The notes beneath the pieces are model-generated. The model made no database searches. It saw only the letters and a list, made by a program, of their open reading frames with translations, and was not told where the DNA came from. Below, in pieces: positions 1 to 64,000 of a stretch of 64,000 nt of DNA. This DNA comes from Candidatus Heimdallarchaeota archaeon (GTDB taxonomy: Archaea > Asgardarchaeota > Heimdallarchaeia > Hodarchaeales > Hodarchaeaceae): the NCBI GenBank assembly GCA_020353515.1, contig CP070695.1, positions 2,802,155 to 2,866,154 on the forward strand, read 5' to 3'. A program made the translations under genes and the position numbers. Numbering within the stretch: the first letter of the stretch is position 1; each line of letters begins with the position of its first letter.

Positions 1-974
1 ATCACAGTCAATTGAGAAGTATCATAGAAGGAGTCAAGATTATCAAGGTTATCATCATCATCCAGAAACCAGAGCGCCTTTTTTTGAAGAAATTGTGAAA
101 GACTTTTGATCAATAACAACCTATCAGAATCATTTTCATCATTTGAGGATGTTACACCTGTGATCACAGGATATATAGTGTCTATTTGACTTTTAGAAGA
201 AGAATCATCTGTTATTGGTTTAGAAAGTCCATCAAAAGGTTCAGATTTAAACCAAAGGACATCAAACTCTTTATCTGCTAAATAATTCGTTATTTCCTTT
301 TGTAAGTTTGATCGAGGTTGTTTATAATCTTTTAAGGTATGCTGACAAATATCTTTGAACTGATTTTCCAGAATGTTTAATGGAACATCTAAGTTGGTGC
401 CTAAGATATTACTTAAAATCTTGAAATATTGTGTTCTGGGAAATCTCTCCCCCTTTTCATATTTGTAAAGTGATTGTCGGGAAATCCCAACTTTTTTCGC
501 AAGGATCGTCATATCTAACTGTAATTGTTTTCTACGTGTTTTAAATTTCTCCTTTGAAAGATTGACATAAACTCCTCCCCGATGTGCAAATTTTGAGATT
601 TTTGCTGATTCTAAACCCCTTTCATATTGAAGAAACATTTGTAGTGTTTTTAATGAGATTGCAGAGATATTATGTCTCCGATATAACGTTCCTTTCTTGA
701 TGTGTTTCCTAGTTGCAGAATGTGAGATTAATAAGGGACATCCAGAGATGAGTTTTGAAATTAGTTGAAGATCGATTGAAGTCTGTTTTTTAAAAAAATC
801 TAAATCAACAACAACTTTAGTAATAATTTTTTTAGGATTTGGTCTTAAACTCATTAAATCAGTCTTTTTTGCGATAAAATCAAAAGCATTCGATTGGAAA
901 TTCTCGTTCCACAAAGAATAACCTGCTTTGTGAAATTCACTTTTTGTTTGAGTAATTAACCTTTCTTTAGTCAT
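1..974 (-). CDS. Archaeal XRE/Cro-type HTH transcriptional regulator (COG1395-like); 3' end runs off the window
   Basis: Not in the ORF track. Manual translation from ATG at 974 gives MTKERLITQ...FDFIAKK...LYRRHNISAI...HRGGVYVNL...LAKKVGISRQSLYKYEKG, the nuclease-like N-domain + RGGxYV + HTH pattern of this family. Confidence 0.85.
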   Translation of the reverse strand, partial: MTKERLITQTKSEFHKAGYSLWNENFQSNAFDFIAKKTDLMSLRPNPKKIITKVVVDLDFFKKQTSIDLQLISKLISGCPLLISHSATRKHIKKGTLYRRHNISAISLKTLQMFLQYERGLESAKISKFAHRGGVYVNLSKEKFKTRRKQLQLDMTILAKKVGISRQSLYKYEKGERFPRTQYFKILSNILGTNLDVPLNILENQFKDICQHTLKDYKQPRSNLQKEITNYLADKEFDVLWFKSEPFDGLSKPITDDSSSKSQIDTIYPVITGVTSSNDENDSDRLLLIKSLSQFLQKKALWFLDDDDNLDNLDSFYDTSQLTV

Positions 975-1184
975 TGTTTCCTGGACTGACATTGGATATT
1001 CCAATATTTTAACTGAAATAATAAGACCATGAGATAGGTAGACCAACCAAAACCCGAATTCGGGCTTTATGGTCATCCAAGAGTGAATCCCAGGGGAACT
1101 CCACCTTAAGAAGAAGGGGAGGATTATGATTATCCTGAATATTTATTTTTTTATAAATCTCCTTCTTATTAGCTTTCACAATGA

Positions 1185-1291
1185 TGGACCGACCGGGATT
1201 TGAACCCGGGAGCTCCGCCTTGCGAAGACGGCGTGAATGACCTGACTTCATGTAGATGCTAGTTCTCCGCATTTTATTTCACTATCGGCCC
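1185..1291 (-). tRNA. tRNA-Ala(CGC) with a 31-nt D-loop intron (about 1247-1277, position 14/15)
   Basis: Acceptor GGGCCGA/TCGGTCC with G3:U70; anticodon arm CCGTC-TTCGCAA-GGCGG; T-loop TTCAAAT; extra hairpin ATGC..GCAT in the D arm with relaxed BHB geometry. Confidence 0.9.
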
Positions 1292-1681
1292 TGGTTATAC
1301 TTCCAAGTTGCTGAATGTTGTTAAATCATTTCCTTAACTGTTAATATTCTCTATTATATAAACTTAGATTATTTCCTTTATTGAGAACTAGCTTATTTTC
1401 AACAAAAATCGCTGTTTTCATAAAAAGTAAAAGATTTTCTTAGGATATTAAAGTGAATGTAAATTCATTTCAATACAACAATCAAATTTCTGATCTTAGT
1501 AAATCATTCTCTTGATTAATTCATTTGAGTATATAAGAAACATTCAGATCTTTTTCCCTAGCCCTATTCAAACCCTCAAGAGAACTGAGTAATTTTGACT
1601 CACTTTTTGGAGAAGAATATGAAGGATTATATCTGTTTTCAAATCAAGGATCCTGATATATATATAAAGAAAAGAGAATAG

Positions 1682-1993
1682 TTATCCAAACAAAGAGGAT
1701 AAACCAAGATCATCACCCTCTTCTTCTTTCTCTTCTTCTACTTCCTCAGTTTTCCCTTCTTTAACATCTTTGGAAGGTTCAGCTGTACCTGAAACTCCTG
1801 GTACTGCAGCTGTAACTAAAGAAGCCCCTTTGATTGCTTCATCAATGTCTATTGATGTTAATGTCGAGACAAGGCCTTTAATTTTAGATTCATCTGGTTT
1901 TCCACCAGCGGCTTTGATGATTGCATCAATTCCCTTTTCTGTTATTTTTTTGCCTGATGCGTGTAGAACTAAAGCAGCATGTAGATATTGCAA
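1682..1993 (-). CDS. rpl12: Ribosomal stalk protein P1/L12p
   Basis: YLHAALVLH N-terminus, Ala-rich hinge, acidic tail ending GLSSLFG. Confidence 0.97.
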   Translation of the reverse strand: MQYLHAALVLHASGKKITEKGIDAIIKAAGGKPDESKIKGLVSTLTSIDIDEAIKGASLVTAAVPGVSGTAEPSKDVKEGKTEEVEEEKEEEGDDLGLSSLFG

Positions 1994-2313
1994 TTGTATT
2001 CACATCCTCATAATAATCAAGTATTATTCCTTTTTAAGGTTCATAGTGAGTCCTAACAGCACTGATAAATATTTTTGTTTTATTCACACTTCATAGTGTT
2101 ACTTAGAACTCTCTTACTTCTATTTTTAGCATTTTTCACCAAAGGTTTATCTGTGTAATGGAAAGAATTCTAGTTGTCTTGCAAAGAAAACTGATTTAAT
2201 CTTTTTCCCAAAAAAACGGGGTGTCTATGTCATCCAAAAACCCAAACTAATGGAAAGTTTCATACAATCTTGTAAATTATTCCTGTTAAAAGAGGTTTTA
2301 AGAGATGAAAAAT

Positions 2314-2512
2314 TGGGGACGGCCGGATTTGAACCGGCGATCTTCGGACACCATGCAACTAGCATTGGTGACACCGAGTTTCCTCATTTTTCCAGAACTT
2401 CATCATGAGTTTCAGTTAACCCAGTGGAGTTCACAGGGGGTTCTGGAGCCCGGCGCGATACTTGTCCGGTCCCGCTAGAAGCTAGCGGAACCACTAGCTT
2501 CGCTACGTCCCC
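2314..2512 (-). tRNA. tRNA-Trp(CCA) with three introns (about 2462-2493, 2380-2442, 2342-2371)
   Basis: Acceptor GGGGACG/CGTCCCC; anticodon arm CCGGG-CTCCAG|A-CTCGG; T arm GCCGG-TTCAAAT-CCGGC. Removing 32+63+30 nt leaves a 74-nt cloverleaf. Confidence 0.9.
2380..2442 (-). ncRNA. Intron-encoded C/D box guide RNA in pre-tRNA-Trp (predicted Cm34 and Cm39)
   Basis: The intron contains guide CACTGGGTT, box CTGA, box ATGATGA, guide GTTCTGGA and box ATGA. The guides pair with the tRNA's own AACTCGGTG and TCCAGAAC, and the D+5 rule lands on C39 and C34. Confidence 0.85.
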
Positions 2513-2667
2513 AATGAATGCGAAGTTGAATCTTAGTCCTTAGTTGGAGGTAGAAGAAGTTCCTTTTTATAAATTTTCGGATTCGGCTTTTATTTGGTAA
2601 GGAACCTCAAGAATTATATCATAAACATAAGCAGTACATCCCTGATTTCAGCAAAAAGTAATTGACA

Positions 2668-3381
2668 TCATGGACAAGATATTTTTTGAAAGTCAATAAT
2701 GAGCTGGTGAGAGAGAGAATATAGAGACGGTGTTTTAAGGATCCATGAAAAAAAGTCAAAACAATATGGGGCTTCTGTTAAAACAGTCGAATCATGAGAT
2801 AAAACTACTTCCTTGGTTTGATTTTTTAAGCACCAATCGACAGATTTGTAGACATCACATGAACCTACTATCTTAAATTCTTGAAAAAATTTGGAAAATA
2901 ATTTCACATGTTCTTTACTAAAGCTTATTTGCTTATCAAAGTAAAAATGAAGATTTCCTGGCTTTAATTTTAATAATAACTTGAAATAAGGGATTAAGAG
3001 TTTACGATCGATTTGTAAATCTTTTTTCGCATGTAGTGAAGAAAAAATATCTCTTAAAACACCATCACGACATATTATAACTGGATCCCTGTTATTAAGA
3101 GAGTAAAACGTTGTAAGTTGATTGTAAGCGTCAATATGAAAGGTTGTTCCCTTTAGTGAACCAGAATCTCTTAATAAATTATTCTGGATTATGTGGACAA
3201 TATCTAATGGGAGAACAGCACGGTTTAAGATATTTCGTAGGTTTTTATCAAGAGTATAGTGGTTTGCAACGAACATAAGAGCACTTTTCTTAGGAAAACC
3301 TCGATCTAGCAAGTAGAGTAAATCACAGTAGGCTTGATTTAGTGAAGACTCATCTTGAGAGGAGGAGTCAAAAAGAAACAC
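2668..3381 (-). CDS. DUF434 family protein
   Basis: DLLYLLDRGFPKKSALMFVANHY, IDAYNQL and CRDGVLRDI motifs. Confidence 0.85.
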   Translation of the reverse strand: MFLFDSSSQDESSLNQAYCDLLYLLDRGFPKKSALMFVANHYTLDKNLRNILNRAVLPLDIVHIIQNNLLRDSGSLKGTTFHIDAYNQLTTFYSLNNRDPVIICRDGVLRDIFSSLHAKKDLQIDRKLLIPYFKLLLKLKPGNLHFYFDKQISFSKEHVKLFSKFFQEFKIVGSCDVYKSVDWCLKNQTKEVVLSHDSTVLTEAPYCFDFFSWILKTPSLYSLSHQLIIDFQKISCP

Positions 3382-3969
3382 TTAATCCACCAAAATGCAT
3401 TTATTTAGATATTTGATTAATTTCTGAGTAGCAAGAAATCGATGTGAAAGGGCATTTTTCTTAAGGCCCAGTTCACCATATGTTAAGGTCCCGTCACAAT
3501 CGGGAATGAATATAGGGTCATATCCCCATCCTAAATCAGAAATTTCAAGAGATATCTGGCCTTGTACTCGTTCTGTGAAAACCTTAATTTCATTCTCGTT
3601 TTTTACTGCAATACTAGACTGAAAATAAGCTTCTCGCTTTTTAAACATCTTCATTAGAGTTAAAATCCCCTTTAAACCAAGCGTTCTGAAAATATAAGCT
3701 GAGTATGGGCCTGGAAATCCATTCAATTGCTTAATAAAAAGACCTGAATCCTCCACAAAGATGAGTTTCTCTTTTAGTTTTTTTGCACACTTCTTTAAAG
3801 AAAAAATAGCTATCTCTTCTAAATCAGATGATTGGATTTCCACCAAGTTGGCTTGTAGTAATCTTAATTGAATTGATGTATACTGCTTAAATATTGAATA
3901 AATCTCATCATATTTATGTAAATTACTTGTAACAAGGAATATTTCTGGTTTTTTAGTCGTTTGATTCAT
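3382..3969 (-). CDS. rdgB: Non-canonical purine NTP pyrophosphatase (RdgB/HAM1)
   Basis: TSNLHK, EDSGL, GFPGPYS, GWGYDPIF and SHR motifs. Confidence 0.95.
   Translation of the reverse strand: MNQTTKKPEIFLVTSNLHKYDEIYSIFKQYTSIQLRLLQANLVEIQSSDLEEIAIFSLKKCAKKLKEKLIFVEDSGLFIKQLNGFPGPYSAYIFRTLGLKGILTLMKMFKKREAYFQSSIAVKNENEIKVFTERVQGQISLEISDLGWGYDPIFIPDCDGTLTYGELGLKKNALSHRFLATQKLIKYLNKCILVD
3782..3969 (-). other. N-terminal part of the RdgB/HAM1 gene (see CDS 3382-3969)
   Basis: TSNLHK and EIQ motifs lie in this part of the ORF. Confidence 0.5.
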
Positions 3970-4107
3970 AAATAATTGTGATTATGACTGATGAAATAAG
4001 ATTTATGAATCATTCAAATTCTCCGTTAAATGATTGCTATTAGAAGTTAAACCTTTTAGTACTTTGTAAAGTAGGCTTATGAGTCATTACTTATGGTGAA
4101 GTTATAA

Positions 4108-4566
4108 ATGGCAAGGATGCACGCAAGACGAAAAGGGAAAAGCGGATCTACCAGACCAATATGGAGGAAGACCCCAGAATGGGTTCCCTATTCATCAGAG
4201 GAAATTGAAAACCTAGTAATAGAAAAAGCTAAAGAGGGATTGGGTTCTGCTCAGATAGGATTGATTCTCAGGGATTCCTATGCTATCCCAAGTGTCAAGA
4301 AAATCACTGGAAAATCAGTCACAAAAGTCATGAATGAAAATGATTTAGGGCCAAAAATGCCAGAGGACTTTCTAAATCTTGTCCGGCGTGCGTGGAACCT
4401 ACGTAAACACCTTGAAAGTGGAAATAAGAAAGATAAGCACTCACGACGCGGACTTCAACTTATAGAGTCGAAGATAAGACGACTAGTAAAATATTACAGG
4501 AAAAAAGGTATATTTGAACCTGACTTCAAGTATGAGCCGTCTAATGCAACACTTTACTTAAGATAG
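4108..4566 (+). CDS. rps15: 30S ribosomal protein uS15 (S15P/S13e)
   Basis: [14 protein letters not shown]...[12 protein letters not shown]. Confidence 0.98.
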
Positions 4567-4703
4567 TTAATTTCCGTCTTTTGAAATGTTAGAATATCAT
4601 AATCACAGCTAGTTAATACTAAACAATGTGCAGTAGATACGGAAAACAGACATTAAAGAGCAGAAACTACAAATAATCTAAAAAAAGGATCGAAGGTTCT
4701 CCC

Positions 4704-5609
4704 TTGTCAGAACAGGATATCGAATCACTTCTTCTAAAGATCTCTAATATGGAGGCTTCAGCTCGAGATATCAAACAACAAAGGGAAGGATTTAATCGGA
4801 AAGTCACCTCAATAGCTAATAAGCGAAATCTATTGAACGAACAGGTGAAAGAACTAATTAAAACTGCAAAAGAAGAACGTGAAAAGCGGGACAATTGCAA
4901 TGGAACAATTTCAAAAATAAAAGAAAAAAAACTACTACTACTAAAAGAAGTTGAAGGATTTGAGGAGCAAGCTAAGAGATTAGATCGTCAATTAAATGGG
5001 ATCCAAGAGAAAAAAGACCAACCAAAACGTCGGTCGGAACTTTCAGCTAGGAAAATTCGTCACAACATCCAAGAATTAGAATGGAAAATCCAGACAACCT
5101 CTAATCTTTCAATTGCAGAAGAAAGAGATATTGTTGAAAAAATTGCTAGACTTGAACAAAAATTTCGTGAGGTTCATGAAACTGATGTAGTTGCGCGTGA
5201 TCTTAAAACAATCCTAAGTCGAATTAATGTGCTAAAAGCCCGATATAGAGGACTAGAAAATGAACTACGTTCACAAGCACGTGAAAGCAGATTTCACCAT
5301 AAAACAATGATTCAAGCTTTTAAAAATGCTGATATCTTACGGAAACAAGCAGATGAACTACATGCACAATTTCTAGAATCAAAAGAACAAGCAAATGCAA
5401 TTCATAACGAATACTTGAGTTATATTCGGGAGATAAGTCATCTTCGTCAAGAAATCAATAAAAATAAGCAGAAATTTCGTGCGCAACAGGATGCTCAACG
5501 TCGAGAAAAGATCGAGGAAAAAACCGAAGATGCCAGGAAAAAATTTGAAGAAGGTCGAAAGTTATCCTTTGAGGAGTTTCGCGCATTAATTGACAAAGGA
5601 CTAATTTAA
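4704..5609 (+). CDS. Archaeal coiled-coil protein (COG1340-like)
   Basis: Heptad-rich; LEWKIQTTSNLSIAEER and GRKLSFEEF are typical of the family. Confidence 0.8.
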   Translation: MSEQDIESLLLKISNMEASARDIKQQREGFNRKVTSIANKRNLLNEQVKELIKTAKEEREKRDNCNGTISKIKEKKLLLLKEVEGFEEQAKRLDRQLNGIQEKKDQPKRRSELSARKIRHNIQELEWKIQTTSNLSIAEERDIVEKIARLEQKFREVHETDVVARDLKTILSRINVLKARYRGLENELRSQARESRFHHKTMIQAFKNADILRKQADELHAQFLESKEQANAIHNEYLSYIREISHLRQEINKNKQKFRAQQDAQRREKIEEKTEDARKKFEEGRKLSFEEFRALIDKGLI

Positions 5610-5692
5610 ATCCGCCTTACATATTTTTATAAAGTATAAGGGATTCTATTAAGGCAATCAAGGGATCCAGTGCTTTATTAACAGAAAAATAA

Positions 5693-7099
5693 TTGACAAC
5701 GGAGACAAATGTCTTGACGAATGAGGCCTCATTTTTTGAGGCATGTCAAATTGTTGCTGAAGATATTCAAAAGGTCAATAATAACTCCCCTATCTACATT
5801 TTTTCCCATCTCGATGCAGATGGACTGACAGCAGCTTCAATACTAGCCGCAACAATCTCGCGGGTTGATTTAAGCTATCATATTCGCATCCTTGATCGTT
5901 TAGAGTATGAAACTTTAAATAGTCTCAAGGATACCTTACCTCAGGGCAGTACAGTCATTTTCTCAGATATAGGAACAGGGGTCGTTGATGCGTTTCAAAA
6001 ATGGGATCAATCTCAAGAAATTTTTATCATAGATCATCATTTCCCAGCATCAAAAACTGAGGTTTCAAGAAATGTTCATCATCTCAATTCTCATTTTTAT
6101 TCCATTGATGGCACAACAGACTTAAGTGGGGCAGGAGTTGCTTATTATGTCTCAATCCAGATGGACAAATTGAACAGGAATTTAGCTCCATTAGCCATTA
6201 TTGGAGCGCTTGGAGATCGTCAGGATCAGGGGAACCAATCATCTTTAATAGGACTAAATAAACTTATTGTAGAAGATGCAAAAAAGTTAAAACTGATTTC
6301 TGATGCTGTTTCTGTGTGGTTCTTTGATAGAACTCGTTCTGTTATCTCAATATTGAGAAACGCTGATTTTTTGCCTTTTGATAATGAACTTGAGATAAGA
6401 GCTTTCTTGGAAGGAGTGAATATATTGTATAAGAAGGGGGATAAGTTAAGACCATTTTATGACTTAAATGAAGAGGAATGCCGCCGTTTAGCTTCAGAAC
6501 TAATTGTACAATATGGTGTTGACCCCAATGAGATTTATAAAAGAGATTACCAACTTAATCAAGAAAAAGTGAATTTTTTAAAAGATGCAAGAGTTTTTGC
6601 CTCTAATCTGAATGCTTGTGGGAGAATACAACAACCTGATGTAGGGATTTCATTATGTTTAGGTGATCGTCAAACTGCTTTACGTAATCTTCAATTGATA
6701 AGAAAGGAGTACTCAAAACAAATTGCTGAAAATATTAGATGGGCAAGTGATAATTTGCAGGAATTAGAAGCTATTCGTCTCTTAGATGGACGAAAAACAA
6801 TAAATGACAGAATGATTGGTACAATTATTTCTATGTTAAGTTCTAAGAGAGATCAAAATCCCAAACCATTGTTAGGATACACACAAACTACTTCAGGAAA
6901 AATCAAAATAAGTATGAGATTGTCTCGTTTCCAAGACATACAAATAGATCTTGGTCACTTATTAACTCAAGTTATGCAGAAAGTTGAACCACAGTCTGAA
7001 GTTGGAGGCCATGCTGCTGCTGCAGGAGCTATAATTTCTGAACGTTTTTTAACCGATTTTATAACCCAGGTTAACCAATTAATTCTAGAGGCTATGTGA
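5693..7099 (+). CDS. DHH family RecJ-like exonuclease (GAN/HAN, Cdc45 homologue)
   Basis: Intact HLDADG, SDIG and IDHH motifs plus DHHA1 GGHAAAAG; usual rps15-recJ-pcc1 context. Confidence 0.92.
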   Translation: MTTETNVLTNEASFFEACQIVAEDIQKVNNNSPIYIFSHLDADGLTAASILAATISRVDLSYHIRILDRLEYETLNSLKDTLPQGSTVIFSDIGTGVVDAFQKWDQSQEIFIIDHHFPASKTEVSRNVHHLNSHFYSIDGTTDLSGAGVAYYVSIQMDKLNRNLAPLAIIGALGDRQDQGNQSSLIGLNKLIVEDAKKLKLISDAVSVWFFDRTRSVISILRNADFLPFDNELEIRAFLEGVNILYKKGDKLRPFYDLNEEECRRLASELIVQYGVDPNEIYKRDYQLNQEKVNFLKDARVFASNLNACGRIQQPDVGISLCLGDRQTALRNLQLIRKEYSKQIAENIRWASDNLQELEAIRLLDGRKTINDRMIGTIISMLSSKRDQNPKPLLGYTQTTSGKIKISMRLSRFQDIQIDLGHLLTQVMQKVEPQSEVGGHAAAAGAIISERFLTDFITQVNQLILEAM

Positions 7100-7102
7100 A
7101 AG

Positions 7103-7366
7103 GTGCCCATTAGAGATATAAAAGTGATTTTAAAGATAGAAACCGAATCCAATGAGCGAGCCGAGCTTATTCACAAATCTATTGATCCAGATAATCTTAC
7201 GGAGCCACCAATGACATTCTACTCAATATATACTTCTAATAGTCTAGAATACAGAATTAACAATGTATTAAGAGTAGAAACCGTGTTAGCTACATTGATA
7301 GATTTATTATCCGCATTCCAGACCATAGAGAACGCTTTAAATGCCTTTACTTCAGAAATAGGATAA
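7103..7366 (+). CDS. pcc1: KEOPS complex subunit Pcc1
   Basis: 87 aa, SIDPDN motif, conserved position downstream of RecJ. Confidence 0.8.
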   Translation: MPIRDIKVILKIETESNERAELIHKSIDPDNLTEPPMTFYSIYTSNSLEYRINNVLRVETVLATLIDLLSAFQTIENALNAFTSEIG

Positions 7367-7406
7367 TAAGATGAATAACAATCTTCAACTAATAATGATA
7401 ATCGAA

Positions 7407-8012
7407 TTAGCTAGCGATTGCTTTCAAAATTTTTGTTTTTTGAATTTCTACTCCTTTTAATGGATAGATCGATTTACATTGAAAGTAAACAAGTGATGAT
7501 AGTTTTCCTCCAGTTGCCTCACGAATGAATTCTTCACTATTGAGTTCAATTGCACGTTCTGCAACAACATCTAGCATTTTTCGTCTAATAGCATCCTTTT
7601 TACTTGTTTTTGAGCGAGTAGTGGTGAAACCTGTGACTGTAATTCTAAAAGGAACTCCATCTTTAGTCTTTACTGTGCTTACACTATCAATACGAGTTCG
7701 TCGCCGTCTAACAAGAAATCTCAGGTAATCTCTCGCAAAAGAATGTCCTTTAAACCGGGTGTGCGCTTTGTTACCAGCAACTTCAATGATCTGGAACTCT
7801 AATTTTACGTGCATCTTTGAGTAGTCATTGTTAATATCAGACAATGAAACCTCAATAACACGGCCAATTAATTTTTCAGGATCATCAGCAATAGTTTCTC
7901 CAATAATCTTTTCTTCCCCCCCTAGAAAGCTTGGTGGAGTATAAATTTGATATAATTGTTTAGCAGACCATTTATCTACCATTCTACGAGGTGATCTTGA
8001 TCGATGGCTCAA
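7407..8012 (-). CDS. rps3ae: 30S ribosomal protein eS1 (S3Ae)
   Basis: DKWSAKQLY, GRVIEVSL, DYLRFLVRRRRTRID and IYPL motifs. Confidence 0.97.
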   Translation of the reverse strand: MSHRSRSPRRMVDKWSAKQLYQIYTPPSFLGGEEKIIGETIADDPEKLIGRVIEVSLSDINNDYSKMHVKLEFQIIEVAGNKAHTRFKGHSFARDYLRFLVRRRRTRIDSVSTVKTKDGVPFRITVTGFTTTRSKTSKKDAIRRKMLDVVAERAIELNSEEFIREATGGKLSSLVYFQCKSIYPLKGVEIQKTKILKAIAS

Positions 8013-8098
8013 TCAACACTAGCTCCTTACTTTTCGCAGTCAGAAATATACAATAGGCCGAGATTAAGAGTAGTCTTTAAGAGTTCTGTTGGCCAAAT

Positions 8099-8233
8099 CT
8101 AAATTTCCATTTCCTCTTCAAATTCTTCCTCTTCTTCGTTATAGAATAGTAAATATGCTAATATCAAAAGAAGAGCCATAATAACCAATGCACTAGCGAT
8201 AAACTTTGCATAGTACCAATTTATAAGAGCCAA
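8099..8233 (-). CDS. Small single-TM protein with acidic tail (44 aa)
   Basis: TTG start with GGAG RBS upstream; MALINWYYAKFIASALVIMALLLILAYLLFYNEEEEEFEEEMEI. Below the ORF-track length cut-off. Confidence 0.7.
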   Translation of the reverse strand: MALINWYYAKFIASALVIMALLLILAYLLFYNEEEEEFEEEMEI

Positions 8234-8326
8234 AAATCAATCTCCACTGTTTATTTCATTAAATATTTTCATATAAGGCTTTTTTTACTTATTATTTATA
8301 TACTATATTCGTTAAAGAAAGGGAGT

Positions 8327-9811
8327 TCAAACAGGTTTATTCTTGATATGCCAATTTTTTTCATATTTTTCAGCCATGATCTCTAGGTTTGGTGAGGTCT
8401 CTCTGTTGTAAAAACTCCGAGAACGAATCTGAAAAAATGTAGGGTAGTTAATCCCTTCTCCTACTAAGAGTGCTTCCCCAACCTCCAAATCAGGAATTAT
8501 TTTGAGAGTAGAACGGTCGATCCCTTCAGAAATCCTTCCAATGAAGTCTTGGTCATACGGGTTTCTGATACGTAGAATCAAATTGGTATTACATTGAGAA
8601 ATCGCTGTTACCGAGAGATTTACTGGACGTTGAGATATTAAACATAAAGAGGCATAGAATTTTCTTCCCTCACGAGCAATAGTTTCAATTATCCGTTTAG
8701 AAATAGAACGAGAAGATTCAGGACAGAATTGATGAGCTTCTTCTACCACAAACAGTGATGGAGGAATGTTACCACGCATACGTAGGTTGTAAAGACATTT
8801 CAAGAAATGTAATACAACGATACTTCGACTTCGTTGATTTTGGATCTCAGATAAATCTAAAATGACAATTTTACCAGGATAAAAAAGCTCTGAGAGATTT
8901 GGACTAGATTCTGTGGAAAATAGATATGAGCGATGTAATGAATATAACCATCCAATCAAAGCCTCTCTTGTTCGTGTATTGATTGTGTCTGAAGTTTCAA
9001 TCTTTCGAATGAGATCTTGGATACCGTAAAGGTTTTTATTTTCTCTTCGTATTTCAGAAATGACATTATCTAAAACTCTAGTTTGCACAACGGAGATTTC
9101 TGGAATGAACTCAGAGATTTCCCATGCAGATAATTCTGGAACTCCAATCGATATGAAGGAACCTTTCACAACTTCGATCCTGGTATCATCTGCCATGGAA
9201 GGTACAATTTTGGAATATTCCCCATGAGGATCTATAACTAGAACAGCTAGCTTACCATGTTTATAAATTTCTTCTAATAGAATAGAAGCTGCATAAGATT
9301 TTCCAGCTCCAGAGATAGCTAGTATAGCAAGATGCTTACGTAGTAATCTAGAAAGATTAATTTGAATTTTCACATTGTTAGAAGCAAGGTCTCCCCAGTA
9401 GATCCCATTCTGATCAAGACCTAGAAATCTAGACACAACTGAAGAAGAAGCCACAAATATCTTTGTCCCTGGAGAAACCGGGTATTTTAATCGCTTAATA
9501 CTTCCACTTTCAAGATTGATTTCTCCGAGAGGTTTTACAACAGCTAAAGTGTTTTCCCATTCTTCTATCGGAAATATCGCGTCATAATTTCGTGATGCAA
9601 TCTCATGGATACTAGAATCTAATGTTTCATAGTAAGCATTATTTTTCTTAATCCCTGTAATTATGCCAATAACAATTTGTTTCTTGTTCTTCGGTATAGT
9701 AACAAATTGCCCTCTTTCAACTTGTAATTGATCATTCTTATCAAGAATCAATACAATATTATCTAAACTCGGTGAGTCTGCTGTAGCAACTACTGTTCCA
9801 ATTGCAGCCAT
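8327..9811 (-). CDS. herA: HerA helicase/translocase
   Basis: N-terminal HAS barrel; Walker A AISGAGKS; DPHGEY; EEAHQF; REGRKF; SQRP; adjacent to nurA. Confidence 0.93.
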   Translation of the reverse strand: MAAIGTVVATADSPSLDNIVLILDKNDQLQVERGQFVTIPKNKKQIVIGIITGIKKNNAYYETLDSSIHEIASRNYDAIFPIEEWENTLAVVKPLGEINLESGSIKRLKYPVSPGTKIFVASSSVVSRFLGLDQNGIYWGDLASNNVKIQINLSRLLRKHLAILAISGAGKSYAASILLEEIYKHGKLAVLVIDPHGEYSKIVPSMADDTRIEVVKGSFISIGVPELSAWEISEFIPEISVVQTRVLDNVISEIRRENKNLYGIQDLIRKIETSDTINTRTREALIGWLYSLHRSYLFSTESSPNLSELFYPGKIVILDLSEIQNQRSRSIVVLHFLKCLYNLRMRGNIPPSLFVVEEAHQFCPESSRSISKRIIETIAREGRKFYASLCLISQRPVNLSVTAISQCNTNLILRIRNPYDQDFIGRISEGIDRSTLKIIPDLEVGEALLVGEGINYPTFFQIRSRSFYNRETSPNLEIMAEKYEKNWHIKNKPV

Positions 9812-9831
9812 GTTTCTTCACTTCTACCAGC

Positions 9832-10854
9832 TTAAAATTTCCAAGGAGCCCTTTCTCTCCGATATAGCCATAATTCAGGAGTTGGATGACGAACACGTAT
9901 CAACTGGAAGAGAGCTTCAATTTCTGTTTCTTTAATTTTTGCTCGTGCATCTGCTTCTACAATAGGAGCAGGTATTCCATAATTTTTATTATATTGTGAT
10001 ATAGGTAAAATTGCTCCTGAAATGTCATTAATTTCTTTTATGAGATCTGCTTGATCTCTATGGATAGATTGGAATAATTCAATTCTAAGAGGGATATCAA
10101 AAGGTGCAGTCTTCAGATAGGAAGCATACAAAGCAAATTCTTGACCAAACTCTTTCGATATCTCAAACGGCCGATAATATGCCATAGATCTATAGTTAGA
10201 TTTTAAAAGATAGTAAAAAAGATCCATATCTCGACTTCTATTAATAATTCTACGATAATCTAAAGAAAGAATATCAGGTAATTCTTCAGCAATAAAGGGT
10301 AATATTTGACCAAGGAATTTTGTAAATAAGTTTAATCGACTATCTTTTACAATCCACACCAATTTTATACCGTGTTTCTTTGCTTTAAAGATTAATCTTG
10401 AAAGTATAGATAAATAGGTCTGAAAGTAATTTAAAATTCGTTGATTATTGGTGAGAGGCTTTTTCAATACAGGACTTCCGTCTAGGAGTAAAATATCCGT
10501 TTTTTTGTCATTTTGCTCAAGAATTTGAGACACGATCTGCAATTCAGTGATAGCTCGACGTATTGACCCCATGTTCTCAAAATCCAGAGAAGAAAGGCCC
10601 ACATCAGATATAGCTATCTCTAAGGGAGGAGTTTTACTCGGATAATAGGTTGTTTTTTGAATTCCTTCAGGGGAGTAAGTCAAAAATGCAGCGATTGCAC
10701 GAAAAACGAAGATATCAAAACCTATGAATAAACGTGAGGCATATCCACCATCAATCCCTCCAATAGTTAACCCCGAAATATCTTGAGGGGATATTTCTGT
10801 AAACATTTTTTTATCATGAGTCTTGGTAAGCAAATGTGGAGGTAATCCTAACAA
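9832..10854 (-). CDS. nurA: NurA 5'-3' nuclease (frame stays open upstream to about 10980)
   Basis: GIDGG, LLDGS, IVKDS, PLRIE and YGIPAPIVEAD motifs. Confidence 0.92.
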   Translation of the reverse strand: MLGLPPHLLTKTHDKKMFTEISPQDISGLTIGGIDGGYASRLFIGFDIFVFRAIAAFLTYSPEGIQKTTYYPSKTPPLEIAISDVGLSSLDFENMGSIRRAITELQIVSQILEQNDKKTDILLLDGSPVLKKPLTNNQRILNYFQTYLSILSRLIFKAKKHGIKLVWIVKDSRLNLFTKFLGQILPFIAEELPDILSLDYRRIINRSRDMDLFYYLLKSNYRSMAYYRPFEISKEFGQEFALYASYLKTAPFDIPLRIELFQSIHRDQADLIKEINDISGAILPISQYNKNYGIPAPIVEADARAKIKETEIEALFQLIRVRHPTPELWLYRRERAPWKF

Positions 10855-11525
10855 ATCAGGATTTAAAGATCGTAAAAGTTCACAAAAAATAATCTTTTGA
10901 GCATTTAACTCTATTATACCTTTTAAGTAGTCATTAATTTCATTAAATGCACTTTCAATGACAGAACGAATATAATATACTCTCCTAAATTTTACAGTTT
11001 TGATTAATTATATGGGTAAGCGAATTTTACTTGTGAATTCAAAGATTCAAGTACTATATCTATCATCATTAAATAAGGTGCTAAATATTTGTACATCCTG
11101 AATTTAAAACACCTATAAATAATTCAAAAAATCGGTTTTTTCAAGTCATTTTTTCTGGTAATGTATGTATATCAAAACTTAATGTTGAGCTTAGGACTAT
11201 TCACAACTTATCTAGTATTAACAAGCCTAGGATCTAATGAACTTCAGTCAATATCCCGAATGTATTGGTAGTTCTCCAAACTGTAACCCTCCTGTTGTTA
11301 GAAAGACTGATAGCTTTAAGCTAATGATATCAATCAGTGGTAATTGACTTAAATAGAGTCTCAACAGTCGCTTCTTCGGGGTTCTGGTTGATCTCTATTA
11401 ACAGACTACCCGTCAAATGATGTAAACAGAAAACAAAGGATCGTAAAAACTTAGGAACTCATCAATGATTATCATATTGAAGTTGTACTCAGATATTCCA
11501 CGTTTGAAAGAAGGACGAAAGAAAA

Positions 11526-12050
11526 ATGGATGAAACATCGGGAGATAAAACTCAAGTAGAGAATATACGCCTGAGAAAAATCCGTGAAAATATGAAGCGA
11601 AAACGCCCTCAGTTTCATAGGATCGAATCTTGGCGCTATAAGAGGGTAAAAGAAAGATGGCGAAAAGCACGTGGGATTGATTCTAAAACGCGTAAGAAAA
11701 AAGGTGGATGGCCTATCTCCCCAACAATTGGATTTCGTAGCCCTAAAAAGATTCGCTACCAATCATCTTCAGGAAAAGAAGAAGTATTAATTTATTCACC
11801 TGTAGATCTATCTCTAATCGATTCTGATCTTCAAGTTGGACGTATTGCAGCTAAAATAGGTAGAAAGAAGAGAGAACAGATCATTATGGAAGCAGAATTA
11901 CTTAATATTCACATATTAAATCCAATTTCTGCGAAAATAGATCTGGGTGATCTCGAAGAAGAATTAGAGCTCGATGAGGAGCTTTTAGAAGAGATAGACA
12001 TTGAGGATCTAGATATATCTGAGGATGAGGAATCTGGTGAAGAAGAATGA
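11526..12050 (+). CDS. rpl32e: 50S ribosomal protein eL32 with acidic C-terminal tail
   Basis: WRKARGIDSK and GFRSPK motifs. Confidence 0.96.
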   Translation: MDETSGDKTQVENIRLRKIRENMKRKRPQFHRIESWRYKRVKERWRKARGIDSKTRKKKGGWPISPTIGFRSPKKIRYQSSSGKEEVLIYSPVDLSLIDSDLQVGRIAAKIGRKKREQIIMEAELLNIHILNPISAKIDLGDLEEELELDEELLEEIDIEDLDISEDEESGEEE

Positions 12051-12514
12051 ATCTAACACCCCAGAAAAAGATTGCAGCTAAGATCTTAGGTGTTGGGGTC
12101 AAACGTGTCTGGATTGACCCAAATGTGGAAGAGGATCTTTCATTAGCTTTAACCCGTGATGATGTTAGGAAGTTAATCTCTGACCGAGTCATTCGTAAGA
12201 AAGGTGTTAGGGGGGTTTCAAAGGGACGTACTAGAATGGTACGAATTCAAAAAAGTAGAGGACAACGAAGAGGACATGGGAAACGCAAAGGACGAACAGG
12301 AGCTCGCCAACCTAGAAAAGAAACCTGGATCAATAAAGTAAGGAGCCAACGTAGATATCTTCGCGGTTTACGTGACAACCAACTTATCACTCCAGCACAA
12401 TATAGAAAACTCTATGTTAAAGTGAAAGGTAATTCTTATCGAAGCGTAACTCATCTTCGAAACACAGTTGAAGATTTGAGTATCATCAAGAAACCCAAAA
12501 AGAAAAGGAGATAA
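12047..12514 (+). CDS. rpl19e: 50S ribosomal protein eL19
   Basis: KKIAAKILGVG..RVWIDP; GHGKRKG. Confidence 0.97.
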   Translation: MNLTPQKKIAAKILGVGVKRVWIDPNVEEDLSLALTRDDVRKLISDRVIRKKGVRGVSKGRTRMVRIQKSRGQRRGHGKRKGRTGARQPRKETWINKVRSQRRYLRGLRDNQLITPAQYRKLYVKVKGNSYRSVTHLRNTVEDLSIIKKPKKKRR

Positions 12515-12519
12515 TTCAA

Positions 12520-13110
12520 ATGGCTAGAAGTGCACGCTATCGCATTCCTTTCAGGCGTAGAAGGGAAGGAAAAACGAATTATCATCTAAGAAGGAGATTA
12601 GTTAGAAGTAATCGAAATAGAGCTGTTGTACGTATAACAAATAATCATTGTCTCGTACAATTTGTGAAAGCTCGAATTAATGGAGACGTAACTCTTTCTG
12701 CATCTCATTCACGTGAATTAAAGAATTTTAATTGGAATAGTGCTACTTCTAACCTCCCTAGCGCATATTTAGTAGGATTCTTAGCTGGTTTAAAAGCTTT
12801 AAATAACGGGATTACTGATGCAATTCTTGATATTGGACATAATCCTCCAGTTTATGGATCTCGAATTTTTGCCGCATTAAAGGGGATAATTGATGCGGGA
12901 GTAGACATTCCACATTCTGACAAGATTTTCCCAAATGAAAATCGGTTGAATGGAACTCATATTGTAGATTTTGCCAATTTCCTTAAAGATACTAATGAAG
13001 AGTTATTCAATAAACAGTTTTCAGAATACATTGCCCAAAATATAGACCCTTTGAAGATTCCCCAATTTTTTGATAAAACCAAGAAGGAGATTCAAGACAA
13101 ATACAGTTGA
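12520..13110 (+). CDS. rpl18: 50S ribosomal protein uL18
   Basis: RRRREGKTNY; NLPSAYLVG. Confidence 0.97.
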   Translation: MARSARYRIPFRRRREGKTNYHLRRRLVRSNRNRAVVRITNNHCLVQFVKARINGDVTLSASHSRELKNFNWNSATSNLPSAYLVGFLAGLKALNNGITDAILDIGHNPPVYGSRIFAALKGIIDAGVDIPHSDKIFPNENRLNGTHIVDFANFLKDTNEELFNKQFSEYIAQNIDPLKIPQFFDKTKKEIQDKYS

Positions 13111-13129
13111 TTTATGACGATTAATCTGG

Positions 13130-13780
13130 ATGTCAAATAACATGGAAAGAAATCAGGCAGTAGTGGATTTGGATTCATGGAAACCACGTACTGAAGTTGG
13201 ACAGATGGTAAAAGACGGAACGATTTCCTCAATTTATGACATTTTTCGTGACTCCCTCAGAATTGACGATGTCCGAATCGTGGATTTTCTTGTACCAAAT
13301 TTAAATGAGACAGTTCTTGATGTGGGTCGTGTTCAAAGACAAACCGATGCCGGAAGGAAAACATTGTTTGTCGCTACTGCTGGTGTAGGTAATTCAAATG
13401 GAATTGTTGGTGTTGCACAAGCAAAAGCCGCTGGTGTTGGTACAGCAATTAGGAACGCCATTGTTCTGGCTAAATTGCACATAGTTCCTGTAAAAAGAGG
13501 ATGTGGAAGTTGGGAATGTACGTGTAGCGATCCTCATTCTATTCCATTCCAAGTTGAGGGGAAGGTGGGTAGTGTGCGAGTGGTACTTAAACCAGCTCCT
13601 AAAGGATTGGGATTAGTCATTGGTGATGTAGCAAAAAGTGTTTTAGAATTGGCAGGAATCTCTGATATTTGGAGTAAAACGTTTGGTGATACTAGAACAA
13701 CTCAAAATTTCTGTAAAGCTACCTTTGAGGCACTACGAGCGACTTATCGGATATCCCACCTTTCTGAATGGGGTGATTGA
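13130..13780 (+). CDS. rps5: 30S ribosomal protein uS5
   Basis: QRQTDAGRK; RGCGSWEC; PAPKGLGL. Confidence 0.97.
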   Translation: MSNNMERNQAVVDLDSWKPRTEVGQMVKDGTISSIYDIFRDSLRIDDVRIVDFLVPNLNETVLDVGRVQRQTDAGRKTLFVATAGVGNSNGIVGVAQAKAAGVGTAIRNAIVLAKLHIVPVKRGCGSWECTCSDPHSIPFQVEGKVGSVRVVLKPAPKGLGLVIGDVAKSVLELAGISDIWSKTFGDTRTTQNFCKATFEALRATYRISHLSEWGD

Positions 13781-13781
13781 A

Positions 13782-14279
13782 ATGTCCAAAAACAAAATTG
13801 AAATGACAAAGAGACTCGCTGTAATAAGAATTCGAGGCCGAGTTGATCGAAGTTTATCCATTAAAAAGACATTAGAGCTTTTACGACTGAATCGAATCAA
13901 TCATTGTGTCATTATTGATGATCGTGAGACCTATAAAGGAATGTTACAAAAAACCAAAGATCTCATCACTTGGGGAGAACTCGACTCTCTCACAATGAAA
14001 GAATTATTACTAAAAAGAGGACGATTAGAAGGTGGGCAACGGATTACAGAAGAATATGTTAAGAAAAACACCAATTTCTCTGGAATTGATGATTTTATTA
14101 CCAAGTTTCTTAAGTTTGAGGCAAATTTATCAGATATCAGAGGATTAAAGCAAGTTTTTCGATTACATCCTCCACGAAGGGGCCATAGGCGACGGGGAGT
14201 AAAGCAACCATTTACTCTTGGCGGATCTCTTGGCTACAGAGGAAATGAAATTAATAATTTGATTATAAAAATGGCTTGA
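13782..14279 (+). CDS. rpl30: 50S ribosomal protein uL30
   Basis: AVIRIRG, ITWGE, FRLHPPRRG. ATG at 13782 follows the rps5 stop and a GGTGA RBS; the track start at 13683 overlaps rps5. Confidence 0.96.
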   Translation: MSKNKIEMTKRLAVIRIRGRVDRSLSIKKTLELLRLNRINHCVIIDDRETYKGMLQKTKDLITWGELDSLTMKELLLKRGRLEGGQRITEEYVKKNTNFSGIDDFITKFLKFEANLSDIRGLKQVFRLHPPRRGHRRRGVKQPFTLGGSLGYRGNEINNLIIKMA

Positions 14280-14290
14280 AGTGATCTTCA

Positions 14291-14746
14291 GTGACTGTTA
14301 GAAAGAGAAAAAAAGTTCGTAAACAACGAGGAAGTCGAACATATGGATATGGCCGAGTTTCAGGAGGCCATCGAAAAGGGGGTTCTCGAGGGGGAAAAGG
14401 TAATGCTGGAATAAAGAATCATCATCGAATTGGTCGAATTTCAGATGTTATAAAAAGTCAAAAAGGATTTACCGTTCCAACAACTCCCTCTACTGGTTCA
14501 TCAATTAACGTAGGAGATATTGATGCTCAATTTGATGCATTAATAGATATGAACATTGCCAAAAAGAAAGGTTCAGTTATCAAAATTGATGTTACTGATC
14601 TAGGCTACTCGAAAGTCATGGGTAAAGGACGTGTAAGTCATCCTTTTCATCTCTATGCGGAAAAAATTACACCTAGAGCTCAAGAGAAAATCAAAGCTGC
14701 TGGAGGAAAAACTTTTCCAAGTTCATCGCAAGAGGAAGATTATTAA
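14291..14746 (+). CDS. rpl15: 50S ribosomal protein uL15
   Basis: RGSRTYGYG...GSRGGKGNAG; KIKAAGG. Confidence 0.97.
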   Translation: MTVRKRKKVRKQRGSRTYGYGRVSGGHRKGGSRGGKGNAGIKNHHRIGRISDVIKSQKGFTVPTTPSTGSSINVGDIDAQFDALIDMNIAKKKGSVIKIDVTDLGYSKVMGKGRVSHPFHLYAEKITPRAQEKIKAAGGKTFPSSSQEEDY

Positions 14747-14806
14747 TATTAAGTCATCTTAATCTCTTTACACTAGTTTATTCGTATATCTTTGTGAGAA
14801 AATAAG

Positions 14807-14881
14807 GGGCCGGTGGTCTAGCCCGGCTATGACGTCTCCCTGACACGGAGAAGGTCCCCAGTTCGAATCTGGGTCGGCCCA
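14807..14881 (+). tRNA. tRNA-Val(GAC)
   Basis: GGGCCGG/TCGGCCC acceptor; TCTCC-CTGACAC-GGAGA anticodon arm; TTCGAAT T-loop. Confidence 0.96.
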
Positions 14882-14979
14882 CTATCTATTCCCCCTATAA
14901 TCAGAATTTCATTCTTCTCTGAAGGATGAAATCTCTCCATATATGAGCCTGAAGTTTCCACTTAACTGTCATCTAAGGA

Positions 14980-15062
14980 CGTCGGGAGGGGGATTTGAAC
15001 CCCCGAGCTCATAGAGCACCAACTTAGCAGGCTGGCTCCATACCGGGCTTGGATATCCCGAC
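14980..15062 (-). tRNA. tRNA-Ser(GCT)
   Basis: GTCGGGA/TCCCGAC-G acceptor; CCAGC-CTGCTAA-GTTGG anticodon arm; long variable arm GCTC-TAT-GAGC. Confidence 0.95.
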
Positions 15063-15283
15063 ATATCACTTAAGAATGTCTTTTGAAGTGTTTAGGCTTA
15101 GATTTATTTAATTTTTGTTGAAAATCAGTAAATTGATCCTTTTAATTCGTGTGAACCAATATTATGTTTATTTGAAGAGAAGAAACCTTGATTATAAAGA
15201 ATTATTTGATGGTTTTTGAACTAGTTCAAAAAAGTCAAAAGGCTAGTTTTTACTCATAAATAGTTGATTATTAAGGGATAAAA

Positions 15284-15772
15284 ATGATATCAAAAAACTT
15301 AATGATGGCATTTCACAACTCTCATAGTCGAAAGGCTGTAAAATATTTTGCTGACACCTGTATCGGCTTAGGATGCAAGAATGTTATCTTTAGTAAAATT
15401 ACGGCTTCCGCAGCCTCTATAGGAATTCCTGATGCTCAAAAAGCCATTCTTAATGCCAGAGGAAATTTACTTTTTTTTTCTGATGTCAAAAGCATACTTG
15501 AAGTTTTACACCCCCATAAAATCTATTTACTTGTCTCACGTAAATATGGAGAGAGTTCAATTCCTTTTAAAGAGATAATTTCAGAGTTAAAGGTTGGAAA
15601 AGTTTTGGTTGTAGTAGGAGGTACGTCTCCTGGACTTACTAGAAAGGAATTAGATTTAGGGAAATGTATCTTCGTAGATGAAGTCGAAACAGATGTTAAT
15701 CCAATTGCATTAACAGCCCTATTTCTAGGTGGATTAACTAGAGTCGTTAAGGATAGTTCAATATTAGAATGA
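15284..15772 (+). CDS. DUF2122-like protein (SPOUT-like fold; often annotated RecB-family nuclease)
   Basis: HNSHS, SAASIGIPDAQK and GGTSPGLTRKELDLG resemble the family. Confidence 0.65.
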   Translation: MISKNLMMAFHNSHSRKAVKYFADTCIGLGCKNVIFSKITASAASIGIPDAQKAILNARGNLLFFSDVKSILEVLHPHKIYLLVSRKYGESSIPFKEIISELKVGKVLVVVGGTSPGLTRKELDLGKCIFVDEVETDVNPIALTALFLGGLTRVVKDSSILE

Positions 15773-16728
15773 GAATAATTGATCTATTTTGTGGATGTGG
15801 TGGTTTTTCATTTGGGTTTCAACTTGCTAATCCCCAAAATAGAATATCCTTGGCTATCGATAATGACTTCAGAGCAATACGTACTTATGTTGAAAACATC
15901 AAAGTTAGTAGAACCTTAACAAAAGATATCCGCAAGATTCATTCCAATGACATTTTAAATCTAATAAATCCATACAAACCTGATATTGTTATTGCTAGTC
16001 CTCCTTGTGAACCGTTTTCTGTAGCAAATCCTAATCGACAAAAATCAGCATATAATCAGCTCTATTCGGATAAGATAGGACGTCTGGTTCTAGATACAAT
16101 CCGGATTATTATCGATTTAGAACCAATTGTATTTTTAATCGAAAATGTCCCCCAATTAGCTTCAATTGAGCTAAAAGAATTAATAATTCACGAATTTTCT
16201 AGATCACAATACGAAAAAATTCACTTTAATATGTTAGAATCATCAGCTTTTGGAGTACCGAGTTATCGAAAAAGAATTTTCATCTCGAACGTGGAGTTGA
16301 AGTCAGGTTCAGATACATTGGGTGTTTCAGTCCGTGAAGCATTTCAATCATTACCAACTCCTAATTTGGAGATGATAAATCACGAAACAGTACCCCTCTC
16401 TCCTAAGATTGCCAGAAAAATAGCAAAAACTCCCCCAGGAGGAGCTGTTGTATATTTCAAAGGTAGTCATGGCAGAGTATTTCGTAATTTCATACGCTTA
16501 TTATTAAATCAACCAAGTCCAACTGTTATGGGGAAAAGTCGCTTTATTCATCCCTATGATAAACGTCTTTGTACAGTACGAGAACATGCCCGTTTAATGA
16601 GCTATCCAGACGATTTTCATTTCTATGGGACTATTGAATGGCAATATAATCAAGTTGGAGAAAGTGTACCTCCATTAATGGCTAAAGCGGTAGCACAACA
16701 AATCCAGACGAGGTTTCTCAAAACCTAA
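15769..16728 (+). CDS. C5 DNA cytosine methyltransferase
   Basis: Motif I DLFCGCGGF, IV SPPCEPFS, VI ENV, VIII RKR, IX/X TVREHARLMSYPD..QVGESVPP. Confidence 0.93.
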   Translation: MRIIDLFCGCGGFSFGFQLANPQNRISLAIDNDFRAIRTYVENIKVSRTLTKDIRKIHSNDILNLINPYKPDIVIASPPCEPFSVANPNRQKSAYNQLYSDKIGRLVLDTIRIIIDLEPIVFLIENVPQLASIELKELIIHEFSRSQYEKIHFNMLESSAFGVPSYRKRIFISNVELKSGSDTLGVSVREAFQSLPTPNLEMINHETVPLSPKIARKIAKTPPGGAVVYFKGSHGRVFRNFIRLLLNQPSPTVMGKSRFIHPYDKRLCTVREHARLMSYPDDFHFYGTIEWQYNQVGESVPPLMAKAVAQQIQTRFLKT

Positions 16729-16788
16729 AGAAATATTTTTGAACTAATTATTGAAATTGCCGATTATAAGAAAAATAGGTCAGTAGAG

Positions 16789-17082
16789 GTGTTCTTGACG
16801 CAAGTAAGGATTATCCGAAAAGAAGAATCATTATTAGAATTTGAAGTGATAGGTGAAGATCACACGTTTTTGAGTATGCTTCGTGAGGCATTAAAGGATC
16901 AACCTGGGGTTTTATTTGCAGCTTATCGATTTCCACATCCGATTCTAGAAAATCCAATCTTTTATCTCCAAACTTCTTCTATTGATCCAGTTGAAGCCCT
17001 TCAGCAAGCTGCTGATGCTATCATTAATAAATGTGATACTTTAGTAGACAATTTCCAACAATCCCTCTCTGACTCCGTTTAA
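16789..17082 (+). CDS. rpoL: RNA polymerase subunit L (Rpo11)
   Basis: GEDHTF...FAAYRFPHP. Confidence 0.95.
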   Translation: MFLTQVRIIRKEESLLEFEVIGEDHTFLSMLREALKDQPGVLFAAYRFPHPILENPIFYLQTSSIDPVEALQQAADAIINKCDTLVDNFQQSLSDSV

Positions 17083-17102
17083 CCCTTCTTCTGGGTTGTA
17101 AA

Positions 17103-17558
17103 TTGCAGGAATTAAAGAACTCTCTTCGGATTCAAGATGAAAAAATGGGGAGAAGTAAAAATTTAACCACATACATTCATAACAAAAGTAATGCAAAACT
17201 CGGAGATGCTTTGGTCAACTTTATTTACTCTGTGGCAAAAAGTCTTGTCTCTGGAATACCAACAGGAATGAAAGTTTCTGATTCCATCCTTTCAGAGGCA
17301 TTTAAAGGATCCATGTGGCATAAGACAAATACTCTAAAGTTATCTGGAAAAAAAAATCGGATAGCTGATTCTGTGGAAGCTCTCATCCTTTTTTTTTGGG
17401 TACATGAAGGCTTAAGTCTTAAGAACCTGATTGAGCCCCTTGAGTCACAACTCGAACCCCAATCCTTTCGTCATCCAAAAGAAGAACACTTGACCGCAGT
17501 TTTATCGTTTCAGAATCTTCTAAATATCCTACATCAAATATATGTAGAAAGGAAATGA
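17103..17558 (+). CDS. Archaeal RNase III-like domain protein
   Basis: AKLGDALVNFIYS and ADSVEAL signatures; follows rpoL. Confidence 0.8.
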   Translation: MQELKNSLRIQDEKMGRSKNLTTYIHNKSNAKLGDALVNFIYSVAKSLVSGIPTGMKVSDSILSEAFKGSMWHKTNTLKLSGKKNRIADSVEALILFFWVHEGLSLKNLIEPLESQLEPQSFRHPKEEHLTAVLSFQNLLNILHQIYVERK

Positions 17559-17628
17559 TTATAAAGAAATTTATCGGTTAAAGTTTCCTTTCCTTTATTT
17601 TCAGTTGAATAAAATGAGTGGCGGTAAT

Positions 17629-18822
17629 TTATAGGTATTCATTCCGTCCTGAAAAGATATCACTACGATTAGATAAAACCTTTCTAGAAGCTAATTTGAA
17701 GTCATCAAAAGTAATGATTGTTCTTCTCTCACGAATAGCAAACATTCCAGCCTCTTGTGCTATAGCACGAATGTCAGCTCCAGAGGCGTGTCTGGTTTCA
17801 TCTGCAAAGAAGGAAAAATCAACCTTAGTATCGATGTTCATCAAACGAGTATGAATTTTAAAAATTTCTAATCTCTCTTCTTGGTTGGGTAACAGAACCT
17901 CAATATGTCTGTCAAAACGGCCAGGCCGTAGAAGAGCTGGATCCAAAATATCAACACGATTAGTCGCTCCAATGATCTTCACATCTCCACGAGGAGAGAA
18001 ACCATCTAATTCGCTAAGTAACTGCATTAATGTACGTTGAACTTCTCGGTCTCCACTTGTAGCAATATCCAATCTCTTACTCCCTATCGCATCAAGTTCA
18101 TCAATAAATAGAATGCTAGGTGAGTTCTCTCGTGCAAAAGAAAAAACCTCACGCACAAGTCGAGCTCCTTCTCCGATATATTTTTGGACAAGTTCAGAAC
18201 CAATTACACGAATAAAAGTTGCTTTAGTTTCATGGGCAACAGCTTTAACCATGAGAGTTTTTCCTGAACCTGGGGGGCCATGAAGTAGCACTCCTTTTGG
18301 TGGTTCAATACCAATTTTTTCAAATAATTCAGGTTGTAACAAAGGTAATTCTACAGTTTCACGAAGTTCTTGAAGTTGGTCTTTTAAACCCCCAATATCA
18401 GCATATGTTTCAGAAGGTTTTGTCTCAATTTCCATTGAGCGAACACTAGGATCAAGTGACTGAGGTAGAACCTCAAGAATAGCAAAATTTCGTTGATGTA
18501 ATGCCACCCGTGCACTCGGAGTTAAAAACTCCTTGGGTATTGAAGAATCTACAACAACCACAAATGAAGGCCCAGTAGAACTTTTAACAATAGCTTTGCC
18601 ATTTTCTAAGATTTCTTGTAATGTTCCAGTAAATAAGGGTGGTTGTCGAAGTTTTTGGAGTTCTAATTTGAGATTGTCTCTTTCTTCTTCCAATTTGTTC
18701 CTCTGAACTTCAAGTAATTGACGTTCAGTTTCTAATGCACGAATTCGACGTTCCATTGTCCGTGTATATGAGTCAGCAAAATCATCAAACGAAGCTTTTT
18801 TATTATCCACAGTGTCTGGCAT
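17629..18822 (-). CDS. pan: Proteasome-activating nucleotidase
   Basis: Coiled coil + OB domain; GPPGSGKT; FIDELDAIG; LRPGRFDR; C-terminal EYL (HbYX-type). Confidence 0.97.
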   Translation of the reverse strand: MPDTVDNKKASFDDFADSYTRTMERRIRALETERQLLEVQRNKLEEERDNLKLELQKLRQPPLFTGTLQEILENGKAIVKSSTGPSFVVVVDSSIPKEFLTPSARVALHQRNFAILEVLPQSLDPSVRSMEIETKPSETYADIGGLKDQLQELRETVELPLLQPELFEKIGIEPPKGVLLHGPPGSGKTLMVKAVAHETKATFIRVIGSELVQKYIGEGARLVREVFSFARENSPSILFIDELDAIGSKRLDIATSGDREVQRTLMQLLSELDGFSPRGDVKIIGATNRVDILDPALLRPGRFDRHIEVLLPNQEERLEIFKIHTRLMNIDTKVDFSFFADETRHASGADIRAIAQEAGMFAIRERRTIITFDDFKLASRKVLSNRSDIFSGRNEYL

Positions 18823-19455
18823 TCTATTACCTACTTATTATTTGATTTTTTTGGAATATTGAGCGGTTTCTTGTCACTAAAGCTTTAATTAATAGCGGAG
18901 AGAAGATTATTGAATCAAAGATTGTACTAGCTGACAAAATTAGAAATAATTCTGTCAAGATCTCATAGCAAACCATTACTTATTTTTCTTTTCTTTTCGA
19001 CATACACAACTGGCTAGGTTATTAAAAGTGACAGAGGTATATTCAATTTTATTCATATCATAAGCTTTTTTTTTTACTTTGTTGTTACTAGTTCTAACTA
19101 GAATTTAATATAAGCCCAAATTCAAGGATTTATTTGTGTTAATTGTTCTAGACATCCATAGAATTTCAATGTGAAGATTAAACGATCTTTCTAAAAACTC
19201 ACTCTGCTTCTAGTCTGAAATTCTTTTGTTTTGATATAGCCATTATGTTAGTCGAATATTTCTGTAAGAAGTGGGTGAAAAATCGAAAACCAACCCGTGT
19301 AAGACGATCTTTGTAGGTCGTTACAGTTCTCTCTACTTTATACTCCTAGATCTCATCATTTTAAAGAAAAAATTCTCCCCTGATGATGAAAAATATTCCT
19401 GAATGGCTTTATAATACTCTTAGATTTTTTCTAAAATTAAGAGGAAGTATTCAAC

Positions 19456-19977
19456 TTGAGCAGGATACAACCGTGTGAAATGTGTGGGGTCGAAGCACCA
19501 GTTACCCTTATTGAAATTGACCATGTGGAGTTACATGCATGTCCTAAGTGTGCTAGATTTGGAAAACCTGTAATTCGTCGTCCAAAGAAGAGGATTCCAA
19601 GCCCAGTTACCCGTTCGGTCCCTCTTAAGAAATCTCCCTCACGAACCATTAGTCCCCCTAAAAAGGATTTTCTTCACGATAAAATTTTAGTGGATGGGTA
19701 TGGACAATTGATTCAAGAAAGCAGACGTGAGCGTGGATTAGGACGAGCTGAATTCGCTCAGTTGATTAAAGAAAAAGAGACATTACTTGCACGAATTGAA
19801 GCTGAAAAAGTTCTGCCTACTGATCGAGTTGTAGCTAAAATTGAACGCGAATTAGATATTGAGCTTAAGACAGAAGTTTCTGATGAAGGCTCTTTCATTG
19901 AAGATACTATTCCAAGGTCAACAACAATAGGTTCGATTGCTAAAATCAAAAGGAAGAAGAGTAATAAGTCTCCTTAA
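19456..19977 (+). CDS. mbf1: Archaeal multiprotein bridging factor aMBF1
   Basis: CEMCG..CPKC Zn ribbon, C-terminal HTH, TIG motif; divergent from pan. Confidence 0.92.
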   Translation: MSRIQPCEMCGVEAPVTLIEIDHVELHACPKCARFGKPVIRRPKKRIPSPVTRSVPLKKSPSRTISPPKKDFLHDKILVDGYGQLIQESRRERGLGRAEFAQLIKEKETLLARIEAEKVLPTDRVVAKIERELDIELKTEVSDEGSFIEDTIPRSTTIGSIAKIKRKKSNKSP

Positions 19978-20153
19978 AATATCCACCACTCCCAAATGAT
20001 CAGAAATTATGAAGTTAAATTACACGATAAACTTTAACAACTCGTCACAAGGACGAAATAGATGGATATTTAGAGGTTTTAGACCTCTCTTATCAAATAG
20101 ATTTAATAAAAAAACTCTCCTTACGAGTAATCACCATCAAAGAGAAGATTAAA

Positions 20154-20540
20154 TTGGTTATGCTTGACCCTCTAGCTAATGCGATGTCGACAATAGCAAA
20201 TGCTGAAATCCTAGGGCGGAAAGAAGTGACCATTAGACCAGCAAGTCGGATCATTGCTAATGTTCTACGGGTCATACAGAAGTATGGAACCATTGGTGAA
20301 TTTGAAGTAATGGAAGACCTTTGGATAATTTCTGTTCAGCTTTTAGGTCGAATCTCCAAAATCGGGGTTATTAAACCTCGTTATCCAGTTAGAGTTAGAG
20401 ATTATGTTGAATGGGAAAAACGCTTTCTTCCAGCTCGAGACATGGGGATTTTGGTTGTTTCAACCTCAGAAGGAGTAATGTCTCACCATGAGGCAATAGA
20501 AAAAAACCTGGGTGGACGATTACTGGCTTATGTGTATTAG
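20154..20540 (+). CDS. rps8: 30S ribosomal protein uS8
   Basis: DPLANA; IKPRYPV; STSEGVMSH; GGRLLAYVY. Confidence 0.97.
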
Positions 20541-20564
20541 CTTCAAGTTTGGAGCGTATTTATA

Positions 20565-21122
20565 ATGAAACATTATGCGATCGAAAAGATCATCGAGGTA
20601 CCTGAAAATACCACAGCTTCTCTTACTCCTGTCCGTGGAGGAAAAACTGTTCAAATTAAAGGACCTAAAGGTGAACTCGTGCGTACTTTTAAACAACTGA
20701 AAGTTCAATTATTTTTCATTGACAATAAATTTGTTATCCAAAGCTTCTTTGGTAATAAAGCGGAAGCATCCATGGTTGGAACCATAGCAGGCCATTTAAC
20801 CAACATGATAAAAGGAGTCACAGAGGGATTCACTTATAAGGTACGTGTGATTACGTCTCACTTTCCCGCTACAGTCGAAATCCAAGAGCAGGAGCAATTG
20901 ATTTACGTTAAGAATCTTTATGGAAGACGAGATCCTATAAGAATTCCATTTGATAAATCAGTCAAGATCACCGTAAAAGGAGATATGGTAACCATGACTG
21001 GAATTGACATTGAAAAGGTCTCACAGGCCGCAGCAAGGTTAGCAGAAGCTACTCGTTTACGAGGACGGCGAAGTAAGGATCCAACGGTCTTTCAAGATGG
21101 CCTTTACGTAGTATACCCTTAG
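20565..21122 (+). CDS. rpl6: 50S ribosomal protein uL6
   Basis: KGPKGEL; NMIKGVTEGF; HFP; DPTVFQDGLY. Confidence 0.96.
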   Translation: MKHYAIEKIIEVPENTTASLTPVRGGKTVQIKGPKGELVRTFKQLKVQLFFIDNKFVIQSFFGNKAEASMVGTIAGHLTNMIKGVTEGFTYKVRVITSHFPATVEIQEQEQLIYVKNLYGRRDPIRIPFDKSVKITVKGDMVTMTGIDIEKVSQAAARLAEATRLRGRRSKDPTVFQDGLYVVYP

Positions 21123-21308
21123 AATGTAAAAGATTAGGGATATACGAGCCTTTTGTATTTTTTATGAGTTAGAAGAAACCAACTTTCTTAGCTAAGTAGA
21201 TTTTCAATTAAAAAGATTAAAAAAAAGAGTTCACATCAAGAATTAAAACTTCAAATACTAAATAAATTCTTATATCTACTGAACCATTTACATCAATAGA
21301 CATCTTTT

Positions 21309-21435
21309 GGGCCTGTAGCTCAGTTTAGGGTGTAAAGGGTTTCCCCACCTCTGAAATGGTTAGAGCGTCCGGCTCATATAGCCCAATTATGCTTGAGAAA
21401 CCGGATGGTCGTGGGTTCAAATCCCCCCAGGCCCA
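21309..21435 (+). tRNA. tRNA with CAT anticodon (probably Ile2, possibly elongator Met) with two introns (21326-21356 in the D-loop; 21379-21399 at 37/38)
   Basis: GGGCCTG/CAGGCCC acceptor; BHB motifs TCAG-TT|T...CTGA-AA|T and CTCA-TA|T...TGAG-AA|A; 75 nt after splicing. The GGG acceptor start favours Ile2. Confidence 0.88.
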
Positions 21436-21450
21436 TTCCTTGTTCAAAAA

Positions 21451-21555
21451 GGCATCATAGCTCAGTTAGGTAGAGCGTCCGGCTGTTAATTTGTATCTCT
21501 TAAAGATTACGATACAGATACCGGGTGGTCGCAGGTTCAAGTCCTGCTGGTGCCG
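21451..21555 (+). tRNA. tRNA-Asn(GTT) with canonical intron 21489-21519
   Basis: GGCATCA/TGGTGCC-G acceptor; TCCGG-CTGTTA|...|A-CCGGG; BHB helix CTGT/ACAG. Confidence 0.94.
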
Positions 21556-21584
21556 TTTCTCTCTTTTTAACAATGCTTAAAGGA

Positions 21585-23444
21585 TCAATCACTTTCTCTT
21601 ATTGTGTGGTTTGACACAACAAAGTTCTCCAAAACAGGCTGAATTGACGTAAAAGGGACTCCTGTTGTAGCAATGAGACTACTGACAAGAATTATATTCA
21701 TTTGATCCAGTTCTTCTATCGAAAAATCTTTATCTGAAAGAAGGATGCTTACAAATTGTGAGGTTAGAAGGGGGAACTCTGGATCATTGAAAGGAACTTT
21801 TTTCAAGACAGTCTTAATATTTTGAATAAATGAAACCCCTAACTCAACAAATTTATTATTTAAAGGTATTTCAAAAAAATCAAAATTGTAAAGGAGTTCT
21901 TCCACCTCAACAGGAGAAGGTTCAAGATCTGATACGAAAATGGCTTCTTTTGTGATCATTTCTAGGTGAAGGGCTAGTCGTTTTTGTTTGAAAACATTAT
22001 CGCTCCGAATTAATCGTTTTACAGTCAATCTAACATCGTGATAGTATTTATCATCACATTGATCACCTAAATAATTAATGGCTTGAAGAAGCGTTAGAAT
22101 TGTTCGTCCAAAATTCTTGATGGCCGTTTGGTGGCCTTGGAAGACATCTTGTCTGAAATCTCGGGAAAGAATCATAATGGATACACGAAGTAAATTTTCA
22201 AAGAAGTGACCGAAGTGGCTATCCTTCGTTTGTTTTATTTCATCAAGAGTTTCTTCTAGCTCTGATATCTCTTCCTGATCTATTGCATATCGCTTCATAG
22301 ATGCTTCTAATTCATCAACATTCCTTTGTTGAATTCCAGCTGGATACTCTCTTTTATGAACATGAGATGCCTTTAAAATCGGAACGATTGCGAGATTTTG
22401 CCTTTCTGGATCTTTTTGCTCTTGATAAATATCTTCGATTAATTCAATAGCCTTAGATAGGTGATAAAACACAAAATCTTCCCCTAAAAGATATTCTAAT
22501 GCTAGGTTAAAGATAGCTCCGAACCATTTTACATGAAAGCTTTTCGAAAATGAAAAGCTGGTCAAAAAAATGTTCTCTATATGCCACATTTCACGAGTAA
22601 TTAGCGAAGGATTAATGTAATACTTATTGAAAATATAATGTTTAAGTTTTCGAGATGGTTCATAATCGATAGAATTTTCCTCTAAGACCATTGCGGGTAG
22701 CCAAACAGGAATGAGAGAAATCGTATAATTGAAGGCTTTCGCAAATTCATTAAGATCTTTGATCTTTATCTCTCCCTTTTGGAATGGAATTTCAAGAACG
22801 GGTGGTGTAATACCCTCTGATTCCTCTATACGAAGTTCAACACTATAGAAATCTACTAGTGGATTGCTTAAACCTCTCTTCATCATCTCCACATTGACAA
22901 AAATATCCTTGAGAGAAAATAGAGCAATTTGTGAAATTTGTTTAAGAAAAGTTATTAGTTCATCTTGATCGAAACTTTCAGGCGGCATAATAGAAGCTAA
23001 ATTAGTGAAAAAATCTAAACTAAAAACTAAGGAGCTCCGTAATCGAACCTCTAAACCACGTTGTCGTTGGATAGAATGGAGAATTTCGTGATAAATTAAT
23101 CCAATGAGTCCATTTCGATGAACAGATTTAAGCAGGGGAGATTCTTTTTCTAATTGAATGAATACAAATTCTGTATCCTTATAACCATACGAAAAAGAAG
23201 TCTGAAAAGGATCTGCAAAAAATCGTTTAAGATCATCAATCTTTTCTTGTGGTAAATCAGTTTTTGTCATATACGAAAGGACTTCAGCTTTGTTTTTAAT
23301 ATCCGAGAAAATCAATGTCAATTGTATTATTGGTTCACAGAGGGTCTTCAACATTGGAGAGGCTAGAATTTCCTCTAGATCATCCTCAATATCCTTAAAA
23401 AAATCTAATAAAACAATATTCAGAGAACTACCTGAATTTATCAT
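21585..23444 (-). CDS. Hypothetical helical protein with HExxH motif (possible Zn-metallopeptidase)
   Basis: 619-aa ORF; GLIYHEILHSIQR followed about 50 aa later by KDIFVN. Confidence 0.6.
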   Translation of the reverse strand: MINSGSSLNIVLLDFFKDIEDDLEEILASPMLKTLCEPIIQLTLIFSDIKNKAEVLSYMTKTDLPQEKIDDLKRFFADPFQTSFSYGYKDTEFVFIQLEKESPLLKSVHRNGLIGLIYHEILHSIQRQRGLEVRLRSSLVFSLDFFTNLASIMPPESFDQDELITFLKQISQIALFSLKDIFVNVEMMKRGLSNPLVDFYSVELRIEESEGITPPVLEIPFQKGEIKIKDLNEFAKAFNYTISLIPVWLPAMVLEENSIDYEPSRKLKHYIFNKYYINPSLITREMWHIENIFLTSFSFSKSFHVKWFGAIFNLALEYLLGEDFVFYHLSKAIELIEDIYQEQKDPERQNLAIVPILKASHVHKREYPAGIQQRNVDELEASMKRYAIDQEEISELEETLDEIKQTKDSHFGHFFENLLRVSIMILSRDFRQDVFQGHQTAIKNFGRTILTLLQAINYLGDQCDDKYYHDVRLTVKRLIRSDNVFKQKRLALHLEMITKEAIFVSDLEPSPVEVEELLYNFDFFEIPLNNKFVELGVSFIQNIKTVLKKVPFNDPEFPLLTSQFVSILLSDKDFSIEELDQMNIILVSSLIATTGVPFTSIQPVLENFVVSNHTIRESD

Positions 23445-23662
23445 AAGTCTTGCTTCCAGAAGATAGATTGTTGATCCAATAAGCTATAAAATGATCTTTA
23501 AAAAAGTCTCTTTCTTTCATCTTCAAACATTTTAATTGATAATAATCTTTATAAAGGGCTTATAAATATTTGAGGATATTTGATTGATAACATCTCACGA
23601 TCTATAAAAAATAGCTTTTGAAACACAGAGGGAACAAATTATCTGGGTTTAGTGAAATTTAA

Positions 23663-25204
23663 ATGGCTTATCAACGCAAAACGTGGAAAAAGTTTATGAA
23701 AACAATATTATCCCAGATTTCTGTCTATATTGAAAATTATTCCCCTTCAGATCAGATCATACTCAATGAATTCATTTCTATTCTACAAAATTACGAAGTT
23801 GATACCCAAGAAGCCCGTCGTCATCTTTTTCAACTTTTTGAGAGTTTCCAGACCAAATATCGTGACAGTGAGAAGTTATTAACTCAACCTTTCCTGTGGT
23901 TTGTTGAGAGTTATTTCACAAACGCCTCTAAATTACTGAGTGTTGCTAGTTTTCATGCGGATGATTTTTATGAATATTTCGTAAAGCAGCTCCGTGGTTA
24001 TCCAGACATAGAGGGAGTCTTTAAACTACTTCAGAAAGGAACACCATTAACAGATCTCAGATGGGAACAGCTTCAATATGCTTGTAATCGTCTTAGCGTT
24101 CCTCTCAAAAGCGAGGAACTTCATGCTCTTGAAACAGTACACAATCTATCTCTGGAAACAGGAATAAATGCTCTAGATCAAAGGTACATAAAGACTAATA
24201 TATTTAACAATGTAAAATCACCTACTCTCTTAAAAAAGATAGAAAATCTCTTTCTAAGATTAGATTCTAGATGGCTCCTTCGGTTTTATACCCCTGCATT
24301 TGACTTGGAGCTACTATTTTTTCAGTTTCAATTAAATAAATCGACTTCTTTGAGAGAAATTATTGATTTTCAAAATCCAAATAACACCACTCTATGCAAT
24401 AGTAGTGTCTATTGGATAAGGGGTTTCCGAAATATGTATTGTGGAATTTTAGTTGTACCTACAAGTTCTATTCTTTCCTTACAAAGATATTTACAAAGAT
24501 GTCACCGTCAAGGTCAAATAGTTCTCTATGAGTTGACAAAAATCATTACTTCTCGATTAAGTGTTTCATTGCTACTCTATCAGACTACTAAAGGGTGGCG
24601 TACTCCAACCCAAACAGATTGGAACAGGTTAGTTCCAATGTTAAAAACTCTGTACCCACGTAAAATGCGCATGAAACTTACATCTTTTTACTTAACACCC
24701 CCATTTAATGAGCTTAAGCTTGATCATCATGATTCCTCTCAACTAATTAGTCTTTTTTGCAAAATTCCTAGACAATTTTCATTTAAAGAATTACCATTAG
24801 GCGCAAATGAAGATCAAATACAGTTCGAACTATCTAAAGCTGATATTAAGCTATTAGAGGAAATATGTCTTCGAAAAATTGTGCAAATCAGTTTTATTTC
24901 TACAAGATTAATCTATGAGTTTTCCCTGGACAATTATTGGATAAAACTTCCCAAAATGCCTCTCAATCAACTTTCAAGGTTATTGGCTTGGATTCCTTTT
25001 TGTCGTCTTTATTTTGCAGAAAAAAATATTTTTATTTGGTCTTATTTAACTCAAGAGTTGGCCCAATGGTTAAGTACAGATCTTGAATGGACTGTTATGC
25101 GAATTATAGAAAATCATACCCCCTTAAGTTTTAGTTTTAATTGGTACACTTCCAAATCTCAACAGTGGAAAACACCTCTCATTTTAACCACCGAGAGGCA
25201 ATAA
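23663..25204 (+). CDS. ~510-aa uncharacterised protein, Lrp/AsnC-like (paralog A)
   Basis: Full-length similarity to 32072-33604 (PFLWF, PD.xGVF.LL, WEQLQ, PAF.L, NTTLCNS, LAW.P, C-terminal W..P.IL). The Lrp-like assignment is inference. Confidence 0.7.
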   Translation: MAYQRKTWKKFMKTILSQISVYIENYSPSDQIILNEFISILQNYEVDTQEARRHLFQLFESFQTKYRDSEKLLTQPFLWFVESYFTNASKLLSVASFHADDFYEYFVKQLRGYPDIEGVFKLLQKGTPLTDLRWEQLQYACNRLSVPLKSEELHALETVHNLSLETGINALDQRYIKTNIFNNVKSPTLLKKIENLFLRLDSRWLLRFYTPAFDLELLFFQFQLNKSTSLREIIDFQNPNNTTLCNSSVYWIRGFRNMYCGILVVPTSSILSLQRYLQRCHRQGQIVLYELTKIITSRLSVSLLLYQTTKGWRTPTQTDWNRLVPMLKTLYPRKMRMKLTSFYLTPPFNELKLDHHDSSQLISLFCKIPRQFSFKELPLGANEDQIQFELSKADIKLLEEICLRKIVQISFISTRLIYEFSLDNYWIKLPKMPLNQLSRLLAWIPFCRLYFAEKNIFIWSYLTQELAQWLSTDLEWTVMRIIENHTPLSFSFNWYTSKSQQWKTPLILTTERQ

Positions 25205-25296
25205 TTACTCAACTAGTGCAATTTAGGAAATGAGAGGAGAAATAAAGGAGAAAGTTTGATCCAAAAATCATGAAGCTACTTTTTAGGATCATTTTC

Positions 25297-25335
25297 CTAT
25301 TGATCTGGGCCAATGCCGCCAGGAGGAGGGGACAC
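25297..25335 (-). CDS. Candidate micro-peptide MSPPPGGIGPDQ
   Basis: GTG start 7 nt after TGAGGT; TATA-like TTATATTAAA upstream; GC-rich patch confined to the ORF; mirrors 33690-33719. Confidence 0.4.
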   Translation of the reverse strand: MSPPPGGIGPDQ

Positions 25336-25438
25336 AATTTTAACCTCATACCTCCACTCCTACAATTTAATATAATCTCCCAACTTTTTTTCCTAGATGA
25401 ATTGCAACAAGTGGAAAAAAATCCAAGATAATCTGTTT

Positions 25439-27619
25439 TTACAGATGAGTTTCAGTTGGATCAAAGACCAGATTTTGATAAGATTCACGTAATCGTTTCT
25501 GTTGAGGAATATCTTGAAGTGTAGTAATATCCATTGAGGATGATGGATCAACAGGGAAATTGTGGGTCTTCATAAGAGAAATTTGACCGTTGATTGAGAG
25601 TAAACAACGTCGCTCATCAGGGTTTGCTTTTAATAAATCACGAAATTTCTCATAGTCAGTTTTAGATATACCAAGTAAGTTAGATATGACATAAGGATCA
25701 AATTTGGTAAAGAAAACAGCCAAAACGCCTGTATTTGTTAATATAGGCTGCTCAACAATCGGATCAGTACCAATGAATATCATTGATATATCATAAGCCC
25801 GTAAGGTCCAAGGACCCTTTGCAATCATTGACTCTGGAGTCCTAGATGGGTAACTTCTAGCAGGAATGAGTTTTTGAATCTCATCGAGAACAAATATATT
25901 CTTTGGAAGGCTACCCTCCTTGAAAGGTGATCGAAAGCTTCGAACAAAATAGTAAATGTATTGCAGGATAACATCTAGAAAGATTTGTCTTCCTCTTTGG
26001 TCTTCCATTGACTCAAACGCTGAAAGGTCAATGATTCCATTCTGATCTAATAATTGGGATAATTCAAAAGTTGTTTTGTGAACAGTAAAACATCTGCCTG
26101 TATTACCAAAGAAGAGTTTTTCAATACGATTCAGAATACCTGCAGCGGTGTTATCGAGATAGGCGCCTTTCATTCCTAATTCATGGGGCATGTTAAGGCA
26201 ATTAAGAAATGTCTGAAAATCCCCCTGATCTTTCACAGTTTGAATGACCGCCAGATGAAGAAGACGACGCATTTGGGGCGAAATCGCATCTGAATCTTCA
26301 AATGTATGTTCAAGAAGAGACACAACAAATTGAATATGATCCTCTATTGGTATAATGCTGTCTCCGTGTTCATTCTTGGGAATTTGGAAGATATTTATCC
26401 CCCAAGGAAATGTAGTAGAACCAGGTTTCAAATAAATTAAATCCTTACAAAAAGATTTAATTGGAGCTAAGTATTCACCTTTGGGATCAAAAATAAGGAA
26501 TTTTACGCCCTTTAGGAGAAATTCCTTGATTAATCCATATACAAAACGACTTTTTCCCTCACCAGTCATACCAAAAACAGCCATATGTCTACTTAGATTC
26601 TTACCATCAATTAGAAGAGGAACATCTGAGGTCTTACCGCTAATAATAGGAATGCCAAGATTAATGGCTTGTAGAGGTGCTGTACTATTAATACCAGAAG
26701 ATAACATATAATCTTCTTTATTTGGGACAAGAGTGTAACCTTCATATGAGAATTGTCGTTGAGGAGGGGAAATTAGACTCATCAATGAATAACCATCTAA
26801 AATCGTAGGAGAAGTTTGTTTTCGTTTTACACAGAGATTTCTAAGGGAAGAAAATCGATGCCAAAAAGTCGGATAGATACACACTTTGAATCCATTAGAG
26901 ATTAATAGAACTGATAATCTATCAAGTTTTAATTGTAGAGCCTTTAGGCTGTTTTCTACAATTATAACTCGCGGTGAGAATTTGAAACAACCAGTTTCTT
27001 CCATAATATTTTTTCTTTGAGGATGAAAACGACGTTCTACTTTTCCTTGTTGAATATCAAATCGAACTTGAGTCAAATGATTTTCTTGTCTTTTATTTGT
27101 CTGATATTCCTTCGGAAGTTTAACAGGTTCGAAAATCAATTGTACAAACGCAAATTGGGGAGATTCTGTTAAAATTTCAAGAAAATCATCTGAAAAACCG
27201 TCAGCTGTTGTAATGGGTTGATCAATTTTATTTTCTAATCCTATTATTCCTCCACAATAGTATTTGGGACCACCTGAACCTAATTGAAACCTGGGCCGAA
27301 GCATTTTTAGTATACTTTGAATAGGAGTTTCTCCTATCTTATGGTAATCAGGATGAAGCCCAAGTTTTGTTGCAAATTGTTGGATAGTTGCGATTCCTCT
27401 TTCAATTCCTTTTTTACGGAACCACTCTTGTGGAAGAGGAATCATCTTGATCCAGACAGTTTTCGGATCAAAAATCGCATATTCTAATGAAAAAGCTTGT
27501 TTAGCATTTTGAAAAACCTTAATGCTAGATTTATCTGCTTTCAGAGGAACCTGGTCAAAATTAAAGGCAGGGATATTCTCAATCATCAGAAACACATCTT
27601 CGTAGTATCTCCCCAACAA
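25439..27619 (-). CDS. HerA/FtsK/VirB4-superfamily ATPase (DUF87) with long N-terminal extension
   Basis: RHMAVFGMTGEGKS; FDPKGEY; FVLDEIQKL. Confidence 0.85.
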   Translation of the reverse strand: MLGRYYEDVFLMIENIPAFNFDQVPLKADKSSIKVFQNAKQAFSLEYAIFDPKTVWIKMIPLPQEWFRKKGIERGIATIQQFATKLGLHPDYHKIGETPIQSILKMLRPRFQLGSGGPKYYCGGIIGLENKIDQPITTADGFSDDFLEILTESPQFAFVQLIFEPVKLPKEYQTNKRQENHLTQVRFDIQQGKVERRFHPQRKNIMEETGCFKFSPRVIIVENSLKALQLKLDRLSVLLISNGFKVCIYPTFWHRFSSLRNLCVKRKQTSPTILDGYSLMSLISPPQRQFSYEGYTLVPNKEDYMLSSGINSTAPLQAINLGIPIISGKTSDVPLLIDGKNLSRHMAVFGMTGEGKSRFVYGLIKEFLLKGVKFLIFDPKGEYLAPIKSFCKDLIYLKPGSTTFPWGINIFQIPKNEHGDSIIPIEDHIQFVVSLLEHTFEDSDAISPQMRRLLHLAVIQTVKDQGDFQTFLNCLNMPHELGMKGAYLDNTAAGILNRIEKLFFGNTGRCFTVHKTTFELSQLLDQNGIIDLSAFESMEDQRGRQIFLDVILQYIYYFVRSFRSPFKEGSLPKNIFVLDEIQKLIPARSYPSRTPESMIAKGPWTLRAYDISMIFIGTDPIVEQPILTNTGVLAVFFTKFDPYVISNLLGISKTDYEKFRDLLKANPDERRCLLSINGQISLMKTHNFPVDPSSSMDITTLQDIPQQKRLRESYQNLVFDPTETHL

Positions 27620-27674
27620 ATATTGATCTAATGTTTATTTACTCACAAAAATAAAAAAAATCTTGGAATACAGT

Positions 27675-27965
27675 TTATTCTTCACACAAATTAATATAAT
27701 TCTGACGTATTTTGTGGATATTCTCCCATGATACTTCCTCTTCTACAGGTAGTTTATTTATCAAATCCAAAATCGTCTTTAAAAGCTGATTAATAGGAAT
27801 TTTTTTCATATTTTCAATTGATTTGAATTCTATTGGCTTTATTGAATATATTTTCTTGATACTGAGGTTTTTTCGTAGATTCTTTTGTTTAGGTAACAAT
27901 AACTGGACTGAATTCAAAATTACCACGTCAATAACTTCAAAAGAAAGAAGAATATAATTACCCAA
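27675..27965 (-). CDS. Hypothetical protein or gene remnant
   Basis: 96-aa ORF with no recognisable motif; interrupted acidic coding-like sequence upstream. Confidence 0.3.
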   Translation of the reverse strand: MGNYILLSFEVIDVVILNSVQLLLPKQKNLRKNLSIKKIYSIKPIEFKSIENMKKIPINQLLKTILDLINKLPVEEEVSWENIHKIRQNYINLCEE

Positions 27966-28055
27966 AAATCACAATTCGAGTTTTGATTCTACAATTTCCT
28001 CTTCTATCTCCTCTTCAGTTTCAATTCATTTTATCTTCCATTTCATCATCCATTT

Positions 28056-29021
28056 CTACTTCATTTTTTGGATAATGAATTTGGCGAATTTCTCACTTTG
28101 TTCATAATCCATTGGATAAGGGAACATAATCTGGAAATAATCAAATCCAAGGTCAATAAGATTTTCAAATCCTTGTTGAACAACCTCTGGTGTACCAAAG
28201 AACACGTTAAGGTTATTAATGGACTTCATATATTCCGTAAGTGTTAGGCCCCTTAATTTCGCTCTTTCAGCTAAAATGGTGTCTAATTCATCCTGTGTTT
28301 CAGTAACAATAACTGATGCAAAGAATGATTTCCCGAGAGAATCATAATCACGATTTACTTTTTCGCAATGGTACTTCAAAGCATCTAACAGCTCAGGAAT
28401 GGCTTTTGGATCATTAAACCATCCGAAATTACAATAATCGGCATATTTAGCAACCATATTCAGAATTCTCTTCTTTCCCGTTCCTCCTATAAAAATTGGT
28501 GGTAAACGTTGTATAGGTTTAGGAGCTGAAAAAGCTTCTTTAATTTGGTAGTGTTTTCCATGAAAAGTTACCATAGGATCCACCCACAATTTCTTGATAA
28601 TCTGGATAGATTCTTCTAATTGATCCATACGATCTTTAACAGAGGGAAATGGTATTCCATAGGCGTTATATTCGATTTCCTTCCATCCTGCTCCGATCCC
28701 AAATTCTAATCTTCCATTCGAAATCATGTCAACAGTGGCAGCTATTTTTGCTAGGATTGCTGGATAACGATAACTATTACATGTAACAAGTGTTCCAAGA
28801 CGTAGAGTGCTAGTCTTTGCAGCTAAAGCTGCTAATAGTGTCCATGCTTCCATACAGTTTTTTTCTTCTGACTTTTGGTCTAGAAAAAAATGATCACTAG
28901 ACCAGATAGAGTAAAAACCTATTTTTTCAGCATTTAAAGCAATTTTTTCTACAGTAGCATAATCAAATCCTAGTTGAGGTTCAATTTGTATACCAAAACG
29001 AATAATCATTAATTCCACCAA
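28056..29021 (-). CDS. LLM-class F420-dependent oxidoreductase
   Basis: WSSDHF, EAWTLLAALAA, RLGTLV, GRLEFGIGAGW and PPIFIGG motifs. Confidence 0.93.
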   Translation of the reverse strand: MVELMIIRFGIQIEPQLGFDYATVEKIALNAEKIGFYSIWSSDHFFLDQKSEEKNCMEAWTLLAALAAKTSTLRLGTLVTCNSYRYPAILAKIAATVDMISNGRLEFGIGAGWKEIEYNAYGIPFPSVKDRMDQLEESIQIIKKLWVDPMVTFHGKHYQIKEAFSAPKPIQRLPPIFIGGTGKKRILNMVAKYADYCNFGWFNDPKAIPELLDALKYHCEKVNRDYDSLGKSFFASVIVTETQDELDTILAERAKLRGLTLTEYMKSINNLNVFFGTPEVVQQGFENLIDLGFDYFQIMFPYPMDYEQSEKFAKFIIQKMK

Positions 29022-29699
29022 TCCAGAGGAATATAAACAACTTATTTATCATCTTATTCTAGGTCATTCTAGTCATATTTTACAAATATTCGAATTCAAA
29101 GAATTAAAATGAATTTCATTGATCTTACTCATATTTTTGAGGATAGAATGCCAGGACTTAAACTGAAAAATGAAAATGGTTCGGATACTGTATATACAGC
29201 AAAAATCTATCCATTCTTAACACATAAAGAAATAAAACCAAGACTGCCTTACAAATGCCTTAATTCCACCATTTCATTTGTAAATTAAATTCTCTTCTCC
29301 TAACAATCCGTCATAAAACATAGAAAAACGGAACAAGATTCTATTTATCACCTAGGATAAGGAATTCTTGGAAATTTTCCCCTCCCAGGATGAATGTTAA
29401 AAACTGGGAGGGACTAGATAAAGTAGAAGTTCCACTAGGACATGTTCACAATTTTGACTATAAAAGCAAAGCTAGATAATCAGGAGTAGATGTTAAGATT
29501 ATTACTATAAAAGTGGAAAAAAATGATTAAAATTGAAAATATGGAAGAAGAAAGACTTATTTTCAATATCATCACTCCTGATACCCCAAAGCGAATTAAA
29601 AAGAAGCTTTATGATGCGATTGAAGACTTTGAAGAAAAACGATCAATTTAGAATTACTAATATTTGAATTAGTGATGTTAAACTTCTCAAAGGTACCCA

Positions 29700-31811
29700 T
29701 CACTGCTTTAGTCCAACTGAGTCCAGAATAAAAGCATAGTAAAACGCTGCTTCTTTCATGGCGTCGTAACGCCCCGATTTTCCAGAGTGTCCTTCCCCCA
29801 TATTGGTTTTTAAGAGTAATAAATTTGAATCTGCTTTTAATGCTCGTAATTTTGCCGTCCATTTAGCTGGCTCCCAATACTGGACACGTGGATCATTCAA
29901 ACCAGCTGTTAATAGCATTCTTGGATATTTTTGCTTGCTAACATTGTCATACGGAGAGTATGATTTCATATAATCATAACATTCCTTATCATTAGGATTT
30001 CCCCATTCGTCGTATTCAGTTACTGTCAAAGGGATTGAGGGGTCAAACATTGTATTGATAACGTCAACGAATGGCACTCTAGCCACAACTGCTTTGAATA
30101 GATCCGGCCTCATGTTAGTGACTGCTCCCACCAACAAACCTCCCGCGCTCACTCCCAATATGCATAACCTATCGGGTGAGGTATATCCCTCATTAATTAA
30201 ATGGTTAGCACAGGTGATGAAATCTGTGAATGAATTTTTTTTATGCAAAAGCCTCCCGTCTTCATACCACTTTCGACCAAGTTCGCTTCCACCGCGAATA
30301 TGTGCTATTGCAAAGATGAACCCTCTATCCAATAAACTTATTCTATATGATAAAAATTCTGGATCAATACTGTAACCGTATGAACCATAACCGTAAAGTA
30401 GAAGAGGATTTCTTCCGTCTAAATGAATATTTTTCTTATGAACTAACGAAATTTGGACCAATTGGCCATCCATTGCTTGAGCTGTAATTCGTTCAGTGTG
30501 ATAATTTGCCTGATCATAACCTCCCAATATCTCATCTTGTTTTACTAAATTTCTTTTTCTTGTGTCCATATTAAAGTCGAAAACAGAATTAGGAGTCACC
30601 AGTGAGGTATAAGTAAAGCGTAGTAAATTGGATTTGAATTCTGGATGAACAAGAGTATCTAGGGGTTTTTCACAAGTATAAACGAGGTCAGGAAAATCCA
30701 CACAATAATCTTCATTCCTTTTTTGATTGATTATTCTAATCCTGGGCAAACCATTCTCCCTTTCATGAAACACATGAAAGTTCTCAAAGACCTCAAAATC
30801 CCTCAAAAAAACTGATTCACGGTGAGATATGAGTTCTGTCCAATTCTCTTTTTTCGGATTTGTTACGGAGGTCTTCATAATTCTAAAGTTTTTAGCTGCA
30901 TCATTAGTCCTGATGATAAAATTCTCTTTTTGGTGTTCAATATAGTACTCCATTCCTGGTTGTCGAGGGTGAATTATTGTGAAGTCTCCATCAGGTTCCT
31001 TAACAGGTAAGAAATGTACTTCCGTTGTGACATTACTTTGGAGAGTCATAAGGAAGTATTCTTGATCTCTTGATTTCGTTAAATATAGAAAATAAGCTTT
31101 ATCTTTTTCATGATAAATTAATCGATCTTCTTTAGGATCAGATCCAATTTCATGACGGAATAATTTATAAGGCCTTTTAGTTTCGTCTAAGGTCGCATAA
31201 AGAAAGGATTTATTATCATTGGTCCATTCTAAACTGGATAAGCCTATCCCAAAGGAGTACCCGTAGGCAGTATTTGTGATTCTGTCATCTAGGATTTTAT
31301 TGTTTTTCAAATCTTTAATAAAGACTGTAAATTCTTCAGATCCGTTCACATCAACAGAATAAGCCAGAAATTCGTGATTTGGACTCACTTTGAATGATCC
31401 AATCTTGAAATAATCATGATCAGTAGCTAGTTCATTCTCATCCAGAAGTAACTCTTCTACAAGATCTTCATCAATATTCTTTCGAAAATATTTCTTATAT
31501 TGTTTTCCTTTCTCCATACGGAAATAATACTGATATTCCCTTGCTTTTACTGGAGCTGAAACATCGTCTTCTTTAATACGACTTTTTAATTCTTCAAAAA
31601 GACGATCTTGTAGCTTCTCAGTGTGCTCCATCATCGTTTTGGTGTATTTATTTTCAGCTTTAAGATAGTCAATTACTTCTAGATTGTCTTTTTCTCTTAA
31701 CCAGTAATAGTTATCGATTAGCTCTTCTCCATGGTAAATAAATCTTTTAGGTATTTTTTTGGCGATTGGAGGTTTTAAATCAATATTTGAAGTCATGGTT
31801 AGGACATCCAT
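29700..31811 (-). CDS. ptrB: S9A serine peptidase, oligopeptidase B-like
   Basis: DNYYWLR; GYGSYG; HIRGG; nucleophile GVSAGG; EYDEWGNP; DPRV; GH. Confidence 0.93.
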   Translation of the reverse strand: MDVLTMTSNIDLKPPIAKKIPKRFIYHGEELIDNYYWLREKDNLEVIDYLKAENKYTKTMMEHTEKLQDRLFEELKSRIKEDDVSAPVKAREYQYYFRMEKGKQYKKYFRKNIDEDLVEELLLDENELATDHDYFKIGSFKVSPNHEFLAYSVDVNGSEEFTVFIKDLKNNKILDDRITNTAYGYSFGIGLSSLEWTNDNKSFLYATLDETKRPYKLFRHEIGSDPKEDRLIYHEKDKAYFLYLTKSRDQEYFLMTLQSNVTTEVHFLPVKEPDGDFTIIHPRQPGMEYYIEHQKENFIIRTNDAAKNFRIMKTSVTNPKKENWTELISHRESVFLRDFEVFENFHVFHERENGLPRIRIINQKRNEDYCVDFPDLVYTCEKPLDTLVHPEFKSNLLRFTYTSLVTPNSVFDFNMDTRKRNLVKQDEILGGYDQANYHTERITAQAMDGQLVQISLVHKKNIHLDGRNPLLLYGYGSYGYSIDPEFLSYRISLLDRGFIFAIAHIRGGSELGRKWYEDGRLLHKKNSFTDFITCANHLINEGYTSPDRLCILGVSAGGLLVGAVTNMRPDLFKAVVARVPFVDVINTMFDPSIPLTVTEYDEWGNPNDKECYDYMKSYSPYDNVSKQKYPRMLLTAGLNDPRVQYWEPAKWTAKLRALKADSNLLLLKTNMGEGHSGKSGRYDAMKEAAFYYAFILDSVGLKQ

Positions 31812-31922
31812 TAGCGACTCAGAAGAAAATTACCTTTTTATGGACCATTTCAATAATTTTGAGATAGGTTATGAAAGAGTTTTGGATGAATCACAGTAAT
31901 TACCTAAAAAAAAAATTCACAA

Positions 31923-31952
31923 TTCAATAGATCTATTGAAGGCTTTATAAAG
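31923..31952. promoter_or_regulatory. Perfect 18-bp palindrome TTCAATAGATCTATTGAA plus palindrome CTTTATAAAG in the ptrB/paralog B divergent promoter
   Basis: Read directly. A degenerate second copy (CCAATAGATCCATTTG) lies near 32000. Confidence 0.5.
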
Positions 31953-32071
31953 GATTTTTAAGGATAAAAATATTTATAAAAGAAATCATATTGAACACCA
32001 ATAGATCCATTTGAAAAGCCTAATTTCTAGTCTGAACAATTCGAAATGACAATTTAGGGGTAGTTCTCATC

Positions 32072-33604
32072 ATGATTAATGATGTACCTCAAGGACGTGA
32101 CAGTTTGAAACGGATTATTCAGACCGTAATCGACTACCTCCCAGAAATCATAAAAAATTACCCTCCGAAGGATCAACTTCTTCTTAATGATTTTCTATCT
32201 GTTCTTCAACATTATTCAGAAGCAGATAATCAGCGAGAAAGACTTTCAAAGCGTTTTGAATTGTATCGAAGTAAAAATTATTTAACTGATCTATATTTTC
32301 AACTCCCCTTTCTGTGGTTTGCTCACGATTATTTTGCAAATGCAAATCTCATCCTTAATCTCGCTGAATTCCATGGAACACGATTTTATGAATATTTAGC
32401 TCGTTCTTTACGTCGTAATCCTGATGTACAAGGAGTTTTCCCACTCCTACGTCAGATGACTCCTCTTTCAGACCCCAAATGGGAACAGCTTCAGATAATC
32501 CAAGCTCGGATTAAAATTCAATTAACTGATGAGCAATTACAGATAATAAAAGAGAGTTATACTGCTCTTCGCGAACTTGGAATCCAAGGTTTAAATAGTC
32601 GGGTTTTGTACAATTTTGTTAAAAAAAGCGATATTTCACTAAATACTAAATCTCTTTCCAAATTTTTCACATTACTTGATTCTCAATGGAACATTTGGTT
32701 TTATCCACCCGCATTTGGCTTAAAACAACTATATTTTAACTTTAAATTGACTAAAACCTCTTTAAATGAAATTTTCGATTTTAAAGACAGTTTTAATACT
32801 ACATTGTGTAATAGTCGGGTGTATCGCAGTAGAAATTTTCCAAACCAATTTTCTGGGTATTTAGAAATTCCACATGAAGGATTAAATGATTTAGTGGATT
32901 ACATTCAGAATTATGCTGATCAAGGGAACCTGAAAATTTTCGAATTATCCGAAGTAACTGACCTTCGAGTAAGTGCCTCGTTTAATCTTTATCATTCAGG
33001 GGTAGGATGGACTGAAATCCTTCCAGGAGGAATAAAAAGATCAATTCTACCATTAAAAAGCAATCACCCACGAAAACTTCTAAACGAAAAGCCTTTTTTC
33101 CTTTCTCCTGCCTTTAATCATGAATGGAACTTCTTACAGTCTCCTGATCCCAGACGATCCATACGTATTTTTTGTCAATATAAACCCCAAATCTACAATT
33201 TTAATGCCCTGCAATTCGGTTCTGCCTCAAATCAAAGAGTATTCATGGAGGATTTTGGTTTGATAAAATATTTTCATCGAAAAATGGTTTGTACAAATTT
33301 GATCTTTATGGCCAACTTGATCTATAATTTCTCACCTGACTTCTATGAAATAGTTATGCCTATCATCCCAATTGAACGTCTAAATTTAATATTAGCATGG
33401 CTCCCATACTCACGTATTCTCTTTACAACGAAAAAAATCCATTTATGGACCTTTTTGCCAACACAAATATTAGAGTGGATGAAAAAAGAATTTTCTTCCT
33501 GGGAGTTTCGCCTATGTATATCACATCATTATTCTCCAGAACCAGATCCGTCATGGTTCGATTTTGACTCGTTAAAATGGTTACTCCCCCGAATTTTATC
33601 ATAA
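32072..33604 (+). CDS. ~510-aa uncharacterised protein, Lrp/AsnC-like (paralog B)
   Basis: Paralog of 23663-25204; YPPAFGLKQLYFNFK resembles the Lrp linker into the RAM domain. Confidence 0.7.
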   Translation: MINDVPQGRDSLKRIIQTVIDYLPEIIKNYPPKDQLLLNDFLSVLQHYSEADNQRERLSKRFELYRSKNYLTDLYFQLPFLWFAHDYFANANLILNLAEFHGTRFYEYLARSLRRNPDVQGVFPLLRQMTPLSDPKWEQLQIIQARIKIQLTDEQLQIIKESYTALRELGIQGLNSRVLYNFVKKSDISLNTKSLSKFFTLLDSQWNIWFYPPAFGLKQLYFNFKLTKTSLNEIFDFKDSFNTTLCNSRVYRSRNFPNQFSGYLEIPHEGLNDLVDYIQNYADQGNLKIFELSEVTDLRVSASFNLYHSGVGWTEILPGGIKRSILPLKSNHPRKLLNEKPFFLSPAFNHEWNFLQSPDPRRSIRIFCQYKPQIYNFNALQFGSASNQRVFMEDFGLIKYFHRKMVCTNLIFMANLIYNFSPDFYEIVMPIIPIERLNLILAWLPYSRILFTTKKIHLWTFLPTQILEWMKKEFSSWEFRLCISHHYSPEPDPSWFDFDSLKWLLPRILS

Positions 33605-33689
33605 AACCATCTTTCAAATTCAAAAAAAGAAAGGAAAGAGTAATCCTGATTTTATAATCAAGATTATTGATCTTCATTCAATTCAACAT

Positions 33690-33719
33690 TTAAGGTTGTA
33701 ATGGCTCATTTGGGGGCAT
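33690..33719 (-). CDS. Candidate micro-peptide MPPNEPLQP
   Basis: ATG preceded by a strong GGGTGAGG RBS and an upstream ATTAAAAG box; mirrors 25297-25335. Confidence 0.45.
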   Translation of the reverse strand: MPPNEPLQP

Positions 33720-33951
33720 CTTCTATGACCTCACCCTTCTAAGCAACCGATCAACTTTTAATCACATGAAAAAAAACTAGAGAAAGTCTTTGATATTCAT
33801 CTCACCCCAATCGGTTATAATATCACCCAGCTTTCTAAAGAGATAATTGAAAATGACGAATCTGGTTATTACATTCTAGATTTAACTGCATATAGTACTT
33901 CTAATATAAAAAAACCCCAAAATGCATTCATACTATTGGGGAATTTGTAGT

Positions 33952-34344
33952 TCATTCTGGAAGTAGAGGGAGTAGAAGGGAAAGGTAAATACCTTGAGCC
34001 ACTAAAGAAATGATTAAAGCGAAAAAGAAGCTTAATAGAGTCCCAATAAGATAATATTCCGCAAATTGGCGTTCTTCTAATTGTTTAAATCGAGCCATGG
34101 ATTTCGCGACGAAAACAAAGGAAATAGCACCAAATTCTCCCAGTAAACCCAGTGTCAGGATAATTCCTCTTTCTAACATACCAATTATTTTTCCTGCACC
34201 AGGTAAACCTTTTTCGGATGAAGTTTCAAGGGAAATCCTAAGAGATTTCAAGAATAACTCTACAAAAAGTCCGCCAACAACAATAGCAATGAAATACACA
34301 CAAATATAATAACCACAGAGAAGTAGTAACGGTACCCAGCTCAT
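33952..34344 (-). CDS. SatD-associated membrane protein (DUF3307-like C-terminal part)
   Basis: AGKIIGMLER...AKSMARF...AEYYLIGTLLS; its start overlaps the satD stop. Confidence 0.85.
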   Translation of the reverse strand: MSWVPLLLLCGYYICVYFIAIVVGGLFVELFLKSLRISLETSSEKGLPGAGKIIGMLERGIILTLGLLGEFGAISFVFVAKSMARFKQLEERQFAEYYLIGTLLSFFFALIISLVAQGIYLSLLLPLLPE

Positions 34345-34967
34345 TAGAGATCATCCTTAAAATATACGAAAAAAGTATTTGTTAAGTCATTCAGCGTTTC
34401 AATGGCTAAGAAAACAGCTTTCGACTGTGTGTATTTAAGAATTTTGGAGACTGCTTGCTTACTTATCCCTTTCTTAATTCCAATTTCTTTCAAGGTCATT
34501 CCTTCCTGTCTAAGATAAATAATCTCTCGTTGGTGAGCATTCCATCTAGTTTTAGTTGCATATAACAACGTTAAGAGAGTGTTCACCATCCTATCGAAAT
34601 GTGTATTCCCAGATTGAATCCAAGCAGAGTAATGCCCTTTCTTTGCGATGTTGAGCGCTTCTTGGGAGCGATGAAATGCTAAGCCATCCATTTCCAAGGT
34701 ATTTGGAGAGAATTCGGTAGAAATTTCCCCAATTCCCACTCCACATCGAAAATCAATGGAAATCAGCTGCTCAAACGTGTCTAAAATGTTGTAGAATCCA
34801 TCAAGGGATTTCAATGCCCCCTGAAAGGAATCACCCCATACTGTAGTAAAAGGGCATAAAAGTTCATTTGGGTATTTCTCATTGACGACATTCACCGCAT
34901 TCTTTAATTCTTGTTGAACTTTAAATCTTTCTTGAACTTTTTTAGAATGAATAAGATCACAGGTCAT
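34344..34967 (-). CDS. satD: SatD family protein (cyclase-like domain + C-terminal HTH)
   Basis: DLIHSK, GDSFQG, RCGVGIG, MDGLAFH and HTH GISKQAVSK. Confidence 0.9.
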   Translation of the reverse strand: MTCDLIHSKKVQERFKVQQELKNAVNVVNEKYPNELLCPFTTVWGDSFQGALKSLDGFYNILDTFEQLISIDFRCGVGIGEISTEFSPNTLEMDGLAFHRSQEALNIAKKGHYSAWIQSGNTHFDRMVNTLLTLLYATKTRWNAHQREIIYLRQEGMTLKEIGIKKGISKQAVSKILKYTQSKAVFLAIETLNDLTNTFFVYFKDDL

Positions 34968-35050
34968 GATAAAATACGTAGAAAATCACATCCAGAGGCT
35001 TTAAATCGTGATAGTGTTCTGATAATTCTCACCTAGCAAATCGATTGTTA

Positions 35051-35159
35051 TGTCAACCTTATAATATTACCTTTATAAATATCAGCCTTATTATATTGAC
35101 ACAATATATGTCAATATTATTTTATTTACTAAAATGATGTCAATCACAATATATTGATA
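35051..35159. promoter_or_regulatory. Four degenerate TGTCAA-N10-TTGACA inverted-repeat boxes at exact 29-bp spacing upstream of satD
   Basis: Boxes start at 35051, 35080, 35109 and 35138. Confidence 0.75.
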
Positions 35160-35566
35160 TTTTATTCAACTTAGAAAAAAAAACCTTTATAATCAGCTTC
35201 CTGGCAATGGATCACTGATTTTAGCAATAACTAACTGATATAGGCAAGGCTAAATTAAAACAACAGTAATTTTATCTATTTTATTCGGTTTCTTATAGAA
35301 AAATATTCTAAAACTGATATAGACATGATTATATAAATTTAATCTTCATGTTAAACATTAAAAATGTATTGCTATTGTGATTAAATCATATAGACATGTC
35401 TATCAGAAAACAAAGGTAATAATCTTTGTTGTTATTTTGAAAATTATATGGTAAGAATTTCGCTAAGTTATCTAATAAGATAACAGAGGTATTTCTTCCA
35501 GAAAAAATGGTAACAGATCCTTAAGGTTAATTACGTAGGAAGAAATTCAAAAAGGTGACAAAGAAT

Positions 35567-36157
35567 CTACCTTTTAGAGAATTCAAAAAGCTTCAGGCGA
35601 TCTAAAAAGTAAAAGGTTTGATACACTGGTTGTAGTTGCCTCCCAATGAAGATTTCATTCCAAGAACCGATTTTAATTAAAGAAAGTCTATAACTGGAGA
35701 TGCGCTCAAGGTATTCCTCGAACTTCTGGGAAGTGCAGGAAATAACTAATATTGGTAAAACGGTAAAATTTCGACTTAAAAAATCGAAAATTCGCTCATA
35801 ATTACCCTCCCCTGCGTATTTTATTAGCACAACTTCTGGCTGAAAATTAGACACCTCCTCCTTTGAAAACTCTATAGATTGATCAATAATTCTAAGTCGG
35901 TCAGAAGCAAGAGCGTCCTCAAAATAAGGGATTTGATATTTGGGGATTTCTGTTTGATAATCGTTCCAAGATTCGTCGAAAAGCAACCAATTACCCCCCA
36001 ATAAATAGGGAGTAAGGACATCTAATCCACAAAATGGATAGATAGCGTTAAAACGTTCACCATAACGCTTCTTTAAGATAATAGAACATAAGAAACACAA
36101 CTTTTCTGAATAAAATACTAAATCGGCTCTGGTTTTGATTTTATCACCTAGTTCCAC
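35567..36157 (-). CDS. Hypothetical protein (possible Rossmann/methyltransferase-like)
   Basis: 196-aa ORF with an IYPFCGLD motif. Confidence 0.55.
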   Translation of the reverse strand: MELGDKIKTRADLVFYSEKLCFLCSIILKKRYGERFNAIYPFCGLDVLTPYLLGGNWLLFDESWNDYQTEIPKYQIPYFEDALASDRLRIIDQSIEFSKEEVSNFQPEVVLIKYAGEGNYERIFDFLSRNFTVLPILVISCTSQKFEEYLERISSYRLSLIKIGSWNEIFIGRQLQPVYQTFYFLDRLKLFEFSKR

Positions 36158-36541
36158 AATATTAGCAACGATCGTGTCTAATTTATTAATTCAAATCCTG
36201 GTCACCTTCGACTCCTATAACCTATGAATGATAGACCATGTCAATATTCATTACTCAATTTTGTTAAGTTCCTTTTTTATAATCGATAAGCATTCTTTGC
36301 AAATCGATTTTTTCATAACTCTTAATCCCCGCAATATATAGTCAGGGAATTCGATAAGAGTATGTCTTTTGCCACAAAAGATGCATTCACCCATATTCAT
36401 CAAAAATGGTTAAAGAAGAAAAGCTCAAATAAGTATTGTTTTTATTACTTCTTCACTGTAAATAGTCAAAATAGTAAATACTTGCAGAAATTCTGTTTTT
36501 ATAAGAATATCTTAACCTTTAAAATCATAGGTGGTCATGTT

Positions 36542-37138
36542 TTGAAATTTTATCCTGAAAATGAAATTGTTCCAGAGAAACGTCAATCGGAAGCATTCCT
36601 CATTCGACCTCTCCAGGTATCCGATGTTGAATTGGACTTTCAGGCTGTTATTTCTAGTCGTGAAAAACTATTGAAACGTACAGCAGGTAGATGGCCTAAA
36701 CCAGGCTTTACAATAAAAGAAAACCTTGCTGATCTAGAGTACCATGAACAACAGCATAAAAAACGCATTGAATTCACGTTTACAATTATGAACGTGATGG
36801 AAACAGAATGTCTGGGATGTATTTATATTCATCCATTAGTAAAGGTGCTCAAAAGCTCCATTAGTGAGAATGACATTACTAGCTTAGATATTTCGGATTA
36901 TGAAGCCTGGATAACCTTTTGGGTAACCCCTATCGCAGCTGAACAGCAATTGGACAAAAAAGTAATTGAAGAGTTACAGAATTGGTTTTCGAAAGAGTGG
37001 GCGTTTTCCAAAGTAACCTTGTCCTTTGGGCCTAGACCGAGTACACATGAATTAGAGCTGGTTGAAAAAGCAGGATTAAAGGAGCGGTACTCCTTTCAAA
37101 CAGATGAAGGATCACTAATAGCCTGGGAGCTTCACTAG
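36542..37138 (+). CDS. GNAT-fold N-acetyltransferase-like protein
   Basis: IRPL..DVELDFQAV, ENLADL, FTFTI and CLGCIYI motifs. TTG at 36542 after GGTGG is the likelier start; the track start is 36362. Confidence 0.75.
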   Translation: MKFYPENEIVPEKRQSEAFLIRPLQVSDVELDFQAVISSREKLLKRTAGRWPKPGFTIKENLADLEYHEQQHKKRIEFTFTIMNVMETECLGCIYIHPLVKVLKSSISENDITSLDISDYEAWITFWVTPIAAEQQLDKKVIEELQNWFSKEWAFSKVTLSFGPRPSTHELELVEKAGLKERYSFQTDEGSLIAWELH

Positions 37139-37155
37139 GAGGATGAGAAATAGAG

Positions 37156-37623
37156 ATGACACGAAGAAGAACCTTTTTTGCTACTCTGGGATTTTCTGAA
37201 AGTTTAGTATTGGCAACAATACCCGTTTTTGGGTCAGAAAATCATAATAGACTAATTATTATAACTTCAAAAGATTCCTCCAAACAGACAACAAAAACCA
37301 TTAAAGCCATAGACCGATTGGTAGAGTCTTTTCGATTCACAGGAAAAACAATTGATTTTAAACAGAAATTTGTAGAGGAAACAGAATTTCAAAAGAACCT
37401 TTCCTCACTTTGCAACATGATAAGGACTGAAGCGACAAATAATTGAGAAATTTATATCAATCTGAGTGGAGGAATGCGAATCCTCGTGATTACCTTATTC
37501 ATGGCAGCTCTGCTCTCTTATGAAGACATAACAGCCATCATGATTAGTCCTGAGAATCAAAAAGAACTACAAACCCTTGAACTACCGAAAATTATAGCTA
37601 TTCAATTCGAAGAGAAAAAATGA
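37156..37623 (+). pseudogene. csa3: Csa3-like CARF-domain regulator with in-frame TGA at 37444-37446; HTH missing
   Basis: ATLGF motif before the stop; the same frame continues EIYINLSGGMRILV, the CARF signature. Confidence 0.82.
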
Positions 37624-37723
37624 ATAATCCTATTGATAAGGATGACTATCCACATTAGAACTCGAGGACCTGGGAAATTGCCTCAATATATTTTTTTTTA
37701 ATCTGTTCGAAGAGGTTTCTCTC

Positions 37724-38155
37724 ATGGACTATTCACAAAAAGCTGAATCATACTTTTCTACCAAATTAAACTGTGCTCAATCAGTACTGGCGCCTTTTGG
37801 TCCAGACCTTGGGATTGATGAAAAAACCTGTTTTAGAATTGCAGAAGCTTTTGGAGGTGGAATTGCTCATTCTGGCCAAATGTGCGGTGCCATCATTGGA
37901 GCTTTGATGGTTCTTGGACTCAAACACGGAAGAACTGAGACTGATGACTTGGAAAAACGAGATAAGACTAATAAATTAGCGAAAATACTAATTCATAAGT
38001 TCACATTGTTACATAAGTCCTCAAACTGTATCGAGCTCATTGATTATGATATTAGCACTCCTGCGAAACTCGAGAAGGCAAGAGAAGAAAAAGTCTTTCA
38101 AAATTGTGGTAATCTTGTGAAAGATGCAGTGAACATACTCAAAGACATTATATGA
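37724..38155 (+). CDS. C-GCAxxG-C-C family protein
   Basis: NCAQSVL, FGGG, CGAIIG, NC and C motifs. Confidence 0.9.
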   Translation: MDYSQKAESYFSTKLNCAQSVLAPFGPDLGIDEKTCFRIAEAFGGGIAHSGQMCGAIIGALMVLGLKHGRTETDDLEKRDKTNKLAKILIHKFTLLHKSSNCIELIDYDISTPAKLEKAREEKVFQNCGNLVKDAVNILKDII

Positions 38156-38368
38156 GGAAATTCGAAGGGCATATGAAAGATTTTCTCACTTCTACGTAAT
38201 GTTTGAGAGTAACAGAAATGATGTTATCTCTCTTCTATCAAATTGAATATCTCTTAGGGAGGATGGATTAATCCCTTCCTATACCCTTCGAAAAGGGGAA
38301 GTCTAATTAAAAACTCGTAATAATGGCATTAAACCTTCTATATTCCTCTATACTTCAAACGTACGGGG

Positions 38369-38524
38369 ATGCTACTCCGTGAGCTTGCTAATGAGGGGTT
38401 GATCAAATTGGAGGAACGTACAAGTAAAAAAACAGGTAGACGATATTATCTCTGGTTCTGGGGAATTTCTACACCTGTACGATCGGAAAACGACCAAAAA
38501 TTGGACGGGAAGAAAAACCAATGA
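38369..38524 (+). pseudogene. Winged-helix remnant resembling the TFE/TFIIE-alpha wing
   Basis: LLRELANEGLIKLEERTSKKTGRRYYLW, preceded in another frame by TSNVR; its stop overlaps the next ATG. Confidence 0.45.
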
Positions 38525-38885
38525 CCCCTAGTATTTTTGTGGTACAAGAACATCATTCTGAGGGTAGAGCAGGGTTACATTGGGATTTTCGCCTACAGAT
38601 AGAAGACACATTACGAAGTTGGGTATTAAGAAAACCTCCTCCAACAACCGTGGGTGTGAAACACCTGGCAATCCCTGTTGATAACACCCCCTTTCGTGGG
38701 CTGACTTTCAGGGGCAAATCGTACAAGGTTATGGCCGTGGATTCGTCACGATCTGGGATAAAGGCCCTATGTCGTGGGTGTTCATGACTGAAGAGTTGGT
38801 TTTCATCTTGTATGGAAAAAAAATGTTTGACAAATACATTTTGATCCCCTTTAAGGAGAACTTCCTCCTATATAAATCGAATTGA
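38521..38885 (+). pseudogene. Stand-alone LigD-type DNA 3'-phosphoesterase, frameshifted near 38685
   Basis: Frame 1 reads FVVQEH..LHWDFRL..LRSW..LAIPVD; the -1 frame continues HPLSWADFQGQI..GYGRGFVTIWDKG to TGA at 38883-38885. Confidence 0.88.
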
Positions 38886-39158
38886 AGAAAAATCTGATTG
38901 TAATTTGGATTAGAAGTGTGCAAATTCATGTCAAACATTCGATTCAGCCAAGAAGAGCTACTTTATATTTCTCTATTGAAATCTTCTTCGTATTTTGGCC
39001 CTAGTATTGAGATTACAGGGCGAGTCAAAAGTCCAAATCGGAGAAAAAACACAAAGTCAATCTTTCTACCCCAAAGCAGGGATGCGATAAAGAGTGGTTG
39101 AAGAGCTCCGAAAATATTGTGCTGCTAATATAATCCCCCCTCCCACAATCATGAGAAG

Positions 39159-39611
39159 ATGGGTTACACTTTTCGCGCTAACTTTCCGATCCCTTACATT
39201 GACCAACTTGATGATTCAATACCTCATACCCCGTACACTGTAGCTGATTTAGTCAAAGCAATCCAGCATAATCACCCCTTAAGTAGACCAGTCAGTATTT
39301 TCCTCTCGCGTGTAAAGGTGTGTACCTTCTATGGGTTTGGAGGACAGACATTAGGCACTATTGAGTTAGAGAACAGGCTATTTAAACTGAATATCAGGTT
39401 TGATCATCATCAAACAGCCAGTTTGCTTTTAGAAATGGCCCGAGAGCATTTGATCAACATGGACGAGCAATATACACACCATCACCGCTTAGTTCGTCTG
39501 TGGACATTTCCTAGTATTAGTCGTGAGATCCTCGAGTCTAAGAGCCGCCGTAAAGAACTTAATCAATATAAAATGCACTCACAGGATAGGTTCCAAAATT
39601 TGGTACTGTGA
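39159..39611 (+). CDS. Hypothetical protein
   Basis: 150-aa ORF, no recognised motif. Confidence 0.5.
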   Translation: MGYTFRANFPIPYIDQLDDSIPHTPYTVADLVKAIQHNHPLSRPVSIFLSRVKVCTFYGFGGQTLGTIELENRLFKLNIRFDHHQTASLLLEMAREHLINMDEQYTHHHRLVRLWTFPSISREILESKSRRKELNQYKMHSQDRFQNLVL

Positions 39612-39674
39612 CCCTTACATAGCTAAATACTCTAGTTCAGTTGAGTAAGTCTGATTTCAATTCCATGGAAGTTT

Positions 39675-40169
39675 TTATTCAGGCACAATCCTGAAATGTG
39701 TCCCTTTTTTGATCCCTAATTTCTCTATCAGGGATTTATTCTCAGGTTTTAATTTAAATTCTCCAGTATCTTTCCGAAGATGTCCAATATAGGTTTTCTT
39801 GGATCCATTACCATTGTTTCCCCACCATAGATGGATAAAGTTGGCAAATTGTGTTTCCTTGGAACGTACAATTTCGAGATTTGTTTGTTTGCCCTCCTCA
39901 GTTAAGATCAGATCGTACTCTGTAACGAGGGGTTTTTTTCCACTATTAGTATTCACGGATTGCCTATCTATGCCTCGTAATCGTGCCTCCTCCTCATCCA
40001 GATATTCATTGGCTAAACGAGTGGCTTCTTGGATTGCTTCTCTAGCAAAAGAGGTGTCTTGGATATCCAACTCATATTCGATCCAAATTTCCTCTGGTTC
40101 AAATTGGCGTACTTGGATCTTTCGACTCCGTGCTATCCTCTTGGGTAGAACCCGATACTTCTCTTTCAT
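39675..40169 (-). CDS. Hypothetical protein
   Basis: 164-aa ORF with AGGAG RBS; RKIQVRQFEPEEIWIE resembles small MGE/phage proteins. Confidence 0.65.
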   Translation of the reverse strand: MKEKYRVLPKRIARSRKIQVRQFEPEEIWIEYELDIQDTSFAREAIQEATRLANEYLDEEEARLRGIDRQSVNTNSGKKPLVTEYDLILTEEGKQTNLEIVRSKETQFANFIHLWWGNNGNGSKKTYIGHLRKDTGEFKLKPENKSLIEKLGIKKGTHFRIVPE

Positions 40170-40407
40170 TTTATGAATACTCTCCTTTGATTATCCCTAG
40201 TATCGGTAGTTCATTTAAAGCTAGTGTAAGCAGAGGGCTATATCGAAGTAATCTCATCTTCCTCATTCTTTTTCAACCATATCCTGCCAATATTTAAAGA
40301 ACAACTAAATATAAACTTAAGAGTAATAGCAGGGGTACGATTAACTGAGTCATTTTCAGTGAATTCCCTCATCCCTTGAAGAAACAGAAGAATGGGAATT
40401 TAGGTGT

Positions 40408-40785
40408 TTATAAATTCTTGTGCTTCAACGCCAGAAGAAATTCCTTGTTAATAGTGATCTTATTCCGAAGGTACTCTTGCTCAATAAGATGTTTCTGGAC
40501 GGTAGTCTCTAACTCCTCGATCTTTCCTTCTCGTGTCTGATACCCCTCTGATGCTGCCAAGATCTCTCGGATTGCCACATTACGGATCGTCTCGTTAGAG
40601 TATTTCTTTTTGCCCTGTTCATTCATGGCAGCATGAACTTCCCGCGTTACCCGATCAATTACCTCTTGCTGCTTTCGTTTCAACCCATTGATGAGACTTA
40701 TCAGCTCTAGACTTGCCAGCTGTTCTTGTTTCAGATACTCTACATCCTGAAGGATAGCTTGGGTGAACTGCTCAACTTCTTTCAT
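40408..40785 (-). CDS. Hypothetical coiled-coil protein (phage-like)
   Basis: 125 aa with AGGAG RBS; GKKKYSNETIR segment. Confidence 0.65.
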   Translation of the reverse strand: MKEVEQFTQAILQDVEYLKQEQLASLELISLINGLKRKQQEVIDRVTREVHAAMNEQGKKKYSNETIRNVAIREILAASEGYQTREGKIEELETTVQKHLIEQEYLRNKITINKEFLLALKHKNL

Positions 40786-40965
40786 TGTGACCGATTTCTC
40801 CTAAATCTAACCAAGATTAATGCAATATAATTTCTAAATTATCCCTATTTTTTGTTCTTCAAACGTCTCAAGTTATTAATTGTCATAGTATATATTATCA
40901 AATTTACAGATAATTTAACTTATTCTCCATTCAATTTTAAGACAAGTTGAAAAAACACCTCAAAC

Positions 40966-41967
40966 ATGGATTTTTTTACCCATCTAATTATTAGTGTGGC
41001 GATAGCTAGTATAATAAGTTAAGATGAAGATACTCAACGTGCTTTCATAATAGGGGGATTAGCTCCTGATATAGACGTATTAATTTCTTGGCTTCCAGCA
41101 CTAATATTTCAACTATTTATTCTTCAGCATCGAGGCCTATTTCATACAGTCTTAGTGGCGCCAGTCATAGCAATGGGAATAATTCTCTCAACACAATACT
41201 TTGAAAGATTTAATCCCATTGAACGGTTAAAAGAACCTTTACAGGAGCAAGCTACTGAATTAAATTCTAAAACAATCTTCTGGGGGAGTATTGGCACCCT
41301 TTTACATCTATTTATGGATTACATTACCCAAGGGGGTTTATATTTGTTTTATCCTTTTATCAATGAACGTATAACTAGTGGTACGATTTCTGTCTTCGAT
41401 CCTCTGGTAACAGTGCTCTCTGGTATTGCTGTAATTCGTTTATTTTATAGTAAGGTTACCAGGGCAAACACCTATACATTTTCCCGATTTCAGAAATCAG
41501 CGAAGTCGTTAAGCATTCTTTTTGTTCTTCTTCTTAGTGGCTATACTCTTCTGCAAATTAACACGATGATCACGCATTCTCCCAGTTCTACGACACCAAA
41601 TAGCATTCCCCTATTTCGATGGGTAGTATGGGAAGAAAATAATATCATTTCAATTGCCTCAGTAAATCAATTAACTCAACAAATCGATAAAATCTACAGT
41701 TATTCACCTCTGACATACAATCAAACAGAATGGAACAGAATAACAATTGAATCCGTTGTGAAACAAGCCAAAGGGACTCTACAATATCAGAAATTTAAAT
41801 TTCAAGTAGGATCAGAATCACGTCTTGCAATTAATGCTACATTTAATGAAAAGGAAAATAGATGGGAAATATCATTTCTAGATACACTCCAAGACGCCCA
41901 AAATCAATTTTATGGGATACCAGAGTGGTTCTCCATTGATACTGAAACGACCATTCTTCTGAATTAA
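40966..41967 (+). pseudogene. Membrane-bound metal-dependent hydrolase (YdjM/DUF457-like) with in-frame TAA at 41020-41022
   Basis: MDFFTH..*..PDID..HRGLFHT..HLFMD, all in one frame with the track ORF 41155-41967. Confidence 0.85.
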
Positions 41968-42032
41968 AAATTATCTTTATGCGAAGAATTCGAACATAAT
42001 AACGCATCTGACGTTATTGAATAGAAGAGGGT

Positions 42033-43244
42033 CTATTTGAGATTTAATCCTTCATATGCGAGGGGTAGCAAACCTGACCTATCAAAAGCTGGATGAGGAA
42101 AAGTCACCTGCGTCATAAAAACACCTATTACTTCATTTAAAGGATCTACCCAGTAGTAAGTGTGCGCTGCTCCACCCCAACCATGTTCACCTATTACTCC
42201 CAGCTCTTTAGAGTCTTTAATTCGCACTCTAATTCCAAGCCCTTGTCCATATTCATTTAAGTTCAGGAAATTTTCAACTATCAAAGGATTCAATGCTTGC
42301 TCAGTTATAGTTCGATTGGCCACAAGATAATTTCTTGTAATTAAATCAATTGTCGCAGGACATAAAAGCCGTTGTTCTTTAAATTTTCCTTTATTAAGAA
42401 ACATCAATGCAAAATTGAAAAAATCTTTCGTAGTGGAGACAAGTCCGCCTCCACCCGATAAAAATTTATAATTCTCAGTATATCGCTCCAATACATCAGG
42501 TAAGTTGATTAATTGTAACTTACTATCTTCGCTGTATGAATAGATCTTAACGAATCTATTTGCTTTTTCTTCAGGAACATAAAATGAGGTATCAGTCATC
42601 TCTAAAGGCTGGAATATTCTTTTTTTCAAAAATTCATATAAAGAATTACCAGATAGTATCTCAATCAACCTTCCTAAAACATCCATTGCATAACTATATC
42701 TGAAATAACTACCAGGTTGAAATCGAAGAGGAAGAGTTGAAATAATCTGGATTACTTCAGCCAGCGAAAGAGATTTTACCTTCTCAAAAGCTAATTCTTT
42801 ATTATAGAGTTTATCAATAGGATCATCCTCAAATAATCCATAACTCAAACCAGAGGTGTGAGTAAATAAGTCAAGAATGGTGATTTCTCTCTCTAATCTT
42901 TCAGTAATGATCTTTCCTTTTTCTTCTTTTATGAATACTTTCATCTCTTTGAATTCAGGAATAAATTTTGAGATAGAATCGTTTAGATCGAATTTACCCG
43001 CTTCAAATAGGATCATCAGCGCAACAGTGATAATGGGTTTGGTCATGGAATATATTCTGAAAATACTATCTAATTCTATAGGGATATTATTCTCTAGATC
43101 TTGCCATCCAAATTTTTGTAAATATCGAATATTTCCTTTCTCATAGAGAAGAAAAATAGCTCCTGGGGCTTTCTTATCTTCTACTAATTGATATAAAAAG
43201 GTGTCTAGCGCATTAAAATCAGATGATTTTATAGGATGCAACAT
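42033..43244 (-). CDS. Serine hydrolase, beta-lactamase/esterase family
   Basis: SMTK, THTSGL, YSY and WGGA motifs. Confidence 0.92.
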   Translation of the reverse strand: MLHPIKSSDFNALDTFLYQLVEDKKAPGAIFLLYEKGNIRYLQKFGWQDLENNIPIELDSIFRIYSMTKPIITVALMILFEAGKFDLNDSISKFIPEFKEMKVFIKEEKGKIITERLEREITILDLFTHTSGLSYGLFEDDPIDKLYNKELAFEKVKSLSLAEVIQIISTLPLRFQPGSYFRYSYAMDVLGRLIEILSGNSLYEFLKKRIFQPLEMTDTSFYVPEEKANRFVKIYSYSEDSKLQLINLPDVLERYTENYKFLSGGGGLVSTTKDFFNFALMFLNKGKFKEQRLLCPATIDLITRNYLVANRTITEQALNPLIVENFLNLNEYGQGLGIRVRIKDSKELGVIGEHGWGGAAHTYYWVDPLNEVIGVFMTQVTFPHPAFDRSGLLPLAYEGLNLK

Positions 43245-43460
43245 AACTTTTAATAGATTAATACTAATTAAAGAATTATTCTATTGTAAGACTTCATCAT
43301 CGGTAAAGTAACTGACAATAAAAAATCATCAAAAAAGTATAGATCCCAAAAGTTATAATCCCCTAAAATTAAATTTACTTTTAGTAACAAATAGACCTCT
43401 AATACCTGATTTCTACAAAAAGAAACAAAAAATGATTGTAATATTAAAAGAGGTGATTAA

Positions 43461-43835
43461 ATGAAAGACATTTCTGTAGTATTAGAAGACAAACCTGGTA
43501 CTCTAGCTGATTTAGGAGAAACTCTAGGTAAGGCTAATATTAATATAGAAGGCCTTTGCGGAGCTACCTGCAAAGGAGAAGACTTGATACACATTTTGGT
43601 AGAAGAATCTGGAAAAGCTTACAATGTACTTGAACGAGCGGGGTTTAAAATAAAAGAAGAACGAGAGGTACTCGTAATTGATATCATGGAAATAGTAAGA
43701 CAGCCTGGTTCAGGGGGTAGATTATTCCGCAAACTAGCTCAAGAAGGCATAAATATTAACTTGATTTATTTAGCTGAAAATAATAGAATAGTGATTGGAG
43801 TAGATGACCTAGAAAAGGCTAAATCAGTCTTGTAA
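43461..43835 (+). CDS. Tandem ACT-domain protein
   Basis: LEDKPGTLA..NINI and a second PG..INI repeat. Confidence 0.9.
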   Translation: MKDISVVLEDKPGTLADLGETLGKANINIEGLCGATCKGEDLIHILVEESGKAYNVLERAGFKIKEEREVLVIDIMEIVRQPGSGGRLFRKLAQEGININLIYLAENNRIVIGVDDLEKAKSVL

Positions 43836-43916
43836 TAGACTTTATCTAAATCCTAGGGAAAAGTTATAGTTTCTTTCCACTTTTTCTTTATTACCTCAAG
43901 AAAAATATCATTATAA

Positions 43917-44414
43917 TTGGTTCATATCGAAATGGAAGTTCGAGAATATCAAAAGAGCGATACAGAAGGCATTTTACTCCTACATGAGGAATTTGAAACA
44001 GAATTCTTGGAAGAACACAGAATAATCACAGGAAGAGGACGCCAAAAATCAGACCTCGAAAATATCTATCAGTCATATCACCAGAAGGACAGAAAATTTT
44101 GGGTGATTGATCAGGAAGGAGAGATCATAGGGATGGTCGGGGTAATAATTGTTGATGAAAGTACCGCAGAATTGATCAGAATGAGAGTAAAAAATCACTA
44201 TAGAAACCAAGGATTGGGAAAAAAACTGTTATCCAAAGTAGAAGAGTATTGCATTAACATTGGAATGAAGAGAATAATATTACACACAGCAAAAAGACTT
44301 GTCATCGCCCGAAAAATGTATGAAAAGTATGGATTCAATTTATACAACGAACAAGTAATCCAGTGGCCAGTTCAATTTACCATGCTGTCATACTATAAAG
44401 ATTTGAATGGATAA
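43917..44414 (+). CDS. GNAT family N-acetyltransferase
   Basis: YRNQGLGKKLL; MYEKYGF. Confidence 0.92.
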   Translation: MVHIEMEVREYQKSDTEGILLLHEEFETEFLEEHRIITGRGRQKSDLENIYQSYHQKDRKFWVIDQEGEIIGMVGVIIVDESTAELIRMRVKNHYRNQGLGKKLLSKVEEYCINIGMKRIILHTAKRLVIARKMYEKYGFNLYNEQVIQWPVQFTMLSYYKDLNG

Positions 44415-44604
44415 TTATTTTTCCTTGGTGTTTAATTCCTAAAAGAAAGAAATTTGTCAAGAGCGAAGGTGCGATTCAAACCGATAGAGCTTCCACACAT
44501 TTTTTCACTAGATTTATATTGCTTAATAAGAATTAAACATGATTGATATCACATGTCAGGATCTTGGGAGTGGTATCAAAAAGAAGATAGGTGATGAGAA
44601 AAAG

Positions 44605-44913
44605 ATGTTATATCTTGTATATTGGGAATTAAATGAAGAAATAAGTTCAGCAGATATAGCTAGAACTGGAATAAAACTCAATGAATTAGAGGAGATCGAA
44701 GGAGCAGAAGTAGTCTCTTGGATCGTTACTCCAGATAATTGGGGAATTTCACTTCTGAAAGTTGAAAGCGTAGAGGCAGCTTTTAAAACCGTGGCTAGGT
44801 GGAGGATCGCATTACCAGGCCTCTTCAAGTGTTGGAAAGGAGCACTAGCCATGGAAGTAGAACAAGCAATCCCATTGGCGGTGAGCGAAGCAGAACTAAT
44901 AGAAAAGTTGTAA
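44605..44913 (+). CDS. Small ferredoxin-like fold protein (DUF3303/GYD-like)
   Basis: MLYLVYWEL start after a GGTGA RBS; the family call is tentative. Confidence 0.55.
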   Translation: MLYLVYWELNEEISSADIARTGIKLNELEEIEGAEVVSWIVTPDNWGISLLKVESVEAAFKTVARWRIALPGLFKCWKGALAMEVEQAIPLAVSEAELIEKL

Positions 44914-45090
44914 AATATAGGTGGGGAGATTTTACAATATATACGTAAAAGCTCCCCATAAACTAAGGATTCAGCAAACAATAATCGCTGGGATGACTAG
45001 AAGTTTGAAGCCACCTTTCTTCGTCCAAGAGAACACAACCAAGAGCGTATAAACAACAATCGTTATTAGAACTAAGTATTTACTCATAAT

Positions 45091-45840
45091 CTATGATTTC
45101 TGAGCAATAATTAAAGCTGTTTCTGCGTATTTTTTTGTCTCTTTATTCACTTTATCATCTATTTTTTGATATTTCCGGAATTGTGAATCCTTAATGAGCT
45201 TCAGAATCAGTGAGGGATATTTGAAAAGCATGAATCTTATAATTCCACGAATTCCAAGTTCTTTTGTCACACTGAAATCTGAATCTATTTTCTCAAAAGT
45301 CTGTATTATTAATCCACTTTGTCGAAATAATTCTTTAATCGTGGTTTCTGTTAAAATATGTCCAGAAAAAGACGGATGCGTTGCTAAAAGATCTATTATC
45401 TCTTGAGGTAAAGTTTCAGAAAACATTGCCTCATTACAACCAATCTTTCCATCATCTCTTAGAACACGAGTCATTTCCCTCAAAGCCCTTCCTTCATCTT
45501 TTAATGGAGTTAAAACGGACTCAAAAATTATATAATCAAAATTATTCGGATCAAAAGGTAATTCATAAACACTGGCTACTCTGAAATCGGTAAAACTAGA
45601 CAAATTTTCTTTATTAGCTCTTTTTATTGCCTCTGTAATCATATTTTCTGAGAGGTCTATTCCAGTAACGTGAACATCATGTCTTTTTGCAATCAAACAA
45701 GCAGTAAATCCAGAACCACAACCAACATCTAAAAGATTGGAATTCTCAGAGATCTTAAGAATTTCAAGTAATTTTTCTGTAGCTTTAGAGCCTCCAGGAT
45801 GAAGGACAGGAAAATTTAATTGAGCAACAAAATTATACAT
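45091..45840 (-). CDS. Class I SAM-dependent methyltransferase
   Basis: HPGG, LDVGCGSG, GIDLS and LPF..FD motifs. Confidence 0.92.
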   Translation of the reverse strand: MYNFVAQLNFPVLHPGGSKATEKLLEILKISENSNLLDVGCGSGFTACLIAKRHDVHVTGIDLSENMITEAIKRANKENLSSFTDFRVASVYELPFDPNNFDYIIFESVLTPLKDEGRALREMTRVLRDDGKIGCNEAMFSETLPQEIIDLLATHPSFSGHILTETTIKELFRQSGLIIQTFEKIDSDFSVTKELGIRGIIRFMLFKYPSLILKLIKDSQFRKYQKIDDKVNKETKKYAETALIIAQKS

Positions 45841-46008
45841 CTCATCAGTAGGTAAGATCTTTTCTTTTTTAGGAAAAATAATCGATCACCTTCAGTAAAG
45901 GACTTGTCTCTATGCTGTTTATATGTGAATCTTGTGATAATAAATTTTGAGACAAATCCAAATTTCAGCATAGTCCATTAAGGACTTCTGTCTCTCTTAT
46001 TTTGAAAC

Positions 46009-46938
46009 TTGATTCCAAAATCCATGACTATTTATAGTTGCAGGCACTTGGATACACGAAACTTAACTAATGATAATGAGGAAATACATCTGCCTCGCAG
46101 ATTAAGAAGACCTCCAATACTCCGAAGACCCCATACTCCTAGATCTAGTCAGGGAAACTTAATTCCCTCAACTTCCATTCCTGCTCCCTCATTGAGATTA
46201 CAATTGATTGCGTTTATCTGGGATATCTTTCGAGGAGGAATACTCATTGCCTGTGTAGTCGGGATATTCTTTAGTATAATATTTACTCCATGGATTCAAG
46301 ATAATTTGCTACTTCCAGATACACCAGCATACCTGGCGACTGAAAATATCATCTTAGAATATGATCAATTCTGGTGTGAACCAGAGACAGATTTATCATT
46401 CCCTCGGGGGGAAGTAATCGGAATAAATTGGGTGGCAACGGGAAGCTTGGACTTTTATGTGCTAGATACAGAGAATTTTCAAGAATTTCAAAACCCTGAC
46501 AATCGGTTATTAAACAAATTTCACTCTGTATACGAGGTAAGAGGGGAAAAAAACCTAACAACAGAGATTCAAGTGGGAGTAACGGCTAGATATTACCTTA
46601 TATGGTATTACTCACTCGCAAACTCAATTGAAAACTCACAAGATGACGTAGATCTCAGCTTTACAATCAAATTTCCTCCCAGTTCAAAAACCGTCATTTC
46701 ACCATTAGTGATTTTAGTGACTTTCATCTTAATCACGTATTTTGTGCTAATTCTGGTGGTTTCTTTAAAAAAGTATGCCCTTTCACCCGTGTCCAAGGAT
46801 TTAGAAGAGGAAGAATTGAGGAGGGAGGAGAACAAAATCCAAGAACCCCAACTATGCCCAAATTGCTTTACAATAGTACTTGCGAATGAAACAAGCTGTC
46901 ATAAGTGTGGTAGAAATAGATTCATAGATGATTCTTAG
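46009..46938 (+). CDS. Two-TM membrane protein with beta-sandwich ectodomain and C-terminal Zn ribbon (true start probably downstream, about 46090)
   Basis: Two hydrophobic helices; SLDFYVLD..NF; YYLIW; CPNC..CHKCG. Confidence 0.7.
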   Translation: MIPKSMTIYSCRHLDTRNLTNDNEEIHLPRRLRRPPILRRPHTPRSSQGNLIPSTSIPAPSLRLQLIAFIWDIFRGGILIACVVGIFFSIIFTPWIQDNLLLPDTPAYLATENIILEYDQFWCEPETDLSFPRGEVIGINWVATGSLDFYVLDTENFQEFQNPDNRLLNKFHSVYEVRGEKNLTTEIQVGVTARYYLIWYYSLANSIENSQDDVDLSFTIKFPPSSKTVISPLVILVTFILITYFVLILVVSLKKYALSPVSKDLEEEELRREENKIQEPQLCPNCFTIVLANETSCHKCGRNRFIDDS

Positions 46939-47056
46939 AATTGGAACCTAGAACTTATAGCTGATAATAGACTCTGTGAAACAGCTTATGGTTTATTTTA
47001 AGGGTATACTCTGATTTATTTCACCATCATTATCAGCTGCTACCAAAAAATCTGAG

Positions 47057-47935
47057 CTAGGATGTGATTAAACCATACACTCGAGAATGACTCGAATCAT
47101 CAAGAATCTTGATTGAAAAACCAACAGTCTCAATTACTTCCTGAAGAATAGCTGGTGACACAAAATGAAGAGTGTACCGATAAATCTCACGAGAGGCCAG
47201 AGTATAATCACGAGTAAACGTGTTGTAACACATATAAGTCACAGATTGGGCACCATATTCCATCTCAGTGGCAGGAAACTCATAATATTCCGCAGCAATA
47301 ATCCCCCTTCCTAACTCTAGGAGTAACTCCCCATCGTGACCCTTCCCTCGATCGATAGCTACTGGTAATTTCCCAGGAATTTTAAAGGTGGAAAACAGAA
47401 ACATTCCATCTGGACCCAAATGATTTTGCACCTTCGTGAATAAGTTGTGTAACTCATTAAACGAAAAACTGGGAAAAGTATTCATAGGGAGAAGAATAAT
47501 ATCAAAGAAAGTCTCCTTAAAAGCAGAGGTGGTTAGGAAGTCTTCAAAAATAATATCACAATTGTTGAGAGAGGGGTAGGTACTCTGATAACGATGAAAA
47601 TACGGTTTAAAATGGGTACAGGTCTCAATTCCTTGAAATTTCATCGAATCGTTGAGCCAATGTTTCCCTTCTATGAGCTTTCGCAAGATTCTACCATATC
47701 CCGCCCCGATTTCCAAAATGGAAGAAGAATTTAGTTGAAAAACAAATGGAAGTTCAGGATCTTCCCTTCTTTCGTGGGTATACCGTCTTCGCCAAAATAC
47801 TTCCGCCCAAGTTGTTGTTTTATGAAAGTCAAACTGGATATCATTGATCGTATCATTAGACTGGAGAAATTGGAGTCGCTGGAGTTTATCAAACTCTTCC
47901 TGAAGGGGAATTGGTTGCATTAAATTCAAATCCAC
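47057..47935 (-). CDS. Class I SAM-dependent methyltransferase
   Basis: ILEIGAGYGR, FDIILLP and HLGPDG motifs. Confidence 0.85.
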   Translation of the reverse strand: MDLNLMQPIPLQEEFDKLQRLQFLQSNDTINDIQFDFHKTTTWAEVFWRRRYTHERREDPELPFVFQLNSSSILEIGAGYGRILRKLIEGKHWLNDSMKFQGIETCTHFKPYFHRYQSTYPSLNNCDIIFEDFLTTSAFKETFFDIILLPMNTFPSFSFNELHNLFTKVQNHLGPDGMFLFSTFKIPGKLPVAIDRGKGHDGELLLELGRGIIAAEYYEFPATEMEYGAQSVTYMCYNTFTRDYTLASREIYRYTLHFVSPAILQEVIETVGFSIKILDDSSHSRVYGLITS

Positions 47936-48133
47936 TAATGGAGAAACAAGAAATAAAACCTCAAAAGGAGAGTTTTATCTCTAACTCAAATTTTTTCAAT
48001 AATCTTTGTTTCTAAATGCTTAATCATTAGTGCCTAGAGTCAAAATTAAGTATACTCAACAGCAATAATACACGCATATGCACTGATTAAAGACCTGCTA
48101 TTATTCCTCGATATTTCCTTCTACTGACCTTTC

Positions 48134-49045
48134 TCATGTCAATTCTGAGAGAAAGTTAGAATATTCCAGCATGATGGCTTTTCCTTGTTTCTTCTTTATA
48201 TTCGGACTTATGTGTTCGAATCCTGCAAATTCAACAAGTTTAGCATTTGTTAATCTTGGTGCTAGATCTCTGGCAAGTTCAATAGGGGTGACTCGGTCAA
48301 AGGTGCCGTTAAGTAATAATACAGGCTTATTTCCTATGGAATTAATACAGGAAGCATAGAAATCAATTTCTTTTTCAATGTCCTGAGCATAATATCTAAA
48401 GAGCAGTTCAAGCGTTCGTATTGGTGTTCCTTCAAGTAATGAAAATGTCCGTCTTTCCAGGATCCAACTAATGAGTTTTTCTTTCAAGTTTAATTCCGAA
48501 TATTTCTTTTGAAAGATTGCAGGGGTGTATATTGTTCTTACGATTCGTTTATGATTAGTTGAGTTGATCTTTTCAGACAATATATCATCTAATGTCATTA
48601 GATCTTCAAGTCGCTCTGTGAAAAGATTTTTCTCCTCCTCAAGCTTTGGACCAAGAAGATTGACAATGCCATATCCCGCAAGACTCACTATTCTGTCAGG
48701 AAATAATCCAGTAAAAACTTGTCCCACCATGGATCCCTTGCTAACTCCAAAAAGATGAGCTTTTTTGATTTTCAAAAAATCGAGCAATCCTAAAAGTTCA
48801 TCTGCCAAGGCCTTAAGAGTAAATTGCTCTATTTTGGGGGAGGATTTTCCGATGCCTTGATAGTCATATAGCACATAAGGATAATCATCTTGAGTCAAAT
48901 CCCGAAATGCAGGCAAATAGGTTGATAACCATTGTCTATAGTTGAATATTGAACCATTTAAGAAGATAACAGGCGGTGTGTTTGAATCACGCTTTTCGTA
49001 AAAATAATCGATTTCAACATCATCTTGAATTTTGGCTAATGGCAT
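48134..49045 (-). CDS. Alpha/beta hydrolase
   Basis: YDYQGIGKS; nucleophile elbow GVSKG; GTFDRV; C-terminal His. Confidence 0.88.
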   Translation of the reverse strand: MPLAKIQDDVEIDYFYEKRDSNTPPVIFLNGSIFNYRQWLSTYLPAFRDLTQDDYPYVLYDYQGIGKSSPKIEQFTLKALADELLGLLDFLKIKKAHLFGVSKGSMVGQVFTGLFPDRIVSLAGYGIVNLLGPKLEEEKNLFTERLEDLMTLDDILSEKINSTNHKRIVRTIYTPAIFQKKYSELNLKEKLISWILERRTFSLLEGTPIRTLELLFRYYAQDIEKEIDFYASCINSIGNKPVLLLNGTFDRVTPIELARDLAPRLTNAKLVEFAGFEHISPNIKKKQGKAIMLEYSNFLSELT

Positions 49046-49158
49046 TTAACCACCTTTTCCTAGCTCTTTTTTAGCAACTCATGAGGAATTTTGGTAATAA
49101 CAACCTTAATGGAAGGACACTTATTAGATGCTATGATGATAACTATTTTGTGGGAAAG

Positions 49159-49614
49159 ATGAAAAGAGCCCAAATTGCAGTTTATAAACAATTATGGGAA
49201 TATTTTCTACGACAAGGACTGAAAACAATTGAGATTATTGAAGAAGAGGATGCCTGGGAGGTTAGAACCTTTCCTCAGGAATACTCAGTGAGGGAAACAT
49301 TCCATCACACCGTCCAAGCAATTTATGAAGATGCAGGCAGATGATTTATGGACGAGTTCAGAAAATATAAATCAAGTGGGATCCCTTCAGACGATTTGAC
49401 CCGAGCTGTAAATCGTATGCTTAAGGCATTTGGAAAATTCAATGATGAAGAGCTGAGTAATGAAATAACATTCCAATGGGGAGAAAAAACAACAATTGCA
49501 GGAGCGATTCAGCAAAACCTGTTCCACGTGGTTGGGCATTTCAGCCAACTGCGAAATTGGGTAGGACAAGCCAAACGAAGGCGAGGGAGAGGGACACGGG
49601 ATGATATATTATGA
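49159..49614 (+). pseudogene. DinB/YfiT-like protein split by in-frame TGA at 49342-49344
   Basis: SVRETFHH..E in the first half; HVVGHFSQL in the same frame after the stop. Confidence 0.8.
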
Positions 49615-49637
49615 GGAGAAGAAAAAGGGAGACCTCA

Positions 49638-52358
49638 TTATTTTTTCTTAAGTTTTCGAATCGAAATCACTAGTGTAACTAAGGCTACGAGAAGTATGAA
49701 GCTATCCATACTTGTTGTGATGTCCGAGCTCGTTGAGGTAGTCCCTGATGATGGGTTTATGACACTAAACGCCTCTGAGATAGACTCTGCTGTTACCCCT
49801 TCCGAACAGGTTGCTACGACTTTAATCCGATAACTGAGGCCGTTCGGTACTGTAGTCGTATCCCACGAGTAACTAGTGGTGGTCAAGCCGCTCACAAGTG
49901 GAGTCCACGTTGCACCATCATCTGCAGAGAAATACATTGTGTAATTGAGGGAGTGTCCGAATGGATCAAAAGATGCACTCCATTCGATACTGACAGAACC
50001 GCTAAGCATGTCTCCGCTCTTGGGAGAGGTGATATGAAAGGTAGATAGCTGATGAGGCGAGTTTACAATGAAAAAAGTCTCAGTAGAAACCACCTGTGCA
50101 ATGAAGCCTAAAGAATCCACAGCCTGAACTTTGAGTAGAATGTACGATCCATCTGAAATGGTTGTAGTATCTAAAGTATAATCTGTAGTGATCATACCTG
50201 AAGTGAGAGTTATCCAACTTCCTCCGTCATTTGGAGAGTACAAGACCGAATAGGTGAGAGGATGACCAAAAATATCCATTGAAGTAGTCCATTGAATAAG
50301 TACAAGGCCAGATAGGGTTAAATTTTCAGTGGATGGAGCCAGAATTACGGGTGCTGACAAATGATATGGATTTAGTCGAGGGGAGGGATCCTGATTCCCG
50401 AGGCTACCTTCTATAGTATATATTGCATATACTCCCGTACCAGTCCAATCACTCCAGTAATTCTCATAAAACACATTAGTTGAACCCTCATCTGTAGCTT
50501 GAGCGAGGTTATTGGACAGGTCATTTTGCGAGATAATACTGTTTAACAAGTCGGGTCCAATTCTTAGTCCCCATTCATTATTATAAAACAAATTGAATGA
50601 GACCGTAATATTATTACCAGAAAAAAAATCAATACCAGCTTCGTTATTATAGAAAAAATTCCTGAAAATAGTGATATTATTGGTATCACCTCCTGAAACG
50701 ACCCCATTGATATTATCATGTATACTGTTATATGTAATGCCAGAATTGTTTGAACTACCAACATCGATAGCAAATTCAGTGTGAAAAACAGTATTATCGA
50801 AAACATTATTGTCTTCAGAGCCACCAAGACTTATTCCCCATCGATCTCTTGTTAGAACTGGCATATAAATAGTGTTTTCGTTAATGGTGGTGAAACGTGA
50901 CCCGGACCCAATGTGAATTCCTATATTATTGAAATTATGAATTCTATTTCTGATGATATAAGTATTCCCTGAATCATCTGAAGAAATTCCTTTGTCATTA
51001 TTGTCGTACAGTGTGTTGTTACACAAAGTATTATTGTCATTCCTACTATAAATTCCTAAACCATCGAATAAACTTAAGATAATCCCAGTCATCATGTTAT
51101 TATAGATTGAATTATTGAGAACAGAGTTATTGAGGGAGCCAAAAAGGTGAATTCCATCATTAGCATTATTAAATACTTCATTGTCAGCAATTGTGGTAAA
51201 ATTAGCTGCTGCAACGCTGATTCCATGCCTACCGTTACTTCTGATAATATTATTGGAAACAACTGAATTCTTGGAACGAAGTATTAGTATTCCATTGTCA
51301 AAATTATCAAACACCGTGTTATTGAAAATATTAGCAGAGGAACAATCAACAGTAATACCACTAGTCCAGTAATCAGGGAAACCAGACCCAAAACGGAGGC
51401 TATTATTAAAGCAGGTGTTATTGAAAATGGAATTGAAAATATCTAGATTGATTGGAATTGTATAGATGAGAATCCCACTTGCTCCACTATTATAGATGGT
51501 ATTAGAGAAAAGGGTATTATTGGTGGAATCAGCATCCGCTATCTTAATTCCATTTAAATAGCTATTATAGGCTGTATTATGGGAAATGGTGTTTTCACTG
51601 CAAGAGAAGAGAGAAATCCCCGAATAAGGGTGATCGTGAACGTAGTTATCAGAAATGAGATTGTGACTAGAATTACTTAGACTTATACCCGCTCCACCTG
51701 AATTATAAATAGTGTTGGATCCGATTGTATTGTTTTCTGAAGCTGAAACCATAATCCCGTCCCAACCATTATTATAGATCGTATTGTTGTAAAGAGTGTT
51801 ATTATGAGAGGGAGTCCCTTCACCCAGTCTGATCCCATCCTCACTGTTATCAAAAATGGTATTATTGGCTACAATGTTGAAATCTGATCTCCTAGCAACA
51901 TTAACACCAGACCACCCGTTGTTAATAATGGTATTATTGACAATGGTCCCATGAATGACTTCATCAAAATAAACCCCATTTCCAATAGTTCCTAAGCCAT
52001 TGATAAGGCAATTAGCAATACGGAAATAATATGTAGTACTCCGAATGTCTATGAGTCCGACTAACGTATCACTTGGATCTGTAATATTATAATTCTCAAT
52101 CCTGATAGGATCATCAATAGTGCCTCGACCAGGAAAAGTAGCATTTAGCAGTACATCTGAATCAATAAAAATTGGTCCACTTTCGACGTACATTTGAGTA
52201 CTGGTAATTTTTGGAGATGGTATTCTCGGTCGTGTGGGTATTTTATTTGAAAATAATTCTTCTGGAGTGGATAGGAGTTCATAGGACGATAAATAAGGAA
52301 TCATTCCAAATACAAGAAGAAATCCTATGAATATACAAAAAGATTTATCGAAATTCAC
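49638..52358 (-). CDS. Cell-surface parallel beta-helix (NosD-like) protein with two FN3/Ig-like repeats and a C-terminal membrane anchor
   Basis: Signal peptide; many NNTIYNN..GI repeats; NYWSDW; two YS.DGG.W repeats; S/T linker, TM helix, KLKKK. Confidence 0.9.
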   Translation of the reverse strand: MNFDKSFCIFIGFLLVFGMIPYLSSYELLSTPEELFSNKIPTRPRIPSPKITSTQMYVESGPIFIDSDVLLNATFPGRGTIDDPIRIENYNITDPSDTLVGLIDIRSTTYYFRIANCLINGLGTIGNGVYFDEVIHGTIVNNTIINNGWSGVNVARRSDFNIVANNTIFDNSEDGIRLGEGTPSHNNTLYNNTIYNNGWDGIMVSASENNTIGSNTIYNSGGAGISLSNSSHNLISDNYVHDHPYSGISLFSCSENTISHNTAYNSYLNGIKIADADSTNNTLFSNTIYNSGASGILIYTIPINLDIFNSIFNNTCFNNSLRFGSGFPDYWTSGITVDCSSANIFNNTVFDNFDNGILILRSKNSVVSNNIIRSNGRHGISVAAANFTTIADNEVFNNANDGIHLFGSLNNSVLNNSIYNNMMTGIILSLFDGLGIYSRNDNNTLCNNTLYDNNDKGISSDDSGNTYIIRNRIHNFNNIGIHIGSGSRFTTINENTIYMPVLTRDRWGISLGGSEDNNVFDNTVFHTEFAIDVGSSNNSGITYNSIHDNINGVVSGGDTNNITIFRNFFYNNEAGIDFFSGNNITVSFNLFYNNEWGLRIGPDLLNSIISQNDLSNNLAQATDEGSTNVFYENYWSDWTGTGVYAIYTIEGSLGNQDPSPRLNPYHLSAPVILAPSTENLTLSGLVLIQWTTSMDIFGHPLTYSVLYSPNDGGSWITLTSGMITTDYTLDTTTISDGSYILLKVQAVDSLGFIAQVVSTETFFIVNSPHQLSTFHITSPKSGDMLSGSVSIEWSASFDPFGHSLNYTMYFSADDGATWTPLVSGLTTTSYSWDTTTVPNGLSYRIKVVATCSEGVTAESISEAFSVINPSSGTTSTSSDITTSMDSFILLVALVTLVISIRKLKKK

Positions 52359-52555
52359 TTTTTTTCCTTCCTTAAATCCTCTACCATCTATTTAGGAATG
52401 CTCATTCAAAAGATAGAAGGATAGGTTCTAATTGGACACTAATTATTTCTTTGAAAACTGACTCGATATTGAACTTAGACTGGATAATTGAATCAATAGC
52501 CAATTTTCTTCTTCTTAAATCAGGACTATTCAATATTCGTCCATTCTCGTAAAAA

Positions 52556-54271
52556 TCAACCATAAAAAACCTCTTGCTTTTCTTTCAATCGGGAAATTGC
52601 TAGCTTAAAGGCCTCTTTTAAGATGAAGAGAAGCTTAAAACCCTTGGGGGTGATTGCATAATTTCTAAATCGGGCGTCACGTAAAACTTTGTCGCTAATG
52701 AACGATTCGATATAGTGCAAGTCAGTGAGTCGTTTGATTTCTTTGGAGAGAGTAGAGCGAGGGATCTCCATACTTTGCGCTAATTGTGCAGGATTGGTAT
52801 CAGTCGGATCTTGATACGCAATTTCAATCAAAGTTAAGATGGTTCGCCACCTCAGTCCGGAGCGAAGATCCTTTTTTATGTCAGCGGGGAAGAACTCGAC
52901 TAGTGTAATGGTTTCTGCGGGTTTTAAGAGAGGCACAGGGGCTGGTTCAGGAAGCGCAGCCGCTTGAATATTTTCCAATCCAACAACGATTTTATGATAT
53001 AGAGGTTTGATACGGTCAATCTGGTCTGCTGAGGTAAAGTCAGTAAATGGTTCTTCAACTACAGGTTCCTTAAAGCGTGAAACATAAAGAAAATACCCCC
53101 CACCCATACTGGCTGTAATCCCAACTAAAACAACGACAAAAAACAGGAAAATTCCTGAATAGTCAGGCCTGCCTTTATCGATATTATTAATCGCTTGAAC
53201 AGATAACACCACGAGAGGATAGAGATCCGAATTATTGGCCCTCCCATCAATTAAATAGGGAGTATCTATAATCAGATCATCATTAGCATCGTCCTTAGAG
53301 GCCCAATCATCCCAATAGTTACCTAAAAAGGTATTACGCACACCAACATTAAAAGCTTGGATACCTCCTCCATTATTGCCTGTAAAATTATTATATTGGA
53401 GTACATTATCATTGGAGCCAACAGTGAGCTGTACCCCATAAAGTAAATTGTTTAAGAGTGTGTTATGCATAATCATGTTTTTTGAGGCGTATTCAAGGTG
53501 AATCCCCTGCTTTTGATTACCATAGATGGTATTGTTGGTGAGAAGGTTATTCTGAGCCGAATTAAGAAGCTTGATCCCAAAATAATTCTCAAAGATGGAA
53601 TTATTTACAAGCTGATTGGTGGAGGAGTTATCAAGAAGCAGACCACATTGCGAGAACGATCCAAGCTGGTGATTGTAAAGGATGTTCTGACTAATAGTAG
53701 TATTATCAGTATCCTTCATGTGAACACCGTTAATCCCATTATCATGAACACGATTGTTAGATACAGAACAATTAGTAGAGACATCAAGAAAAATACCAAA
53801 ACGTAAATTTGAAGAAATACTGTTGTTATGGAAAAGGGAATCTGAAATTGCAGTAGCATGAATCCCATCCTCAGCATTCAGAATGACATTCCCATTAATG
53901 AAGGCATGGTGGACATTGGAAAGATATATCCCAGCAGAAGCAGTTGACAGACCATCAAGAGAATTGTTATTAATCCAGAAATAAACGGTCGTATCACTAA
54001 TATGAATCAAAGCACCACTAGAGGCGGTGATATTGAGATGTTCAATTCGATACGGATCATCAAGAGTCCCCGTACCTGGAAAATCGTAAATAGCGAAATG
54101 GTCATTCATGGTAATTGTAATCGGTGAATGGAGGGTATAAACTTGAGCAATAATTCCTGGTAAACTATCTCTCAGACTAAATGGGGTATTATTATCGCTC
54201 TTATATATGTTCAAGTAATAGGTGAGAACTATAGTTAAAACAAAGAGGAGGAGAATCTTGGGTCGTTTCAA
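52556..54271 (-). CDS. Beta-helix ectodomain - TM - cytoplasmic winged-HTH fusion protein
   Basis: N-terminal signal/TM (TTG at 54271 is the likelier start); NosD repeats; GNYWDDW; TM; PAQLAQSMEIPRSTLSKEIKRL...DARFRNYAITPKG. Confidence 0.85.
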   Translation of the reverse strand: MKRPKILLLFVLTIVLTYYLNIYKSDNNTPFSLRDSLPGIIAQVYTLHSPITITMNDHFAIYDFPGTGTLDDPYRIEHLNITASSGALIHISDTTVYFWINNNSLDGLSTASAGIYLSNVHHAFINGNVILNAEDGIHATAISDSLFHNNSISSNLRFGIFLDVSTNCSVSNNRVHDNGINGVHMKDTDNTTISQNILYNHQLGSFSQCGLLLDNSSTNQLVNNSIFENYFGIKLLNSAQNNLLTNNTIYGNQKQGIHLEYASKNMIMHNTLLNNLLYGVQLTVGSNDNVLQYNNFTGNNGGGIQAFNVGVRNTFLGNYWDDWASKDDANDDLIIDTPYLIDGRANNSDLYPLVVLSVQAINNIDKGRPDYSGIFLFFVVVLVGITASMGGGYFLYVSRFKEPVVEEPFTDFTSADQIDRIKPLYHKIVVGLENIQAAALPEPAPVPLLKPAETITLVEFFPADIKKDLRSGLRWRTILTLIEIAYQDPTDTNPAQLAQSMEIPRSTLSKEIKRLTDLHYIESFISDKVLRDARFRNYAITPKGFKLLFILKEAFKLAISRLKEKQEVFYG

Positions 54272-54414
54272 GCGTAGTCCCAACCTACTTGAGTACACTG
54301 AGATAGTCAAGTCATGAACTAGGGGAAAGCTGATTGTAAGTTTAAAAAAGATTGCTCTAACATGGCAAAAATACCACATTGATAAATAAATTATTTAATG
54401 TCTAATTTAACCGG

Positions 54415-55656
54415 GTGATCTATAGGATATTGAAAAAAATGGTGAAGATTATTGTGCTAGGAGGAGCTGGGGTTGTAGGGCGGGTAACGGTGAAGACTCT
54501 TACTACATTTTCTGAAGTTTCAGAAGTGATCATCGGAGATATTGACATCAAGAAAGCCCATGAAATAGCTGAAGAGATAAATTCAGACAAAGTTCTCGTA
54601 TGTGAAGTCGACATCACCGACCCAAAAACTGTTCAGAACACAATAAGGGATATTGATATTGTCATAAATTGTGTGGGCCCCTTCTATAAATTTGGTCCTC
54701 TTATTCTAAAATCAGCAATAGAAACAGGAAGGAACTATGTTGATATTAATGATGATGTAGACGCAACACAAGAAGCCCTCAAAATGGATAATGATGCTAA
54801 AAAAATGAATATTACTGCTTTGATTGGGATGGGGAGTTCTCCAGGGATCACGAATTTGTTGGCAAAATTCGCGGCTGATCAATTGCTTGATGAAGTGCAT
54901 TCGATTGATCTCTATCATGCACATGGGGGGGAACCATTTGAAGGACCCGGAGTAATTTATCATCGAATTCACTCCATGAGTATTGATATCCCAGTTTTCC
55001 TTGAAGGCAAGTTTGTCTCTGTGGGTTTCTTTGACACCAATGGAAGAGCATTAGAAGAGGAAATTGATTTTCTGAAACTTGGAAAATATCGTGTCCATCC
55101 ATATCCACATCCAGAAACAATCACTCTCCCTAAATATATCAAAGATGTCAAGCGAGTCACAAACAAAGGCACAGTTATCCCCTCTGAATATTTCTATCTG
55201 ATCACTAACCTGGTTAAACTAGGACTTACTGATGAAGAACCTTTGACTGTGAGAGGAAACATAATCTCTCCCCTTGATTTCACAATTTCATACATCATTA
55301 AACAGAGAGAGAGAATATTGAAGGAACAGAATTTTGGCTCCCAACGGGGTTGCATAAAGATTGTTGTAAAAGGGAAAAAAGATGAAAAAACTCACACATA
55401 TATATTTTCATTGGCATCAGAGAACCAAGCGATGGGAGAGGCAACAGGCATCCCTGCTGCTATTGGCGCTGTCCTTCTAAATAGAAAAAAAATAACAAAG
55501 AAAGGAGTTTTACCACCAGAAGCTTGTGTGAATCCTCTAGATTTTTTAAATGTTATGCAAGAACATCTTGGACTTGAAACTGCCAGTGGAAAAGACTCAC
55601 CTTTAACAATTGAATCCATTGACGAAGATGGAAATAGTGAAATAATTACTTTATAG
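54415..55656 (+). CDS. Saccharopine dehydrogenase family oxidoreductase (start may be 54439)
   Basis: GGAGVVG, NCVGPF, YVDI, GSSPG, HPE and GVLPPE motifs. Confidence 0.9.
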   Translation: MIYRILKKMVKIIVLGGAGVVGRVTVKTLTTFSEVSEVIIGDIDIKKAHEIAEEINSDKVLVCEVDITDPKTVQNTIRDIDIVINCVGPFYKFGPLILKSAIETGRNYVDINDDVDATQEALKMDNDAKKMNITALIGMGSSPGITNLLAKFAADQLLDEVHSIDLYHAHGGEPFEGPGVIYHRIHSMSIDIPVFLEGKFVSVGFFDTNGRALEEEIDFLKLGKYRVHPYPHPETITLPKYIKDVKRVTNKGTVIPSEYFYLITNLVKLGLTDEEPLTVRGNIISPLDFTISYIIKQRERILKEQNFGSQRGCIKIVVKGKKDEKTHTYIFSLASENQAMGEATGIPAAIGAVLLNRKKITKKGVLPPEACVNPLDFLNVMQEHLGLETASGKDSPLTIESIDEDGNSEIITL

Positions 55657-55670
55657 TAAAAAGGATAGTT

Positions 55671-57242
55671 ATGTCAAACCAAAACAGTAAATATGTATTG
55701 GTGTTCGATCATGGAACATCAGGTGTAAAAGCTGCCATTTGTTCGATGTACGGAGAAGTTTTAGATTTTGTTTTTGAAAAGACACCAGTATATCTGATAG
55801 GAAAGAGTGGTGCTGAACAAGATCCCGATGAATGGTGGAAAGCGATAATTACAACAACACATCAGCTGATTGATAAAGATTTAGTTCCCATTGATGATAT
55901 CGTTGCGATATCATGTTCAAGTCAATGGTCGGGGACAATTCCTGTGGACGCTAATGGAAATCATTTAATGAATGCAATTATCTGGATGGATTCGCGAGGG
56001 GCCCCCTACCTGAAAAAAACATTGAAAGGGTTTCCGAAGATTTCAGGGTATCCATTGAAGGACATCATAAGATTTATTTATAAAACAGGGGGAGCACCAG
56101 GATTATCAGGAAAGGATCCAATTTCCCATATATTGTATATTAAAAATGAACTTCCTGAGATTTATGATAGCACCTACAAATTCCTCGACTGTGTTGATTT
56201 TTTGAATCTAAAATTCTCAGGAAAATTCGCGGCTTCTACTGGTTCTATTACCCTCCATTGGGTCACAAATACCCGTAATATCCGTAATGTAAGGTATGAC
56301 AATTCCTTGATAAAACGGTTTAAACTTGATAGAACCAAATTACCTGAATTAAAAGATCCTACAGAGATTTTGGGATCTGTAAAAACAACTGTTGCGGACA
56401 AATTAGGTATAAATCAGAATACAAAAGTAGCAATGGGTGCTCCAGATCTACTTTGTGCGATAATTGGCTCAGGAGCAGTAAAGGATTATCAAGGACATGT
56501 ATATATTGGAACTAGTTCCTGGGTGATTTGTCACGTCCCCTATAAAAAAACTGATATTTCTCACAATATAGTTTCAATTCCTGCAGTGATCCCTGAAAAA
56601 TATTTCGTTGTTAATGAACAGGAAAGTGCTGGAGCTTGTTTGAATTTCTTACGTGACAATATTTTCTATATTGATAATGAAAGCTACTTTGGAAATCCCG
56701 CTGCGTATGTAATCTTTGATAAAATTGTTGAAAATGTCCCAGTTGGGAGTGATGGAGTCATCTTTACTCCTTGGCTTTACGGAGAACGAACACCTATTGA
56801 AGACCATACGGTCCGTGGGGGTTTTTTTAACCTTTCTTTAAACACCAAAAAAGAACATTTAATCAGAGCAGTATTTGAAGGAGTAGCTTATAATACTCGT
56901 TGGGTCTTAAGATATGTTGAAGCCTTTATCAAGAGAAAAATGGATCCCTTGAATATTATTGGTGGTGGTGCTCAATCTGACGTATGGTGTCAGATCTATG
57001 CTGATGTATTGAACAGAACTATTCAACGCGTCGAGGAACCAATTCAAGCTAACGCAAGGGGAGCCGCTTTTCTTGCTTCTGTTGCTTTAGGGTACATTAC
57101 TTTTAATGATATTCCCAATCTCATTCAGTATTCTACAATTTTTCATCCAAAGCCAAAGCATGTGGAAACGTACAACCGTTTTTTCCCAGAATTTGTAACG
57201 ATCTACAAGAATAATCGAAAAATATACAAACGATTGAACTGA
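55671..57242 (+). CDS. FGGY-family carbohydrate kinase (xylulokinase-like)
   Basis: DHGTSGVK, EQDP, WMDSR, IGTS, GERTP, RAVFEG and GGGA motifs. Confidence 0.92.
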   Translation: MSNQNSKYVLVFDHGTSGVKAAICSMYGEVLDFVFEKTPVYLIGKSGAEQDPDEWWKAIITTTHQLIDKDLVPIDDIVAISCSSQWSGTIPVDANGNHLMNAIIWMDSRGAPYLKKTLKGFPKISGYPLKDIIRFIYKTGGAPGLSGKDPISHILYIKNELPEIYDSTYKFLDCVDFLNLKFSGKFAASTGSITLHWVTNTRNIRNVRYDNSLIKRFKLDRTKLPELKDPTEILGSVKTTVADKLGINQNTKVAMGAPDLLCAIIGSGAVKDYQGHVYIGTSSWVICHVPYKKTDISHNIVSIPAVIPEKYFVVNEQESAGACLNFLRDNIFYIDNESYFGNPAAYVIFDKIVENVPVGSDGVIFTPWLYGERTPIEDHTVRGGFFNLSLNTKKEHLIRAVFEGVAYNTRWVLRYVEAFIKRKMDPLNIIGGGAQSDVWCQIYADVLNRTIQRVEEPIQANARGAAFLASVALGYITFNDIPNLIQYSTIFHPKPKHVETYNRFFPEFVTIYKNNRKIYKRLN

Positions 57243-57633
57243 ATATGTTTCCTTCTACTGATTTTTTGGAAAAAGTTTATGCCTTTCTAAGGAAGCATGG
57301 TTTCCAATCGCCTTGGTAACCCTGATAACTCCTTAAGCTACTTAATGAAGAGATTTACTAGCTAATACAAACAGAGTACAAATGACGAAGACATGGCCCA
57401 GATGTCAAATAGTGAAATGTCAAGCCATGATGATACCATGGTATTATCAATTTTCCCGACATAATTGATTATCAGTTGAATGAAAGCAGGAATTACTTTC
57501 ATTAGTAAACATACTATTTTGAGAAAATGAGTCATAGTGCACAAGGGGTGGTAGCTAGCTGCAAAAAAACAGAAGAACTTATATACTTCTATGTATCGAA
57601 TATCTATGTATATTAATCAAGAAGGAATGTATA

Positions 57634-57996
57634 GTGTCTCTTGAGGAACGGCTTGAGAATGAGGTCACAGCTAATTTAATCACTTTTCTTCTGCTTAAAT
57701 GTGTCCAACAGTATGGTAGATCATATGGTTACCAAATGAAGAAATTTATCCAAGAAAAAACTGGTAAATCCATCCCAGAAGGAACCCTTTACCCCATTCT
57801 AAGCAAACTTAGAGACAAAAAGCCCCCACGATATGGGTACTTACGATCCTTTAGAGAAGAAGTGCAAGGAGGACGAAAGCGTAGATACTATGAGCTTACG
57901 GAACGTGGAAAGTCACAACTGAAAATCTGGCCTAAAAAATGGCTTGAATTAAATGAGTTCGTCCAAACAATCCTTAATCACCTTAATACGGAGTAA
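57634..57996 (+). CDS. PadR family transcriptional regulator
   Basis: YGYQM, EGTLYPIL and RRYYELTERG motifs. Confidence 0.93.
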   Translation: MSLEERLENEVTANLITFLLLKCVQQYGRSYGYQMKKFIQEKTGKSIPEGTLYPILSKLRDKKPPRYGYLRSFREEVQGGRKRRYYELTERGKSQLKIWPKKWLELNEFVQTILNHLNTE

Positions 57997-58009
57997 GAGT
58001 GATGATAAA

Positions 58010-59809
58010 ATGGCTAAACTTATTGAAAAATACCTAAATCAAATTGGAGAAAAGTTAAAGGACAAATCGATCCCAGCTGAATATATTGAAGAGTTTATTG
58101 ATAATTTAGCAGATCAATTGGCGACCATGCTCGATGAAGTCCAAGAAAAAGAGCCAACATTAAGTCTAGAAGATGCTGAAGTTGGTGTCTTGACCCAGAG
58201 TGAGCCAGTCGATCAAGTAGTTGGACAAGTGATCAAAGAATTAAAGACTGATGACCACTGGATACCTGTTGAACATATTACGAAAGCAAAATTTCTACAG
58301 CCATTTGAAACTATCACCCTTTCTCTATTAAATAGGCTTGATCGGGCGCTAATTTACTGTGAGAAACACGTTCGCAGGTTTTCAAAATGGTACTTTAAAC
58401 ACGAGAATCCTGTATTTACTAGTTTCACTTTTTTCATAACAATCATTCTTCTAACCGCTGCAGTGGGGATTATATTCACGTTTTTCCCTTCTGTGTATCA
58501 GACAACAACGCTTCCTGATAATAAAACCTATTACACACTCAATAGGCCTTTCGAGCCACCTGGCAGCTATGTTGAAATTATTTCAACAGAGATTTCTTCT
58601 ATTTTTCAAATGGTAATTATCATAATATTAAGTATTGGAGCCATTGGTTATATTGGCTGGAGACACTCCTATAGGTATACCCTGATGAGTGGAGCCCTTC
58701 TTAGTCTTCTTATCGGTTTGTTATGGATGTTCATGACACAAGATACAAGATTGTTAACAATTTCAAATCGTATCATCAAGGAAGGCCATTGGAGTTTCAC
58801 TTCTGATTGGGTAAGAGCAGCACCACCCACACTTGGAAATTTTAGTATTTTTGTGTTGAATTTCATTTTCTCGTATTGGTTCTACTATATCATATTCATA
58901 GTCCTTGTAGTCTCAATTGGTTTCCTTATTAAGACAATTATCAGGAAAAATAAGATAATTCACAGTCGACCTCGTCATCTAAATACTTTATTGACAATTG
59001 GATTATTACTAGGTTGCTTAGTGATAGTATTTAGTATTCCCACACCACCACGCCCTCCACGGATGTTACTCTACACGGATGCTCCTATTCCACCCACAAA
59101 TGAACCAATTATTTTTGAATTTGATATAGATTGGACCGCTGTATACCAAAGTAGGGGCCTATCTGAAGAATATTTTACTCGACTTAAGGAGTTTGGAGAC
59201 CTTGGATTTTATTTCTATGAATTTTTTAATTTATCATTATCCGAAGTAAATTTGGAGAACCCCGACCTTAGAAGTGAAGGATCTTTCACCCCAATTCTCA
59301 CAGAGGAAGAGGAACCGTCTATTTCTTCTCAACGACCATTTGCATTGTTGGGGCTCCTATATCACCCTAATCATTACAATGGCCTGTCTTTTCAAGAGAT
59401 TATCACTACTCATCTGAATGACTCTTACCCTTTCCGTGGATTCACCCCCTCAATTGATAACACAATCAAGACCATTGAATGGCATGTCAATGGAACAGAA
59501 CATAACCTTACTGTAAATACAATCAAGTATAGCTCAACAACAAATGGATCAGAATATATCTTCTCCTTTGATCGTGCAACTGGATGGTTGATGAAAGCAG
59601 AATTGACAAAAAGCAATGATACATGGGTAACTGGCTTAGAATTGGAAACGTTGACAATTACCAGAAGTTTTACTTATAATCAAATTGAGAATCCTGAAGA
59701 CTATTATAATCTTGACAATCTTTTACTGCTGATGTTTTTCCTGGGAAGTGGATTAGTTTTTCTCTCCTGTGAAGGATTCTACCTTGTGACCAAGAAAAAA
59801 AAGAAATAA
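58010..59809 (+). CDS. PadR-associated multi-TM protein with HAAS-like N-terminal helical domain
   Basis: IEKYLNQI...EEFIDNL N-terminus, about six TM helices, an ectodomain and a C-terminal TM + KKKKK. Confidence 0.75.
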   Translation: MAKLIEKYLNQIGEKLKDKSIPAEYIEEFIDNLADQLATMLDEVQEKEPTLSLEDAEVGVLTQSEPVDQVVGQVIKELKTDDHWIPVEHITKAKFLQPFETITLSLLNRLDRALIYCEKHVRRFSKWYFKHENPVFTSFTFFITIILLTAAVGIIFTFFPSVYQTTTLPDNKTYYTLNRPFEPPGSYVEIISTEISSIFQMVIIIILSIGAIGYIGWRHSYRYTLMSGALLSLLIGLLWMFMTQDTRLLTISNRIIKEGHWSFTSDWVRAAPPTLGNFSIFVLNFIFSYWFYYIIFIVLVVSIGFLIKTIIRKNKIIHSRPRHLNTLLTIGLLLGCLVIVFSIPTPPRPPRMLLYTDAPIPPTNEPIIFEFDIDWTAVYQSRGLSEEYFTRLKEFGDLGFYFYEFFNLSLSEVNLENPDLRSEGSFTPILTEEEEPSISSQRPFALLGLLYHPNHYNGLSFQEIITTHLNDSYPFRGFTPSIDNTIKTIEWHVNGTEHNLTVNTIKYSSTTNGSEYIFSFDRATGWLMKAELTKSNDTWVTGLELETLTITRSFTYNQIENPEDYYNLDNLLLLMFFLGSGLVFLSCEGFYLVTKKKKK

Positions 59810-59965
59810 CATAACAGGCATAGAAGTTAAGGACGCGCTCTTAGGAAGAAAAATTCAGTTTGGGATGTCTGAAACAGCATCATACTTTCTGAGAAAAAAA
59901 AATGAGTCTGATCAATAGAGACTTCTTCTTCTCAATATCAGCTTTTTCTAATAATCATCTAAGCC

Positions 59966-62212
59966 TTAGAACAAAAACCCAAAAGCACCCCATAGACTGA
60001 GGAGCCACGTAATTATAATCGCTATAATAATGAGTAACGTGTACAGGACTCTTTCGCCAATATTTGCTGGGGAGGTTCGATCGAAACCACCTCGCTTCGT
60101 CCAAGCGAAACCCACCAACAGAGCATAGACAATAACTGCTATCAAGTACGCAGCTATTAATCCGAACACAACAGCCATTGTAAAATGGTAACTTGCTTGC
60201 AGCTCAAACCATGTCGCGGGTTCTCCAGAGGTATTTATTAAGGAGCCCCACAAACGGGAGCCCTCATTCAGCATGAAAAAAGCAGGAATGAGGAGGGAGA
60301 ATTGAAGAGTCGACATAAATCTTGTGACGGAACAGAAATTCTCAATTTCCCATTTTCTTAGAAAGCCTGCTATTATACTTAAGGCAAGAAGGGGAATAAG
60401 GAGAACAACAACCAGAAACAAAAGAATTGCTTGAACCTGAAATAAAAGCATGAGAAAAGCAACCACGGCACCAGCTATACTGAGGAGTCTGAGGCCCTGG
60501 ACGAGACGTGTTTCCTCCAGCTGATACTTCCAGAGAGAACGAAGGTCTACAAGAATGTACAGAGGGAAAATTATGAGTCCAGAAAGGGAAATGAATTCTA
60601 TTAATGTCAGGCTCTCAGCAACCGATACAGGAAAGGATCTACGAACCCAAGCCTCTGGAGGGAACCAGCTGAAGTACATATGCGTCATCACGCCATTATC
60701 ATCCTCGAGAAAAGCTACAATGTCATTTGAACTTCCCTCCTTGTCAAGGAAGAGACCAGGTTCGACCTCAACAAAAACATTGTCGTAGCTGACATAAGAG
60801 GAAGGAGAACTAATTCGCTGGACACGAATCGAACCATCCTGATTTGCGGTCACGTGCATGGATTCCGTTGGAAACCCAGAAAGAAACCTCATTTTCTGAG
60901 CTGAGGAAACCAAGGCGTGAGAATTAAGATATTTCCCCACATATTTGTCCACTCTCTCTTCAAATCCTTCAAGAGGAGTGACTACTTTGGACGCAGGATA
61001 GTACCGATCCATAAAGGCTTCGACAAGCTCAGCCCCAGCGGCTCCTGCGGAATCAGTATTGTAACAGACATAAAGCCCAACATTCTCCTCAAGGAGCATA
61101 ACCTCGGTGGCTTGGAACCAGTAAGTGATACCTCCATGTCCGATCATCTCAAGCCCATTCATATCGCGTTCATAGAAGCCATAGCACACGCCATCCATTC
61201 TAGGGCGCGCTTCAAAATGCACTTGGTGCATGAGTTGAACGGTTTCATTTTGTAAGATCCTATTCTTATTATAGGTTCCATTGTTAAGGTGAGCAATGAG
61301 AAACCTTCCATAATCCTCTGCAGTCGTGATCAAACCTGCGGCGGGAGACATCGTAGCATACTCGGATGACCCCAAAACATACCCCTGGTGAGCGCTATAG
61401 TGATACGCACTAGACAGGTGGTCCAGAGCTTCTTCTGGCAGCACCCGCTCAAAGTAAGAATTGTTCATTCCCAAGGGGTTGAAGATAGCGGATCGGATGT
61501 AGTCGGGAAAGGGCATACCCGAGACAAGCTCGACGATGTAACCAAGAAGAGCATAACCGAAGTTAGAGTACATAGCTGCCTGGCCGGGAGGAATGATCCT
61601 TTTCGGGAGTTCAGCCCGAATGACTTCCTCGAGAGTAGGCAAGTTTTCATCTGTGGTCAAATAAACGGGCGCTAGGGTGTTCTGAAGGCCCGAGGTGTGG
61701 GAAAGTAAATGAGTTACGGTGATAGGTTCAGGGAAAGTGGCAGGAACTTTGAATGTATCGAGATAGTCATTAACATCTACGTTCAGATCGATCAAATCCT
61801 GCTCAACGAGCTGCATGATTGCAGTAGCTGTCACCGCTTTTGAAAGCGACCCAACGCGAAAAAGAGTAGTATTAACCATAACTGGCACCCGCACACCGTT
61901 ACTGTTGTCAAAAGACCCATACCCATTCGAATAATAGATCGCACCATCTTTAACTAAGCAGATATGGGCACCCAGAATGTGAGAGGCAATCTTTTGCTGA
62001 GTAATAAAATCATCAAAAAACAGGCGAACATCAGTAAGGTTGGAGAGATCCTGAGCAATGCTATACGGACTTTTATTGGATAGCGTATGAAATAGAGGAT
62101 CATTTACCGAGGTTCTGTATGTAGTAAAAGAAGATGAAAATACAATGCCAATGAACATAAAAAAGACAACAAGAACCAGTATACGGAGTCTGGACTCTCG
62201 AGGGTGTCTCAT
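59966..62212 (-). CDS. Membrane-anchored serine hydrolase (beta-lactamase/PBP family) with multi-TM C-terminus
   Basis: SLSK, LLSHTSG, YSN and HGG motifs; N-terminal signal and several C-terminal TM helices. Confidence 0.9.
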   Translation of the reverse strand: MRHPRESRLRILVLVVFFMFIGIVFSSSFTTYRTSVNDPLFHTLSNKSPYSIAQDLSNLTDVRLFFDDFITQQKIASHILGAHICLVKDGAIYYSNGYGSFDNSNGVRVPVMVNTTLFRVGSLSKAVTATAIMQLVEQDLIDLNVDVNDYLDTFKVPATFPEPITVTHLLSHTSGLQNTLAPVYLTTDENLPTLEEVIRAELPKRIIPPGQAAMYSNFGYALLGYIVELVSGMPFPDYIRSAIFNPLGMNNSYFERVLPEEALDHLSSAYHYSAHQGYVLGSSEYATMSPAAGLITTAEDYGRFLIAHLNNGTYNKNRILQNETVQLMHQVHFEARPRMDGVCYGFYERDMNGLEMIGHGGITYWFQATEVMLLEENVGLYVCYNTDSAGAAGAELVEAFMDRYYPASKVVTPLEGFEERVDKYVGKYLNSHALVSSAQKMRFLSGFPTESMHVTANQDGSIRVQRISSPSSYVSYDNVFVEVEPGLFLDKEGSSNDIVAFLEDDNGVMTHMYFSWFPPEAWVRRSFPVSVAESLTLIEFISLSGLIIFPLYILVDLRSLWKYQLEETRLVQGLRLLSIAGAVVAFLMLLFQVQAILLFLVVVLLIPLLALSIIAGFLRKWEIENFCSVTRFMSTLQFSLLIPAFFMLNEGSRLWGSLINTSGEPATWFELQASYHFTMAVVFGLIAAYLIAVIVYALLVGFAWTKRGGFDRTSPANIGERVLYTLLIIIAIIITWLLSLWGAFGFLF

Positions 62213-62670
62213 AAAAATCACTTCGCGAGGAACCGTTTTGTGCATGAACTACTTATAAAGGATTTTTTTGTTTTTCCATGAGAAGGTGCTTCATACTCAA
62301 CTTTTGACAAAAATTAGTCTTGGTGCGATTAGTAGGAGCTTCACATGTTTATTACAGTAGCCCTTTCTTTTTTTGAACTCCATCACACAGTGGATATCAC
62401 TGACGAGGCAATCACTTAGAGAAGGTTAGACATTTAGGAAAGAAAAGAAACCTTGACTTCAAGATAGTATCTTAGGCTTGGGGAGCATCAATAGCTATCT
62501 CAAAATGATCAGTAAAGAGCTCTTTATCTTCTTTTCTTCAAGGGTAGGATTTTTATATCTAATTAATCATGTGGAGAGAAGGATATCAATGAAAAGAACC
62601 TATCAAATATGTGATTTGTACAATAAGTGATACCAAGATTGGATATGAGAGACGAGGAACCCACAAGAAG

Positions 62671-62973
62671 CTAATCCCAGACGTAATGATCTTGATCATC
62701 ATCTACCTTTTTGAAAGTATATAGCAATCCCACACCACAACCTAGCATTAAGAGAACACCAAACATCCAATGATGGAAACCTGCGATATGAAATTGACTC
62801 AAATCGGGGAAAAGCCGTTCAGGGAATCCGATATCATCTAAAAATGGAGTAAGACCTTCCAAAAACGGAACAATGCGGATCTCGTCGAGAAAAAGGATAA
62901 AACCAACGACAAACCCAAGACCGAATAAGACATATAACAGAATTTTTTTCGAACCCATTTTTTCATACTCCAT
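62671..62973 (-). CDS. Small two-TM protein
   Basis: Two hydrophobic segments and an FHHWMFG motif. Confidence 0.65.
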   Translation of the reverse strand: MEYEKMGSKKILLYVLFGLGFVVGFILFLDEIRIVPFLEGLTPFLDDIGFPERLFPDLSQFHIAGFHHWMFGVLLMLGCGVGLLYTFKKVDDDQDHYVWD

Positions 62974-63118
62974 TGCTTTTCCTGATACAAGGTTTTTAAA
63001 AACGCTTTAGAAGCAATTAGGTAAAGCAGTCTCTCCTTTTTAAGCTTGTTAGGATCAGGTATTACTTGAAATTAGATATCTTTAAAAAGATAAAGTAATT
63101 ACTTTAATATGATAAAGT

Positions 63119-63868
63119 ATGCGCAACTTAATTGATCAACTATCTTATGAATTATTAAAAGAATTCCAAAACAATCCCCAAAATACGTTTCAAAACTTAA
63201 ATGCCATCATAACAAACACTGCAACCTTAACAACCCGATTAAAGCAATTAATAACACTGGAAGTATTAGAAAAAAGGAAAAGAATATATAAACTGACAAC
63301 AAAAGGGAGAAAGCTCATTGGTCTCCTAGATGAAGCCAGCCAACTTCTCAAAATGCCAAGAAAAGCGCCTAATCCATTCGAAAGGATTCCAAATACTCAT
63401 ATTATCGAATTATTGGAAGACTATGCGTTTTTACTCAAAAAACATTTCAAGGAAGCCCTCCTGTGTGTCTTCTTATTTGGATCATGTGCTCGAGGAAACT
63501 GGAACGAGGAGAGTGATATTGATCTGTTGATCATTGTGAAAGACTGGGAGATTCCCTCCTGGGAAAAATCTCGGGAACTAATTGAGGTGAAGAAAAAACT
63601 ACGAAGACGTGATTCATATAAAAATCTAAGACGAAAAAGGTATTACTTTCCCTTATCACACTATCCGCTGTCAGATACTGAATGTAAAAGATTTCATCCA
63701 GTATTCTATGATATCGTACTCGATGGAATCATTCTCTATGAGCAAAACCAATTCGGAACCCACCTCCTCAAACAGTACCAAAAAGAACTAGAACAGCAGA
63801 AGGCGAAACGGATAACAAAACCAAACAAAACGAGGTATTGGAGAATTGAAAAAGGACAAGGTGCCTGA
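63119..63868 (+). CDS. wHTH-fused MNT nucleotidyltransferase (antitoxin)
   Basis: N-terminal HxlR-like HTH (YKLTTKG); LFGSCARG..ESDIDLL; C-terminal RYW. Confidence 0.9.
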   Translation: MRNLIDQLSYELLKEFQNNPQNTFQNLNAIITNTATLTTRLKQLITLEVLEKRKRIYKLTTKGRKLIGLLDEASQLLKMPRKAPNPFERIPNTHIIELLEDYAFLLKKHFKEALLCVFLFGSCARGNWNEESDIDLLIIVKDWEIPSWEKSRELIEVKKKLRRRDSYKNLRRKRYYFPLSHYPLSDTECKRFHPVFYDIVLDGIILYEQNQFGTHLLKQYQKELEQQKAKRITKPNKTRYWRIEKGQGA

Positions 63869-64000
63869 AAGATCGCAACTGGCATTAAAACGAGCACAAA
63901 ACTGGCTTCAGAGCGCCCAAAGAGGGAAAGAAGATCAACGCTGGGATGATTGTGTCTATAATGCCCAAATGGCCGCAGAACAAGCAATAAAAGCGCTATT
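63861..64000 (+). CDS. HEPN domain protein (toxin), truncated by the window end
   Basis: GTG overlaps the MNT stop; MPERSQLALKRAQNWLQSA..WDDCVYNAQMAAEQAIKAL. Confidence 0.88.
   Translation, partial: MPERSQLALKRAQNWLQSAQRGKEDQRWDDCVYNAQMAAEQAIKAL

Follow-up and report, generated by a model that had tools for sequence, protein, structure and literature searches.

Double-Lrp-like genes of Asgard archaea are accompanied by proline-rich micro-ORFs

Results

Gene content of the locus

The window, that is, the whole 64,000 nt stretch of DNA analyzed here, contains two large genes on the plus strand, paralog A (positions 23663-25204, 513 aa) and paralog B (32072-33604, 510 aa), whose open frames are 36% identical over the full length (E 3e-99), in agreement with the paralogy originally predicted for them. 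Neither product matched any Pfam or NCBIfam model at E 0.01 or better. Each gene is faced by a convergent micro-ORF on the minus strand: micro-ORF A (25297-25335), which starts with GTG rather than ATG and encodes MSPPPGGIGPDQ, and micro-ORF B (33690-33719), which encodes MPPNEPLQP, both ending in a stop codon and separated from the corresponding paralog by spacers of 92 and 85 nt, respectively. Both micro-ORFs had been correctly recognized in the original prediction, although with spacers of 93 and 86 nt. That prediction counted two instances; the genome in fact contains four copies of the ca. 510-aa gene, the third just beyond the end of the window and the fourth at genome coordinates 325976-327514, each with a convergent micro-ORF of 9-12 codons that begins M(S)PP (MPPQEPGPGW and MPPKDPGGIN in the two further paralogs). 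Judging from the sequences, the two cassettes in the window represent the same conserved module of two genes.

Copy A is flanked by genes for a 619-aa protein containing the sequence HEILH (21585-23444, minus strand) and for a HerA/FtsK-like ATPase (25439-27619, minus strand), both of them conserved flanks of copy-A orthologs only; the chromosomal context of this copy is stable and conserved in 10 genomes. A gene for an S9A peptidase (prolyl oligopeptidase/oligopeptidase B-like; 29700-31811, minus strand) is found next to copy B of this genome and no other copy. Each large gene had been proposed to be associated with a flanking peptidase gene: the S9A assignment was confirmed by Pfam, but the HEILH protein belongs to no known family and its candidacy as a peptidase was not borne out, because no peptidase family was matched in spite of the HExxH motif. 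The association itself did not hold, with the S9 peptidase next to copy B only and the HEILH protein reflecting only the synteny of copy A, and the module does not include the neighboring peptidases. The neighbors of the module comprise an ATPase, a peptidase, a luciferase-like oxidoreductase and SatD, and no transporter is conserved beside it. Likewise, the palindrome CTTTATAAAG, noticed in both promoters (23547-23556 upstream of paralog A and 31943-31952 upstream of paralog B), does occur exactly twice in the window, against 0.23 expected occurrences, but we rejected it as a special operator: it is one half (the first) of a double TATA-like box of a kind shared by the promoters of the family.

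Linkage of the micro-ORF to the large gene

The ca. 510-aa family comprises 72 members from 21 genomes and is confined to one genus, where it is multicopy and fast-evolving, with clustered copies. A scan for convergent ORFs of 9-16 codons with PP within residues 2-5 retrieved one next to 56 of the 72 members, 20-200 nt beyond the stop codon of the large gene, whereas the same search retrieved 1/72 on the strand of the large gene and 58 among the 3099 other ORFs of at least 200 aa in the genome (1.9%). Within this genome, the pattern MPPx[DE]P was matched by only three of the 135 micro-ORFs of up to 20 codons that start with MPP, precisely those beside three of the paralogs, and no similar micro-ORF occurs away from a paralog. 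The micro-ORF is present throughout the family tree, including its deepest branch, with 5-7 losses; the 15 members without it retain every strongly conserved residue of the protein. The peptides vary from paralog to paralog, in step with the clades of the protein. The expectation that homologs would also carry convergent micro-ORFs is thus borne out, since these occur family-wide, above background and, as described below, under coding constraint.

Anatomy of the micro-gene

A ribosome binding site and a TATA-like box had been anticipated for the two micro-ORFs, and corresponding elements are present at both loci. Upstream of micro-ORF A (25336-25380, minus strand), the SD-like sequence TGAGGT ends 8 nt short of the start codon and, within the same segment, a G-rich element and the TATA-like sequence attatattaaa lie ca. 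31-41 nt upstream; on the other side, a run of five T (25263-25267, minus strand), 30 nt past the micro-ORF, is a weak terminator candidate. Micro-ORF B is preceded by the SD-like GGTGAGGT and the TATA-like tgattaaaag (33720-33765, minus strand), and is followed at 61 nt by a run of seven T (33622-33628, minus strand), 17 nt from the paralog B stop, that is likely the terminator. This arrangement is recurrent among the family loci: the SD-like motif is found 6-11 nt upstream of the start, in 31 of 44 loci 24-26.5 nt separate the center of the TATA-like box from TGAGGT, and the length is 10-12 codons in 53/56 loci. A run of at least six T, at a median of 38 nt from the stop, occurs downstream in 53/56 loci, and in 27 of these 53 the distance is 32-41 nt.

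From its anatomy in these sequences, the micro-gene looks like an autonomous transcription unit producing a putative RNA of ca. 95 nt. The G-rich element and TATA-like box would be followed by a TG initiator, an M(x)PP frame rich in Pro, Gly and Asp, and an oligo-T near the stop of the large gene; the SD-like GAGGT coincides with the predicted transcript start, so the RNA would begin with this motif, at the TG initiator and ca. 25 nt past the TATA-like box. The micro-gene RNAs had no match in Rfam and gave no structured-RNA signal (median fold z -0.3), and neither conserved hairpins nor conserved alternative RNA structures were found at the micro-genes.

Coding constraint and codon use

The frame is kept in the orthologs of micro-ORF A from five genomes (MSPPLRGAGPDQ, MSPPPGGTGPYQ, MSPPPGGPGPKE, MSPPPEGGLPK and MCPPGPGSLPNS), among which ATG and GTG starts interchange. 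Similarly, the micro-ORFs of loci L062 and L066 differ by seven synonymous changes and one in-frame codon indel, with no amino acid change. The overall ratio of synonymous to non-synonymous codon changes in the genus is nevertheless 27:50, indicating that a large part of the tail is almost free to change there, and conservation in orthologous pairs is no better for the micro-ORF (0.74) than for the promoter and leader (0.73-0.75). In both this family and a second one, described below, PP at residues 2-4 is universal, and the first Pro of the pair is preferentially encoded by the rare codon CCC (67% of the micro-ORFs; 78% in the second family); CCC amounts to 15% of Pro codons genome-wide, and the later Pro codons of the micro-ORFs match genome usage. 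The tail contains 47% Pro plus Gly, together with Asp and Asn, and 10% hydrophobic residues, a Pro/Gly/Asp/Asn-rich composition that resembles eIF5A/EF-P-dependent stalling motifs. Taken together, the comparisons strongly support that selection acts on the micro-ORF frame through its translation.

Predicted structure of the large protein

The original description of the large proteins as Lrp-like holds at the level of fold, although not by sequence profile. The AlphaFold2 model of paralog A (pLDDT 94) consists of a helical N-terminal domain (residues 1-140) and two fused wHTH+RAM-like modules, and paralog B shares this architecture by homology. The best structural match of paralog A, over residues 150-513, is the siroheme decarboxylase NirDL (4czc, Z 12.0; Foldseek E 4e-5 for the family), while the Lrp/AsnC regulator 2p5v matches residues 145-307 (Z 5.7) and structural relatives in the ESM Atlas that carry HTH_24/HTH_AsnC align with TM 0.5-0.7. 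According to this confidently predicted model, the 510-aa protein would be an intramolecular pseudo-dimer of two Lrp/AsnC-like units, as in NirDL. The first wHTH has a computed net charge of +2.7 and the second one of +0.8, and the aromatic-rich N-terminal domain is the most conserved portion of the family.

A second lineage with the same kind of module

A distant family of ca. 575 aa, from another Asgard lineage, also has its own Pro-rich micro-ORFs. The proteins of the two lineages are only ca. 13% identical, but their profiles align with an hhalign probability of 96.8% (E 2.7e-10, 434 columns). The model of the 575-aa family is also tandem Lrp-like, matching NirDL 4czc (Z 14.8; Foldseek E 2e-7) and many Lrp/AsnC regulators (Z 7-9), among them 2dbb, 8q90, 1ri7 and 2cg4 (Z 7.5-9.1), and profile searches with its sequences yielded only sub-threshold MarR/HTH_24 matches. 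Its N-terminal domain resembles the catalytic domains of zincins and M1 aminopeptidases (Z 8.4-9.1, ca. 170 residues aligned), lacks HExxH and contains most of the invariant residues of the family; hhalign of this domain against M1 peptidases was not significant, so that the likeness is at fold level only.

The peptides of this lineage conform to MYP[PAQ]RDPFPS and M[YW]PP[RS][RH]P[ED]P[FH], with residues kept while third positions vary and Arg switching among CGT, CGC and AGG; their non-Pro residues (aromatic, Arg and acidic) are under purifying selection at the amino acid level. The micro-ORFs occur in both orientations, at times as tandem duplicates, and one of the two types sits in a leader-like position; every micro-ORF examined in both lineages points towards an Lrp-like gene.

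Discussion

We tentatively propose that the micro-ORF encodes a translated peptide whose cognate partner is the regulator beside it, a reading that we consider the likeliest of those weighed here, though less likely than not. It draws on the linkage of both genes (all four genome copies and 56/72 members in the genus, vs. 1/72 and 1.9% in the controls), on the anatomy of the micro-gene (its length, SD-like motif, TATA-like spacing and T run), on the coding constraint (synonymous changes, interchange of GTG and ATG, and codon-family switches), and on the recurrence of the module with a homologous tandem Lrp-like protein in a second lineage. The decapeptide would bind as a ligand to the sensor or RAM-like part of the regulator, or be expressed from a promoter under the control of this regulator, or both, and the outcome would be paralog-specific peptide-regulator circuits. 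The M1-like N-terminal domain of the 575-aa family, the conserved aromatic-rich N-terminus of the 510-aa family and the tracking of protein clades by the peptides hint at peptide binding. However, the preference for CCC at the first Pro is not explained by a role as free peptide, and the likeness of the tail to stalling motifs, the conservation of the ORF being equal to that of promoter and leader, the 27:50 ratio of codon changes, the fact that members lacking the micro-ORF still have all conserved residues of the protein, and the restriction of the M1 likeness to the fold also count against this reading. Three of these features, the rare codon at the first Pro, the Pro/Gly/Asp-rich tail and the residue retention, point instead to a role at the level of translation.

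One such role, which we judge unlikely, is that of a sensor acting in cis by stalling: where the ribosome stands on the short RNA would determine whether transcription stops at the oligo-T or reads through into the Lrp-like gene (antisense in this genus, sense for the upstream micro-ORF of the second lineage), and the peptide itself would have no function. Translation of the Pro-Pro start and the Pro/Gly/Asp tail would be slow unless aIF5A or charged tRNA-Pro and tRNA-Gly were ample. This would agree with the universal PP at residues 2-4, with the bias of two distant families towards the rare CCC at the first Pro in particular, with a tail rich in Pro, Gly, Asp and Asn that changes fast in sequence while keeping its length and composition, with the clustering of the stop-to-T-run distance at 32-41 nt (27/53 loci), with the aiming of the micro-ORFs of both lineages at an Lrp-like gene, and with the survival of the protein's conserved residues after loss of the micro-ORF. 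As a precedent, the short leader ORFs mgtL and mgtP of Salmonella contain Pro codons that report proline supply or EF-P activity via ribosome pausing; these, however, lie in 5' leaders with alternative hairpins, whereas the micro-ORFs of this genus are convergent, are followed by oligo-T and show no conserved alternative structures. Moreover, a run of 6-10 T separates micro-ORF and target gene in 53/56 loci, read-through is purely hypothetical, and purifying selection on non-Pro residues in the second family, the occasional tandem duplication of micro-ORFs and the lack of such a device at any other gene of this genome also argue against stalling in cis.

It is quite improbable that the micro-gene is instead a strongly translated proline-codon RNA toxin, with the double-Lrp protein as its repressor and consecutive Pro codons arresting translation upon de-repression, in an addiction or abortive-defense module. 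The comparison is with CreT, from the CreTA system of Pseudomonas aeruginosa, a 15-nt ORF with Pro codons right before the stop that requires a GC-rich hairpin and is repressed by Cascade-CreA; a preprint on this system (bioRxiv 10.64898/2026.06.02.729485) shows that an SD-led mini-ORF needs no more than two Pro codons in succession to be bacteriostatically toxic. The micro-ORFs share with CreT the SD, two consecutive Pro codons, here near the start, and the vicinity of the putative repressor; their tight linkage to a DNA-binding-type protein, and the multicopy, fast-evolving, clustered and genus-restricted nature of the family, would also suit a toxin. Unlike CreT, they have 10-12 codons with a selected tail, no conserved hairpin and a protein regulator as neighbor. 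Additionally, CreT belongs to a CRISPR-Cas locus, whereas the window contains no CRISPR array and no cas or defense matches were found among the neighbors in the window and the flanks examined; PADLOC gave no defense match for the core proteins and neighbors except weak HerA-type ones, and the stable context of copy A in 10 genomes is also at odds with such a module. Finally, that the micro-ORFs are chance ORFs within a conserved non-coding element that lies at the 3' end of the large gene, such as a terminator, operator or small RNA, could be suspected from their tiny size, their identification here from sequence alone and a nucleotide conservation similar to that of their flanks, but is very improbable given that start, frame and length are kept over 56 loci of widely different sequence, that residues persist through synonymous and codon-family changes, that the indel is in frame, that both RNA structure signal and Rfam match are absent, and that the same kind of ORF occurs, in both orientations, beside a family only 13% identical.

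If the micro-ORF does encode a cognate peptide, the closest parallel would be with the RRNPP cassettes of Bacillota and phages, in which a tiny peptide gene also lies beside a cytoplasmic regulator in paralog-specific pairs, including the convergent arrangement of shp genes that Rgg/SHP pairs may have. Nevertheless, RRNPP receptors are TPR proteins, as opposed to the helical domain and tandem wHTH+RAM-like modules with putative peptide binding of this archaeal host, and their pro-peptides are exported and re-imported, whereas the peptides described here are 9-13 hydrophilic residues made directly, with no signal sequence. Since this length leaves no room for an export signal, cell-to-cell signaling of the RRNPP style is not evident. 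In its fullest form the proposal, which we regard as doubtful, would be that Asgard archaea possess peptide-sensing transcription circuits in which leaderless, ribosomally made Pro-rich decapeptides are read by paralog-specific double-Lrp regulators, with a dead M1-peptidase-like sensor domain in one lineage, and that these evolved independently of bacterial RRNPP systems and would be the first in archaea.

The large proteins resemble NirDL/AhbAB in that a wHTH precedes a RAM-like alpha/beta domain in either half and the two units are packed alike (270-281 residues aligned), but they lack a profile match and a context of heme or d1 biosynthesis. Likewise, they share with Lrp/AsnC (FFRP) regulators, proteins that bind DNA and an amino acid effector, a RAM (beta-alpha-beta-beta-alpha-beta) domain preceded by a wHTH, and these single-module regulators match at Z 5.7-9.1; however, the known regulators are single modules of ca. 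150 aa that form dimers or octamers, whereas here two are fused in a chain of 510-575 aa, and the profiles HTH_AsnC/HTH_24 and AsnC_trans_reg are not matched by the paralogs. The extra N-terminal domain of 140-200 residues sets the double-Lrp proteins apart from both groups. We know of no Lrp/AsnC protein paired with a micro-peptide gene and, to our knowledge, descriptions of peptide-regulator pairs, proline-stalling sensors or proline-codon toxins are lacking for Asgard archaea. Our literature search found no paper on a module of double-Lrp protein and proline micro-ORF and, as far as we could find, this module conserved in Asgard archaea is undescribed.

The maintenance of a gene of 10-12 codons beside one protein superfamily, in two lineages with proteins only ca. 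13% identical, indicates a real and old functional coupling. Asgard archaea are the closest prokaryotic relatives of eukaryotes, and the module illustrates that an entire class of genes in their genomes escapes standard annotation. The candidate roles for the micro-gene are those of ligand of an Lrp-type sensor, of an aIF5A- or proline-dependent translation sensor, or of a stalling toxin guarded by its regulator; the module is compact and, whichever mechanism holds, could be studied directly by in-vitro translation and with purified protein and synthetic peptides.

Two double-Lrp genes and their convergent micro-ORFs

The two large frames predicted in the window are present on the plus strand at 23663–25204 (copy A, 513 aa) and 32072–33604 (copy B, 510 aa), and they are indeed paralogous, with 36% identity end to end (E 3e-99). 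The tiny Pro-rich frames said to face them on the minus strand are also there, although the spacers after the stop codons of the large genes are 92 and 85 nt instead of 93 and 86 nt: micro-ORF A (25297–25335) reads GTG-TCC-CCT-CCT-CCT... and would encode MSPPPGGIGPDQ, and micro-ORF B (33690–33719) reads ATG-CCC-CCA... and would encode MPPNEPLQP. The host genome, a single contig of 4.94 Mb, contains two further paralogs, one about 400 nt beyond the end of the window and the other 2.5 Mb away, both with a convergent micro-ORF 52 nt past the stop (peptides MPPQEPGPGW and MPPKDPGGIN). Genome-wide, the pattern MPPx[DE]P is matched by just 3 of the 135 ORFs of up to 20 codons starting with MPP, which are the three paralog-linked micro-ORFs with this start; a genome scan for an SD followed by 9–13 codons with PP at residues 2–4 retrieved no Pro/Gly-rich look-alike distant from any paralog. 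Matches to the window stretch came from five studies, in nine DNA runs of sediment metagenomes, with no RNA run among the matches listed.

An exhaustive profile-free search retrieved 159 cluster representatives of this 510-aa family, mostly of about 510 aa. The family occurs in 21/21 other genomes of the same genus and in 0/62 from other genera of the class, with 1–10 copies per genome that are often clustered; one homolog carries the label Candidatus Hodarchaeales. We fetched 73 loci (L001–L073), 72 of them with enough downstream sequence, and considered as micro-ORFs those convergent frames of 9–16 codons with PP at residues 2–5. As anticipated in the original prediction, these were enriched downstream of the family genes (56/72 members) with respect to the same strand (1/72) and to the regions 3′ of other ORFs with at least 200 aa in the window's genome (58/3099), the related genomes being non-independent samples. 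The 16 members without a micro-ORF belong mostly to three orthologous subgroups that have a co-directional gene downstream instead. In the protein tree, all major clades, even the deepest one, have members with micro-ORFs, and 5–7 losses are needed to account for their distribution. A chance origin is untenable, because many old paralog lineages have micro-ORFs with entirely different peptides. A mobile element was also rejected, given that identity among the copies of a single genome is about 35% and that the chromosomal surroundings of copy A are conserved.

For several orthologs (L005, L007, and L008, among others), the match was reported with one in-frame stop (TAG, TGA, or TAA), which may be real or stem from overhang of the alignment. 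Separately, inspection by eye showed what looks like a piece of 23S rRNA (GTACGAGAGGAACGGG..., or the reverse complement) directly beside family members in three genomes, downstream at locus L014 and upstream at L028 and L035; it could be a contig-edge artefact or reflect a paralog next to an rRNA operon.

Organization of the micro-gene

Micro-ORFs of the 510-aa family are 10–12 codons long in 53/56 loci and are preceded by an SD-like sequence, (T)GAGGT or GGTGA, ending 6–11 nt 5′ of the start. Further upstream there is a G-rich element and a TATA-like box, whose center precedes TGAGGT by 24–26.5 nt in 31/44 loci. This is the canonical spacing between TATA box and transcription start in archaea, and the micro-gene RNA is therefore predicted to begin at the G of GAGGT. 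Downstream, 53/56 loci contain a run of 6–10 T, at a median of 38 nt past the micro-ORF stop and usually no more than 40 nt from the stop of the large gene. In the peptide tail after PP, Gly accounts for 26% of residues, Pro for 21%, Asp for 9%, and Asn for 6%; just 10% are hydrophobic.

Rfam gave no match at the micro-ORFs, and folding of the predicted transcripts gave no thermodynamic signal of a structured RNA (median z −0.3). We dropped the possibility of a hairpin sequestering the SD, because the G-run able to pair with the C-run of ATGCCCCC is located 5′ of the predicted transcription start, outside the predicted transcript, as well as that of a programmed +1 frameshift at CCC-C, since stop codons in the +1 frame fall at no conserved position. 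The palindrome CTTTATAAAG, noticed originally in the promoters of both large genes, is present but is not a special operator: it constitutes the first half of a double TATA-like box (approximately cTTTATAAgagcTATATAAg) found 100–130 nt 5′ of most family genes (23445–23662 and 31812–32071 in the window, and the upstream regions of L001–L073), a position that implies either long leaders or an operator common to these genes. A regular-expression search for a promoter-specific operator gave no useful signal, with matches in 11/56 promoters and at 60 sites in the genome.

Evidence for translation of the micro-ORF

Comparisons among loci strongly support that the micro-ORF is a translated frame. Its start, frame, and length are kept despite widely differing sequences, with ATG and GTG starts interchanging among copy-A orthologs. 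The micro-ORFs of loci L062 and L066 show seven third-position differences with no amino acid change, plus one whole-codon indel, and the third base of both codons of the fixed Pro pair varies freely. The tail evolves fast in the window's genus, with 27 synonymous versus 50 non-synonymous codon changes in 14 independent close pairs, and conservation of the ORF between orthologs is no higher than that of its own promoter and leader. Codon choice is biased at a single position: the Pro pair opens with CCC in 67% (37/55) of the micro-ORFs from the genus (sites 25330–25335 and 33714–33719 in the window), a codon that makes up 15% of all Pro codons in the genome, and from the second Pro onward usage matches that of the genome.

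Predicted structure of the double-Lrp protein

The 510-aa protein had no match in Pfam, NCBIfam, or PADLOC. Its AlphaFold2 model (pLDDT 94, pTM 0.91; alignment of 64 sequences) consists of a helical domain (residues 1–140), a winged HTH (wHTH; about 145–204) followed by an alpha/beta domain (205–305), and a second wHTH-like region with a second alpha/beta domain (about 355–500). The sole clear PDB match was NirDL (Foldseek E 4e-5; VIA-align Z 12.0 over 270 aligned residues, versus 7.8 for the runner-up), a fused siroheme decarboxylase that is a tandem Lrp/AsnC-like protein; the Lrp/AsnC regulator 2p5v aligned to one module with Z 5.7. Likewise, its shape neighbors in ESM Atlas (TM 0.5–0.7) are archaeal proteins with HTH_24 or HTH_AsnC domains. 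The initial description as Lrp-like is thus right by predicted fold, in the form of a fused double module, but not by sequence profile. Conservation peaks in the N-terminal domain, which has many conserved aromatics, and is lowest in the two wHTH regions.

A second lineage with micro-ORFs

Searching 301 Asgard genomes with a profile revealed weak relatives beyond the genus, including a 575-aa family present in 19/19 genomes of another family-level lineage. This family is homologous to the 510-aa one along nearly its entire length (hhalign probability 96.8%, E 2.7e-10, 434 columns, 13% identity), and the 575-aa fold is also a tandem Lrp-like one (NirDL, Z 14.8; many Lrp/AsnC regulators, Z 7–9 and Foldseek probability 1.00). 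The 575-aa genes are arranged as co-directional pairs; the first gene is followed by a same-strand micro-ORF of 10–12 codons, M[YW]PP[RS][RH]P[ED]P[FH], with a GGAGGC SD and sometimes tandemly duplicated, and the second by a convergent one, MYP[PAQ]R[DP]PFP[SC]. In them codons swap and residues stay (TAC/TAT, CCC/CCT/CCA, CGT/CGA/CGC/AGG, GAT/GAC), and loci L108 and L114 differ by three synonymous and no non-synonymous changes. This is the clearest coding signature that we found, indicative of purifying selection on the peptide. Here too the first Pro is CCC, in 78% (21/27) of micro-ORFs. The fetched flanks of the 497-aa and 602-aa distant relatives contained no Pro-rich micro-ORF.

In structure comparisons, the N-terminal ca. 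200 residues of the 575-aa protein (3–204) aligned with M1 aminopeptidase catalytic domains (F3, APN, PSA, and LTA4H; Z 8.4–9.1 over about 170 residues) and with the zincin thermolysin (Z 6.9). This zincin-like region holds most of the invariant residues of the family, and its motifs RFGaxE ... WREAxL are spaced similarly to GAMEN ... HExxH; however, the family lacks HExxH, with WREAxL as the consensus there. The alignment with M1 domains was not significant in hhalign, with a best local match of just RFGaxE to FGAME. Judging from the modeled fold, this domain may be a dead peptidase.

Neighboring genes

The proposed link to peptidases did not hold across the family: the S9 peptidase adjoins copy B in the window's genome only, and the 619-aa HEILH protein adjoins only copy-A orthologs. 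The latter protein (21585–23444, minus strand) and a HerA/FtsK-like ATPase (25439–27619, minus strand) flank copy-A orthologs in 10 genomes, with 71–82% identity versus 44–75% for the double-Lrp gene between them, which is conserved synteny of a single locus and not a rule of the family. The HEILH protein matched no peptidase family and, by sequence, no solved structure in the PDB, had no clear family in ESM Atlas, and showed no similarity to the 575-aa family. A second copy of the ATPase, with 66% identity, is located at 3167160–3169295 in the genome. The gene at 34344–34967, on the minus strand like micro-ORF B and 5′ of it, encodes a SatD-family protein with a sigma-70 region-4-like HTH at its C-terminus and has no evident link to the module. 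Rfam identified a tRNA at 21451–21555 (plus strand, 56.9 bits) that ARAGORN missed; ARAGORN found just 15 tRNAs in the whole genome, likely due to intron-bearing tRNAs.

Possible roles of the micro-peptide

We found no published description of this module in the literature searched. The micro-peptide would be the cognate of the adjacent regulator, acting as its ligand, its regulated product, or both, a functional link between the genes that we infer tentatively, consider plausible, and rank first among three readings. Selection at the peptide level, a fixed length with paralog-specific sequences, the tandem duplication of micro-genes, their occurrence in both orientations, and a candidate peptide-binding N-terminal domain all point to it; nevertheless, the micro-peptides have no export signal, the CCC bias is not accounted for, and the 15 members without a micro-ORF retain every conserved protein residue.

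That codon bias, shared by two families, would be better accommodated if the micro-ORF were a cis sensor based on translation stalling, as would the composition of the tail, which resembles eIF5A/EF-P-dependent motifs, the cluster of stop-to-T-run distances at 32–41 nt, and the fact that all micro-ORFs examined point into an Lrp-like gene. Such a sensor is nonetheless rather unlikely, given the strong T run in between, the lack of alternative RNA structures where we looked for them, the selection on non-Pro residues, and the lack of such a device at any other gene of the genome. A proline-codon toxin guarded by the regulator has a real precedent in the RNA toxin CreT from P. aeruginosa (bioRxiv 10.64898/2026.06.02.729485), but appears improbable because the Asgard micro-gene shows neither the minimal ORF nor the hairpin of CreT, and no CRISPR context was found in the window and the fetched flanks.

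Together, these results strongly support a module of two genes, one for a double-Lrp fusion protein and the other an autonomous Pro-rich micro-gene that is translated, and its retention in both lineages and across many duplications. The cognate-peptide and stalling readings could also be combined, and it is possible that peptide output is a readout of translation capacity that the regulator senses.
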